Below, piece after piece: positions 1-64,000 of a stretch of DNA of 64,000 nucleotides. The notes beneath the pieces were generated by a model. The model saw only the letters and a list, made by a program, of their open reading frames with translations. It ran no database searches and was not told the DNA's origin. This DNA is from Fistulifera solaris. Taxonomy: Eukaryota. Each line of letters opens with the position of its first letter. Positions within the stretch are counted from its first letter, which is position 1. The stretch is from the NCBI GenBank assembly GCA_030295235.1, contig AP026137.1, forward strand, positions 186,001 to 250,000. Reading direction: 5' to 3'. A program made the position numbers and the translations under genes.

Positions 1-903
1 AGGAGCAGGTGTTATCGCTGCCATAGGACTCGCAGTCGTCGTAACCGGCGCGGGTGTTCTCTCTGCTACCGGGCTGCCGGTAGTCGTAGCAGGAGCTGGT
101 GTTGCCGCTGGACTGACAGTCGTATTGGCCGGCACCATAGTGGCAATCGGAACTGGAGCCAAAGTTACCACGGGGCTCAAAGAAGGCATCGCTGGCGCCA
201 CAACGGGAGCCTCCGTTCTCGTTACCGTTGGAACGATGGTAGTGACTTCGCTGGGCATCGAACTGACCAGCGGGCACAAGAGAGGCTCTACCGGTGGATC
301 CCGTAGTTCGGTCTGAAAAGATAGAAAATGAGGAATGACTAGCAGTAATGCTTGAATGCGAGTCAAATGCACTTACAAATACCGTCCAGCCGATTCGTTG
401 ACCGGCAGTGATTACGGGATGCACCGCACAATCGTTGGTGAATTCAATGGCCCACGTATTAATGATGGGTTCTCCCGCCGCATTTTGCCCCGTCGCAAAG
501 ACCGACAAGGCACTGGGCAGACTCACGGCGTCAATAGCATCACTTAGCAAAAGGAAGTATAATTCAAAACATCCCCATCGACATAACCCTCCGCAAAGAG
601 ATTTTGTCGCACAATGTTTCCTGCCTGATCCGTTTCAAAAAATTGTATTTCATTGATCATGGTGGGTACAAAGTCAGTCAGATTCGCGTCGGTCGACTTA
701 TCGACCAAACAAGTCGTATCTTCGATCCCCGGTAGACCCGCCGCGATGGTCGCATCACTGCAAGTTAAATTGAATTGGAGACGAACGGAATACACGGCGG
801 GCTGACAAGCACAAAGATCGACCCCAATCTGTTGGCCTGTAATGCTTGCAAGCAGCCAAGCGGCGCTGACAAGGATTCTTGTCAAGAATTCTCTTTGAAT
901 CAT
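1..903 (-). CDS. Secreted diatom protein with a Cys-containing N-terminal domain and Pro/Thr/Ala-rich stalk (3' end outside window)
   Basis: Signal peptide MIQREFLTRILVSAAWLLASITG; CACQP...LTC...CL motif. Reading continues in another frame after a T-run near 550 (LLSDAIDAVSLPSAL...RIGWTVF); GT-AG intron 376..313; then TPAP/SPV-rich low-complexity sequence. Confidence 0.7.
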
Positions 904-1631
904 GCTGCAGTTCGCTTTGCGGAAGTTGAATTGCGTTCCTTTGTGGGTAAATTACAAAGCGAGAATATAGCAAGAAAACGAATACAACTGGCTGGAAATA
1001 AGGCAGTCAAACACCCCGTTACAGAAACGTCTCCCTCTATTGTGCTGCTGTATCCAAAGTGTCTCTCTTCTCTTCAAAAGAGAGGTCGTAAGGACTTTAT
1101 TAGGAGGAATGAGGGTGGACTTTTGCACCCATTCATTCGAATGGAGGGTGCACGAAAATTACATACGGACTTATTTCGGTGCGCGTTGGTGGAGTTTACT
1201 CTTGGTTCACGGTCCACCGCGACGCTGTTTCCGTTGACGTAGGTGAAATTTTGGTGAGTTCGAACGGTACTTAAGGATGTGACATGCTCGAGTCTTTAAA
1301 TACAGAACACGAAATAACGCTCCTCTTCTAAGTATTCCAATATTTAGAGGAGCCGAATTCGATAGTGACCACCATAATACCCATTGCGTCACGAGTTTTC
1401 GTGATTGTGTTGCAACCAATAAGGATTTGATTATTTGCGAGATGTTGCGATGATGATGACTATAAACTACAAGTATTCTTCGTTTATCTCTCGTAATGGT
1501 TTACTTAAGTCATTCATAGCTTTCACATACTAGCGGGAACGCAAAACTTGCCTTGTCATGAGCAGCTGACGTTTTTGACCTAACAACAAAGAAAAGCCGA
1601 AAATTTAACGAACATTCCGACTCTTTACAGG

Positions 1632-3720
1632 ATGAGTGGGTCATGGACGCATCGCGTCGCCATGATATACAGTGTTTGCTGTATTGTGTTGGGACGGTTC
1701 TTGGCGTACAAGTATCTGTATCATCACAAAGAATGTGATATGACATGGTCACAACGTCGTTTTCTCGAGTTGCCTCTCTCGACGAATGAAACTCCCTATC
1801 GTTTGTTCAAATTCACCGACGCCCGTGATCTTCGATACCGCCCATTCTTTGCACACAACAACGGTAAAGTCACCAACCTTGAGGACAATTCGTGGTGTAA
1901 CAGTCACAACCATTCGGTTCCTGTCTTATTTGTTCCGGGCCACGCGGGAGATTACCAACAAGCCCGGAGTTTGGGAGCTCATGCCGTACACATGACGGGA
2001 CGGTCCATGACCTCGAACGAATTGCAACAGGCTTTGCAGCTTTTACACAATCCGCAAGAAGCTGTGTTGGATGTTTATGCCGTGGATTTCAACGAAGAAT
2101 GGAGTGCTTTACACAGATTTTATGTCACGCGACAAGTTCGCTTTGTCGAACAAGCCATTCAGCGATTAGTAACGGCGTGCGAACACTACGAAACCATCCT
2201 CTTGGTCGGACACAGTATCGGAGGATTGGTCAGCTTGGCGGCGGCCAAAGCACAACCCACTTTGGTGAATACCATTGTCACATTGGCAACCCCGCACCAG
2301 AAACTGGTCACGTATGAGCCCCAATTGTGGCAATGGCACAAGAGTTTAGGACAGCCGCTGGGACCCGTGGATTTGGTGTTGCTTTCCGTGTCGGGTGGAT
2401 TGCGCGATGAATTGGTATCGCCCGAGACTACACGACATCGATTTATGAATGCATTTTATGGAGTTTCATTGATGGGACCCGATTTCATGGAATTGGCACG
2501 CGACGAAGGCACAATCACGACACCGTATTTAGGAATGGATCATCGAGCCATTGTTTGGTGTCACAATTTGTTGGCGCCTCTGCGAAACATGGTCGTGGTA
2601 TTGGGACAAGGCCGACGGGAAAAACGACGGGCTAGGGATATTCTAGAAACTGTTTTAAGTACTGTGCCGGAACAAGCACTTGAATTCAAAGATTCCATTT
2701 ATCGTCAATACAATCTCCTCCAAGTAAGTTGAGAAGCGCCTGTCATAAATCTCTGCCGATTACAGTTTAGTTAACTTTGTTGTGATTTTCCTTACAAAGA
2801 ACGATTTTGGGTACATTGGGGCAATAATGATTGAATTGAGCGCACTGGGGAACATTGACTTGTTGGTTTTCTTTTTCGCTTTTCTGGGAACGATTAAAAT
2901 ACAAGAATCATCTCGCGGACGAAAGCCTTCCGAATGGACGACGACAATCGTGTTGTTGGTGATCTACGTTGTGTATGCGTATTTGCGTGGAATATTTCAT
3001 TCGCTTCGGGCGCCCAATCTGCATACCATTCTGGTTGCAGCGTTATCTGCGGAAGCTCTGTATCTGTTCTTCCGGTTTATCTTGACAGTATTCATTTGCG
3101 GTCGTGCTTTTCGACGAGCAAGTCGACGTGTTTGCCACGTTGTGGCTATAGGGATCGCAATTTTGATATCCGTCTTGTCAAGTCGATTATTGAAAGTACC
3201 ACAAGAGACCCCAAATTCAATCGGACTTGGTGTTTTTCTGGTCTCCGCTACAGTTACTCTTGGATTAGCGCATCTTTCTTCTATTTCACCACAAACGAAG
3301 TCGTTACTGCAGCGCGAGGCGTCCTTTGTGGCATGGAGCATACCTGTCGTCCTCATTCTGACGTTTGCTGACCTTGTGGTACTGATTCGGTATTCGGAAT
3401 CATTGGGGGTTATTGGAAAGCTTTGCCCTTTGGTCTACGTCCGGTTCTTGATCGGCGGATCTGCTAAATCTACCTTCAACGTTGACGAATCACTACCGGT
3501 GGGGATCATTTGCGCATCGACTTATTATTTCGTCTCTGGCAATATAGACGATGCTGCCCGAATTTATGGTCTCCATCCGCTCGGGTTGTTTGTACATCTC
3601 TTAATTGTGGCCGACATTCTGCGTGTGTTACTGACCTTTAGCTTTCGTCAGCCGCTATTAATAAGCGAAGCCAAGATGGAAAGCGATCAACAATCAAATG
3701 AACATACAAAGAAAAGCTAG
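1632..3720 (+). CDS. PGAP1: PGAP1-like GPI inositol-deacylase (alpha/beta hydrolase plus multi-TM C-terminus)
   Basis: PVLFVPGHAG, AVDFNEE, GHSIGG lipase motif, TLATPH, SGGLRD, DHRAIVWC. Phase-0 intron 2724..2799 (GTAAGT...AAAG) joins ORF 1632 in frame to hydrophobic ORF 2782. Confidence 0.85.
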
Positions 3721-4146
3721 GCCCGAACTCGCGTGGATGTCATTTAGATTGGCTTTTACAACAAGGGGCTCAGGTCGCCCCTAGGGGGTCTAGCTTCTTG
3801 GAAACAGCTTCACCCAATGGACACCAGTGCTTTCACCAACAACATCTAAGTCGTCTAGAGCCTGTACTTAGTTGAAAAAATCGTGATTCCGGTTGTTAAC
3901 AAGAAAGACGAGCCGAGCCGCACATTTTTATAAGCTGTCCAGGGCACAATGCGATGACAAATTTCGCGGATTGGAAGTCGGGCTATAAGCAAGATTAAGT
4001 GTTTGTTAAATCAACGATTATAATTTTAGTCTAATAGTTGTAAGGTAAGATTAATTGCGTGACAATGAATGAGTCTGGGGCGAAGCGGTATGTCTTTCAA
4101 GCCTTATAAATTACGGGGTACGAATGTAATCAGTTGCTCTACCGCG

Positions 4147-4389
4147 CTACAGATCGTATGCTTGTACAGTTCTTCTTCCATTGGCCTCTGCTCGCCGTAT
4201 AGCAGCATCAATAAGCTCATGAACGACAATATTGAGCTCCTCAACGAAGTTGGATGCCGTTCGATGACCAGCATCCTTGAGTATTCGCCTCACTTGCGTA
4301 CCGATAACAAGCTGGTCATCTTCGCCTGCATTAGCAAACGTCATGAAAAGAGTAAAAATGAATGCAAAAAGCTGTTTGAAAAGTTGCAT
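4147..4389 (-). CDS. Prokaryote-type minimal histone-fold protein (DUF1931/face-to-face or Bd0055-like) with predicted signal peptide, 80 aa
   Basis: MQLFKQLFAFIFTLFMTFANA|GEDDQLVIGTQVRRILKDAGHRTASNFVEELNIVVHELIDAAIRRAEANGRRTVQAYDL. The last ~55 aa follow the short prokaryotic histone pattern (LVV.S.V+..I..., S.+F.E.L...V.ELI..A..RA.ANGR+TV...DL). No intron. Alternative ATG at 4344 would omit most of the signal. Confidence 0.8.
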   Translation of the reverse strand: MQLFKQLFAFIFTLFMTFANAGEDDQLVIGTQVRRILKDAGHRTASNFVEELNIVVHELIDAAIRRAEANGRRTVQAYDL

Positions 4390-5127
4390 GGATTCAATTG
4401 AAAAAGGGTGTCTTGGGAAAATGTTGACCAAAAATGAGATGTCTGTCGAGCTTTGAAATCTCGAGGTTCTCCTTGCACGCGAGCCGAGCATCATTATACC
4501 TGTATTTAGGAGATGTGATGTCGTAAAATATAATTTCTTAGAAGTTCAATCAGAAGTCTTCTACACCTTAACACTATACAGTACGTCTTGTCTAGACTTT
4601 CGCGCCAGCCTGCTCTCAGACTGGATGACGAAAACCTCGCCTCATTTCTTTACGTGATTCATTGCTGACGGAGAGGCTCATAGTAAATTTGTAGATGACG
4701 TGTGACCTGGTCAGACTTTGAAGAAAACTATAGAATTTTATTGTATAGAACTGCCCCACCGATTTCGATTTTTGTTGCTTTCTCGAAACGCGTGCGGGCG
4801 GCGTTCTCATCACGTCAACAATCATCGAATCACCCGATTTTCCGCCGAATGAATCACCACAACCTTCTTGAAGACCTTGCTAGCTTTGACACCACCCCAC
4901 TAAGACTGACAAAGCATCTGATTACAATCAATACGGAGCGAACTCTCTCTGACAAGTTATTTATTCACTCAAAGACGAATATCTGAGGAAGAAAGACTGT
5001 GAAGCATTTTTCAGCCGATTCGTTCCATTTCGACAAGAAGATTCGATTTGACTACAGTACGCTAACACAACACCGATCTCTGTATTGTCGCATCAACTAA
5101 TTTGTAAGCGCCCTTCATCGATTTGCG

Positions 5128-6540
5128 ATGAAATCAACTTATCATGGCTCGCTACATTGTATTTGCCTTCTTCTTCTCGCCACAAATGTCACGCGCTCGT
5201 TTACTCCATCCTCTCGACAATCAAATGCTCGCAAAGCACTGACATCTCATCAAGCTGTGGATATAGCTGCGGCTAGCTTGGTAGCCGGAAGCGTGGCTGG
5301 AGCTATTGGTGTTGGGGTGGCGCATCCTTTGGACACGTTGAATATCAAAACACAAGTACTTCAGGCAGCAACGTCACTTGAAAAACTGAATGCTAAGCGG
5401 AAAAACACAATTGCAGTCTTTGACGATCAGCAGGAAAGCAATACGTACTCCTATTCACAGCTAACCGGCAGCAAAACAGTCAATTCTTCAGTAGCGATCG
5501 ACCCAGTTCGTCTCAGCTCTTCGGCAACATTACAGGCAACAACTGTTTTGCCATCTTTTTCACAAAAGGTACCCCGTCAAGTGAATTTCTCGGAACATAC
5601 CGGCGTCATTGTTCAACATCGAATCGTCTATAGAGGCGAAGATGGTGGCGAGGGACCTTCTTTCGATAGAGTGGATACATGGCAGGTCATGCGACACGTG
5701 TACGAAACCGAGGGTGTTGCAGGATTCTTGGGCGGTATTCGCATCATGATGATAGGACAGGGTTTGGTGAAAGCATGTTCTTTTACCGTCAACGCTGTCG
5801 TTTTGAATTGGGAAGTGGCGCATGCTTCTGCACCAACGGATTCGCCCACGACGGCCATGTTTCTGATTGCCGCTGCCACGGCTGGTTTTGTGTCGTCCTT
5901 TATTGTGAACCCAGTCGAACGTGTCAAGGTTCTCTTGCAAGCAGCATCATCCTCCTCCAAGGCAGAGTCGGAGCTCGAATGCGTACGCAGCGTGTTAAAA
6001 TCTGAAGGATGGGCGGGCTTTCTGGGTCGCGGCTTGGGCACTACTATGCTCCGTGAAGTTCCCTCGGATGCTATTTATTTTTCAGTGTATGGACTGTTGA
6101 TGCAAGCAGTCGGTGGTGGCATTGGAGGATCCGATGAAAGTATGGTTCTGGCTCCGTGGTTAGCGTCGCTCCTCTTTGGTGCGGCTTCGGGGGTTGCGTC
6201 TTGGATTCCCGTGTACCCAGGTACGTTTTGCAATTTTTGCCTCTTGTTTAGCAAATGTTACCGAACCAACTAACGACAAACCATAGTTGATCTAGTTAAA
6301 ACTCTAGTTCAGAATACGAACGGCAATAGCGTGGCTGAAACAGGCTCCTCAACTGTGGCACGAGACACGTGGCAAGTGGTCCAAGATCTGTACGCTGCGG
6401 GAGGAGTTGGAGCGTTTTACGATGGAATCACTCCCAAACTTCTCCGCGCTGCTGTGTTTCACGCTGTCACATTCTGGGTGTATGATACCATATTGCCGAG
6501 CATAGAGTCTGCCACGTCGATTATTCATGTATCATCATAA
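5128..6540 (+). CDS. Mitochondrial carrier family (SLC25) protein with probable bipartite plastid leader
   Basis: Three PxD/ExxK signatures (PLDTLNIK, PVERVK, PVDLVK, the last across intron 6221..6286); GFLGRG..TMLRE and FYDGITPKLLR. N-terminal signal followed by TRS-F and a Ser/Arg-rich stretch. Confidence 0.85.
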
Positions 6541-8316
6541 CAAGGCTTGTAGGAAATGTAAATAAAAAAACAAGCATTCTGACTCTAGGAAATTAGGAAT
6601 AAATGTTATTAAATCCACCAGTGGAGATTGTTAATCATAGACCTTTTGGCACAATCTCGGAAACGTCACTCAACGAAGCTTTTCAAATCAGCGTATGTGC
6701 AGCTTACCAGATTGACCACGTGCTAGCTTTGTCATCCTTCCTGCTGTTTCGTTTTGTGTCTAAAAATATGGCATTTCTTAGAGGGAAGTGTAGCAATCGC
6801 GCCGAAATGTTTCTGCTTCCGTTGAAATCAAGCCTGATAATATAGGATCACGCGGAAGTCAATATCAAACTTTTAACACCAAATCAATCATCCTTTTGCC
6901 AAACAAAGGATAATTAAGGTGCTTGACAACCCTTTCTGATTTTCCAAGCTTGCTTGGGTGGAATCACCAATAAACACTTTGGGTGGGAAAATAATCATCG
7001 TATACAATCCTAAATATATTTTTCATTTCCTCACGTCCGAATAGAATTTTGACAATTGACTGAATTTTCCACTTTTTTTCCTCTTTTGTTATATTACGAT
7101 TTCAATCCGGCAATTCGCCGAGTGAGTTCTAGGACTCGATAGCTCAAGCTTTTGGTTAATACATTGATCTGTTAAACACGAGTGAGTCGTGTTGATGGGT
7201 CGCTGTCGTGCTCATTGTGACTTTGGTTGCGATCCTCTTATGATTTAAAACGCTGCTTAACCCCTTATCATTTTCTCTTGATATGAGAAATATTAGACTT
7301 TTTCTCCTCTTTTTATGGATTTACAAAGTTAACTCAGATCACAGTAAAAAACGACTATAGAGTCATATCTGAATTAAGTGTCAATCTTTCTTTAAGTGCT
7401 TTTGTGATTGAAAAGACGTTTGTACAAGATTTTACCTGAAAATGTGTGAGGCAAAGCATAAGTAGATGTGGCGTGAGCCTATATAAAACCATAAGCAACA
7501 CAATCTTAATTTGAAGACATTTTCCAAAGTTTTGACTTGTCCGAGGTTTGATGTTTACCTCATGATATCCTGCTGTGATAAAAGTAGCCGGATAACAAAC
7601 ATTTTCTTCTTTTTATAGTCAAGCTTGGCATTGTCTAAGGTTCATGTACGGCATTTAAGTGGGGCGGAGCATGCAGAAGCAACTCCACTTTTTAAGTGTT
7701 CTCATTGCGCTCCTATTGCTGAGGCACCATCGATGGAGTATACTGATAAAGGTCAACGTACGATTGAAGAATATATGGCGCCTACGACGGTCGAGTAGAA
7801 CATAGAAGTTAATATGGTAGCAAACGCCTGGATTTTTTTCGGTTCTGCATGCCCTCACGCCCCCTGAAGCTCGTTAAACAACCAACGCCGAACTGGCTGA
7901 CATCCAAACCGAGATTGAAACTCAATTGTCTCGAGACAACTCCAATTTCCGTCCCCACGATCGACATCTCCCCGACTGGTCACTCTCCGACCTTCAAAGT
8001 GCTCCCCTTCCCGACAGCCGAGCGTGGCTGCTCAACATGCATAATGAACGGTTAATGTCGGTTTTCGCAGTACCATCATTTCCCAGTTCTAACTAGTTTT
8101 CGCCCTTTTCAGTCGTTGTCTCTTTGATTCAGTGCCCCTTTTCCTTCCCTTTCCCGTCTCCCAGCTATTTCCCAGTACCCCAGCTAGCATGGCTAGCACC
8201 ACGTATCGGACCATCAATAGGATACCGATTGGTAGGCTTTCGAGTCGATATAGTAATGAGTGAACTATATAAATCTTTGAGTTATTATAATCTATAATAC
8301 CACCTATAGCATAGAT

Positions 8317-8533
8317 GCATTTGACAAAGCTCTTTATGGACCTAGCGGCAAAGTAGTAGACGGTGTCCTTCTGAACGACATTTTAATCTCTTTGATCGAC
8401 CTCAATCTACTACTTTCGTTCATATTCTGGATATAGCACAAAGTGCATTTGACAAAGCTTTTTAATGGACCTAGAGCGGCAAAGTAGTAGATGGAGTCCT
8501 TATGAAGGTTTTTAAATTCTCTCTTATCGACCT
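8317..8533. repeat. Degenerate tandem duplication, ~128 bp period, two copies
   Basis: GCATTTGACAAAGCT...ATGGACCTAG..CGGCAAAGTAGTAGA.GG.GTCCTT...TCGACCT at 8317 and again at 8445. Confidence 0.85.
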
Positions 8534-9294
8534 AACTTTGATTATATCTTTATTTGTTTACTGTGACAAGAAACAAATAATCGTAATACCCGCCAAGCTT
8601 GATGCCGCCATTGGAGCAACTCGAAGCTTATTCGTTTAAGATGCTTCTCTTCTTGCTAGAACTCGAGAGTCTTCTAAGAATTTGAGCATGGAAGATTTGA
8701 TGTTCATCGACACTTATTTTCAAAAGTCGGATAGTAATTTCAAAAATAAAGTGGATATTGTTTTCATTCTTTTCGGCTGCTGGTTCTCAGGAAGTCTGAT
8801 CTTATTGTCTTTGTTTGATTAATGATTTTTTTGCCATGTCATCATGCCTATAGACACTCAATCGGGCCATGGAAGTGAAAAATGCGTGGACTGGCGTTTT
8901 AGCTCCACATGTGGAAAATTTGAATACGTATAGTATACTGTTGTTCTTGTGTTCATAAGAAAGTATCAAACCATCGTAGCTACAAGGGACCATCACAAGA
9001 AAGACGACACGCACACACGTCTTTCTGTTAGTGGTTACGAATAGTCATGGCGATTGTCGGGACGGAAACGATGTCGTTGAAGTTACTTTGGCTCGCCCAT
9101 CAAGTGTATTGTCTTTAGATACCTGTGTAGCCATTACATGTCAGATCAGCGCGGTCTCGACCGAAATCATCTTTGATTGTTCCGAAGATGGCTTTTAGGT
9201 CGAGCCGTGGCGCTCTAGAAGAAACTGTTTTTCCATAATCTAAAGAATCTCTTTATGTTATTTCATACGTCTATTATTAACCAGGCCTTGGATG

Positions 9295-10813
9295 CTAATC
9301 ATATCTTGACCGCTTAGCTGTAGGCAAGCTTTCCTCTGTTACGCCTTGCCTCTTTTTATCTTCTAACGAGTTCTTTAAAATTTCTAGTGCGGTTTTCATT
9401 GTCTCTTCGAGGGCAGCTGCCATTTTTTCTGTTGATTCCGGCACCCTATTTTCTTGATGAGCAATTTCTTGTTTGATTTCAAACACCGTGGTAAGGAGCG
9501 CTTTGTGTATTGTTTCGGCACATTCTTCTAACAGTTCAAGGTCACCAACGTGGGCAAAGTAAGTTATTATCGTTTTCCATAAAATCGAAGTCCCACGGAC
9601 CCTTCGATTGATAGTTGCTGTTGTTACTGCTTTTAATTTTGGAATGAAAGATGGAGGAAATGACTTGTCCTTGGATAGTCACCCTCCAGTCAGGGTTGCT
9701 GAGGTTGATTTCCAAGGGAATATACATGTGGCGTGCGTTGAGATACTACCATGATTTCACCCACTCTTACCGTGCAAAACTGTGTGGCAAGGGACCCAAC
9801 AGAACGTCCGGATGTGTTTCCAGCGGGATTATGAAAGCAAATGGAGCAAAGTTATCAGTGTTATCACCACTGGCGTCATCCAGAGTTACTTGTGCCGGTC
9901 CAGATTTGCATGCCGCGTCATTTTGCCACATAGTGCGATCATTAGTAGGTAGCCGGGCTTTCTCGTTTCGATTTCCTCCCATTAGCAATTTAACCTCGCC
10001 AATCTTCATATGATACATACTATTGCGACCTTCTCTGACGTTCTTTTTGATTGACCACTCTGGGGACGAGCTTTGTCGTGGTGGCATAAGCCTTGTTTTT
10101 GCTAGCTCATTCGAGATATTCAGTTGCGCACCAAGAAAGAAAGCTAGTCGTATCATGCTTGCCTTGTGCTTTTCTGGTGCTACCGTAGGATACTTGTGAC
10201 ATGGCAAAGGGCAAACTTTCCGATTGTCTAATGGTTTGTGAAAGTTCCGATGCTGATTGTCGACCATGTTCGCCGATTTTCCTGGCGGCCCAAGCGTAAA
10301 TGAGCTGGGCACGGCGTTAATTGTTAAAAGTGCCCCGGCGTATGTATCCCGAAAGATTTCATCAATGGGAAAGGGCATTTCCGCGTATCCGTATCTCGCA
10401 TAATGGTTTCTTTTGATATCGCCCTGCTTGTGGCTGTCATGAAAAAAGACATTGTCCACAGTGATTGTCGTTTGGAATGACATGTCGACGTCGTTGCATG
10501 TTGCAATTGCAACCAATGCGTTCATTGGCGGTGGTCCGTCTCCTGGGTAGCAGTGTCTGCAGTAGAACTGTAACCTTTTTCTACTAGCGAACCTGCTGTG
10601 CCAGTGATTGTCTCCAGAAATGGGCTCGCATCGCACCCCGTAAACATCTTCTAGTGTTTTAGAAATCACGGAGGCTGCGTTTCGAAACTGTTTAATTCTG
10701 TTGTTTTGCAATGACAAGTCCATAGTTTCAGGCATGGTATCATCTAGCTCTGGATGAACGATATCCGGAAATAATGCCCTGGCAACTTCCTCCGAAGGAA
10801 ACAAAGAATTCAT
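9295..10813 (-). CDS. Hypothetical protein broken by several frameshifts (or pseudogene)
   Basis: 348-aa ORF continued by nearby frames (..VRVGEIMVVSQRTPH.., PDWRVTIQGQV.., DLELLEECAETIHK..FEIKQE..AKRSRYD). CxxC...HxxH in the N-terminal part; basic NLS-like tail. Confidence 0.45.
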
Positions 10814-11237
10814 ATGATTTATTGCTGGCTCGGATTACGAAGACGTGTCCCTGAAACTCTTTCGGCAATAACCGGTTCAATAGTCTAATAATGCTGCAAA
10901 ACGGAAATAAAAAAGACGATGGGGAAGCAACAAAGGGTAAGTTTTGATGAGTGATGATGAGTGACGAATGTATCGTTGGCATATGGCATCCATTCCCTAT
11001 TCCTCATTCTCATTCCTCATCGTTAAACTGAAACGTGAAAAAATAATAATGTTTGTGTGGTGTTTTTCACCTAAATAAAAAACGTAACACTCTTCTTTTA
11101 GATTTCGTACCGGTACCCACTGTCGAACTACCTCCAACTCCAATGGAGCTATAAAGACCTAGACATATTCTAAAAGGATGTGAGCTGAAAGTCGGTTAAA
11201 GTCTCACAACCTTTTTCTTTAAAACAAAAATGCTTAT

Positions 11238-12434
11238 TTACTGAATCGAGTGGTAAATACCACCGTGTTCGTCTTCTGGGGTGTGTCCTTCTTCTTGGTT
11301 GTCGGCCGACAGGAGAGCTCGCTGTTCTTCGTTGCAGCTTCTCTGCTTCTGTGCCAAAAATTGGTTCACTAAATGCGGCTTGCGTTCATAGATGCTACGA
11401 ATATGAGGTGGCATTGAGGAAAGCCCTGGTAGTTCGCCACTAAATTCTTTGGGCGTCGGTAATCCGTTTTGTACGAGCGGTATGTCCGTGGGAAGCTTGC
11501 TACTTTGTCGGATGGAAGAAGGAGGCTTATCAGTATCAAAGACACCCTTTTGTCGAACACCAATATTCGCCAACCCTTGATGACTGGATAGCTGAGGTAA
11601 AGTGAACGTATTACCAAATCGCTCTTGAAAAATTGTTTTTACCGCGTCTGCCGAAACAGAAATTCCGTACTCATCTTTCAGCTCGTCATAAAACTGTAGA
11701 GCAATTGTTGAGTTTGTCGAATTTGAATGTTGCTGATTGAGTTGTTCGAGCCAACCCAGTGTTGTCGATGTGCCTGTCCCATGGTCTGTCGCAATGAATT
11801 TGTCTTTCGCTTGCAATTTGTCAAATTCCCGCTTTAGATGACACGCAACTCCCAATGGAAGACCGATCGACTGATAGTCGGAGACCGTTAGTAGCGGCAG
11901 GTCAAGTCCCTGAATATTGTGTTTATGGAATGCTTGAGCTATTTCTGGATCTGCAGAAATACATCTTTGTACCCATTCTTGTACTTGTCCGGCGGTCCAG
12001 TTGTACCAGGAACCCTCTGGTAATACACCCGTATTGCCACCGTGACTGCTACGTTGATGGTAATCCTGATGTACAGATGTTGATGAGATAGCTATGCGGG
12101 GCATACAAGCAGGTATAGGTAGGAACCGAAGACCAAAGCTGGTAATCAAGATGGAAGCAATCGGAATGAAATAATGCAAGGGTGCAGGCATTAGTTGCTC
12201 CCAAACTAGCGCTGTCCAGATTCCACAGGCTATGTGATGTGTGGAAACAATCGAGCATGCTTCTATATTGAAAGACGATGGAAGCAAGAGAGTAAAGAAC
12301 AGGAGATGCATCCATATCGAGTGCTGAGCCAACAACGTTGATATGAGCCACAGAAAAATAACATTGTTTGGCCCCGTTTGCCAGAGACTAGCCAGTGAAG
12401 GTAATATTACAAGTGGTTTTGTGTCATGCTGCAT
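11238..12434 (-). CDS. Membrane protein with SAM (sterile alpha motif) domain
   Basis: Hydrophobic N-terminal segments, then WTAGQVQEWV...AFHKHNIQGLDLPLLTVSDYQSIGLPLG, a SAM consensus. Confidence 0.75.
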   Translation of the reverse strand: MQHDTKPLVILPSLASLWQTGPNNVIFLWLISTLLAQHSIWMHLLFFTLLLPSSFNIEACSIVSTHHIACGIWTALVWEQLMPAPLHYFIPIASILITSFGLRFLPIPACMPRIAISSTSVHQDYHQRSSHGGNTGVLPEGSWYNWTAGQVQEWVQRCISADPEIAQAFHKHNIQGLDLPLLTVSDYQSIGLPLGVACHLKREFDKLQAKDKFIATDHGTGTSTTLGWLEQLNQQHSNSTNSTIALQFYDELKDEYGISVSADAVKTIFQERFGNTFTLPQLSSHQGLANIGVRQKGVFDTDKPPSSIRQSSKLPTDIPLVQNGLPTPKEFSGELPGLSSMPPHIRSIYERKPHLVNQFLAQKQRSCNEEQRALLSADNQEEGHTPEDEHGGIYHSIQ

Positions 12435-12773
12435 TATTATGAATGATTATTATGCTTTGTAGAATGGCGACAATAAATAATACGGAGTGGAAGTCTCATT
12501 TTTATCTCATCGTTCTTCGACGATCGAATGCACAGCAGCCAATGCCAAATATGTACTATCTCGTCATAAGTAGTGATGCTTTGTCTCAGTGGTTTTTTCG
12601 GACGAATGGATGCGAGATGGAGCTGCAGGTTTTGCAGTTTGAATAAGTTATTCATTCAAATCAAGTCATCCGGTCTCTAACCTTTTTATTATGTTATATG
12701 TTTCGCTGCTAGCAAGCGATTTGTTATGCAACTACTGCAGACTGCTGATTATGTTTAGCGGTTGTTGGGATAA

Positions 12774-13925
12774 TCAAAGGATGATGCCTGCACCGATGAC
12801 CCCAACACCTCCGATGACGATCGACAACACTTCCAGTTTGAAACTGCTGCTGCCGCTTCCGTCGTCTGCCATCAACGAGGCCTTCACAGAGAAATCGGCT
12901 TTCTCCGTCAATTTTTCGTACTCTCCGTTTTCAAGACGACGACGTCCTGTGTAGGTGACGATGGCTTTTCCAGACATCTCAAGCTGCTGTGGGTCGCCGG
13001 TGTACACTGATCGAGGAAGAATGTGGTAAAACTGCAATTCCGTACCCGCGTTGTATAGATCACTGCCGGTCATTGCCGTGTCTTGTACCTCGCTGTCGAC
13101 TACAAGGTTTTCAACGGGTTGAACTCCAACAGCCATGCTTACTTGTTCAAAACCAACGAAAGAGTACGTCGGCGAGACAATGTCGAGAATGAACCAAATA
13201 GGGTCACCGGGGGCGAGGGGGTCGTTGCCTGCCCATGTACCCGTTACAGTTGTACCGGATTTCTCACCATCTGAGCCGCCGACGCTGACAGTGCTGTCTG
13301 TCATGCCTGCATTAATGGTAAACGTGGATAGGATGGGGGTCACGCGGAAATCGAAGTTCTTGCGTTCAATTACGACTGCTTGTAGTGCCTCAGTAATCAT
13401 CATAATATCGGCTTGAATGCACACACCGAACTTGCCGTCAACGGCATGGTTCGAGGCGCCCCACGCCGACACTGCAAGTTCCAAGTCGACGGTATTGAGA
13501 GCAGTCAAATGGCCATCCGTATCGTAGGAAGTTTTGACAGTCACTGCTCCGTCTCCCGGAGTAAGGCAGCCGGGAGCGAGGATGGTGAACTCGTAGTATT
13601 TGGTTTCTGCAGCGGGGTTGGGTCCTGGGTTGTTCGAAATGTCAACATTGGTACCGGCAGTGCCTGCGATTTGGATATGGTTCAAACTCCCGGTTTCATC
13701 AGTGCTGCCTTCACCGACGTTGAACTCAGTGAGTACATCGTTGACATCTCCAATCTACAGAGAAAGTTTTTAGTAGAATGCACAAACTAGCAGCTCGAGC
13801 AATCAAAGCAAATCTCATGTTTGAGGAACGAATGCACAACTTACACTTAAGGTCGGAGGTGCGGCTGCATTGCCGATGTGTATGTGTATGATCAATATGA
13901 ACAAACACGGTAAAAATTGCATCAT
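12774..13925 (-). CDS. Secreted beta-rich surface protein with RRL site and C-terminal anchor (family member 1)
   Basis: Exon 13925..13845 encodes signal MMQFLPCLFILIIHIHIGNAAAPPTLS; intron 13844..13755; exon 2 IGDVNDVLTEFNVG...TGRRRL...hydrophobic C-terminus. Paralogous to 21649, 23690, 34665, 36930. Confidence 0.85.
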
Positions 13926-14655
13926 AATAGACGAGCTGCGTTGTAAGAATGTGAACGAAGAGCGAAGGAAAAAATTTCCAGGCAGAGGGAAATGCTCACA
14001 ATTTTCTCCTCCCCCAGTAACTCCGCGCCTTCGCGTTGTTTCTGTTCTCTCGTAAAAAAAACAAAAATGGCTTTTCGCTCTGTGCCTTTCAACTGTACTC
14101 GGCCCGTATAGTCGTTCATTTGATGTAGCGCAAACAGTACACAGGGGAGGTCACTGGTCGCTGACAGAAATTTACAGTATAAGTTAATGTAGGACAGAAG
14201 ACCGGAGGAAAATCTAAGGTTACAACAGCTCTTTCGTCGGTTCGTAACTTGCACCTCCTTATCCCCACGACGGAAGACAACTAAGACTACCTGGAGCTAA
14301 GAGCTAAAAAGTTGTTGGTTCAAATTTGGTGTTTAAACACCAATAATTCCTGCTCTGAGCTCTGTGGGTCTGTCAGCTTTCATTTGAACGCAACGCACAC
14401 TAGTTTAACATTTCCGCAACGCATTACAGTAAGAAGTATGTCGTGGTTTGTGATGATGCGTCTTACACCTGTTTTGTGCTGTTGTCATGTTTCAAGGACG
14501 CCACGATTGTTAACATCGGTCCCATATTCTTCACGAGGCAGTCAACGCATGGTCGCATTGGCCCAGTGTTGCTTATTCTCTTTGCACAGTAAACCAATCA
14601 CGATGCATGGTGCGCCTTTAATTTCAAAGAGGCATGTACGCAAACCGCATCCACG

Positions 14656-17600
14656 TCATTCAAAGCTTTTCTCCATATTCAAAGTGGCTTCAATGGCGGT
14701 CGCTTTACCCTCTACGGCATTGAAAAGAGCATCACCAAGTTCCAAATCACCTCTTTCTAATGCCAAGTCAGCCTTTACCACGTCTCGAAACATTTCTAAT
14801 GACCACTGAACAAGTTTATCACGAAGATAATCTTCCAAGAAAATCCAAGCACCGTGAAACAAAGGCTTGAGAAGTGCTGGCGGAACCAGGATAATACGGA
14901 CTTGCATCTTGCAGCTGGTCGTAGAATCCGGAACAAATTCAACGTTTCCGCGATTCCGTAGCCCGTCGACAGACTCCCATTGAATACCTAGGTAAGGAAC
15001 GCGCCGTACCTCAGATTTTGCCCGCCATGATAAGGAAACTCCTCTCACGTTCATTCGCCATTCAGACATTTCACCCTGATATTCTACGCTTGTAATCCAA
15101 GGGCTCCACCTGGGCTGTTGTGGCAAATCAGTAAATCGAGCATGGGCAGTTTCCGCGCTGAATGGTAGGTGCAACGAAGCGACGATGCTGATTTCTTCGT
15201 TACGATTAGAAGAGATACCAGCTCGATAGTTATCTTCTTCTTTGTGCTCTTGTTGTAGCTGCAGGGATGAATCACAGAAATCTGGTAGCACCGTCCGCAC
15301 TTCGTCTAAATTCAAACCAAAGAGAGCACGCCCTAAGGATTGGATATTCAAAAATCCGTTCGCATTGACATAAGAGGCAAAGGGAGGGGAAAGTAAATCA
15401 GCTGACAAGATGGAGTAGGTGCTCAACCCGTGAGCCAAAGTTGGTGTATTATTGGGAAGTGCATCTATTTCTCCTGCCAAGAAAGCTGCGTGTGCCAATC
15501 CAAGCCCAGATTCCATGCAAGACGAAATGACGACGGGGATCTGCAATTCTTCTCGTGCTAAAGTTGCGATTCTGGTCGTTAGCGCAAAGCCTAAAACCGC
15601 CGGCTTGAGTACGAAGCAGGCGCAACCGCGTCTTGACCTCCCTTCAGTAAAAATTGTACGTAATTTCTCACGTATCTCCTGCCAATCTCTGCGATGGACC
15701 TGGACGAGATCCCCAATACTTTCATCCAAAGCATATGGAATAGAAGTTTGCAAATAAAATCGTTCCAAAGCTTCTATCTGTTGTTCCAAAGACCAAGTCG
15801 CGTCGTTTACTTTTCGCAGGGGCTCTTCAATGTACTCCAGCCGATCCCTTGCTTGCAATTCCCAGCCTTCTATAGCAGCAGCGAATTCAAGAGCTCCCTC
15901 TTCATCCCAAGCGCGATTTGCGTCGGCTCGTATTTTCCCAAGTGTAGAACGAAAACCTTGATGAATTGCTGCTTGGTCTTGCTCTAGGCTATCATGACCG
16001 ACTTTGATTTTGAGTGATGGCCATTTCTGCGTCTGAGGACTCAATGAACTTCTAGTTTGTAAACCGTTTAACGGTAATAGTCCTTTGCTCGACGGTAGTA
16101 TTCCATTGGCATGCCAAAGCAACGAGCGCAAGGCCATTTCCAAGCCACAGCGTACACTTATGTGCCAGGACACATCAAGATATTGTTCCCAAGTGTCGAG
16201 AAGAGCGTCAATGTCTTCCATGAGTGAAACAGAGGGTACATTTAATCTAAACCACTCTTGCAAGGTTTGAATTTGAACTTGAGCTTCCTCCAAAGATTCA
16301 GCGTGAACTCCTTTTAACGGGCTCACTTCTCCTAAGCCCACGTAATTGAATACACGCAGCTCTATTATCATGCCTGTTCGATTTTGCGTCGTAGAAGTCG
16401 CTGTAGCTGATGCGCCCCATCCAAGTCCCTGATTTCGATCGTTGAGCAACGGAATTGAGAAAATTTGATAATCTAAAGAGTCCACAATCAAATGTCCCTC
16501 ATGTTGACGAGCCGTAGGGATAGGTAGTTTCTTTGATCGCTCAGTGTCAGAGGAAGTAGTCGTGATGTTCACGTCTAATGGATCCGGTGTAATTGCGTCA
16601 GGTTTTTCAACCGAGATGGTCGCGCTGTTTTGAATGGCATCACGATTCAATGTACCATTGCACGAGAGAAACTCCGCCAGATGAAGGGCGACTGTCGTCG
16701 GTGCTTCCCAAAGCAATGCGTGTCCGCTTTCGGGGATAAGTGTCGCATTAGATTGCAGCGCATACTTAGAGTCCAGCTCACCAATTAGCAAGCAGTGTCG
16801 TCGGTCAAAATAACATTCGTCGCATCGGTGATTTTCTAAACGTCCAGGTGATGCTTCAGACAAAACTTGCGCTATTGAAGCCCCTGCACGTTGCAGTATC
16901 TCCGTCCGTCTTTCCAGTATCGCACGGTAGGTATCGGGTCTTCGTTCTTTCATATTGCCCCATATGGGAGCGCTGTACCAAGATTCCAAGAACTCTCCCC
17001 ACAATGTCGCCGGGTTTGTAGCCACCAGTTGCTGGTGAAAGATTCTTTGTAATTGCTGACTGAGTTTGTCGTCTCTGTGTGCCCGACCGGTATCGGCCGA
17101 AACAGGTTCAAGATTGCTACTTATTGTCGTAACTTGCGGAATCGAGTAAAGTCGTGATAATTCCAACCCGATTCGGCCTCCCAACGAATAGCCTGCCACG
17201 GCATGTATGTCCTTTAGCTGGTAGTCTTGTGCTAAGCAATCACCAATCCATTCTGCCATAGCGGAGACTGAGTAATTGAGACCGCTTGTGGTGGAATCAA
17301 TAGATTCAATTGAGGGTTCAACCTGAGAATGCCCTGGCAAATCAATCGAAACTATATTCCAGTTGTCTCCGATGTGCACCATTAACTTTTCAACGACATC
17401 GTCCCAATCTTCCTTGCAACCCATCCACCCATGCAGCAATAAAAGCGTTCTGTTGGCTTTGTTGGAAGTATATTGCTTTAGTGGCAGTATCCTTGGCCGA
17501 GTAGTGTAATCCATCCAAGAGTGTTCATTAACATGACTTTGAATTTTCCTCGTCAAATCACGGTGCAGTTGAACATTTTCGTCCCGCGATATTACCACAG

Positions 17601-20600
17601 CTTCTACCAACGTATTCACGTTCTGCTGCTCCCATTGATTCAACAAAGCCTCATACGATGCTACTTTCTTGTATTGTACGCCCAAACCCCGAGCTGTGGC
17701 TTCCCAATCGACATGCTGTGTAGGCGTACTAAAAAATTCTTCAAACGACACATCATGTTGTGCAACCGGTAGGAAAGAAAAAATCGCCCCGCCATTGTTG
17801 TTAACGATCAATGTGGAAAGTTTAGGAGCACTCGCAAACGCGAAAGAATTCGAATCATGCAATGCACTGACATCACCAATAATTAGTTGAGTCGGTTCAT
17901 CAGCGTTCAAGGCAAAACCTTGCGCGGTGGCGATAATACCGTCGATACCACTGACGCCACGGTTGGAGCCCGTGACAGTCATAGGAACTGATGCGATGAT
18001 TTCGCCGTAAGGATACAAAAACGACTCTGCGTCTCGTATTGGCATACTATTTGACAAGAACAAAGCTTGTTGAGGACTCTGCTGTGCTAAAGCAAGTATA
18101 ATTTGCGGCTCCGTCAATCGATCGGGCGATTGTTGCAACAAAAATTCCTTCATCACTGGCGCAAGTGTCCGGCTCCATGGAACTAATGGCGTTAATGCAC
18201 TGCTAATGCTTCCCTTAGGTAGTTCGGAAGTGCGACCAACAAGCGTCTCCAGAAAGAAGGCCAAATTTGGAGTGGAAATGCTATGCGTAACAGAATATTC
18301 CGGATCCACCCGCCGCCGGGGATTCGTTTGCAAAAGCACATGCTGTGCAGTTTCTTTCAAATACGAGGTAACGGTAGTGGAGAGTAAAGGAGCGCCAACT
18401 TGTAAGATGAAATCTGGCTGTAGGGCGTCGCGAACATTTGGGCACGCTAACAGATGTTCGGCAAACCACACGACAGCATGACTGGTGAATCTTAACGATG
18501 AGGAGGTAGCCACGATTGGGAATCCTATGGTTTGGGCTAATTGATCCAGGAGCGGATATACTTCGTCTTGTTGCGACGGTGGTATTTGTCCGACGACCAA
18601 TAAACCTCGACGTGAATTTTGTAGCCACTGAACCAAGTCTGCAGCAGCAACGTCGTTGTTTTGTGCGCGAGATGAGTGGCGCTGTATCAAGGGCTGTCCG
18701 GATCCACTCCACCGTGCAAATGCGGGTCCTTGCGTGAATCGTGTGGCATTGTATCTTTCTACGGCATCTCCGTCACCACCACGTACTGGACCACCTTCAG
18801 GAGCAAGGTTCTCTCTGAATTGAACATTGATATGCACGGGCTGCTGCTGTTCGAGTGCCATGTAATGAGCGTAATTGGCATCACTGAGCGCTGCGACAAC
18901 ATTCACTTCATCAGATGGTGGCAAGACATCCCTAAACCATGCGACTTTGTCCCCAAATAACTTTACTTGATCCATGGCCTGATTAGCTGCAATGTCGCGG
19001 TGTTCATAAGGACGATCGGCGGTGAGCACAATCATAGGAGAATCATCTTGATGAGCTTCCAGGACAGCGGGCAAAGATTGGCCACGGCAGTTCCACTGCT
19101 CGTCACAACCACTGCTGGTCGCCCACTGGCCTTGCCGTAACCAACTGCTCGGAACGCCGCAGCTCGTTCATCGTGACAACTAATAACTTTGAGAAAGGGA
19201 TGTTGACGTCGTGCCCATGCCCAAGCAACTGCCAACGGTGTCGATCGTGATCCAGGGCATATGAAGACCATATCAACACCACATCGTACGAACTCCTCGA
19301 CGACTGCTGTCGCCCACGCTGTATTGATATTGGGACAGGATTGCAAAGACAAGGGCGACGAGAACCAGCTTGCAACAACCTGGAACTTGGCAACGGTTTC
19401 GGCAAACTCTTCTCGTAGCGTACTGTTCAGGACCAACCCACTCCCAGCAGTTAGCAAGAGTTCTTGCTTTGGTCGCAGCACAGCGCTCCGGATACCTACT
19501 AGCAATTGACACTCTGTAGGAGATATATAACCAATCGGACCAGCATAATAATCCCGCGAGAAAGGTTCGACGCGTCGAATATAGTCACGGGCCATGTTCA
19601 AAGGAAGTCCACATACAGCAGGTGTCGGATGCAACTGTTCCAAGAGATTTCGAATCAATGTTGATGTGTTGTTCCACACCGGCGCTTGGTATGTACGGCA
19701 TATGTGTTGAAGATGCCTTGTTCGTCGAACAAAGGTTTGACTGGTAACAAATGGTCCAATCGATGGCTGTTGCCTGGAAAGAACTTCTTCGATGTACCGT
19801 GCGGTGCACGCATTCTCGTCCAAGTCTTTAGGACTATTCACCAACTCTTGCAGCAAATCAGCGTCTTCTTGCGGATGCGAGCCGCGGGGTCGAGTTCCAG
19901 CTAGGGCTTCTGTTGTAACGGTACAATTGTGTATGCGAAAAAGCTGTTCCGGAGTACACCCCACAAAGCACGAAGAGGATCTCGTCGATGTGATGATCGT
20001 ATTGTCGTCCTTTTTGTCCCACAGAGCCATAGCAAATAAGTTTCCTGTTCCGCTTTCTTGTTTCCAGCGGTGCAGCAAATCCACAACATGGAACGGATGT
20101 TTGAATTGTAGCAGCTGTTGTCGTGCCAGTACAACCTTTTGCAGATCGGAGTATTCTCCATTTTGATTTTCTTGCTGCATGAGTGCAATGGCTTCTTCCA
20201 CACCTTGCTCATACGCATCAATCGCCAAATCTGTTTTCGATACCACGGGTGGCAGTGGTGTTGAAATGCTTCCCACATCGTCCAAGTAACGTGTCTTGAT
20301 GCTTTGTGCGATGCGAGCCGCCTCTTCACGAGTTCCAGTTGTATGCAAAGCCAAAACTGTATGCGTTGCATTCTGTCTCCATTCCAACATGGGTAGAACC
20401 CATTGTGCCATGTCTCCATCAAACGTTTGTGCTCCGTACCATCTTGCGTGCGGAGGCAATTGCCGATGGTCGTCCCACAAAGCTGATGTGTGATCGACAG
20501 CCTGTTGAATGCCCCAAGCGACGATTTCTTCGGCATCTTCGGTAGCAGTTTGTAAATAGAAAAAATGTTGTTCTGGATCAAACTGTAATTGAGACTTTAA

Positions 20601-20999
20601 CCAAGGCAGCAGTTGTAGCCGCCTCGAGAAAGTTACTTCGAGACGATAAAGAGTATCGTTCTCGGATGATGAGGACAGTACATTCAAGGCGCGCTGCATC
20701 CATTGCCATGCCTCAAACCACGATGCAACAGTCATCGTAGTTGTTGTGTGAGAAGGAAACACATATGGATACACAATGTGAAATGGTGTAGTCGTTTGTG
20801 TTTTTTGTCGTCTTGTCGTTGACGAAGAGGCTTTCGAGAGTGTCGTTTGCGAGTCGTCGTTTGTTGTTATTGTGTTTCCGACCGCTTGTCTTGTTCGTGG
20901 AGGATAAGGACGATTGATAACAAAAGCTGTTACGTGATTTGTTGTTGTGGTCGTTATTGTGTGCCACACAAGAACGCAAACGAGTTGCCAGACCCACAT
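14656..20999 (-). CDS. PHYLLO: PHYLLO multifunctional phylloquinone biosynthesis protein (MenF-MenD-MenH-MenC) with C-terminal SRPBCC/START domain
   Basis: Leader MWVWQ...VTAF; MenF (KVVLAR, EALAGT, LHPTPAVCG, YAGPIG); MenD (CPGSRSTPL, DERAAAF, SSGTAVAN, TADRP, NRGVSGIDG, NNNGGAIF); MenH (LHGWMG, DLPGH, GYSLGG); MenC (KIKVG, DANRAW, EEP, LDES, LKP). One frameshift at an A-run near 19074 joins ORFs 19032..21098 and 14656..19074. Confidence 0.93.
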
Positions 21000-21648
21000 C
21001 CTTGCAAAATTGTGCTTTGTTGAAAAAAGCGACAGGATGTAGAGTACTCCGGAGTAGGAAAAGGAGCGAAACAACCGACGAAGCAAGAAAGGGTGCAATA
21101 AAAGTTCTTCAATGGTTAATTACCCAATAGCATTGTAGAGGAAGTCATTACGGAGTAATGAAGATGTATTATTGCGATGGAATAGAAAAGGAATGATGTT
21201 TGAGTTTTTTGTTTTGCGTTGGCTCGTTCGTTTCGTCGGCGTCGCAAGTTGAAGTCCGATGCGACAGTGGTTCATGACTTCTCTTGAATCAAGATAGCTC
21301 CCGAGTAGATCGTCATCAAAGACAGGTTGTTCCGTCGCCCGTCGACCGTCGACCAAAACCCGAAGCGCGAAGCTAAATTCGAACAATGACTGCGATGACT
21401 TAACGACTATAAAGTCAAAGAGAAGGGACATGTTCTGTGACAAGTGACACTTATAAAATACTTATGACCATTTCGTTCTCTCCTACGTAGTACGTATAGT
21501 ATTTGTACGAGGAAAGAATTCCTTTTTCCTTTCGTCGCAACAAAACGAAAAGCTGCAAGCAAGAAGCAAGGCTCGATCGTCGCCTCGCCGCCTCGTCGCT
21601 CGTCGTGAACAAACACTTTAACAAGATCACTTCAGGAAAACCAATACC

Positions 21649-22420
21649 ATGAAGCCGTCGCCTCTCTTTCTCATTTCATTCTTTTGTTTTCAAGAAAGTA
21701 GATACAATACATGTCATGCTGTATGGATGGATCCTTCCTTGCCGGAGCTCCCTCTCGATCAGTTCATGGACAAGACCAACACAATAAACACTAATCAACA
21801 CAATCCATTTGTTCTCCTGGCACCACGAGTGGGCCCGCCACCGCGTTATCAGGTGCGCTCATTATGAGATAAAAGCTTCAAGCTGTGCTGTTCGCCTAAC
21901 CTGTTTCTTTACTCGCAGATTGGGTCGATCGATAACGACAACACAGAATTCAATGTTGGAAATGGCTACACGGATGAATCACAAAGTCGCAACATTATTT
22001 CTATTCACGAAACATCGGGTACCAACCATGGGCTTACCAATGCGAATACAAGAGAGTCTCGTCGTGTTCCTGGAACACTGTATTATGACTTTATTGTTTT
22101 AGCACCGGGTTGTGAAAAGACCTGGCGAGGCGAGTGCGATTCAAATCAAAGGCCAATTTACAAGCTACGATTCCGTCAATGTTTCTCTGGAAATTTATCC
22201 ATGGCACGGGTCGATGCATGATAGCAATGGTAATCAAAGTGAATTTGGAATATGCCTGCAAGCCGATATTTACATTGTCGATGGTACCGGGACCCCGCAA
22301 CTCATTGAAAGCAAACATTTCGATTTCGATGTCACAGTGCTAGCTGCTTCATTTGCTTTTGAAAAGAATGATGATATCACTCTATCATCCGTCGCACAAT
22401 GGCCGCGGCTATGTGTATAA
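21649..22420 (+). CDS. Divergent short member of the RRL surface family (N-terminal domain only; possible pseudogene)
   Basis: Intron 21853..21918 at the family-conserved position, then IGSIDNDNTEFNVGNGYTDES...YYDFIVLAPGC, frameshift near 22115, ...FGICLQADIY...IESKHFDFDVT; ends without second domain or anchor. Confidence 0.65.
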
Positions 22421-23689
22421 AAATGCATCGGATATCGGTCTTACCTGATAAAGATGGAAGAAATACAATAATTTGACGTGTTCGTATGCATCTTTTATAT
22501 TTTTTCAACATTCATCTTAACACTCATAGTTTACATAATCGTTTTGACATAGTCATGGCCTATGACCATCTGCATCGTTACGCATGGACCTTCAATTCTC
22601 AATTGCTACAGCGTAACGACCTGACGCTATGCCGGTGTTATCAGAAATTCAACTAAACCCATCAACAGAGATCACCATTCGAAACGAGAAGGCCGGGCAG
22701 TCTTGGTGGTGACCGATTTCGAAGGAAAATTGTCGACTCATGCCGGGAGTGAAGTCACCGAAACGGTAGAGATGGTCTTTTCGTACCCTGACGATCACTT
22801 TAGGGAAAGCTTCTTAAATGTTCGGCCAGATCACAAACCATTTGCCCCATAGCTGAGTTACACCGGCTAGCGGTGATTCAAATGACGCGCCTCATCCTTT
22901 CAATCCGTTGACGTGAGTTTTGTTGACTACGAAGATTGATGAGTGAGGCCACATTTCGACAAACAATGTGCCACGATGGGAGTACAAAAGGCATGGCGAT
23001 GGCATGGACAAATGGCCGTTCGAGCTAAGCGAATAAAGGTACTGACCGTGTTCTTTCATGATGTTAATGGTTAATGAAGGATTTCCTATCCCTATGTACA
23101 ACAATTCGCTGACTGCGACGTGCCGACCATAATGCCGACTTTCGTGTTCCTTCTCCTTCACATTAGCACAAACCGAGTCATCGAAAACAAATTGTTCATT
23201 GTTCACATCCCATACACATTAACATGAACTTGAATGGAACAAGCAAGGAACAACGAACATACATCAAACGCGACCTCGAAACGCGGATGTATAAACGAGA
23301 ACGAAGGAAGAAGGAAAGAAGGGCGAAGCTATTTTAGTGTTGTGGCTGAAGATACAGGTTAACGCTATACATGAAAACGAAAAGTCTGCATCGAATGTTA
23401 CTATATTCTTTTGTGTAGCACCGTTTGGTCGGATTCTCTAGCTTCTCTTTGTCGTCGATTCCCTCGCTGCTTTATGTCATTCTTTCGCGAACTCTGGTCA
23501 CAAAAAGTGAGCAAAGGCAATCGAATGAATAAAGGCCCATTGTGGATGGTTATTCATTCAAAAAGACCGCATTCGGATTGGGGAAATGCTTTTATTGTTG
23601 GTCGATCATCATATTCTTTGTCTCACAAAATCCAAACTCGATCAAACGAAACGCAGTTTACAACAGACTAGCATAAACAAACACCGAAG

Positions 23690-24705
23690 ATGAAATTCCT
23701 CCTCTCCACTCTCGCCCTTCTCGGTTACGCCAACAAGGCTTATGCGCAACTTCCTCCCACCCTCACGGTATGTTTACAAACGAAATTGTTCTTTTTTGTT
23801 TGCGATTCGATTGACTACATCCGGTCGACCGAATAGTTTGTCGTTCGTCAAGTCCATACGCCCAACCCACCGCTGACTCACTCAATCCTTCTCCTTGCTT
23901 TCAGATCGGAGACGTCAGTGATTTAAACACAGAGTTCAACGTAGGCGAAGGCAACACTGATGAAACCACAAGCTTGAACCACATTCAGATCGCCAACACT
24001 GCCGGTACCGACGTTGAAATATCAAATAACCCAGGACCCAACCCGGCGGCCGGTACGAAGTACTATGAGTTCACTATCCTCGCTCCAGGATGCCTCGCTG
24101 CTGGAGACGGAGCCGTGACTGTGAAGACATCTTACGACCAAGACGGTCATTTGACGGCTCTTAATACCGTCGACATGGAAATCGCTGTTGCTCCTTGGGG
24201 TACATCGGTTCACGCCGTGGAGGGCAAGTTCGGCGTATGCATTCAAGCCGACATCATGATGATCAACGCGGCCGAAGAGGCCGTCGTGTTGGAACGCAAG
24301 CACTTTGATTTCCGCGTGACACCCATCCTTTCGACCTTCACCGTCAGTTCGGATATCGAGAATAACGCCGTCGATGTGGGCGGCTCAACCACCGAGCAAT
24401 CCGGTACAACGGTCACGGGAACATGGGAAGGCACCAACCCTTTACCACCCGGTGAGCCCATCTGGTTCAGTCTCGCCGTCGATGATCAGGATTACAACTT
24501 TGTGGAATTCGAAACCGTCACCATGAAGATCGGCGCGGGAGCGGCCACTAACCTCATCACTGCCACAGTTCCCGTTGATTCGGCTTTGACCAGCTTTGAG
24601 TTGGGAGCTACCCCCAAAACGATCAATTTCTACCACATTCTTCCGCGTTCGGCCTTTGGAGCCACATCGCAAACTCTCACCATTGAACGCGTATTTGTGC
24701 ATTGA
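23690..24705 (+). CDS. RRL surface family member, 3'-truncated near-identical paralog of 36930..38138
   Basis: Exon 23690..23767 (MKFLLSTLALLGYANKAYAQLPPTLT), intron 23768..23904. Similarity to the 36930 copy stops abruptly near 24683 after SQTLT. Confidence 0.8.
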
Positions 24706-25392
24706 GTTGTGACGAGGATAGCAGAAAATCATTCTGACACACGCGGTGCTTCAAAGCCAGACAATAAAATTTCGTTTATGTGGGCGTTTCTCTTTTGTAT
24801 GGAAATTGCTGTGGAGTGAACAATTCCTTACCGTGAGTTTTCTGGAATGAATCGTGCGAATGGGCCGTGCGACGACGCGCGTGAAGGTCGCACTTTTCGT
24901 GTTGCGGATAACGAATGTACGAATTGCGGTGACAATGTGTTTTATGCGCAGCGGTACCTGTCTATGCTTCGACCGTTACAAAAAGTCTATGTTTTTGCTT
25001 TAAAATTTAGTTAATATCGACGAAACTAGCAAAAGTAAAATTATACATCGCAATAACTTTTTAAAAGCTATCGATTGATGTAATTTTTATCAAAATCGAA
25101 GAAATTTTTTTTCGTTGGAACCCAGATCCTAGCAATTTTCGGCACCCCAAATTCGCCGGACCGGGTCTTAAAAAATGAAAAATGCGGACGGTACCGGTAC
25201 GAGCCGTACCTGGTTGTTTCGCCTTTTTACCTCGACACCATGACCGCATTAATTTTTGAGAACGCGTTATAATGTTGCAAAATTTGCCACAAGTCGATTA
25301 TTTGATCTCAATCAAGCACTCTATTCAGCATTCCGTCGCGACCGAACGGCACCAATACGTCCTTTATTGACATAGACTGTAGGCGCATTACC

Positions 25393-26229
25393 ATGGCAGT
25401 TTCAAGTCGAGATCCGTCGTCGCCGACTTCCAACAGTTCATCATCGCTCACCAAATTGTTGATGCTGGGAATTGTCATTTGTTTCGTCATTAGTGCCATT
25501 GTCAATCTGCAACACGTGTATCAAGAAGAAGAGGCTTTGTATGCCTTGAAAACGGATCTGCAAAATTTTGCGGTGGCGGATAAAGCAATGGACAAAATCG
25601 TTGACAGTCTCGTCCCGGAGTTTGACGGGCATGCCTACGAAAAATCGGATCGAAACGAACCACAAAATGCCGAACCACCCGAGCGGAGATTAGCGCACTT
25701 ATCTTGTGCCGCTTACGGCGGACCTGCGGATGAATTTGCACAGGAGATGGTTTATTGGCAAAATATCAGCTCCGATGAACGATTTGTGAGCCCCTTTACT
25801 CCTCCGAAAGGTCAACCTCGTAAATATATGACATTTGAACCCGATGGAGGGGGCTGGAACAATATTCGAATGTAAGATCTTTGACGGAGTGTTTGACGCA
25901 TACGAGATATGCTTTGTGAGAATCTCGTGCATGACATGTAACTCACTTGATCCTTCATCTCCCCTACAGGGCAATGTAAGTGTTACATACGACTCTCCGT
26001 GATGATCAATTTGATGCTTCGTCCAAAGCATAGACACAGGATGTATATTCCAATCCTATTCTCACTTCGTTTCTTGCTATTTCATACAAAAGGGAAACGG
26101 TTCTTGGTCTAGGTGTGTATTCCCAACATTCATCTCCTTCCTAATTAACATCTTTCCATGATTCTGACGTTTTATCCTGACAGCTATCGCCATGGGTCGA
26201 ACATTGGTGTTACCTCCGGAGCAGCGCAT
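25393..26229 (+). pseudogene. GDP-fucose protein O-fucosyltransferase-like gene, 5' part only, with micro-exons
   Basis: Type II TM anchor. Exons 25393-25871, 25970-25975, 26093-26112, 26184-26229 splice to YMTFEPDGGGWNNIRMAMETVLGLAIAMGRTLVLPPEQR(M), the O-FucT N-terminal motif. No continuation found downstream. Confidence 0.7.
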
Positions 26230-26915
26230 GTAAGATAACGAAGCGGTGCGAGCCGACGCAGAGCCAACGAGCCTCGCCCTTTTCACTCGAATGGACGAAA
26301 AGTTAAGATGATTCACGATCAGAGCACGCTGTTTGTCCGAATCCCGGCACGACTAGTATTATTACGCAACATTTTGTTGCAAATGTGCATTTTCTTGTGC
26401 GACCAGCGTCAAATAGATTTGAAGTTTTATTCCTTGATCAGCGTACGTGCTTGTTGACATCCGCACAATTCCCGGGATACTCGAGCGTGTAGAAGGGTCA
26501 AATTTCGTGCTTGAACCTCCTTGGCTTGAAGATGATGAATACCTTGCTATTCGCTCCTCGAAAAGAAGCCTTTTATCTTAACTTGTCTCTCTTTAGGTCC
26601 TGTGGTGACGGAACATGACTTATGTGCTCGAATCAAATCCTATCAAACAACCAAGTTGAGTATTCTTCACATGCGGTCCGATCGCTTCATGCCGCGAAGT
26701 TGGACCCATTCGTCGAAACCATTTGCCTTGTACTGGTAATCCTGACCTTCCAAGCACGGTAATGACTAGAGAAGTATAGCAATACTTTGTAAACAACTGA
26801 GTCAAATGAAATTTATGTAACCTTACCATCAATATTGGCAAAATTTATGTATCATCAATATTGGCGAGAAGCTAGAAAGGTGTCGACAGGTGAGCTTTGC
26901 CATTCGCGAGGTGCG

Positions 26916-29900
26916 TTAAAGGGCATAGAAGAATGAAAGCGGAACACCTACCAGAAACAACAGAAGGGAAGCCGTAGGCAAAGTAGTGCCGCTATTAACA
27001 TCTCCCTGCAAGTTGTTCCTGGCGATGCGGTTGTTCTCATACGACTCGTCCATCGATACTTTCAATCGTCGCGTTCCAAAAATATTCCATGGCAAATAAG
27101 TCAACGAGCCTGAATCATCGGTTTCATCACCAGGGGTTTCAGTGGGTGCTGGAACAACATCGTTGACCAAGGAAGTACCGGTAGATGAAGCCGTTGGAGC
27201 ATCCGTCACGTCCCCCCTCATTTATGGATGATCTACTTGGAGAACTCGTCAAATAATCATTGGTTGAGGAGGAAAACGATTGGCGCCGTCGTCACGTCCA
27301 CTTCACCAATCGTTGCTCGTGTGGGGCGAACCCGTGATGACACTAAACGTGGCAGACTTCGGTGGGGGATGTCGTCACGTCAACTTCACCAATTGGAGCC
27401 CAGCGTGGGGCGAACCCGTCATAACATTATAAGTGGCAGACTGGGTGGGGGGTGTCGTCACGTCAACTTCACCAATTGGTGCTCGAGTGGGCAAACCCGT
27501 AATAACACTATGAGTGCCAGACTCGGTTGGGGCTGTCGTCACGTCAACTTCACCAAATGGTGCTCCGGTGGGGGAGTCCGTGATATGAAGGCCAGACTTC
27601 GCTAGGGCGCTGATCGTCACGTCCACTTCGCTGAAAGGAGCTGGACTGGGCTTCTCGGTAATGACATGGGACACGGATGGAGCACTTGATGGGGACTCTG
27701 TCAACTCAACCTCGGTGAAAGGAGCTGGGCTGGGCTTCTCAGTAATGACGTAAGACACGGATGGAGCACTCGATGGAGATTCCGTCAAATCAACTTCGGT
27801 GAAAGGAGCTGGACTCGGTTTTTCCGTAATGACATGAAAAACGGATGGAGCCGCCGAAGGGGTCTCTGTCACGTCAACTTCGGCAAAAGGAGCAAGACTC
27901 GGCTTTTCGGTTATGACATTTGACACGGATGGAGGCGCCCGAAGGGGCCTTTGTAACATCTACTTCGGCGAAAGGAGCAAGACTTGGCCTTTCAGTAATG
28001 ACGTGAGAAGCAGATGGAGCCTCCGAAGGAGCCTCTGTTACGTCAACTTCGACAAAAGGGGCAAGACTTGGCTTTTCCGTAATGACATGGACTACAGAAG
28101 GAGAGCGGTAGAAGCGCCTCTGTCACGTCAACCTCAGTAAACGGAGCTAGACTCGGCTTCTCGGTAATGACATGAGATACAGAAGGAGCGGTGGAAGGGG
28201 GCCTCTGTCACGTCAACTTCCGCTTAAAAGGAGCAAGACTTCGGCTTTTCGGTATCGACATGAGACACGGATGGCGTGGTCGAAGGGGCCTCTGTCACGT
28301 CAACTTCCGCCAAAAGGAGCAAGGCTCGGCTTCTCAGTAATGACATGAGATACAGAAGGAGAGCGGTGGAAGGGGACTCTGTCACGTCAACTTCTGCAAA
28401 AGGGGCAAGGCTCGGCTTTTCGGTATCGACTTGAGACACGGATGGCGTGGTCGAAGGGGCCTCTGTCGCTTCAACTTCGGCAAAAGGAGCAAGACTTCGG
28501 CTTTTCGGTATCGACATGAGACACGGATGGCGTGGTCGAAGGGGCCTCTGTCACGTCAACTTCCGCACAAAAGGTGTAAGGCTCGGCTTCTCGGTAATGA
28601 CATGAGATACAGAAGGAGCGGTGGAAGGGGACTCTGTCACGTCAACTTCTGCAAAAGGGGCAAGGCTTGGCTTCACCGGTAATGATATGGGAAACGGACG
28701 GAGCAGCCGGGCGCCTCTGTCACGTCAACTTCTGCAAAAGGAGCAAGGCTCGGCTTTTCGGTATCGACTTGAGACACGGATGGCGTGGTCGAAGGGGCCT
28801 CTGTCGCTTCAACTTCGGCAAAAGGAGCAAGACTTCGGCTTTTCGGTATCGACATGAGACACGGATGGCGTGGTCGAAGGGGCCTCTGTCACGTCAACTT
28901 CCGCCAAAAGGTGTAAGGCTCGGCTTCGGTAATGACATGAGATACAGAAGGAGCGGTGGAAGGGGACTCTGTCACGTCAACTTCTGCAAAAGGGGCAAGG
29001 CTTGGCTTCTCGGTAATGATATGGGAAACGGACGGAGCAGCCGGCTCCCTCTGTCACGTCAACTTCGGCAAAAGGAGCTAGCCTCGGCTTTTCAGTGATG
29101 ACATTAGACACGGATGGGGCGACTGACGGCTCTTCTGACTCGTCGGATGGCATGATTGGAGGGATGACAACAGGTGCTTTAGTCGGAACAACGTGAGGCA
29201 CATCAACTGGCTGTTGCGATGGGACACCTCCTGGTTCAAAAGGCGGAATTACAATCGGTGCTCTCGATGGAACGACGTGAGGCACATCCACGGGCTGTTC
29301 GCGGCGAACGCCACCAGGTTCAAAAGGCGGAATTACAATCGGTGCTTTCGCCGAACGACATGAGGAACATTCGCTGGCTGTTGCGAAGGCACACCGCCCT
29401 GGTTCAAAAGGCGGAATAACAATAGGAGCTTTTGATGGAACGACGTGAGGCACATCCACGGGCTGTTCGCGAAGGAACGCCACCAGGTTCAAAAGGCGGA
29501 ATTACAATCGGTGCTTTCGCCGAACGACATGAGGAACATTCGCTGGCTGTTGCGAAGGCACACCGCCCTGGTTCAAAAGGCGGAATAACAATAGGAGCTT
29601 TTGATGGAACGACGTGAGGCACATCGACGGGCTGTTCGCGAAGGAACGCCACCAGGTTCAAAAGGCGGAATTACAATCGGTGCTCTCGATGGAACAACGT
29701 GAGGAACATCAACTGGCTGTTGCGATGGGACACCTCCTGGTTCAAAAGGCGGAATAACAACCGGTGCTTTCGTCGAACGACATGAGGCACATCAACTGGC
29801 TGTTGCGATGGGACACCGCCCTGGTTCAAAAGGCGGAATAACAATCGGTGCTCTCGATGGAACGACGTGAGGCACATCAACTGGCTGTTGCGAAGGCACA

Positions 29901-32900
29901 CCGCCTGGTTCAAAAGGCGGAATTACAATCGGTGCTCTCGATGGAACGACGTGAGGCACATCCACGGGCTGTTCGCGAAGGAACGCCACCAGGTTCAAAA
30001 AGGCGGAATTACAATCGGTGCTTTCGTCGAACGACATGAGGAACATTCGCTGGCTGTTGCGAAGGCACACCGCCTGGTTCAAAAGGCGGAATTACAATCG
30101 GTGCTCTCGATGGAACGACGTGAGGCACATCGACGGGCTGTTGCGAACGCCACCAGGTTCAAAAGGCGGAATTACAATCGGTGCTCTCGATGGAACAACG
30201 TGAGGAACATCAACTGGCTGTTGCGATGGGACACCGCCAGGTTCAAAAGGCGGAGTTACAATCGGTGCTCTCGATGGAACAACGTGAGGAACATCAACTG
30301 GCTGTTGCGATGGGAAACCTCCGGGTTCAAAAGGCGGAATAACAACCGGTGCTTTCGCCGAACGACATGAGGGACATCGACGGGCTGTTGCGATGGGACA
30401 CCGCCCTGGTTCAAAAGGCGGAATTACAATCGGTGCTCTCGATGGAACAACGTGAGGCACATCCACGGGCTGTTGCGATGGGACACCTCCTGGTCTAAAA
30501 GGCGGAATTACAATCGGTGCTCTCGATGGAACGACGTGAGGCACATCCACGGGCTGTTCGCGAACGCCACCAGGTTCAAAAGGCGGAATTACAATCGGTG
30601 CTTTCGCCGAACGACATGAGGAACATTCGCTGGCTGTTGCGAAGGCACACCGCCCTGGTTCAAAAGGCGGAATAACAATAGGAACTTTTGATGGAACGAC
30701 GTGAGGCACATCGACGGGCTGTTCGCGGCGAACGCCACCAGGTTCAAAAGGCGGAATTACAATTGGTGCTCTCGATGGAACAACGTGTGGCACATCCACG
30801 GGCTGCTGCGAAGGAACGCCACCAGGTTCAAAAGGCGGAATTACAATCGGTGCTCTCGATGGAACGACGTGAGGCACATCCACGGGCTGTTCGCGAAGGA
30901 ACGCCACCAGGTTCAAAAGGCGGAATTACAATCGGTGCTTTCGTCGAACGACGTGAGGGACCTCAACAGGCTGTTTGGATGGGACACCACCTGGTTCAAA
31001 TGGCGGAATCACAACTGGAGACCTCGGACGGAACAACATGAGGGACGTCAACAGGCTGCTGAGAGGGTACGCCCGGCTTGAAAGGTGGAATCACAACCGG
31101 GGCTTTCGATGGAATAACGTGAGGAACATCAATCGGTTGTTGCGATGGGACACCTCCTGGTTCAAAAGGCGGAATTACAACCGGAGTGCTTGATGGAACA
31201 ACATGAGGGACCTCGACAGGCTGTTGCGAAGGAACGCCACCTGGTTCAAAAGGCGGAATAACAACTGGAGATCTTGATGGAACAACATGAGGGACGTCAA
31301 CTGGCTGCTTTGACGGAACACCCCCTGGTTCAAAAGGCGGAATGACAACTGGAGCTCTTGACGAACGACATGAGGGACGTCAACAGGCTGTTGTGATGGT
31401 ACTCCGCCAGGTTCAAAAGGTGGAATTACAACCGGAGCCCCAGACGGAATAACATGAGGGACCTCAACCGGCTGCTGAGAGGGCACACCGCCTGGTTCGA
31501 AAGGAGGAATGACAACTGGAGCTCCGGATGGAATTGCTATTGGGACAACATTCGGCACGTCAGCAGGTGGTTTCGATGGTACACCACCTGGCTCAAAAGG
31601 AGGAATGACAATGGGAGCACCGGATGGAACAGCCACCGGAACAAGAACAGGCGGTTGCGAGGGTACACCACCTGGTTCGAAAGGCGGAATTACAACCGGA
31701 GTCCCAGACGGAATAACATGCGGTACATCAACAGGCTGCTGCGAGGGAACGCCTGCTGGCTTGACCGGTGGCGTATCATAGGGTGGCTTTTCATAAGGAG
31801 CCTTCGTAGGAATACCTTCCGGAACAACCGGAGGCATGTCCGATGGACGAGGAGTGGGAATGCCCGCTGGACTAACCGGTGGAATTTCATAAGGTGGCTT
31901 TTCGTACGGAGCCTTCGTCGGAATACCTTCCGGGACAACCGGCGGCATGTCCGATGGGCGACAGTGGGAATTGTCTCCGGACCGACGGGAGGAATGGCGT
32001 AAGGAGGTTTTTCATACGGAGCCTTCGTCGGAATGCCTTCAGGAACGACAGGCGGCATGTCCGATGGGCGACGAGTCGGAATTGTCTCGGGACCAACGGG
32101 AGGCAAACATGTAGGCACATCATCAGGAGTTCCCTCAGGAACGACAGGTGGAGTGAGCACAGTATCAATCGTATGCATGATCCCATTACTCGCCAAGATA
32201 TCCAATTGCACCGTTGCTGCAACTCCGTCGACTCGAACAATGCCATCTGCCTGAGTAATATCCAAGCTAGGACCAAGTACTGTCGTAAGCGTGCTGCCAT
32301 CTACCAAAAGAAACGACGGATAAACATTGATCACAAGATGATACTGCAATACCGTGGCCAACTCGTCGGGGTTCTCGGCGAGTGCGGTAAGAGTTTCGGC
32401 TGGGACAGCAGCAAAGGCGTCATTCGTTGGTGCAAACAAAGTGCGATTCATCGTTATCATGGCGTCTTCAATACCCGCCACCACGATGAGATCGGCCAAC
32501 GTTGTCAAGTCCTCCATGATATTCACAACGTCGAGCAACGATTGTGTCATGAAAGTGGGCCAAAACAAATCACAAACCTTGTGAACCACGCCATTGCTTG
32601 CCACGATATCCGTGTAGTGAAGAGGGTTGTTGGAGAAGGCATTTCCGTACACGTAAATGGCGCCATTCATCTCGGTGAAAGAGATCGTTTCTCCCAACAT
32701 GGTTGTGGCGTTGAAGCCTTCGACGAGAGCACTCGAGTAAATATCATCCATCAAAACATGAAAAGACAGAATTCCATTCAAGTGAAGAACCCAGTTTTCG
32801 GTAAGTAGATACGATGGTACGTTGGCATCCAAAGGTGCAAAGAAAGTCAATGGTTGCGAATCGTTCGAAAGTAGATCGACAAGACCCGCTGTATCCACTA

Positions 32901-33096
32901 GCGTTACCAAAGTCGTCAATCCTTCGTCTTCCTGGAGAAGTTCGTAGATAGTGGAAGCATTTTGTGTCGTCGGAGCTTGCAATGTTTGGGCGGGCACAGA
33001 CGCCGCTTCGAATGCGTCCACAAAGGCATTCCAGTCATCTGTCGCGAATACCCGAAAGGGCAGGAGCAGGAGAGGAATCCAGGAAATCGTCTTCAT
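26916..33096 (-). CDS. Giant fasciclin (2x FAS1) surface adhesin with Pro-rich and mucin-like repeat stalk and GPI-like C-terminus (~2000 aa, many indels)
   Basis: Signal MKTISWIPLLLLPFRVFA; two FAS1 domains (LTFFAP...ASNGVVHKV; TLFAPTNDAF...ASNGIMHTIDTVL); contiguous minus-strand repeats; C-terminus GTRRL...SGTTLPTASLLLFLVGVPLSFFYAL. Confidence 0.85.
27290..29110 (-). repeat. Coding tandem repeat, 84 nt / 28 aa unit (TEAPSTTPSVSHVDTEKPSLAPFAEVDV), roughly 20 copies
   Basis: Recurring CTCTGTCACGTCAACTTC.GCAAAAGG.GCAAG at ~84 nt spacing; more diverged toward the C-terminus. Confidence 0.9.
29150..31760 (-). repeat. Coding tandem repeat, 84 nt / 28 aa unit (PFEPGGVPSQQPVDVPHVVPSRAPIVIP), roughly 30 copies
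   Basis: Recurring GGTTCAAAAGGCGGAATTACAATCGGTGCT at ~84 nt spacing. Confidence 0.92.
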
Positions 33097-34664
33097 GAAA
33101 GAAGGACCCCAGATAGAGAAAACTTGTTATCGTTGTAATGAAGTGCGTGTTTTTTGTCAAAGTATAATGCGTCAATTTGTGTGAAAATCCTTCTCGACAT
33201 GAGAACATCTCAAAGGCGTGATCTCTTCTCCGAGCGGTACAAGTTATGGTATGTATCACTCCCCGTGATGTTTCCCGTTCATTTCATGTTGCATATTTAT
33301 CTGGTTCATTCGTGAAAGCCTAAGTAGATCAGGTATTTGTCCCAGCACCAGGTGATGCGCCTTTAGTAGGTGGACACCATGTCGTTACGGATCACGATTT
33401 ACGAATTATGAAAAAGTCTCGGCATTGACGATTCTCAAAGCGTCGTACTTAATGCCTTCGAAACATTTCTTATTCTGTATTCAATGTCGCGTATCATAAG
33501 TGTTGGACGTTTCCATAATACCGGCACCGCAGCACGAATCAAGACAATGAAGAACACGTCGACGATTTTCTCTTTTCGTGTTGCAGATTTCGGAACATGA
33601 GCGCCAAATCATGAGGGGGGCTTTTGTAGGAGATCATTTCAGAATAGAGGGTTTGCAGGTTCCTCTTGCAAAGAATGAAGTGACATCTTGATAAATTATC
33701 ATTCACATTTGCACTGCGATGAACTTTTTCGAAGCAAAGGTGAACCTCTCTCGGAGTCGGAGGTCGGAGGGTGGGCGCACAGTCGGCGAGCAAAGTTGAA
33801 TCACGGGTTACTCATGAGTGACTAAGTTGGCTCTTTTGTCGAAAAAATGTAGCTATGTGGATTTAAAAACAAGATCGACAAGGTTACCACAATGAAAAGC
33901 TCTCAAAAAATCACCGAACATTTGGCCTCAAATACGCATAGCTTACTTTTCATTGCAATTGTAACACTTGACGTCGAGTAGAAAACAAGCAGAAGCAGTT
34001 CGTCCATGAATCGAGCTGACCACTTGATCGCTCCTCTTCCTGTTATCAATTCAATTATGTGCGACAAGTAACATAAAGCAGGCTTGCGGATTTCGTGCTG
34101 AAGTGCTGACGGCTGACGGTTGACGCCACAACCACAACTTGATTGACTTCTGGGTCTCTCTGCAAGTATTTCAGGCCTATGACTTTTTGCTACAGTGAGT
34201 TTCTTTGGAGTTCGGTTCGAGACTCGAGAATAATGGACCACGGTTCAAGATCGATGATGAAATGAATTTGTAGGCAACACTCTAGTCGGCATCCCGTGAG
34301 AACTCCACTGTTCAATGCCCAGCGCGCAAACCGCATTAAGGTTCTCTCGTTGCAATGTCTGGTACCGTGTTGATAAAAGTAACTGTTGTAAACCTTAGTA
34401 AAATAATCGTACCCCAAAGTGAAAGACATCAATAAAGAATAGCGGACAGCGTATCAAATCGTGAGGAACCGGAAGAATGACCCGGTCATTTGTCCTTATT
34501 GTGTCAGTACTGAGTGAAGCTTCCTTCGCGAGTATTTTGCGTTCCAGCCTTCCATCCTCCTTTTTGCTTCGAAAAAGCGTCCACAGAGCTGAATACGAAA
34601 GCCTCATCATACAAAAATCAAACCCATTACAAAATAAAAACAGCAAACACATCCACTTCGCAAC

Positions 34665-35871
34665 ATGAGGCCACTGCAAATAGCGACATCAAATGTCATT
34701 TTCATTCTTTTCATCGTCTTGCAAAGGGCTGTCGCACCCGCCCCTCCCGAATTGACGGTAGGTGTTTTTGCGGTGCTGCTCGCTCTCAACCTTGTCGATC
34801 TTATCTCTCACTTTGTGCTTATTGGCAATCCTTTAGATCGGAAACATCAACTTAGCAAATACCTTGTTTAATGTGGGGCAAGGACTTACAGATGAAAGTG
34901 CTGCTTATAACCACATCCAAATAAACGAAACGCCAGGTACCTCGCTGGGTCTATCCAACAACCCAGGAGGCTCACCAGGGACGACATTTTACAGTTTTAC
35001 CGTCTTGGCCCCTGGTTGCGGTGCGATCGGCAACACAGCCGTTTCGATCAAAACTTCGTACGATTCCGACGGACATTTGACGGGGGCCAACACGGTTGAC
35101 TTGGAATTGGCCGTCGGTATTTGGGGAGGAACCCACTACGATATTCTTTCGGACCGATCAAAATTTGGCGTTTGCATTCAAGCCGATATTTTCGTTATTG
35201 ATGGGGGCAATAATCCGCAGGTTCTCGAAAGCAAACAATTTGACTTTGTCATCACACCACTTCTGAACGACTTCTCGGTCAACCCCGTGAACCTGGACAC
35301 GAATGCTATCTCGAAAGTTACTACCGACACTTTGATATCTGGTACCACCGTGACACCGCATTGGGCAGCAAGCAGTCCACTGGCACCCGGCGAGGCAGTT
35401 TGGTTCTACCTTACCATCGATACGGCTCCTTATGTATTTACCAGCTTTCAAGAAGTGCAGATGACGGTGGGAGGAGGAGCACCTGTTAGTTTGGTGACGG
35501 GAGGTGCCATTGTAGATGGCGTATTAACAAGCTTCGAGTTAGCTAACGGTGGAACCACGATGCATTTTTATCATGTTCTGTTACGATCAAAGTTTGCAAC
35601 TGAAGCTCAGCAGATTGCTCTGACGGGTCGGGCCAACGTTGTCTATTCAGCAGGTCGTCGGTTGGACGGTGACACAGCGGAGAACAACTTTGAAGTAAGC
35701 GAGTATGAGAGTCAGACAGCAGAATCCGAAAGCAAAGAGGCGGACTTTACGGTCCGAGCAGTAATGCAGCCTTACGACGGCAGTGAAGAAGATAGCGGTG
35801 GTTCGAAGCTTGAAATATTATCCATGATGATCGGAGGTGCTGGATTGGCTAGTGCAGCTATTCTGTTCTAA
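34665..35871 (+). CDS. RRL surface family member (divergent, complete)
   Basis: Exon 34665..34757 signal ...RAVAPAPPELT, intron 34758..34836, exon 2 IGNINLANTLFNVG...FGVCIQAD...AGRRL...ADFTVRAVM...LEILSMMIGGAGLASAAILF. Confidence 0.85.
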
Positions 35872-36929
35872 AAAGCCTTCAAAAAGAGCATATTCATTGT
35901 TTCTCGGGCGCACATGCAATGGATTTGCTAAACTTGCAATAGTAATCATTATAATTCATAACAACAGATTGATACTTTCGTATACTCATTATCTAACACC
36001 TATAATCCTAATGAACACTTGTCTTTTGTTCCGATTGCCTGCACCCGTTTATCTAATAGAGGGCAGCTCATCCTTGCTGTAAAACATATCTAATGAGCCT
36101 CTCGTCTTATCTATTTGCAACTCGTTAAGCTACCGGTACTGTAACACTAGCTCTTAATTCAAGAGGTACTTTCAATCGTCCCTCCCGACTCTTTTCGACC
36201 CCGACCCCCAAAGAAAAGACGAAACCCAAACTTCAAAGTTAAGTGCGGCTACATCGCACTCTAGAGGGGCGCTCAAGAAGTTTACTCTGTTAACATGACA
36301 AATGACTCTAGAGCCTACCTAGTGACCTCGGATAAATTTCCTGCCTCCTGTTCCCGGTTCCCGCCTTGGTTCACGAAATGAAATATTTAGTCTTTTCCTT
36401 CACGTTCCACTGATAAAGTATTGTCATATACAGTACTGATGACACTCTCCACTATCCGCAAAAATCAAAACTCGAAGACTTTGATACGCGGTACCTGTCA
36501 GCAATGACTTTTGACACGATGATCGATTATCGATTTCAAATAATGATAGCAACGAAAGAATACTCAGAGTGTTCCATTACTGCGATTTACTATATTAATT
36601 CCTAATTCCTTCTTGAGTGATCGTCCAATGTTCCAATGTTACGGTTTTTCTAAGATCATGACCGGCTTGTGTACTTTCGATTACAGTATATACAACAATG
36701 CGAGCTGCGAACTGCGAACCACTTCGTTCCCGAGCGAATGACAAAAGACAAGTGAAAATAGTGAAAAGCTGATTTTTTATTTGTAATCCAACCACCAGAT
36801 GACCCGAGCTCTTCCCGTTTTTGTCGATTGCAGGTTCAGGTCGAACTTTATTTCCTCATCTCATAAAATAAAAATTCGTCCAAACGAGAAGCAGTTTAAC
36901 AGCAGCCTAGCTACAAAACAACGCCAAAA

Positions 36930-38138
36930 ATGAAGTTTCTCCTCTCCACTCTCGCCCTTCTCGGTTTCGCCAACCAGGCCTACGCGCAACTTCCTCCCAC
37001 CCTCACGGTACGTTCGCATCACGAGTTCATCTTTGTCCACTTCTGAAAAGCATTGGCCTTTACTCGCTCGAAAAAAATGTCTTGTGTCAAACTTGATTGC
37101 CGAAACCAACACCAACCCGACGCCATTCTTCCCCTTATTTATTCTCAGATCGGAAATGTCAACGATGTACTCACCGAGTTCAACGTCGGTGAAGGCAACA
37201 CTGATGAAACCACAAGTTTGAACCACATCCAGATCGCCGGCACTGCCGGTACCGACGTTGACATTTCGAACAACCCGGGACCCAACCCGCCGGCCGGTAC
37301 GAAGTACTACGAGTTCACCATTCTCGCCCCTGGCTGCCTCGCTGCCGGAGACGGAGCCGTGACTGTGAAGACATCGTACGATCAAGACGGTCATTTGACA
37401 GCTCTTAATACCGTCGACATGGAAATCGCTGTTGCTCCTTGGGGTACATCGGTTCACGCCGTGGAGGGCAAGTTCGGCGTGTGCATTCAAGCCGACATTA
37501 TGATGATCAACGCAGCCCTGGAAGCGGTAGTCCTCGAGCGCAAGCACTTCGATTTCCGCGTGACACCCATCCTTTCGACATTCACCGTCAGTTCAGATAT
37601 CGAGAATAACGCAGTTGACGTTGGTGGCTCAACAACCGAGCAATCCGGTACAACGGTCACGGGAGCGTGGGAAGGCACCAACCCTCTACCTCCCGGTGAG
37701 CCCATCTGGTTCAGCCTCGCCGTCGATGACCAGGACTACAACTTTGTCGAATTCGAAACCGTCACCATGAAGATCGGCGCGGAAGCGGCTACTAACCTCA
37801 TCACCGCCACAGTTCCCGTTGATTCTGCCTTGACCAGCTTTGAGTTGGGTGCTACCCTCAAAACCATCAATTTTTACCACATTCTTCCCCGATCCGCCTT
37901 TGGAGCCACATCGCAAACTCTCACCATGACGGGTAAGGCTCTTGTCGACTACGTCGGACCCATTCGTCGTCTGCGCGGTGCTGAAGACCGCGAGCTTGCC
38001 ACGGTGCCTGTAACGACCGACTTTTCGATGGAAGCTGTAATGCTGGCCGATGAAGGCGGTAACAGCGGTAGTTTCAAGATTGAGATTTTGTCCCTCGTAG
38101 TTGGCGGCGTCAGTGTCATCGGTGCGGCGGTGCTTTGA
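36930..38138 (+). CDS. RRL surface family member (complete)
   Basis: Exon 36930..37007 MKFLLSTLALLGFANQAYAQLPPTLT, intron 37008..37148, exon 2 to IRRLRG...TDFSMEAVM...IEILSLVVGGVSVIGAAVL. Confidence 0.88.
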
Positions 38139-38555
38139 AGAACCACGCCATGTTTTGCAGAGAACAAGATTTTTTTAACAGAAAGAGCAGAACATTCATA
38201 ATCCATTCACCCTGGCAACCATTTATAGTAACAACGCTATAGCCAGCAGTTTCATCCGTCATATTTTGTCCACAACAATTTATTGGAAAGGGTACCATTT
38301 TTTCGCCGGAAACTGGTTCCCTTTTCGTTTCTTTCGTTGGAACGTTTCAATATAGGCTACCTGATGATCGGCATTTGAGGGCGAAAGACACACGACACGT
38401 TTGCGCAGTCACTGATATTGAAGCATACCCTCCGTTCTTTTTACGACGAAGCGTTGACATGCGTTTCCGCCACGTTTGTTTTTGATGAAGATTTTTCATC
38501 TTTAAAAAAGATCGAACAGACTAAGAAGAGACTTGACAATACGCTATCGCTCTTT

Positions 38556-39008
38556 TCAATCTGTATGATGTAGTTTCTTGTGTCGTAATTCCAGCCAATC
38601 TTTTTCTATTTCAGCGGCTTCCAACCGAGCTTTTTTCGTCAATGCTTGTGCCTGTATGACTTGCAGCTCTTCCTCGGCCTCAATTGTTTCTCGATCCATC
38701 AACAATAAAGATAAACGCAAGGTACGGATCAAACCCAATAGATGAGATGCGGCGACGCAAATGTTTTCGGTCGCCGCACGACACTGGACTTGACTCTGTG
38801 CGATATTGGCCGCCAAAGGAGGCGGAGGAGGATCTTGTAGAGACGTCATGTGACCACCGCCCGCACGGGGATCATGCTGCTGCGTCGAAGGTGCTGCAGC
38901 GGCGGCCTTGAGCAAATTAAGATACTGATTCGATAGTCGGTTGCAGGTAGCGTTCAGTGACTGTTCCCATTCTTCCGCCGGGGTAGCGTCTTTCTCGATG
39001 CGTTCCAT
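38556..39008 (-). CDS. MED22: Probable Mediator subunit 22 (Surf5/Srb6 family)
   Basis: 150 aa, helical; NQYLNLLKAA and RAATENICVAASHLLGLIRTLRLSLLLMD resemble the Med22 core. Confidence 0.55.
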   Translation of the reverse strand: MERIEKDATPAEEWEQSLNATCNRLSNQYLNLLKAAAAAPSTQQHDPRAGGGHMTSLQDPPPPPLAANIAQSQVQCRAATENICVAASHLLGLIRTLRLSLLLMDRETIEAEEELQVIQAQALTKKARLEAAEIEKDWLELRHKKLHHTD

Positions 39009-39308
39009 ACTTATGAGGACTAAGAGTAATGTTAAGAAGCAAAGGGAAATTCAATTAATTGTGTTGTAATAGGGAAAGGAACAACAATAATAAACAGCAA
39101 TGAGAGCACTAAACAATAAAGCAATACTGGTAAGTGGTAAACGGGCAAAAGCTAGGCCGCTACGCAAGCAAAGGAGTTGTGTATCAACAATCAACGCACT
39201 CATCGATCGCATCGCCACACAGACGGATGGCGCACAACAACAAAAAATAACATCCACTTCGCTCTCCATTCCATTTGGTAAGGTCATCGCAAAAATAAGA
39301 AGAAAAAT

Positions 39309-40184
39309 ATGAGGTCAATACGCACGTTATGGCTACTGACAATACTTCTGTTGGGTAAGAGTATAGTGCGGGCGAAACTAGAGCCACGCCGCAGCAGCGA
39401 TCCCGATTTGATCGAACTAAATCGCCATTACAAGGGATACATAATACATGATGGTGACGATGATTTTCAATGGCGGCAGGAACAGCAGCGGTACTTCTCT
39501 GACGCAGGACGGCATTCACAGCCTGTAACCCACTACGTTCGTCAATTATACGCACAGAGTCCGTCCATTTGCCTTACCTTTATGCTCTCGATCGCTGTCT
39601 TTGTGGCGTGGCAGATTCCGAGCGCTCAACCGTTTTTGCAACGACACTTCTTTTGTAGTATTTTCAATATTGAACAAAGACGCTATCATACACTCCTTCT
39701 AGCGAGTGTTTCTCATAAGGGATTTTATCATCTGCTGGTCAACTGCATGTCCTTGTTGTCGGTCGGTCCTTCGGTGCGGCAAGCCTTGGCGCCGAATCCT
39801 GTTTGGCCTCTACTACTGGGAGCTAGCTTGTCGGGATCGGGGATGTTCTTGATTATGAATCATGTAACGCAAAGTTTCAGTGGCGGTTTGGGTTTATCAG
39901 ACGTGACTTGTGCACTAATCGCATTTTGGGCTCGTCTGTATCCAGAACGAACGTTGCAATTCCGTCTAGGGCCCATTCCTGTCACCATGATGGCCAAGAA
40001 GGCCGTATATGCTTTGGTGGCATGGAGCTTGGCTGCGACGCTCTATCCAGTAATTTCTTTGGGCGATTCGGTAGGACATTGGGCGCATTTGGGTGGGCTA
40101 TTATTTGGCTACTTTTATTACGATTGGTTCTCTCAGCAGTGCAAGAGGCGACATAAGTGGAAGCTTTCGTTCGAATTTCCTTAG
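39309..40184 (+). CDS. Rhomboid-family intramembrane serine protease
   Basis: SH...HLLVNC, GLS (GxS) and HWAHLGG motifs within multiple TM helices. Confidence 0.85.
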   Translation: MRSIRTLWLLTILLLGKSIVRAKLEPRRSSDPDLIELNRHYKGYIIHDGDDDFQWRQEQQRYFSDAGRHSQPVTHYVRQLYAQSPSICLTFMLSIAVFVAWQIPSAQPFLQRHFFCSIFNIEQRRYHTLLLASVSHKGFYHLLVNCMSLLSVGPSVRQALAPNPVWPLLLGASLSGSGMFLIMNHVTQSFSGGLGLSDVTCALIAFWARLYPERTLQFRLGPIPVTMMAKKAVYALVAWSLAATLYPVISLGDSVGHWAHLGGLLFGYFYYDWFSQQCKRRHKWKLSFEFP

Positions 40185-40982
40185 TGAAAGTGGATCCTCT
40201 TGCCTCATTGAATAATGAACCTGATCAAAGGTGGAGTGCAACTCCTACTTTGTTGTCGATCGGCATAGCTAACTTAAGCCGTTGTCGTCGTCAATCGAGA
40301 AGAGACACGACCCTTTCATGCCACTTTTTGAACAACGTACCGGTAGATGTTGTTGCATTCGGAGCACACTTAACGCTTAAGTAATTTTGTTATTTTATAG
40401 TCCATCGAAAAGAAATATTTCCGTTGAACTGTAAATCCACGCCTTGAATCGCTCGCCGTGTTCACCTAGTATTTTACCAACCACAACCACAACCACACTT
40501 ACCAACGTTAAGAGATGTGTCTATCCAACGTAAAGAGATGTGTCTATCAAGCTACATTTTTACGAGCCTTTTTCTTGCGTTCACCAGCCTCAAGCCCTAT
40601 TCATGCTCTGGGCTCCCTCCACGCGATCTTCATTCACGTTTCTGAACCGGTACTCCTAGATAAAAGGATAATTCTTTTTCTTGTTTCAGGCATAGGTTAC
40701 ATCTCAGTGCCAATTGCCAAGTCTTACGAAGTCCGTTTGTCAAGAGGGTCAGTGTCAAGAGTCATGAGTCAAGAGGAGTCACGAGTCACGAGGTCTTCTT
40801 TCTGTCAAGGATAAAGTCATCCGACGCAGCGCGGCAGAAGGTTCACAGTGAGAGCCACAGTAAATTGAGCAAGCGTTTTTACCTCCCTCGCCATCTGTTG
40901 CATTTTTTTATCATTGAGTTGGTCTATTATTATCCATTTTCTTTCAGTTTGCAACCATCATATTCGATTAATTATCACGTCA

Positions 40983-42549
40983 ATGCAGTCAGATTTGTTG
41001 GAGGTGATTTCGAAAGAAGAACTGCCCGTTGAGCAGCAAATACGCTGGCGGAATGTGGACATTGTGCATCGACTCCGCCGAGAACCAACCGATATTAGTG
41101 AATTTAATCACTACGAAGGTCTGGTGGCCATTATCAATGATAATGGAACGGCGGCATTGATCCATCCTCGATTATTTCGCATTATTGGTCTTCCGTTCAA
41201 TGAGAAAAGCTTGAGTTTGACGTTTTACGGAGATGAACGTAAATGTGCGATGACTTGCGCTATTACTGGATTTACGGATAAAGCGGTAGCGGAGACTGCT
41301 GCGCTGTTTTGGAGCTTAGGTCATGCGGAAAGTAGCAATCCTTCGCTTACAATTCGCAGTCATGACAATTACGGTGACGGTGTCTTCGATTTTAGGGCCG
41401 TTCAACCGGAACAACTGGCTCGGATGTTTGAAAGAAACCCAACTAGAAATGTCGTGTTCTCTTATCTAAAAATTAGTGCATTTCAATCAACTGTTCTCGC
41501 AACTCGAACGCATCCTGTGCATCTGCGATTCGGATGCTTCTGTGCTATTGAAGATGACGGCGATGCTCTGGCAGTACGTTATCCAACCGCCAGTCGCCGA
41601 TTGGTTCTCTGAATTTTTCAGCAGTCAATTGCAGTGACGACAGAGTGTGGTTGAGCGACGTTAATCTCAAGCGCCTCTTTCAGATTCCGTTCATCGATGA
41701 ATTGATACTCGATGGCTGTTTCAGTGACGACCTAATTCCATTCCTTTTGCTTCACCCATAAGTACCATTCGCCTGGATGATTGTCATGGTCAAATAACAC
41801 AACGAATACACATTGCGCCTGATGTGCTATCTCTTGAACTCTCGTGCGGACAAGTCTATCCAACTCATTCCTTGTTTTCATACCTTTCTTACCTGGGTCA
41901 CAGGGAGCTAACAAAGCTTTCGGTATTTCTTGGCTGCAACGATGATGCACAGGATAAGGATATTCAAGAGCTCATTCGTTTCATTGGCGCGAGACCTGAC
42001 CTACAAGTGCTCAAATGGTCCAGTCCTCTCCGTTCCGCAGAACTAATGCGAGATTTGTTCGCAGTGGTCGAGCAGCACAAGGGGCTCCGCACCTTTCAAA
42101 TAGTGGATTTTCCATACAAAATGGATCGCCATCACGAGTTTTTAGCAAATTTAATTAAACGAAACAGAGTGATCCGAGTGGTCGATAGCGATGGCGAATT
42201 ATTGATAAATGGAAATGAAATGCATCATACCCATTCTTTGAATCGATTCTACTGCGGTCTACCGAATCTTGGGCATGAATCGCCAGCTATCCGCCCAGCA
42301 CTTGTTAAGGAGGCTTTGATGCATAGTGCGAAGCGAGACTTTCAGCGCGGCGCACTCTTATTGGCCAAACAGACCGACTCGCTCTACCAGTTAGTGCGCA
42401 GTGTACCAGCCGACTTGCCGACGTCAGATGATGGCGACAATAGGATGACTCAAGCATCTGCTCCGAACCTACCGGAGGTAAATAGTAGCGAACGCAAGCG
42501 CGAGGCAAGTTGCTGCTGTGACCATTCATGCAAGCGTGCGAAAATATAA
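40983..42549 (+). CDS. Lineage-expanded hypothetical protein with degenerate LRR/RNI-like C-half (frameshifted)
   Basis: Two adjacent ORFs (40914, 41824) bridged by shifted frames; L..L.. periodicity and LNRFY.G...L motif of the kind seen in expanded pennate diatom families. Confidence 0.55.
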
Positions 42550-43020
42550 ATCCCGACATGGTCCATCTGTGTCATTTTGGATGAAAAAATTGAGAGGGTC
42601 GCCTACGCGCTGCAGGAATGTTATCTCTTTCGAGGGCGTCAGAATGCACTTCCCGAATGGAGTTACCTGCAGGAAAATTTGTGGATATGATTGGAGACCG
42701 ACCGCTTCGGACTTGTGCAGGAGGTAGCATTGGTTCTGATGCCAATGATTATAGACAGGGTCTAGTGTCTAGTTGACGATTATACGAAACTAGAAATAGA
42801 CCCCAAAATGCGTCATGTTTTCATTTTCAGGAATGACATCAATTGAATGCATGTACTAGTTTAAACTTTAAACGCGTAAACACTTCTTTATTTTAATCAA
42901 ATCGTCGGAAACTTAGAATATTGGAGTTTGGAAGCGAACACAGACATATAAGTACATAAAACGAATCAAGACCAGCATCATACGATAGTGGATGAACTGT
43001 GATAAGTACATCAAATGTAC

Positions 43021-44691
43021 TCAGCGGATGGCAAAACGAGAACCAAACGAAGGGGATGCAAGACAATTCGCTGCGCCCTGCTGATCCAGACCGCGAAGAA
43101 GCCGGAACTGCATCGACTTTCCAAATACACAAGGAATTATCAGCGCCCATCGATGCGAGCTTCGTACCGTCGGGGCTCATTCCCATTGACAAGATGCGGC
43201 CTTCGTGGCCGCGCATAATTTGTATTTGCTCCATCTTGGGGTAGCTCCAGGCGACAACAGCGTTCGCGAGAGGAACTCATTTCGTCCCCATAGCCGTGAC
43301 CGGAGTACAACTCCTGATGGTGCTGACCCCAAATCAATGAGCAGACCTGACTTCCTGTAGCCACGCTCTTCAGCAGACTACCCGAGCAGGCATTCCACAG
43401 CTTGATGCAGCCATCTGCGGTCCCCCCACCGCTGGCGAGCACATCAGCGTCGATAGGGACACCATGCCAAACCCTTAACAGCACCCGTGTGTGATTGCAA
43501 AATATGTCGTGGACTCTGACCACGGCCCGACTCCGCGCTCCGTGTCATGGATGCATCCCACAGGTGAACCATATTATCATTTCGACCGCTGGCGAGACAC
43601 GACCCCTCACTATTCCACGCTAAGTTGCACACCGACGAAGAGCCTCCGACAGAAGGTGCCATCGTCATTGTTGTCTCCACGCCACCGCGCAAGTCGTGAT
43701 TACCGATCTTCCCGTTAGTGTACCCTGCGGTCAAATACTGCCGAGAATCATTCCAGCATACTGCACGCATCGTACTGTTTCGACAACCCATGTTGGTCCG
43801 CATAATCTCTTTGCCGCAAGTTGTGTCGAAAATTCGAACGAAGCCGACACTCGTGGCTACAGCAAGGTGATGCGTGCTGCCTTCCATTGTGCACCACTTC
43901 ACAGAACGGACATGGTTTGAGAGGCCCCTTTGGTCGACAGGGCGTTTTACCAGCTCGCAATTTCTTGCACAGCACCGGTAGACTCGTTCATGAGGTACAC
44001 GGATATACCCAGAGCCACAGCTAGAACATTATCCTTGCTCCAGCTGATCGGATTAGTGTAATAATCATCCACAATACCGCGGGCGTTTAAGGACTTCGCC
44101 GGATGAGGGCTTATTGTGCGCTTAGTCACGGCGACATTCAGTTTTTGAGACAAAGCATTGAAACCGCAGCTCGATGATCGTAGCGAGTCCATCGCGAAAG
44201 GGTCCGCAGCAACGATAGGACGACGATTACTTGTCATGGAAGGAGAAACAGAGCCATACTTCATGAGAGACTTCAATTGAAGCTCGTCATCAAGATCGCT
44301 TCGTCGAAACATTGCACAACGTGCTCAGCAATTGCTTCTTGTACGGGAGTTTCATCAAACGAGCTGCGGAAGGAGGACCGACGCAAGCAACATTGGACGA
44401 TTCACACGACTTGGACGCAGAATTCAGCTTTCGACGACACAAATCCATATTCATGCGACGAGACGGAATGAAACGATCCTGATCGTCACAAGGGGCAGTT
44501 TGCGGCGTCAACACATGAAGACTACGGGCAGTCGAACGCATGCGAGGGACTGGAGTTTTGATCATCTGTGGAGTGCCAGGCGCGACAGTCTGCTTCAAGT
44601 CGCGGCATCCAAGACGATTAGGAGTTGATAAATGATTATGCGAATGCATATCAGAGGATAGAACGTTGTTTTGAGAGCAAGAAGACACCAT
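43021..44691 (-). CDS. CDC20: CDC20/Fizzy-family APC/C activator, copy A (several indels)
   Basis: C-box DRFIPSR; DDYYTNPISWSKDNVLAVALG; HTGAVKGLAWCP; LASGGGTADGCIKLWN; GHEGRIL...SPDG; terminal ...FAIR-stop (IR tail). Confidence 0.9.
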
Positions 44692-45230
44692 GGTGTGATT
44701 TTGGGGTTCAAAGCAAAATTGTGCGGATAAGGCTTGCTGCGGTACAAATTTGTACGAGACAAATACGCTGATGTAGCGAGTTGTACAGAGAACCACGTAG
44801 GTTAGAATGTACAATACAGGGCACGGCGTTAAAAATTCCCCGCCTTGCCGTCGCAGCGTGTTAGGAAAGACCTTTTCGATTAGGGTTTTTCATGACTCCA
44901 TCGCACAGTCTCTCACTCTCTCAGCGTGCAGAATTTTGTAGCGGCTGTGTTAGTGCGTAAAAAGACCTCGTCCTTCGTCCCCGACGCCGTTTTACTCATT
45001 CATCTATATAAATTGTAAGGCGTTTCACATAATGTCTATGAAATTCCCTATAGAGTTTAATGTAGTCTTTAACCACATTTTTGCTTATAGTCGCTCACGT
45101 TTGTGTTTCAACGGCTCGCCAACGGATTTCATGTGGCACTCGCTAATACGGCAGTTCAGCGGTCTTTCAAAATCTACGTTTATTGAGAGGCCCGATAACG
45201 CAAACTACGTTTTGGTCTCAAGCATGTGCA

Positions 45231-45360
45231 ACTTCCCCGCCATTCCCCAACTTTCCCCGCCATTCCCCAACTTTCCCCGCCATTCCCCAACTTTCCCCGC
45301 CATTCCCCAACTTTCCCCGCCATTCCCCAACTTTCCCCGCCATTCCCCGTACTTCCCCAG
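45231..45360. repeat. Minisatellite CATTCCCCAACTTTCCCCGC, 5 perfect copies plus degenerate flanks
   Basis: Perfect units at 45241..45340. Confidence 0.95.
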
Positions 45361-45910
45361 ATTTCTCGTTAGCCCAGAATTTCCTGGAATAAATTGCGAA
45401 TTACCAATCACGAGTTGCGCATTCTGATCTACCAGGTACCTTGAAAATGACAAGTAAACTTATTGATGGCTGAGACAATTAACGAATTTTAAAAGTAAAT
45501 AGAATTTTTATGAATTGAACTGATGCTCTACAGTAGTCTTTCACGACCTTGGTCGATTGTCTAACTCTTAGCCACGTGCTACACGATCAGTTGCTCCTAG
45601 CGTGGGCCCGCCGTCGTAGTCCATTCCAGTCCGTCTGCTGCACCAAGCATTTCTGCCTGTGCTGTTCCGAAAGCGGAAGACCGCGAGTGAGGTGCCCAGC
45701 CAGCTCGTCTCCCACGGATAGTCCTGCACCCTCTAGTAGAGCCGGAGCTCCAACGCCCTTTCCAGTATCAGGTATGCTCTATTTTCGTGATGTACAAGTA
45801 CTACGCGACGTAGTCTGTACATTTTCGATTCGCTCAAATTTGAGACTTTGAAAGAGAGCTCTTTGTTCGCTGTAGGACAAGGGTAAGAACGCTCTGACAT
45901 GTCTTTTATA

Positions 45911-46050
45911 CTTCCCGGATATCCCCGATAATCCCCGGGATTCTCGGGGATTCTCGGGGATTCCCGGGATTCCCGAGATTCCTGGGGATTCTCGGGGATT
46001 CCCGGGGATTCCCCAACTTTCCCCAACATTCCCCATCTTTCCCCGAAATT
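45911..46050. repeat. ~10-bp degenerate repeat (GGGATTCYCG) grading into TTCCCCAAC units
   Basis: Directly visible just inside the right TIR. Confidence 0.9.
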
Positions 46051-47364
46051 CTGGAATTGAGCGAAACGTAATTTACACCGAGGTAAATTCACGTAAACAT
46101 AGTTTTTTCGCGATGCGACAGGCAAAATGCGTTTTTGTCAACGAGTACCAGATGCAATCCGTTGGCGAGTCTTCGAAACACCAACTGGAGCGACTATTGA
46201 ACAAGATGGTGTCTTAAGACTACATAAAAACTTAGAGACAAAGAATAATTGATATAATGTGAAACGCCTTACCATTTTATATAGGCTATTTAAGTGGGGC
46301 CCGTTGGAGATGAAATACGAGGTCTTTTTTTACGTAGTAACACAGCCTTTACAAAATTCCGCACGGTGAGAGAGTGAGAGACTGTGCGATGGAGTCATGA
46401 AAAACCCTAATCGAAAAGGTCTTTCCCGACAAGCAGCGACAAAAAGGCGGGGAATTTTTAACGCCGCGCCCAGACTGTATTATATCGTACCGGAATCGTA
46501 CGGCAGTTGTATATTTTCATTGCTCTCGCAAAAATATCCGCATTGAGATCAATTTGAAGCGCATTTATAGTCTTCAGGTCCTCTTTTTATTATAAATGAG
46601 GCAACAAGTCACTCTTGAGTCGGATTTCGGTGTTTCGCAGGTACTCGCGACGCTTGTCTAACTGTAGTTGTCGTCAAACAGCGGGCAATAAATTCCATGA
46701 GATCATTATCAACCGACGCGATTGATGTGATCCTTCACCGTGTGGAGTTGCCACAGCTCATCCTGAGCTCTCGCTAGTGAATTTCTGACTGTTTGAATAA
46801 AGACACGAATGGAAATCGAAGGGCGCACCTTCCTGCTATTTGTGTGTTTCAAGAGAGACGGGGAACATTATACTGAAGCTCGAAGATCATGTGCATGTCG
46901 TTTGTCGTTTCTCTACAAAGTATATATCGCCGTTTATCTGCTCAACTATTTATTAGCGTCAATAAAAACTACAAACTGATCAAGTAAAAGGTTTACGAAA
47001 AACGAATCTAACACTCTTAAATATTATTAGTATGGCGAAGATGAGATGGATGCAACGCAGCTCCATTCAATTATATTCATTCAGCAAGGCATTTTGCTTG
47101 TGCTTAGGAATGACGATGACGAAAAGAAACGCAGCAGATCAAAGGACAACAGAACAGTCAAACAAACACACGATTCGCCACAACGTGATTTCAACAAACA
47201 GTCTTGGATGTGGCTGTGGATGTTTAAGAGCTAATGCAAAGTTGCAACGATTGCAATCGCACTGCCCTGCTGAATCAAACATCAAAGACTCGAACGCCAA
47301 GTAGGGTCTGAGCAGTGAAAGAAAGTGGAAGACGAGTTTGATCCGAACCGAACATGCGCGACTC

Positions 47365-48204
47365 TTACGACCTGGCTGCACGACGACGGCGACGCTTCGC
47401 TTCCACAGCTAGGTAGGCTTTCGCGGCCCTGTCGGGGTGAAAGCGGCCCTCTGCAATAGCACTGTGCCAAGCAGCAGTGTACTTTTTCATACAAGCCAAG
47501 TATTCCTCGCGCGAGCAACCGGTTATTGGAGTGTCATCAGGAAGATGTTTAAAAACATTAAACATGTAAGCGCCAACTGAGCCGGATGGGTCAATTCTCC
47601 AAGATGAGTGCGAAAGAATTCATCTTCTTCCACCACATTATCCAGACAAAAACGACTGTTTTCAAACTCACGTTCCACCAACCTCTTATCACCCTCCAGG
47701 TTCAAGGTCCGTACGTCGCAGTACATGTGGTCCTTCTCCTCCTTCGTCAACGAGTAACGATTGGGGATTTCCTTTATGCCTGTCACAATCTGTGGTGCAA
47801 AGGTGACACTGCAAGGAGGAGAACAAGAAAGGCTTGTCGATTGTTCGTGAGAAGCCCTCTGCACCGTTCGACAAAGGCTGGACGGAAACTAGCGGTGATT
47901 CCGGACGCACAGCATGTCGATGCTTCATACGCAGTATCGACATCGGCTTCTGGCTCCGACGGGCCTACATCATTCGTCTCCTCAATCAATGAAGGAGTAC
48001 AATCAAAAGGTCACCAGGTTGCACTAGGGTCGCGACGGAATCGTCCGAATCAACCAGAAGATCTCGATCTTGACTCAGGGCTACAGGGCGGCTGATCTGC
48101 CGCCGAACACAGTTTTCGGGGCTCTTCGTTCGCTGCCGCTTGTACGACGGCTCTCCATGACTTTGGGAACTCAGGGAAGAGATAGAACGCTTTGAAACGC
48201 GCAT
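47365..48204 (-). CDS. Diatom hypothetical protein, copy A (frameshifted)
   Basis: MRVSKRSISS..KRQRT..SILRMK..VTFAPQIV..PNRYS..VVEEDEFF..G.LTHPA; paralog at 52668. Confidence 0.7.
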
Positions 48205-48483
48205 TTTGTTTGCTTTTAGTTGAGAATAGCGATTTTAATCAGCAATAACGGTGTTTTGTGCGTGCAACGCCGCGGTGTGTATATTATGGAGTATTTTGCG
48301 CTTGCTGCTGACTGCTGACGGACAGGGTCACCGACGATTACTAAAAGTCGTAGCGGGTCTAATACATCGTAGCCACGTATTAAACCGGTACTCAAAATTA
48401 CGTAACCATTACCCCTGCTGTTGCTGTACATAAAGTACAGTAGCTTGGCCGATTGCATGCGCAAAACTGCAAAACCTTTGTAA

Positions 48484-50127
48484 TTGACTTTACAATCAAT
48501 CATGATGATAATGACCGTTCCTTCTATGGGACTCTTTTCATTGCTTGTAAGCTCTATTTTGCGACCAGCACCACTCGTGCAGAGGTTTGTGGGACGGTTG
48601 CCTTGTGTTGTGGGGAGAAGTTGCGCGATTGTTTCCGCGAGTGTCTTGTACAGCAGCAACAATCAAAATCCATTTTCATCCTTTATGAAAGACATGACGT
48701 CTTCTCTGATGGGAAATTCATTGCCGTTGCAACCGCAAGTCGATCAAATACTCGCATCCGTGGAAACCCTGTCGTCTTGGGATCACGTTCGATTGACCCT
48801 AGAATCAAAAATGACAACTGACAACGAACGACTCTTTCGTGCCAATATCGACAAGGGATATGGTGTAGCATCGCCCTTGCATCGCGTCCGATTGTTTGAT
48901 GCATCGAATCGGGAAGAAGACATCCGTGTCGTTTTCTATCGAGACTCGGCTTCCTGGTGTCCATATTGTCAAAAAGTGTGGTTGACTTTGGAAGAAAAAC
49001 GCATTCCGTATCGCGTCGAAAAGGTCAATATGCGCTGTTACGGAGACAAACCGGCTTCCTTTATGCGGATGCAACCGAGTGGACAAATTCCGGTGGCGGT
49101 GATTGATGGGAAAGTCTACGGGCAATCGAATGATATCTTGTACGTTCTGGAAGAAAGTTTCCCTGAATACAAGTCGTTGAAACCGCCGAAAGGGACCGAG
49201 CCGAAAGCACAGGAATTACTGCGTCTCGAACGGCAACTCTTTTCGGCATGGATGTATTGGTTGACAAGTAGTGGCGGTGCACGTCTGCGACAAGAATTTG
49301 TGCAAGTATTGCAGCAGGTCGAGCGCGAGTTACAAAGCACTGGTCCCTTTTTCATGGGAAAACAAGTCACGACGGTGGATTTCATGTACGCATCGTTTTT
49401 GGAACGTATGGCGGCATCCCTATTGTATTACAAAGGTTTTGTAATGCGTGTTGCACCCGGTCAAGCAACGGATTATCCCGCAGTAAATCGTTGGTTTGAC
49501 GCCATGGAGACGTTGGAATCCTACCAGTTGACCAAAAGTGACTATTATACGCACTGTTGGGATTTACCACCTCAGTTGGGTGGGTGCGTTGCGGAGCCCG
49601 CGGGAGATATTTATCGACGAACCATTGATGGTGAGCGCCTACCCGATGATAGTCGAGGGAGTTGGGAGCTGCCCCTTGAACCACACAATGGAGGGGTGGA
49701 ACCGGACTGGACGTGGGCGGGGGATGAGGCATGGGCTCGTCGGGAAGCTGTCGAGCGACTATCCGCCAATTACAATGCGATCGTGCGATTTGCCGCACGT
49801 GGGGCGGGACGAAAAGGAATGCCACCCGTGTCAGCTCCGTTGGCTGATCCCAATGCCGTTCCCAGTGAGGCGGTGATAGGGTCGGTGGATGCGATTCTGC
49901 GCATCGTTTGCATGGCACTTCTTGACGGGACGGAGCAGCATAGTGCCGCGTTGATGCAAACAGCAAATATCATTCATCAAGGTGGTAAAGAGTTACAAAA
50001 TGGTGTGGTGGATAGTCTTGCATATCTGAGGGACCGAGTGGGTGTCCCTCGTGATATGAAGTTACCTGCGGCTCGCCAACTCCGAGCTTATTTGAATTGG
50101 GCGATCGAAAAAGTTCTCGATGCTTGA
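48484..50127 (+). CDS. Cys-type glutathione S-transferase (CPYC active site) with N-terminal extension; start uncertain
   Basis: FYRDSASWCPYCQKVWLTLEEKRIPY, G.IPV, QSNDIL, GPFFMG...VD. Confidence 0.88.
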   Translation: MTLQSIMMIMTVPSMGLFSLLVSSILRPAPLVQRFVGRLPCVVGRSCAIVSASVLYSSNNQNPFSSFMKDMTSSLMGNSLPLQPQVDQILASVETLSSWDHVRLTLESKMTTDNERLFRANIDKGYGVASPLHRVRLFDASNREEDIRVVFYRDSASWCPYCQKVWLTLEEKRIPYRVEKVNMRCYGDKPASFMRMQPSGQIPVAVIDGKVYGQSNDILYVLEESFPEYKSLKPPKGTEPKAQELLRLERQLFSAWMYWLTSSGGARLRQEFVQVLQQVERELQSTGPFFMGKQVTTVDFMYASFLERMAASLLYYKGFVMRVAPGQATDYPAVNRWFDAMETLESYQLTKSDYYTHCWDLPPQLGGCVAEPAGDIYRRTIDGERLPDDSRGSWELPLEPHNGGVEPDWTWAGDEAWARREAVERLSANYNAIVRFAARGAGRKGMPPVSAPLADPNAVPSEAVIGSVDAILRIVCMALLDGTEQHSAALMQTANIIHQGGKELQNGVVDSLAYLRDRVGVPRDMKLPAARQLRAYLNWAIEKVLDA

Positions 50128-50200
50128 AATAGTTTTGCAATTAAAAACAGCGTTATTACGAGTTAGTTTTTGCCAAAAATGTACAAAAGACTTTCCCCTT

Positions 50201-52380
50201 TCAAATTTCAAAGTCGCGTCCAAGTCCAAAAGTTGACTTGATTTTCCCTTCCCCTCGTAGATAGCTAATGTTGATCTTCAATGGAATGCCTTGCAAAGTT
50301 TTACGCAGCCCGAGGCCAATGCATGACTTGCGAATGTACGACGGCGTTGTACTTTCTTTGGCAAATAGCCAATCCCCGAACAAAACGATACTTGCATCTT
50401 GCTCCATGTTGTCGATCGGAAGACTCACAGGAACACGAATTTCCGTTGTCCCAGTAATGGCAGACGATATGCTTCCAATGTCGCCAGCACCACGGATGTT
50501 GCACGCCAAACCTTGCGCTCTTCCCTCATGTTTGGGGAGGCTTTTCGTCGATGTCACAACCGAGTGTCGCAAAGCGAGAACGATGGGTCTCGTACTCGTT
50601 TCGACGCGGATACAACAGGGAATGTTTGTCGCGTCGTGGCCGTAATGGAAGAATAGGGAACAGCGAAGTGGGTCAACGGATCTCGCTCACTGATGTTTTC
50701 TCTAGTTGGTAACTGTAATTTACCCGGAAATCTCGATCCCAACATAATCGATGCATCGAAATTTGAACGCGCCCCTCTAGGCAACGACCGAACAAAAGGA
50801 CCGACTCCTAACGATGTACTGGCTATGCTTTCCTCGGACCCTTCCGCCGTCGTGACGTGCTCGACGGACGCAGTTGCGACACTATTGAGCATGAGTTTAC
50901 GATCGATAGGATTTCGCAAGCGAAATGTAGCACCACTTCTATGATCCAGTAGCGGGCCTCGTGTGTTCTTTTTGGCTTCAACGAATGGTGCCGACTCTTC
51001 GTTTAACAAAGTTTCTTGAGCATCTGGAGGCTTTGAACTGGTCTTATCGACATTCACCTCTTTTTCACCAATGTAATCACTAAACAACTCAACATCATAG
51101 CCGCCTTCCAAACCAAATCGATCATCACTGAATCGCAAGCGTCCACTGGGACCTTTGGTACCTCTTCGCAAGGTAAAGCCGAGTGATTCACCTCCACCCA
51201 ACAAGTTCGCATGTTCAAAATCCAACTCCCCTTCCCAATCGCCGGTATAAAGTGACTTGGACAATCCGTATTCCAAATGGCGCGGCGGTGCTTCATGGAC
51301 CAGCATTTGCAATTGAACTGTGCCATTATCGACCGTTTTCGGTGCCGCCTGCAGTACTCTTTTGAAAATTCCACTACCTACAATCTTCTTCCAGCGACTT
51401 TCGTTCCAACGAAAGTGTTCTCCGGGTGCCAATCCCAAGGCGGCTGCAATACGACGGGGCCGCGTCCGGCCCACCGGTGTCGGCACGTAGGTCCAATTCA
51501 AGTCTTTTCGTGCTACTTCAGCATTGAAACCAAACGTCCGTCGCTGGGTGTGTTTGTCGGCGTACTGCCGAAACGTCACCAGATCACCCGTCTCCGGGTC
51601 GATGACCATTTCTTTGCAAAAGACGATGCGCACGGGTTCATCCGCGGTGGTGGGTTCTTGGACCCGAATTTCGGCCGTCCCCGTCTCGGGAACCAAGGTG
51701 GCTCCCGTGACACTGTGCAGTACGTAACCTTGTCGCGCATACCAGCGTTGAATGGAACGAGCAAATTCTTGGACTCGATCGATGCCCAAGGGTTGCCCCA
51801 ATAGTCCCGATCGTCGGGCGGCGATATGGACTACCGTACTAGGTAAGACAGTGGTATCAGGTGTAATCACGACCTGCTTCACCGGTGTCGTGAGTATGGT
51901 TTGCATCATTTCGTCTTGGGCTTTTTGTTGCGGGCTGCGGAATTTGCGACGTATCGCTTGATTGACTTTTTGGAAAGGTTTCGCGATAGTCGATTTGGTA
52001 GATGCGAAAAAATTATTCCAGTATTGAGCTGCAGACGCCAAGGAGTATGTTTTGTTTGTTGCTCTCGCTTTTTCGGGGCGACTTGTGCTGGCGATAAGGC
52101 GTTCCGAGGAAGGCGATGATGGATGCAAAGACGTCCGTCCCGCGCCGTTTTCGACACTCAGAACAATTTGCTCATCGGGTACCTCTTCGTGGCTCATCCA
52201 ACTGAGTGAAGCTGAAGGCAAATTTGCGTCATCGCCTTCTCCTGCTCTAGCGGATCGAGGAAAGTTGCCGTTATTATAACCTCCGCCGTTGTTGTGTGAG
52301 CGTGGAGGAAGAACAAAGCCGTTTGAGACGACAAGGCGCTGCCATGCGACCAATAAAACAAACCAACACACCACTCTCAT
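50201..52380 (-). CDS. Omp85/BamA-family (Toc75/OEP80-like) POTRA + beta-barrel protein with bipartite plastid leader
   Basis: Signal + SNG-F; POTRA-like IQRWYARQGY and SGIF..V...V.E; EHANLLGGGE; final beta strands CIGLGLR...STFGLGRDFEI after a frameshift near 50600. Confidence 0.75.
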
Positions 52381-52667
52381 TGTATTAAACAAAGAGATCC
52401 ACTTATACTGTAGGAGATAAATGGAAGAAGTATAGTAACTCGAAAGATATTGCGGTTGATGTTTTATCGCGCAGTGTCAATCGTCAATCGGTTCACTAAA
52501 AATCGTATCGGTATAATGTGTGATATTGTAGTAGACTCGCTACGACATCAAAACAACAACGTCTGTCCGCGGTCCGTCAGCAGCAGCGAGCGCAGCCACA
52601 ACAGATTTTTACACAAAACACCGTTATTGCCGATAATAATTGCTATTCTCATCTATAAACAAACAAA

Positions 52668-53514
52668 ATGCGAGTTTCAAAGCGTTCTATCTCTTCTCTG
52701 AGTCCCCAAAGTCATGAAGAATCGTCGTGCAAGCGGCAGCGAACGAAAAGCCCCGAGAAATTGTGCTTGGCGGCAGACCAGTCGCCCGTAGCCCCGAGTC
52801 AAAATCTAGATCTTTTGGTTGATTCTGGCGATTCCTTCGCGACCCTAGTGGAACCTGGTGACCTTTCTGAGTGTCCTCCGTCCTTGGTTGAGGAAACGAA
52901 TGAAGCACGCCCGTCGAGCAAGAAGCCGATGTCGATCCTGCGTATGAAGCATCGTTATGCTGTGCACCCGGAAGCACCGCTGGTTTCCGTCCTGCCTTTC
53001 TCGACTGTTGTTGCGTCCTCCGACGCAGACACGACGAAGCCTTTCTTGTTCTCCTTCTCGCGGTGTCAGCTTCGCACCACAGATTGTGACGGGCGTGAAG
53101 GAGAGCCCCAATCGCTTCTCATTGACGAAGGAGGAGAAGAACAGCATGTACTGCGACGTACGCACATTGAACGTGGAGGGTGATAAGCGGTTTGTGGAAC
53201 GTGAGTTTGAGTGCAGCCGGTTCTGTTTGGATAATGTGGTGGAGGAAGATGAATTCTTTCGCACTCATCGAGGAGATTTGACCCATCCAGCACAGTTGCT
53301 TACATGTTTAACGTTTTTGGACATCTTCCCGTTGACGCTCCCATAACCGGTTATTGCTCACGCGAGGAATACTTGGCTTATATGAAAAAGTACACGGCTG
53401 ATTGGCACAGTGCTATTGCTGAGGGCCGCTTTCACCCCGACAGGGCCGAAAGCCATCCAAGCTGTGGAAGCGAAGCGTCTCCGTCGTCGCCTTCGTCGTG
53501 CAGCCAAATCGTAA
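52668..53514 (+). CDS. Diatom hypothetical protein, copy B (frameshifted), with RGVSF motif
   Basis: Inverted paralog of 47365..48204. Confidence 0.7.
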
Positions 53515-54486
53515 GAGTCGCGCATGTTCGGAACCGACTTCGTCTTTCACACCCTACTTGGGCGGCGGGTCCCTGGTGTTTGGTTCAGCCGGGCATTGCG
53601 ATTGCAACCGCTGCAATTTTGCTTTAGCTTTAAACATCCACATCCACATCCAAGGTTGTTTGCAGAGATATCCAAAGGCTAATCGTTTGTTCTGTGTTCT
53701 TTTGTCCTTTGATTTACGCTCTCTTTTCGTCCGCTTCGTTCATCAGCACAAGCAAAATGCTTTGCTGAATGAAGATATTTGAATGGAGTTGCGTTGCATC
53801 CATCTCATTCTCGCCATACTAATAAATTTTAAGAGTGTTAGATTCGTTTTTCGTAAACATTTTACTTGATCAGTTTGTAGTATTAATTTACGTTATTAAT
53901 ACGTGACCAGATAAAAACGGCGAGATGGGGTAGATGATCTCTGCCGAGCCGCAGCATCTTGTTCCCCGTCTCTCCTAAAAACACACAGCTAGCAGGATGG
54001 CGCTCCCTTCGATTTCCATACGTTTTCTTTATTCAAACAGTCAACAATTTATTAGCTAGATCTCAGGATTAGCTGTAGCAACTTCACACGGCGAAGCATC
54101 ATATCAATCATCGAGTCGGTCGACGATGATGCGGTGCTGCTAAGGTTTAGCTGCTTAACAACAACTATGGTGAATCAAGCGTCGCAACCATCTAGAAAGC
54201 ACCAGAATTCAACACAAGAATGATTTGTTGCTTCATTTACACTAAAAAGAGAACCTGAAGACTTCAAATGCGCTTTAAATTGGTCTCAATGTTGGTATTT
54301 TGCGGGGGCAATGAAAAATACAGCTGCCGTACAGTACGATACAGAGTGTATTGTACATACAATTTCTACGTCTTTCCTGGTACGCTTTGCTACAGAAGAT
54401 ACAAGCGTATCGCTCCCGTATAACTTTGTACCGCAGCAAGCCGCATTACCCGCATAATTTTTGCTTTGCGAACCAAAAATCACACA

Positions 54487-56117
54487 ATGGTGTCTTCTTG
54501 CACTCAAAACAACGTTCTATCCTCTGATATGCTTTCGCATACTCACTTATCAACTCCTAATCGTCCTGGAAACCGCGGAGTGGCGCAGACTGTCGCGCAT
54601 CGCACTCCGCAGATGATTAAAACTCCAGTCCCTCGCATGCGTTCAACTGCTCATCATCATCGCTGTTTTTTTTACGCCGCAGAGTGCTCCTCGTGGCGAT
54701 CTGGATCGTTTCATTCCGTCTCGCCGCATGAATATGGAATTGTGTCGCCGAAAGCTGAATTCTGCGTCCAAGTCGTGTGAATCGTCCAGTGTTGCTTGCG
54801 CCGGTCCTCCTTCCGCAGCTCGTTCGACGAAACTCGCGTACGAGAAGCAATTGTTGAGCACGCTTGTGCAATGTATCGACGAGCGATCTTGACGATGAGC
54901 TTCAATTGAAGTCTCTTTTGAAGTACGGCTCTGTTTCTCCTTCCACGACAAGTAATCGCCGTCCTATCGTTGCTGCGGACCCTTTCAGCGATGGACTTCT
55001 TGCGTCCTTCCCGACCTTGACGGCTGAAAAGGTCATTGTAAACGCTGCTCGTGTCCTCAAATCCCGTCCTGAAGTCATTCTCGATGTACCGGGTATTGTA
55101 AATGATTACTATACGCATCCACTCAGCTGGAGTAAAGACAATTTGCTGGCTGTGGCTCTGGGATCATCTGTGTACGTCATGAACGAGTCTACTCGTACGT
55201 TCATGAGATTGGGGGCGCTGGTATTACACCCCTTGACGAAAACGAGACCTCGAATTACGTTCGATCTGTCAAGTGGTGCACAATGGACGGTATGACGCAC
55301 CTGCTGGCAGTAGGAACGAAGTTCAGGCTTTGTTCGCGTGTACGACACCATCAGCAACAAAGAAGTTGTTTGCACCTCCTTGACCTCGGCAAGAAGCCCA
55401 GTGCGCGCACTTTGCTGGAACGATTCGCGAAATTGGTTGACGGCTGGATGCGCGAACAGTGAGATTGCGAATCTCGACTTGGCGTTCTCGGTCTGTCACA
55501 GGGATGACCGTGTCTGGATCAGCGTCATCGTCAGGTGTGTTGTCAGTCTGCAACCTGGCCTGGAATGCAGAAGGAACGTGCCTTGCAAGAGGTCGAAATG
55601 ATAACGCAGTTCATCTTTGGGATCCTTCCATGATCAACAATGCCGGACCTCGACTTGTACTGGAATCGCACGCGGCTGTCAAGGGACTGGCGTGGTGTCC
55701 TTATCGGCGATATGCTCGCGACTGGCGGCGGAACTGCCGATGGCTGCATCAAGCTGTGGAGTGCTACTTCCGGGAATATGTTGAAGAGCGTTTAGACCAA
55801 TAGTCAAGTTTCTTCTTTGGTTTGGGGCCGGCATCATCAGGAGTTGTATTCCAGCCATGGCTTTTCAACCTCTAGTCCAAGCAACGTGGTCGCTATGCGG
55901 AGTTACCCGAAGATGGAGCCGATTCAGAGTTTGTCTACGCACAAAGGCCGCATCTTGACAATGGATATGAGCCCCGATGGTTGCAAGCTCGCTTCCATGG
56001 GTTCGGATGAGATGTTGTGTATCTGGAAAGTTGATGCGTCTCCAGATCGATCTCGCCACGGTGCTTGTGGTGTTTACACTTCTCCATCGCTTTGGATCTT
56101 GTTTCGTCATCCGTTAA
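54487..56117 (+). CDS. CDC20: CDC20/Fizzy-family APC/C activator, copy B (several indels)
   Basis: DRFIPSR C-box, LDVPGIVNDYY..LSWSKDNLLAVALG, AVKGLAWCP, HKGRIL..SPDG, terminal FVIR-stop. Confidence 0.88.
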
Positions 56118-56651
56118 ATGTGAATTCGAGTTGCCTGGGTTCGTTTTGTCCTTTTGTCTTGCGCACTAGTGTTTTTTCGCCGAAAGAATTCTGAGAATGT
56201 AGTCGTTTTCTGTTTATGTTTTTTCTTTGTTGTTACGTAACTTCTATTTTATGATAATTGAATATTGCTTGAAATCTTATGGCCATGTTTACGTAGTTTT
56301 ATATAAAAAATAGAAAACCACTCGATAGTGATTTTTGCTGTAAGCGGGCGTAGTCCTTCATACTCTCAATTTATAACACTGGTCTATATTATTTGGTGTA
56401 GATCGGAGTTATTGCGGTCGTTATAGCGAAGATCAGAATGATTGCTCGAATTGGGGTTGCAATCGATACTTGATCATCTGTCGACAAAATTCTCCTTCTT
56501 TTCGCTCCAGATGCATTTACTGGAGAGCACTATGCACCAACTCGGTCACCCTAGATACAATGCCATTTGATATGAAGCCATATTCGTCTTTTCCCATTAG
56601 CGACTAATCAATAAATTAATACCTAATATGAGCTTATAATATTATCGCCAT

Positions 56652-59536
56652 CTAATATTTACCAGGGGGGAAGCCGGAACACGTTGCCAGATGTTCCACC
56701 TTCTGCCCAGCTGATGTGAAGCTCACTTTTACCTTTAGCACAACGTTCTTGGTTCCCAGCATATTGTTCGTTACTTTTATCTTTTGACTTACCACCCTTG
56801 AGCCTGGTGGGACGGTTGTAGACGAAGGAGGTTCCATTTCCATCTGAATGTACTTCGGAACGGCTACTTGCAAACTCATTCCTACCAGAGGTCCAGGTGT
56901 TGTGTTTTGAAAATGCGCGATCAAGGTTGACTTCTGCGGTGCCATGGCTTCGGGTTTCAGGCATTCAAACTCTAAAGTAAGACCTCCATGCGAAAATCCC
57001 GGAACTCGTACGCTATTCGACACTGGCGTCGGGGCACCAAAGAGATCTTGTGAACTAGTTGCCGGCTGAGCAGGAGCCATAGAGCCACCGAAAATGTCTA
57101 AGGGGGATGATGCCGGCATGGCAGTGGAAGGTGGCGCACCGAACAAATCCATGGGATTGCTGGGAGCGGGCATAGTTTGTGATACAACAGGAGGGGCACC
57201 GAATAGATCCATAGGATTGACCACGGGCGCGGCAGAGATTGGTGCCGCAGGGGCTGCGAAGATATCTGAAAGTAGGTCAAGATCGCTCGGACCAGCCGCG
57301 GGAGCGCTGGTAGGTCCATTCGACACGGTTTCTCCGCCTCCAAATAAATCAAGTAAGTCGCCTCCACTACTTGGTGCAGGAGCAGAAGCCACAGTTCTAC
57401 GCACGGGAATAGAATCATCTCCGTTCGCAAACTCATCAGCAGATAGACGTTTCTGCAGGATTTTTATATCAACCACAGGCATTCGAGCTAGAGCTTCTTT
57501 CGCAGCAGCAACAACGCCTTCGCTAACACCTTCACCAACGCTACTTTCTGCTGTTACCCCAAACAAATCAGCATCAGTGCTGGCCTTTGGTTGACTGAGT
57601 CGTGGAAGTTTTTGGCCCTTCGTTGCGTGGAGCAACGCATTGTATTCGCACGAGCGGACCTGTACCTCCAGACTTCGACTGGTTTGATCTTTTGTAGCAG
57701 CTTCTGTAATCGCTCCGACGCCATTGGATCGTGCGAAAGCCTTTGACTTAACTTGACATAGGCTGTCAACACTCGTTGCTTCACAAAATCCGGGCATGCG
57801 TGGCGTTTCGTTAGCTGCTCTACGGCCTTGACAATTTCCATGGGCTCCATTGCCTGAAATGTAATTGGTTGCTGGTCGCCATCGGCGGGGACATATTGAT
57901 AGGGCTGCATCAAAAGTTCTCCGTACTCTCCGATGCACCACACACCGACCGACAACAAGCCATGCTGGGAACCGTCATCATCCCGAAGTGCTTTGCAAAG
58001 CTTGTGTACAGCAAATGCATGAATATCCGCAGACGCTCGAGAAATGTACACTACAGTTGCCGATTGAACGTTGCGAGATGCCTCACGGCCAGCAATCGTC
58101 AACGTTGTGATCAATGTATCCACGCGCCACTGATCCGAGGGACTGTAACGATCTACGACCTTTAGAATACGAGCACAGATGTCACCACGATGCTCCGTGG
58201 GACAAAGCACCAGATAGTTCAACAATTCTGCTGTCAATGACTCTACATTGGACTCATTCACAAGATGGTAAATGAGTTCTAGAGCACGTTGCCGAATGCT
58301 GACATCCGGATCTTTCAAGCAATCCACAACAGTCGTGCGATGGCGCTGCAAAGCAGACATGGCGTTATTGGTCGATTCTCCGAGTCCACTGTTCAATTCG
58401 TGCTGCTTCTGTTCCGCGATGCACCGAGAAAGAGTGTTCAACGCCACATACCGAATGTTATTATCCCGATTTAACAAGAATCGTCCAAGAATATTGACGG
58501 CTAGCACCCGGAGACCATCCTCACAGGGAATCGCCATGATCGTCTGTACGCACTCGTACAAGATAGCGTTTCCAGCATTCTTGGCCGAATCTGTGTTACT
58601 GGCGACCTGCGCGAGCACATCGTTCATTTCTTCCGTCGCTTGCTCGTTATTGGATCCCAACATGCGCAACAAAGTCAATAACTGGACCTGCAAGAAGGGA
58701 TCTGAGATGCCCCCGACGTCATGATCCGCGGAATATCCCGACGTTTGCAAGTTGCGGAGCATCTTGACCAGTGTTGGGACCAAACGCAGGAATGCCGTTC
58801 GACACGGCGTCTCTTCGTCCGGCGAAAGACCCTCCTCGATCGCATTGCGCGTATCAATTACGAGAACTTGCGTCATGAGTTGCACGACCGTAATCAATAC
58901 ACCGTGACTCTTGTCTTTGAGAAGTGACACGACGCGGTCGACGAAATCTTCCACCAACTCGGGGCACTTGCTCAAGCAACGACCCATGGCCAAACAGGCC
59001 TTCTTTCGTAGATACGCCAAAGGTGATTTGAGGTGTTTGTCGACTTCCGGTGCCAAGTCTCGCGACATGTCGGCCGTAGCAAGGTTTCCGATGGCACAGA
59101 GAGACAATCCCGCCACAAACTTGTTGTCCGAATTCAAATCATTTTTCAACGCGTTTGTCGAGAGCATGAGGACATCCGCATCTTCGGTCAACAAGAGCAT
59201 CATCCCGAGATAACCAATACGCTTTTCGGGGGAAATGCGGTGAAGCGGTAAGTTTCATACATTCCAGCTGACCGAAATGCGTTGGGTATCCTAGAGAGAA
59301 AAGGTGCAACAGGAATGAGAGGAGTGGCTTTTTCAATCAATAACAACGTCTTGCAACAACATACCGAGCATATGAATGAAAAGCAATTTGGCAACATTAC
59401 GATGACGATAGTGTGCTTGCTCTTCTTTAATGGCCGTTCGAATCATAGCGGACTCCTTGGCAATCACCGCACGCTCTTCCGCGGCCGTTTTGCAAGCGCG
59501 AACCTTGCGAATCAAATCTCGCAATCGCATCGACAT
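56652..59536 (-). CDS. AP1G1: AP-1 complex gamma adaptin
   Basis: [19 protein letters not shown]; intron 59364..59291; [49 protein letters not shown] hinge motifs; gamma-ear LQVAVPK. A few indels. Confidence 0.95.
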
Positions 59537-60082
59537 GTTGACGAGGGTGTCTCTTTCACTACAATTTTAATGCGACAAAATGACGTGACTACAAATTCGG
59601 TTCTTTTGCTGCTGCAAGGAATGCAGCACGACTTGCGCCTCCGATAACAGCAAGTATGATTGCAAATAATAATAAAAAAACGCTTGCGGTGCGGACGCAA
59701 CAACGCAACAGGCCATCGTCGCGTGGCTCGTTCTCGGCACTCGGCATTCGTTCGCTGCGACCGTTGCGGTCGGCGGTCATTGCGTGACTCACTCTATCTT
59801 AGGAAGTACTTTTCCATAAAAGGACCATAGTTCGGGTACCAGTGCGGTGATTATTTAGAAGATCGTGTAACTGTGCGACTAGATGCGTCATCAGCTTTCG
59901 TCGGTCATGTGTCCGTCATCGATACGCCCGTCGTCCGTCTCCAAGATCGGATGATGTTTTTTCTTTTTCATGAAAATGCGACGAGATGATGTTGTGATGT
60001 TGATGATTTGCTATAGTTTTTACGACTTGCTTTCTTTCAACTCTAATATTTTAATGCTTTCATCTCTTCTGTTTTAGATAGA

Positions 60083-61354
60083 ATGACAACACACGGGAAA
60101 GTGAACGTATTAATGGTCGGTACGGGCGAGTACACAACCGGATACGTCGGAGGTAAGGCCGCCGACAGTGACAAAGGCGCCGGAGTGGTCGCTTTGACCA
60201 TGTTCGATATGCGCCGCCGCCAAAAAGTAGACCGTCTCGGTATGTGCGGTGTCAATGGAACAAAGTTTCCGGGTATTCGTCAACATATGCAACGCTGTAT
60301 TGGAGATGTCTATCAGGGAATGGGTGATTTGGCCTGTGACACCTTTCCTCGCGACGATGAAATTGCCCCGGAAGCATACAAAACAGCCGTGGCTTCGTTT
60401 CGAGCCGGAGATGTCGCGATCATCTTTACTCCCGATGATACTCATTACGATATCGCCATGGAGTGCATTCAACACGGCATGCATGTCATGGTGACGAAAC
60501 CGATCGTGCAGAATCTACAACACCACCACGCTCTCTGCGAGGCGGCGAAAGCCAAGAACGTCTTGGTGGCGGTCGAAGTTCACAAACGCTTGGATCCTTT
60601 CTACGCAGATGCCCGTGATCGAGCTCGAACATCGCTGGGAGATTTCCAGTACATGTACGCGTACATGTCTCAGCCGAAACATCAACTGGAAACGTTCAAA
60701 GCCTGGGCGGGAAAATCGTCAGACATTTCGTATTATCTTAACTCTCATCACATTGATTGGTCCGAGTGGACTTTGGCCGGTATGGCACGTCCCGTTCGGG
60801 TCACGGCTACCGCTTCTACGGGGATTGCCCACTCGAAAGGAATGCCCACGGAAGATTCGATCACATTGACGGTGCAGTGGGAAAATCGGCAGAGCGGCGC
60901 GCTCGGTTGTGCGGTCTATACATCCTCGTGGGTGGCCCCGAAAAGTGATGTTCACTCGCAACAGCGCTTCTTTTATATGGGATCCAAAGGCGAGATCAAT
61001 GTGGATCAGGCACATCGTGGGTGTACCGTGTCGACCGATGAGGGTGGTTTTGCATCAGTGAATCCTCTCTTCATGAAGTATACGCCCACGAACGGAATGT
61101 TTTCGGGGCAATCGAGCTACGGAGTCAAAAGCTTTGAAAACTTTATCGATGCTTGCGCTGCTATTAATGCAGGAAAGGCACATCCATCAGATTTTGATGA
61201 TGGTTCTCTCGCCACTGTACACACGACATTGCAGGGTACTGCTATACTAGAGGCAGGTCGAAAGAGTCTTGACAGCGATGGAAGACCGATGGACATTCTG
61301 TATGACAATGATGGTTTGGATCCTATTTCGATTAAACCTCACGAGTTTAGTTGA
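60083..61354 (+). CDS. Gfo/Idh/MocA oxidoreductase, GaaA-type D-galacturonate reductase
   Basis: [60 protein letters not shown] match fungal GaaA as I recall it. Confidence 0.85.
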
Positions 61355-61446
61355 ATGATTCACAGATTATATTACGACGGATTAGTTAAAAAGGTGTGAA
61401 AATTAAGTAATCACACGGTTTTACAACATTAGTTCATAATTCGCCT

Positions 61447-64000
61447 CTATTGACCTGGCGGAGGTGGTGGCGGCGGAGGCATGGCGGTACGTTGAGGAGG
61501 CAGCCCATGTTGAGCGACAGCTCGACCAGGAGGCGGCGGCATCACGTAGCCTGCAGATGCACCACTTGGCGGCCCGGGCCGCGGAGGTCCTCCAAACTGT
61601 CCTTGTGATCCAGACTGTGAAGGAAAGGTGGGCGGAGCCGAGTGAGGTGGAGGCATGGACGTTTGTTGTGGCGGCGGAGGCTGCATTCCGTGCGGTGGCG
61701 GAGGTGGACCGGTTGCCTGTTGCTGAGATGGTGGTGGCTGAATTCCGTGAGGTGGCGGAGATGGACCGCTAGAATGTTGCTGTGGCGGTGGGGTTGCATT
61801 CCGTGCTGTGGCGGATGTGGACCGGATACATGCTGTGGTGGCGGCGGTGGCTGCATACCACGCTGCGGCGGTTGTGGGGGTGGCATTCCGTATTGTGGCG
61901 GTGGAGGTCCTGCGTTTGGTGGCGGCGGTGCGGCCATGCCACCCATAGGGGTGCCATGGGCCTTCCCGGCTGAGGTGGAGGCATGGCTTGCGAGGGAGGA
62001 TAACTTCCCGGTGCTCCTGGTGGCCCCGGTCGTCCTGGGGGACCAGGCATTGGGCCCGGTGGACCAGCAGCAGGTAAACGAGCTCCAGCAGACGCACCAG
62101 GGTTGTGAACAAAGTCCATGAACTCTAAATAACTGTGGGTACCTCCTTGGAACGATGCACGGTCTTCGACCATAAACCAAAAGAATCGCCCTTCCCAGAA
62201 AGCGTCACCCTCTTTTACGATATTTATTTTTGCACTGACGGTGTAGGGATCGGCAACATCATCACGTAATGCGTGCACGATGGCACCGAATCGAGTTGCG
62301 AACGAGTCACCACTCGTCAACACCTTGATCTGATAAAAAGATAAAAAACAATCAAATTAAGTCTCTAAGGTTGAAAAAGAAAACAAAACAACGGAAGTCT
62401 TGCTTACCTGCTGAGGATCAACATCGTCTAGTGAGTGGACGCCGAACAAGGATCCGATCACATTCATATCGGCCGTCCGTCCAACCCAGAGATACATTTC
62501 AACGCCGTTGTCAAGCAAAAAGACGCCATCGCTGGTCAACCTTTCTACGCTAAGATTGGCTACAGGGGGTAGCAGAATTCGGTTGCGTCCCGCCGTTGTG
62601 TCCTCGTCGCTTTCGTTCACCGAGTCTTCGCTAGGAAGACCCGCCGACTCGCCCATATTGTGAATCTCAAACATACGAGGATACACATAGTGTTTCGAGT
62701 CTTCGACATACATAGTGTTCAACAAATGATGCGCCTGAATTCTCTCATCTGGATGCACATCAGTTCCACCACGAAACGCAACATTCTTCATCATTGCAAG
62801 AGTGTAAAGGGGGAGCAATTGCAAATTATCCGGAATGGATTTGTCCTCTCCTGCTCCTCCAACGCTTTGATCCGCCGGAGGCACAGCGTAACCAGAAACC
62901 ATGCGCTTATCCCCTCCCTTGGCAGAACGAATCACTTCCACGCAGACTTGTTGCATTCGCATGCGTGCTTGGTCCAGGCCTGTCTTCAGCGAGAAATCAA
63001 GGGCCTGCTTAGCCATCAGCGCCGAGCAAGCATCGCAATCAATAGAAGCAATAACATCGGAGGTCGACGAAGTGACGGGAAGGGCTTGAGTCATCACGCG
63101 AATTCGACGTTCACCCACAGAACTCGTGTACAAAAGCGCCGCTTGCACTGTGACAAAGCTCTGTAGCAAATTTTGATCATCATGCGCCAAGTCGAATGCA
63201 TAAATTGAATCCGTATTACAATTGGGCAATGCCATCAGATCTTGTCCACGAATGAAGAAGTTTCCGTAGAAATTGGTAATCTTCATTCCCTTAGTACAGC
63301 GAATACGCATCACAGCCTCAAAAGCAGTTGTTTGGGTGAGGTTCTTGTTCAACTGCTCTTCAAAACGCTGACCATCACGTTCTAAATTGAACGACGGATA
63401 AGAGTGAAGGGTACCCGCGGTGTATTTGGGTAAATCGCCCAAGGATGCCAAATCCATGTATTGATACGGAAACAAGTACATGTCTACCGAAATCTGGTTC
63501 CGACTAAATTCAATGGCGGTATCTTTGTACCATGTATTTTCTGGACGAAGAACTTTCACTTCGTTGGGTGTTCCCATCAAGGCGGGCTGTTCGCGTGGTT
63601 TCAGACTACCGTCTCCCATATTGGGCAGAATGGATTGAAAGACGCACATTTTGCCGCCTATATCCTTCATCACGGTATATGCAGCCTTGAGCGCCGATCC
63701 GAGACAAGACTGCGATACGACTGGGTTGGCAGCAAACATATCGGGCAAATTATCCAAGAAGGTATCCACCACGGCACGCGATTCCCGCAAATTGACCAAT
63801 AAGTGTTCTGGCAACGGAACGAAAAGGTTCTTCAAGTCCGAAACGACCAACATCTGCGGACTCGACAGATCTGGAGCCAAGTTGTAGTAATGAACCGAGC
63901 TGTCGAATGTCACAAATGCCACCTTGGTGCGACCAAGTCCAGGTAGATCATCCAAACTCGCTTTGATTCCCTGAGCGGCAGCTGCCAACATACCACTGCG
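61447..64000 (-). CDS. SEC24: COPII coat subunit Sec24 (5' end outside window) with Pro/Gln-rich C-terminal tail
   Basis: vWA trunk (FVTFDSSVHYYNL), FEAVMRIRCTKG, QAALLYTSSVGERRIRV, LLPLY, YPRM, GVFLLDNG; intron 62407..62330; VEDR...SYLEFM; tail frameshifted. Confidence 0.95.

Follow-up and report, generated by a model that had tools for sequence, protein, structure and literature searches.

Histones of the alpha3 and face-to-face types were recognised in 2023-2025 and have been described as prokaryotic (and phage) proteins acting on the DNA of their own cells. A small ORF in the window (the whole 64,000-nt stretch of DNA analysed here) appears to join such a histone domain to a hydrophobic leader, and it raises the questions of whether it is a genuine eukaryotic gene, to which histone class it belongs, where its product is directed and what the product binds. 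Literature searches found no histone of this class described as secreted or from a eukaryote, in agreement with the original prediction for this locus, which knew of none.

The ORF (protein P0002) starts with the ATG at 4389, ends with the TAG at 4147-4149, and is divided into a leader of 21 aa and a domain of 59 aa (Table 1). The N-terminus reads MQLFKQLFAFIFTLFMTFANA, continued past the predicted cut by GEDDQ, and the chain ends with RRAEANGRRTVQAYDL. Thus, the uninterrupted 80-aa frame and the 21-aa leader ending in A-N-A are exactly as had been predicted. The codon log-odds is 7.5 in the CDS frame and at most 1.0 in the other five frames, GC3 of the CDS is 0.375 versus 0.42-0.50 in the neighbouring genes, and no paralogue of P0002 was found elsewhere in the 64,000 nt.

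Table 1. Features of the histone locus and its neighbours; positions are those of the window.
Feature	Positions	Strand	Basis
PGAP1-like gene, convergent neighbour, lipase domain and membrane part	1584..3720	plus	Pfam PGAP1, 4.9e-37
Intronless complete CDS, protein P0002	4147..4389	minus	80 codons and TAG stop
Mature alpha3-truncated (face-to-face type) histone fold, G22-L80, 59 aa	4150..4326	minus	AlphaFold2, Foldseek, phmmer
Loop L2 and 3-residue alpha3, R66-L80, RAEANGRRTVQAYDL	4150..4194	minus	HLp alignment
Helix alpha2, residues 48-69 (22 residues)	4183..4248	minus	AlphaFold2 model
Helix alpha1, residues 30-39	4273..4302	minus	secondary structure of model m116b244429a4
Predicted cleavable ER signal peptide, M1-A21	4327..4389	minus	sequence-feature counts
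In-frame upstream extension, 35 codons, ATGs at 4494 and 4491	4390..4494	minus	ORF reading
TATAA element, possible core promoter	4494..4498	minus	read from sequence
Mitochondrial-carrier gene, divergently oriented neighbour	4876..6587	plus	Pfam Mito_carr, 7e-30

In the carrier gene, a GT..AG intron at 6219-6284 is joined in spliced contigs of the read sets X2 and X3, the latter also having a loose poly(A) end at 6570; by these signs X2 and X3 behave as RNA, and the third set, X1, behaves as DNA. The PGAP1-like gene has a candidate GTAAGT...AG intron near 2726-2799, read from the sequence alone. Hence, of the two intron-containing diatom genes initially placed around the ORF, the carrier is confirmed by spliced contigs, and the intron of the other one stays a candidate. 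The nearest named relatives of the carrier (91% to a record beginning with "[Fis", 45% to Cylindrotheca) are diatom proteins, which points to the diatom origin of the locus. The window also holds a PHYLLO-like fusion gene, and an ESM Atlas query with a neighbour gave plant isochorismate synthase clusters with no diatom label. Two X1 contigs, identical to the window at 3513-4172 and 4312-4724, each span an intergenic flank and enter the histone gene, hence contigs of this read set link the gene to its eukaryotic flanks on both sides. The gene sits in a eukaryotic nuclear context.

Four homologues (P0003, P0004, P0005 and P0009) are co-linear with P0002 from Met1 to Leu80. In the three close ones, the domain is identical to that of P0002 at 56/56, 55/56 and 51/56 positions and the leader with the stub at 13/24, 12/24 and 13/24, whereas in the distant one these values are 32/56 and 8/23, respectively. 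The domain is near-invariant in the close homologues while the leader differs at 11-12 of 24 positions, and for the neighbouring carrier, identity to P0175 and P0176, the closest of its relatives that are not identical, is no higher than 87-91%. This pattern indicates that strong purifying selection acts on the histone domain and, as judged from the sequences, the ORF at 4147-4389 is a real gene, beyond chance.

An ORF that came from bacterial contamination or faulty assembly, or that is a dead relic, would agree with the prokaryotic nature of the fold family, with the GC3 below that of the neighbours, and with the fact that the listed RNA-like X2 and X3 contigs are all on the carrier gene, although the latter is uninformative as to expression of the ORF. 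However, X1 is an independent read set, and in addition to entering the gene from both eukaryotic flanks it holds a contig with a diverged second copy, differing from P0002 at 10 sites, all within residues 32-62, of which eight are synonymous and two conservative (D61E and V56F). The records of P0003 and of the 87% carrier P0176 both give a 12,560-base contig, consistent with conserved synteny. A scan for bacterial promoters yielded three sigma-70-like sites against 1.9 expected from shuffles, and no terminators; such signals are hence not above the shuffled level. Together with the contrast between the invariant domain and the drifting leaders, this makes contamination, misassembly or decay hardly credible.

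To assign the fold class, we used an AlphaFold2 model of the mature domain built from a 35-row alignment (pLDDT 95.7), as the full-length protein with a 4-row alignment was modelled poorly (pLDDT 60.3). The helices of the model, in the mature numbering, are residues 9-18 (alpha1), 27-48 (alpha2) and 56-58 (alpha3), and the chain ends at residue 59. All five phmmer matches in PDB with E up to 10 are prokaryotic histones, including HLp (9qt0, E = 2.1e-7), HBb (1.2e-3), HTkC (3e-3) and the M. kandleri histone (0.019). In Foldseek, the top nine matches are without exception to HLp, HBb or HTkC, with TM 0.83-0.97, whereas nucleosomal and other eukaryotic histones have TM 0.53-0.68 at rmsd 2.5-3.9 Å; likewise, HLp is superposed over 56-57 columns at 0.5-0.6 Å, and HMfA and HMfB at 2.7-3.9 Å. 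Three family profiles scored below their cut-offs, namely PF09123 (DUF1931; 13.5 bits versus 21.8), PF00808 (15.6 bits versus 21.4) and NCBIfam archaea_histone (18.2 versus 50). The best ESM Atlas scores, 0.85-0.86, are under the lead level of 0.9, and the members of known phylum in the matched clusters are mostly Bdellovibrionota, Myxococcota or Uroviricota. The prediction of a tailless, short-alpha3 histone of the prokaryotic type, rather than H2A/H2B/H3/H4 or NF-Y/TAF, is thus supported by phmmer, Foldseek and the model alike, the best matches being prokaryotic histones and not eukaryotic histone-fold families.

The available text of Schwab et al. (2024, PMC11390915) describes alpha3-truncated histones as having alpha3 of just 3-4 residues and alpha2 about one turn shorter than the nucleosomal one; in the model of P0002, these helices are of 3 and 22 residues. 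As given in the accessible part of another study (10.1101/2025.05.08.652872), residues R49, N53 and R55 of HLp build the face-to-face dimer-dimer interface. They align with R66, N70 and R72 of P0002, so that the Arg/Asn/loop-Arg signature is present, and all three residues are invariant in the five members of the clade formed by P0002 and its homologues. The same segment, R66-L80, carries T74 and the RD clamp R72-D79, aligned with R55-D62 of HLp. By sequence and model, the fold class is that of a prokaryotic alpha3-truncated face-to-face histone, and the gene hence belongs to a known histone family as an unusual version with a signal-like leader.

A four-copy model of the mature domain gives ipSAE 0.89 against 0.03 for the best of three controls, although this pass may be memory and shows likeness only, because the tetramers of HLp and HTkC are already solved. 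The ipSAE mark itself is approximate, being calibrated on two copies: it was reached by 21 of 30 one-chain-pair proteins and by none of 23 single-chain ones, and, on eukaryotes and with the same reservation, by 17 of 29 pairs and none of 30 single chains. At least 98% of contacts are shared between the four-copy runs, with partner pLDDT of at least 91, and the predicted dimer-dimer contacts (R65, R66, A69, N70, Q76, Y78 and D79) correspond to the face-to-face interface.

Only five leader-bearing proteins of the diatom type, forming one clade, were found in 5.8 billion sequences. In a profile search (52 matches, E up to 1e-6), the five score 138-167 bits and the next match 78 bits; the clade is supported by UFBoot 97 / SH-aLRT 92 in a tree of 106 rows and by SH-aLRT 98 in a tree of 267 rows. 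The sister of the clade differs between the trees, with support of 71 in the quick tree and of 16/0 and 28/88 in the careful one, and the rows nearest to the clade (P0055, P0059, P0073 and P0006) come from short contigs; the assignment of a donor by phylogeny was rejected, the sister being unstable and unsupported. Among the 80 best prokaryotic genome loci, from a scan of genome contigs with an 8-row alignment, no convincing hydrophobic leader was seen, and in many of them the protein begins with a Lys-rich tail instead. One locus, L030, was flagged for a leader solely through upstream read-through. A scan of metagenomes for the diatom clade gave 133 pattern matches, none of them confirmed. 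A donor search in IMG/VR gave 35 pattern matches, two of which encode relatives (43% and 31% identity), no closer than those of prokaryotes, and a viral donor was rejected. Part of this narrowness may be artificial, given that annotations of eukaryotes often miss small ORFs. Still, the phyletic pattern fits the suggested horizontal acquisition, the source being probably a prokaryote (or virus).

The destination of the product depends first on which ATG is used. The frame is open 5' of 4389 up to a stop at 4546-4548, allowing for a version of 115 aa at the longest; the original prediction did not list the upstream in-frame ATGs. If the transcript began upstream of 4494 and the base count in the window were correct, the product would instead be a protein of 115 aa whose extension is rich in Arg and Ser. 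Such a precursor could start with an acid-poor presequence of the mitochondrial type, the hydrophobic stretch then being either a sorting or stop-transfer segment (for the inner membrane or intermembrane space) or carried to the matrix, with mitochondrial DNA as a possible target of the histone. Indeed, the frame in the window is open from 4494 to 4147, the extension (MMLGSRARRTSRFQSS...) has five Arg in 35 residues, four of them ahead of the first acidic residue, Asp17, and the two upstream ATGs are the sole ones from 4620 to 4389 on this strand, both with A at -3, while the context of the ATG at 4389 is weak (T at -3). On the other hand, the extension has a codon log-odds of 0.03 per codon, versus 0.15-0.25 in the CDS, and the TATAA element overlaps the first upstream ATG. 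Moreover, the X1 contig that otherwise matches the window over 4312-4724 has one extra A in the run after 4429 (six bases, compared to five, 4430-4434, in the window), which puts the upstream ATGs out of frame and makes this stretch a separate 33-codon ORF ending near 4393. Finally, all four homologues are recorded with the start at the Met equivalent to 4389, and the layout of n-region, core and AxA right after this Met is conserved in all five members. The extension most likely represents a promoter or 5' UTR and not coding sequence, and the mitochondrial precursor is, in our opinion, unlikely.

Starting from Met 4389, the leader has K5 in its n-region, an uncharged core of 13 residues (L7-A19) and A-N-A at positions -3..-1. 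According to script counts in the five clade members, every n-region has a charge of +1/+2 and no acidic residue, the uncharged cores are of 10-16 residues, the maximum 19-residue Kyte-Doolittle mean is 1.35-1.74, and small residues precede the predicted cut (ANA, ANA, VNA, ASA and AHG). These counts, not SignalP, place the leader within the Sec type, which has a positive n-region, some 7-15 hydrophobic residues in the core, and small residues at -3/-1. The leaders thus drift in sequence yet stay signal-like across the clade. The mature domain begins with an acidic stub, GEDD, and the combination of a positive n-region with three acidic residues just past the cut fits the positive-inside rule. 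From these features, the leader is predicted to work as an ER secretion signal, which would route the protein into the secretory pathway. An intracellular isoform from the ATG at 4344 (Met16), considered earlier, finds no support in conservation, as this position is occupied by I, T and I in the close homologues.

An ER-type signal peptide is also the first step of entry into diatom plastids; in a bipartite presequence of the ASAFAP type, it is followed by an aromatic residue or Leu at +1 and then by a transit-peptide-like region. P0002 might accordingly be a plastid or periplastidial nucleoid protein, or another nucleic-acid-binding protein, imported into the complex plastid in an atypical way and acting on plastid DNA. 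The predicted signal peptide would allow for that, the window comes from a photosynthetic eukaryote, as seen from the PHYLLO-like gene, and a DNA-packaging fold would find an obvious substrate in the plastid. However, the ASAFAP-type features are absent from P0002: +1 is Gly (Lys in P0009), and not Phe, Trp, Tyr or Leu, and GEDDQ alone, with three acidic residues among the five, separates the cut from the fold, hence there is no transit-peptide-like region. The earlier remark that Phe is lacking at +1 holds, the residue being non-aromatic with no room for a transit peptide behind it, and we consider plastid import very unlikely. With ER routing as the preferred reading, the same features, along with the lack of a K/HDEL end, suggest that the protein stays in the lumen or leaves the cell.

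The mature protein has no Cys and no N-x-S/T site. Its net charge is about -2, so the idea of an antimicrobial cationic histone was set aside. The core, with a charge of +1 and pI 8.6, falls into the lowest quarter of 267 family domains (median +3). Of the five residues through which HLp binds DNA most strongly, two are replaced by Gln (K15 by Q32 and R59 by Q76), both Gln being invariant in all five clade members, and K54 of HLp corresponds to Gly71; because of these replacements, DNA binding may be weakened or lost. At the same time, R34, K38, T44, R72 and T74 are kept at the contact or clamp positions of HLp, and there are extra basic residues, R35, R43 and R73, in alpha1, L1 and L2, respectively. 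As mapped from the HLp contacts by alignment, R34, R35 and K38 of alpha1 are on the expected DNA-facing side.

The secretory pathway offers no obvious DNA to bind. An exported tetramer could function without binding nucleic acids, as a small scaffold or structural protein serving a different partner, anionic or protein, in the cell wall, mucilage or endomembrane system, being co-opted similarly to TAFs and DUF1931 proteins. The acidic mature protein, the core charge below the family median, and the three lost contact positions, with Q32 and Q76 invariant, all agree with this alternative, and there is a precedent, since some categories of prokaryotic histones are described as lacking DNA-binding residues in the available text of PMC11390915. 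Against it stand the retained HLp positions, the additional basic residues and the core pI, and we regard the scaffold role as rather doubtful.

Taken together, the observations are probably best explained by a functional nuclear gene of a raphid pennate diatom, derived by horizontal transfer from a face-to-face alpha3 histone, with an ER-routed product forming a polyanion-binding tetramer. A prokaryotic (or viral) face-to-face alpha3 histone would have been taken up, and the basic tail that the prokaryotic relatives typically have at the N-terminus would, within the diatom lineage, have given way to an ER signal peptide and an acidic stub. Translation presumably starts from the ATG at 4389, the leader would enter the ER translocon N-in/C-out and be cut after Ala21, and the 59-residue product would form handshake dimers and, in vivo, probably a face-to-face tetramer through R66, N70 and R72. 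Remaining in the lumen of the secretory pathway or leaving the cell, the protein could bind a polyanion by the basic ridge (R34, R35, K38, R43, R72 and R73, with T44 and T74). Our first guess for the ligand is the extracellular DNA of the diatom's mucilage or biofilm, though it may be another anionic polymer. The DNABII proteins (HU/IHF) are small dimeric nucleoid proteins acting on extracellular DNA in the matrices of bacterial biofilms; this is a working analogy and no more. Unlike P0002, these proteins lack a signal peptide, and they have an unrelated fold.

Leaders are also found in prokaryotic relatives. A hydrophobic leader precedes an alpha3 histone fold in several metagenome proteins (P0007, P0014, P0046, L145 and L151) and in RRM fusions with this fold (P0072, P0084 and P0118). 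Their contigs have prokaryote-like gene density, and many of these proteins are doublets or carry an RRM. They form another subfamily, the KPKEIVVVGSKVK group, apart from the diatom clade in both trees; since this separate subfamily also carries leaders, export of the alpha3 histone fold may have arisen repeatedly. Our literature searches found no description of leader-bearing prokaryotic alpha3 histone-fold proteins. A Tat signal was considered for L081 and L088 and rejected, as the scores are sub-threshold (TIGR02811, 22.3 versus 48.45; TIGR01409, 13.3 versus 16.7).

A broader proposal, for now a tentative one that we hold with little confidence, is that one pennate lineage turned a captured face-to-face histone into a secreted tetramer binding nucleic acid or another polyanion, with the leader-bearing bacterial relatives representing a wider convergent extracytoplasmic class. 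If so, a secreted histone could capture or organise extracellular DNA in mucilage or biofilm, or act on DNA that serves as a phosphorus source, and the Sec-like and sub-threshold Tat-like leaders and the RRM fusions would hint at an undescribed extracytoplasmic class of histone-fold proteins, convergent in bacteria and eukaryotes. The gene would be the first eukaryotic case of the alpha3/face-to-face class and, if the leader is used, the first histone of this class directed away from any genome; if the leader is not used, the gene remains a clear-cut instance of a eukaryote in which a prokaryotic histone became fixed. For diatom biology, it is a candidate matrix or cell-surface component from horizontal transfer, and the small, Cys-free protein of 59 residues offers a tractable object for studying the role of a DNA-wrapping tetramer in an extracytoplasmic setting.

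In comparison with known systems, eukaryotic core histones and NF-Y/TAF proteins share with P0002 the general helix-loop-helix-loop-helix fold and the RD clamp, whereas P0002 is tailless and has a short alpha2 and a 3-residue alpha3; membership in the eukaryotic families was rejected by the sub-threshold PF00808 score and by the TM values. The DUF1931 (PF09123) pseudodimers of T. thermophilus (1WWI) and A. aeolicus (1R4V), distant histone-fold relatives, have two folds per chain and lack DNA-binding residues according to the available text of 10.1101/2025.05.08.652872. Bdellovibrio bacteriovorus HBb/Bd0055 (8CMP, 8FVX and 9EZZ; TM 0.83-0.86) is alpha3-truncated like P0002 and has the same RxT...D loop motif; it is located in the nucleoid and has no signal peptide, as stated in the consulted portion of PMC10627809. 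Bacterial dimer histones lack the conserved dimer-dimer residues R48 and N52 (PMC11390915, as far as its available text goes), and in the phmmer alignment HBb has S and D in place of R66 and N70. Thus, among the three affinities proposed for P0002, the face-to-face one stands with the triad kept; the Bd0055-type dimer class is rejected, as R66 and N70 are both present, and so is a DUF1931 pseudodimer, given the single fold and the PF09123 score below the cut-off. "DUF1931 domain-containing protein" is the depositors' name for the PDB entry 9QT0.

Thermococcus kodakarensis HTkC (9F2C; TM 0.85-0.88) belongs to the tetrameric face-to-face class, as given in the available text of 10.1101/2025.05.08.652872, and, unlike P0002, is a leaderless chromatin protein of the archaeal cytoplasm. 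The best match in both sequence and fold is HLp, the face-to-face histone of Leptospira perolatii (9QT0, 9QT1 and 9QT2; TM 0.92-0.97, 35-36% identity to the P0002 domain). By alignment, the two have in common the truncated alpha3, the tetramer triad and the RD clamp, and the four-copy model of P0002 uses the same C-terminal alpha2/L2/alpha3 interface. They differ in the three substituted DNA contacts and the lower net charge of P0002, and in their setting: HLp wraps DNA in the bacterial cytoplasm and has no leader, whereas P0002, the product of a eukaryotic nuclear gene, starts with a signal-like leader and continues with an acidic stub.

The histone gene is real and strongly constrained. Translation of its ORF gives a 21-residue leader, MQLFKQLFAFIFTLFMTFANA, followed by a mature part of 59 residues that begins GEDDQLVIGTQV and terminates RRAEANGRRTVQAYDL, as the original prediction had it; no second copy was found inside the 64-kb window. 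Among 5.8 billion proteins, a word-indexed search returned the window protein and three close relatives (P0003, P0004, P0005; 80-81 residues); a distant relative of 81 residues with the same layout (P0009) came from an exhaustive HMMER search of 1.84 billion representatives. The histone domain is more constrained than the neighbouring mitochondrial carrier, as the carrier protein reaches only 91% and 87% identity in its two closest non-identical relatives. The sequencing run X1, which is independent of the assembly and behaves as DNA, holds a second, diverged gene copy beside window-identical contigs, and the ten listed differences, at residues 32-62, are eight synonymous ones, D61E and V56F. 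Codon log-odds, trained on the large ORFs of the window, are highest in the ORF frame (7.5 vs at most 1.0 in the other five frames). The JGI label of P0003 is 'histone H3/H4', hence a gene model exists; no discussion of it was found in the literature.

Features of the locus, relatives of the window protein and PDB matches of its sequence
Item	Position or PDB entry	Strand	Details
Histone ORF	ATG 4389 to TAG 4147-4149	minus	80 residues, uninterrupted
PGAP1-like gene	1584-3720	plus	
Mitochondrial-carrier gene	4876-6587	plus	
Two large ORFs	14659-21119	minus	
P0003 vs window protein			identical/aligned: fold domain 56/56, leader plus stub 13/24
P0004 vs window protein			identical/aligned: fold domain 55/56, leader plus stub 12/24
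P0005 vs window protein			identical/aligned: fold domain 51/56, leader plus stub 13/24
P0009 vs window protein			identical/aligned: fold domain 32/56, leader plus stub 8/23
HLp, Leptospira perolatii	9QT0		E 2.1e-7
HBb/Bd0055, Bdellovibrio	8CMP, 8FVX		E 1.2e-3
HTkC, Thermococcus kodakarensis	9F2C		E 3e-3
Methanopyrus doublet	1F1E		E 0.019

The frame is open upstream of 4389 as far as the first in-frame stop at 4546-4548, and the minus-strand ATGs from 4620 to 4389 are the in-frame pair 4494/4491 and 4389 itself. Translation could begin at the upstream pair, which has A at -3 where ATG 4389 has T, and the resulting extension, rich in Arg and Ser, would be mitochondrial-presequence-like. We consider such a start improbable, as all four homologues are recorded with a start at the Met equivalent to 4389, the codon log-odds of the extension are about zero (0.03 per codon vs 0.15-0.25 in the CDS), and the first upstream ATG overlaps a TATAA element. 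Moreover, one X1 contig matches the window except for an additional A after 4429; this puts the upstream ATGs out of frame, so that their ORF ends near 4393; the base count at 4429 hence decides their frame. This site is an A run (window 4429-4434), and X1 contigs that match the window in all else have another extra A after 3874; both seem to be errors of run length in one or the other data set.

With translation starting at 4389, the leaders of all five proteins follow one plan: 1-2 basic and no acidic residues ahead of the core, which is uncharged and 10-16 residues long, then small residues preceding the likely cut (ANA, ANA, VNA, ASA, AHG), and 2-4 acidic residues directly after it. The maximum 19-residue Kyte-Doolittle mean (1.35-1.74) is more typical of a signal peptide than of a membrane anchor. 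By the positive-inside rule the charge pattern predicts the orientation of insertion, and the pattern here fits N-in/C-out. Import into diatom plastids calls for Leu or an aromatic residue at +1, followed by a region resembling a transit peptide. Position +1 after the predicted cut is Gly or Lys in the clade, and only five residues lie between the cut and the fold, leaving no room for such a region; by this rule plastid import is therefore not indicated, in agreement with the earlier remark that Phe is absent from +1. The C-terminus of the window protein, YDL, is the family's own motif, with no K/HDEL signal. Taken together, the leader sequences point to the ER and the secretory pathway, into which the protein would be routed and there cleaved.

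The gene is native to the diatom nuclear genome, and the locus, which is eukaryotic, most likely comes from a diatom. Genes for a PGAP1-like protein, for a mitochondrial carrier and for a PHYLLO-like fusion with isochorismate synthase, MenD, MenC and MenH parts lie in the window. The ORF had been placed between two intron-containing genes; this holds for the carrier, whose GT..AG intron is spliced out (6218 joined to 6285) in contigs of X2 and X3, two runs behaving as RNA (X3 with a poly(A) loose end), while in the PGAP1-like gene the intron is a candidate (GTAAGT...AG near 2726-2799). The best named relatives of the carrier are one at 91%, whose organism label begins with 'Fis' like the pennate diatom genus Fistulifera, followed by Cylindrotheca at 45% and 42%. 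Window-identical X1 contigs run into the histone gene from each intergenic flank (3513-4172 and 4312-4724). P0003 and the carrier homologue P0176 (87%) both have a longest contig of 12,560 bases, which fits conserved synteny without proving it. Scanning the locus for bacterial promoters and terminators gave nothing above shuffles.

A second set of X1 contigs is 90-95% identical to the window over 2500-6800 (17 of 52 pieces), which suggests that the whole region, together with the histone gene, is present as a diverged second haplotype or a homeologous copy. The two large minus-strand ORFs bring together isochorismate synthase, MenD-type ThDP, MenC-type enolase, alpha/beta hydrolase and START/polyketide-cyclase-like domains, and resemble a PHYLLO-type phylloquinone fusion gene extended at the C-terminus by a lipid-binding-type domain.

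The exhaustive search yielded 180 proteins at E<=1e-3, and a pattern search of named genomes at least 365 relatives among the 600 matches listed. The best 80 of these at least 365 relatives are 34-48% identical and come from Bdellovibrionota, Myxococcota, Brocadiaceae and other Planctomycetota, Elusimicrobiota, Acidobacteriota, DPANN and other archaea, halophilic archaea, and one Rickettsiales MAG. A profile built from the window protein and its four homologues retrieves only those five, at 138-167 bits, before the next match at 78 bits, with no MMETSP or EukProt records among them. The five form one clade (SH-aLRT 98 with 267 rows; UFBoot 97 and SH-aLRT 92 with 106 rows, after removal of those sharing over 55% identity with a retained row). 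Its candidate sister is P0055, P0059 and P0073 in the quick tree (support 71) and domain 1 of P0006 in the careful tree (support 16/0); these four proteins sit on short contigs. A Ser/Thr-Gln motif in alpha1, common to the clade and P0055, P0059 and P0073, may hint at kinship but does not prove it. Viral contigs contained no closer relatives (best, 43% and 31% identity). Horizontal acquisition from a prokaryote, as originally predicted, is the simplest reading: the prokaryotic relatives and the single clade agree with it, although the phylogeny gave no supported sister.

Many of the strongest relatives (P0006, P0008, P0010-P0013 and other matches of 114-130 residues) are tandem doublets of the alpha3 fold with two matched stretches; the cluster of P0008 counts 25 members, including one named as an archaeal MAG protein. 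No convincing leader was seen at the best 80 of the at least 365 prokaryotic genome loci (one was flagged via upstream read-through only), and many of these 80 begin with Lys-rich tails. Some members of one prokaryotic alpha3 subfamily, the KPKEIVVVGSKVK group (P0007, P0014, P0022, P0025, P0026, P0034, P0046, P0089; L145:4010-4462, L151:138-614), do have N-terminal hydrophobic leaders, and some are tandem doublets; L145 is surrounded by dense prokaryote-like ORFs. At the 80 metagenome loci L081-L160, a leader was flagged by script in 15 of the 71 ORFs found. The literature searched on prokaryotic and phage alpha3 histones yielded no exported histone-fold proteins in prokaryotes. P0072, P0084, P0118, L103, L125:509-982, L126 and L128 combine a leader, an RNA-recognition motif and the alpha3 histone fold, with Pfam RRM_1 above cut-off in all three tested (24.4-54 bits vs 20.7), an odd architecture, apparently undescribed. 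In L081:979-1278 and L088:863-1162, of the same subfamily, the leader, with its S-R-K-E-F-L motif and a core rich in Ala, Gly and Val, resembles a twin-arginine signal, at sub-threshold level only (TIGR02811 22.3 vs 48.45; TIGR01409 13.3 vs 16.7).

Curated libraries gave sub-threshold histone matches only (PF00808, 15.6 bits, cut-off 21.4; PF09123, 13.5, cut-off 21.8; NCBIfam archaea_histone, 18.2, cut-off 50), and all five PDB sequence matches at E<=10 are prokaryotic histones. The AlphaFold2 model of the mature domain, from a 35-row alignment of relatives, has pLDDT 95.7, with alpha1 at 9-18, alpha2 at 27-48 and a three-residue alpha3 at 56-58 (counted from G22). HLp, HBb and HTkC take all of Foldseek ranks 1-9 (TM 0.83-0.97, rmsd 0.5-1.2 A); below them, at TM 0.53-0.68, come eukaryotic histones and archaeal nucleosomal ones. 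The best matches are thus those of a tailless, short-alpha3 domain of the prokaryotic type, as had been recognized, rather than eukaryotic histone-fold families. Judged from sequence and model, the domain belongs to the alpha3-truncated histone family, defined by Schwab et al. 2024 (PMC11390915), where sequences with eukaryote-like alignments are treated as probable contamination. The accessible text of Hocher et al. 2023 (PMC10627809) describes Bd0055 as lacking a signal peptide and not secreted. In the titles, abstracts and passages covered from papers on prokaryotic and phage alpha3 histones, we found no eukaryotic or signal-peptide-bearing alpha3 histone, in line with the original prediction that no secreted eukaryotic one had been described. 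A distant Foldseek match, 9rif_D (TM 0.65/0.40), is by its title the pair of Plasmodium oocyst rupture proteins 1 and 2, joined as a histone-fold heterodimer, a reminder that eukaryotic histone folds can work away from chromatin.

Of the earlier assignment to a DUF1931/face-to-face, Bd0055-like type, the face-to-face part stands. The accessible part of the HLp study (10.1101/2025.05.08.652872) assigns roles to a tetramer triad, R49/N53/R55, and an RD clamp, R55-D62, which align with R66/N70/R72 and R72-D79 of the window protein (counted from Met1), whereas in HBb, of the 'bacterial dimer' type, the first two triad positions are S and D. As the triad and the clamp are kept, the window protein is, by its aligned residues, of the face-to-face alpha3 histone type; the Bd0055 type was rejected on the S and D of HBb, and the DUF1931 pseudodimer on the PF09123 score. 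The four-copy model scores 0.89 (ipSAE) vs 0.03 for the best of three controls; of proteins solved as one-chain pairs 21 of 30 reach the score mark, and of those solved as single chains 0 of 23, counts that are rough for four copies. Contacts agree between the runs to at least 98%, with partner pLDDT at least 91, and the dimer-dimer contacts involve R65, R66, A69, N70, Q76, Y78 and D79. Since like tetramers are already solved, this result shows likeness, not binding.

DNA binding by the mature protein seems plausible but uncertain. The fold core has pI 8.6 and net charge +1, the 25th percentile among 267 domains of the family (median +3), and the mature protein including the GEDD stub has a net charge of about -2. 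Extra basic residues are R35, R43 and R73 (in alpha1, L1 and L2). Compared with HLp, the contacts or main energy contributors K17, K21, T27 and T57 are kept as R34, K38, T44 and T74, whereas K15, K54 and R59 are changed to Q32, G71 and Q76, Q32 and Q76 being invariant across the five-member clade.
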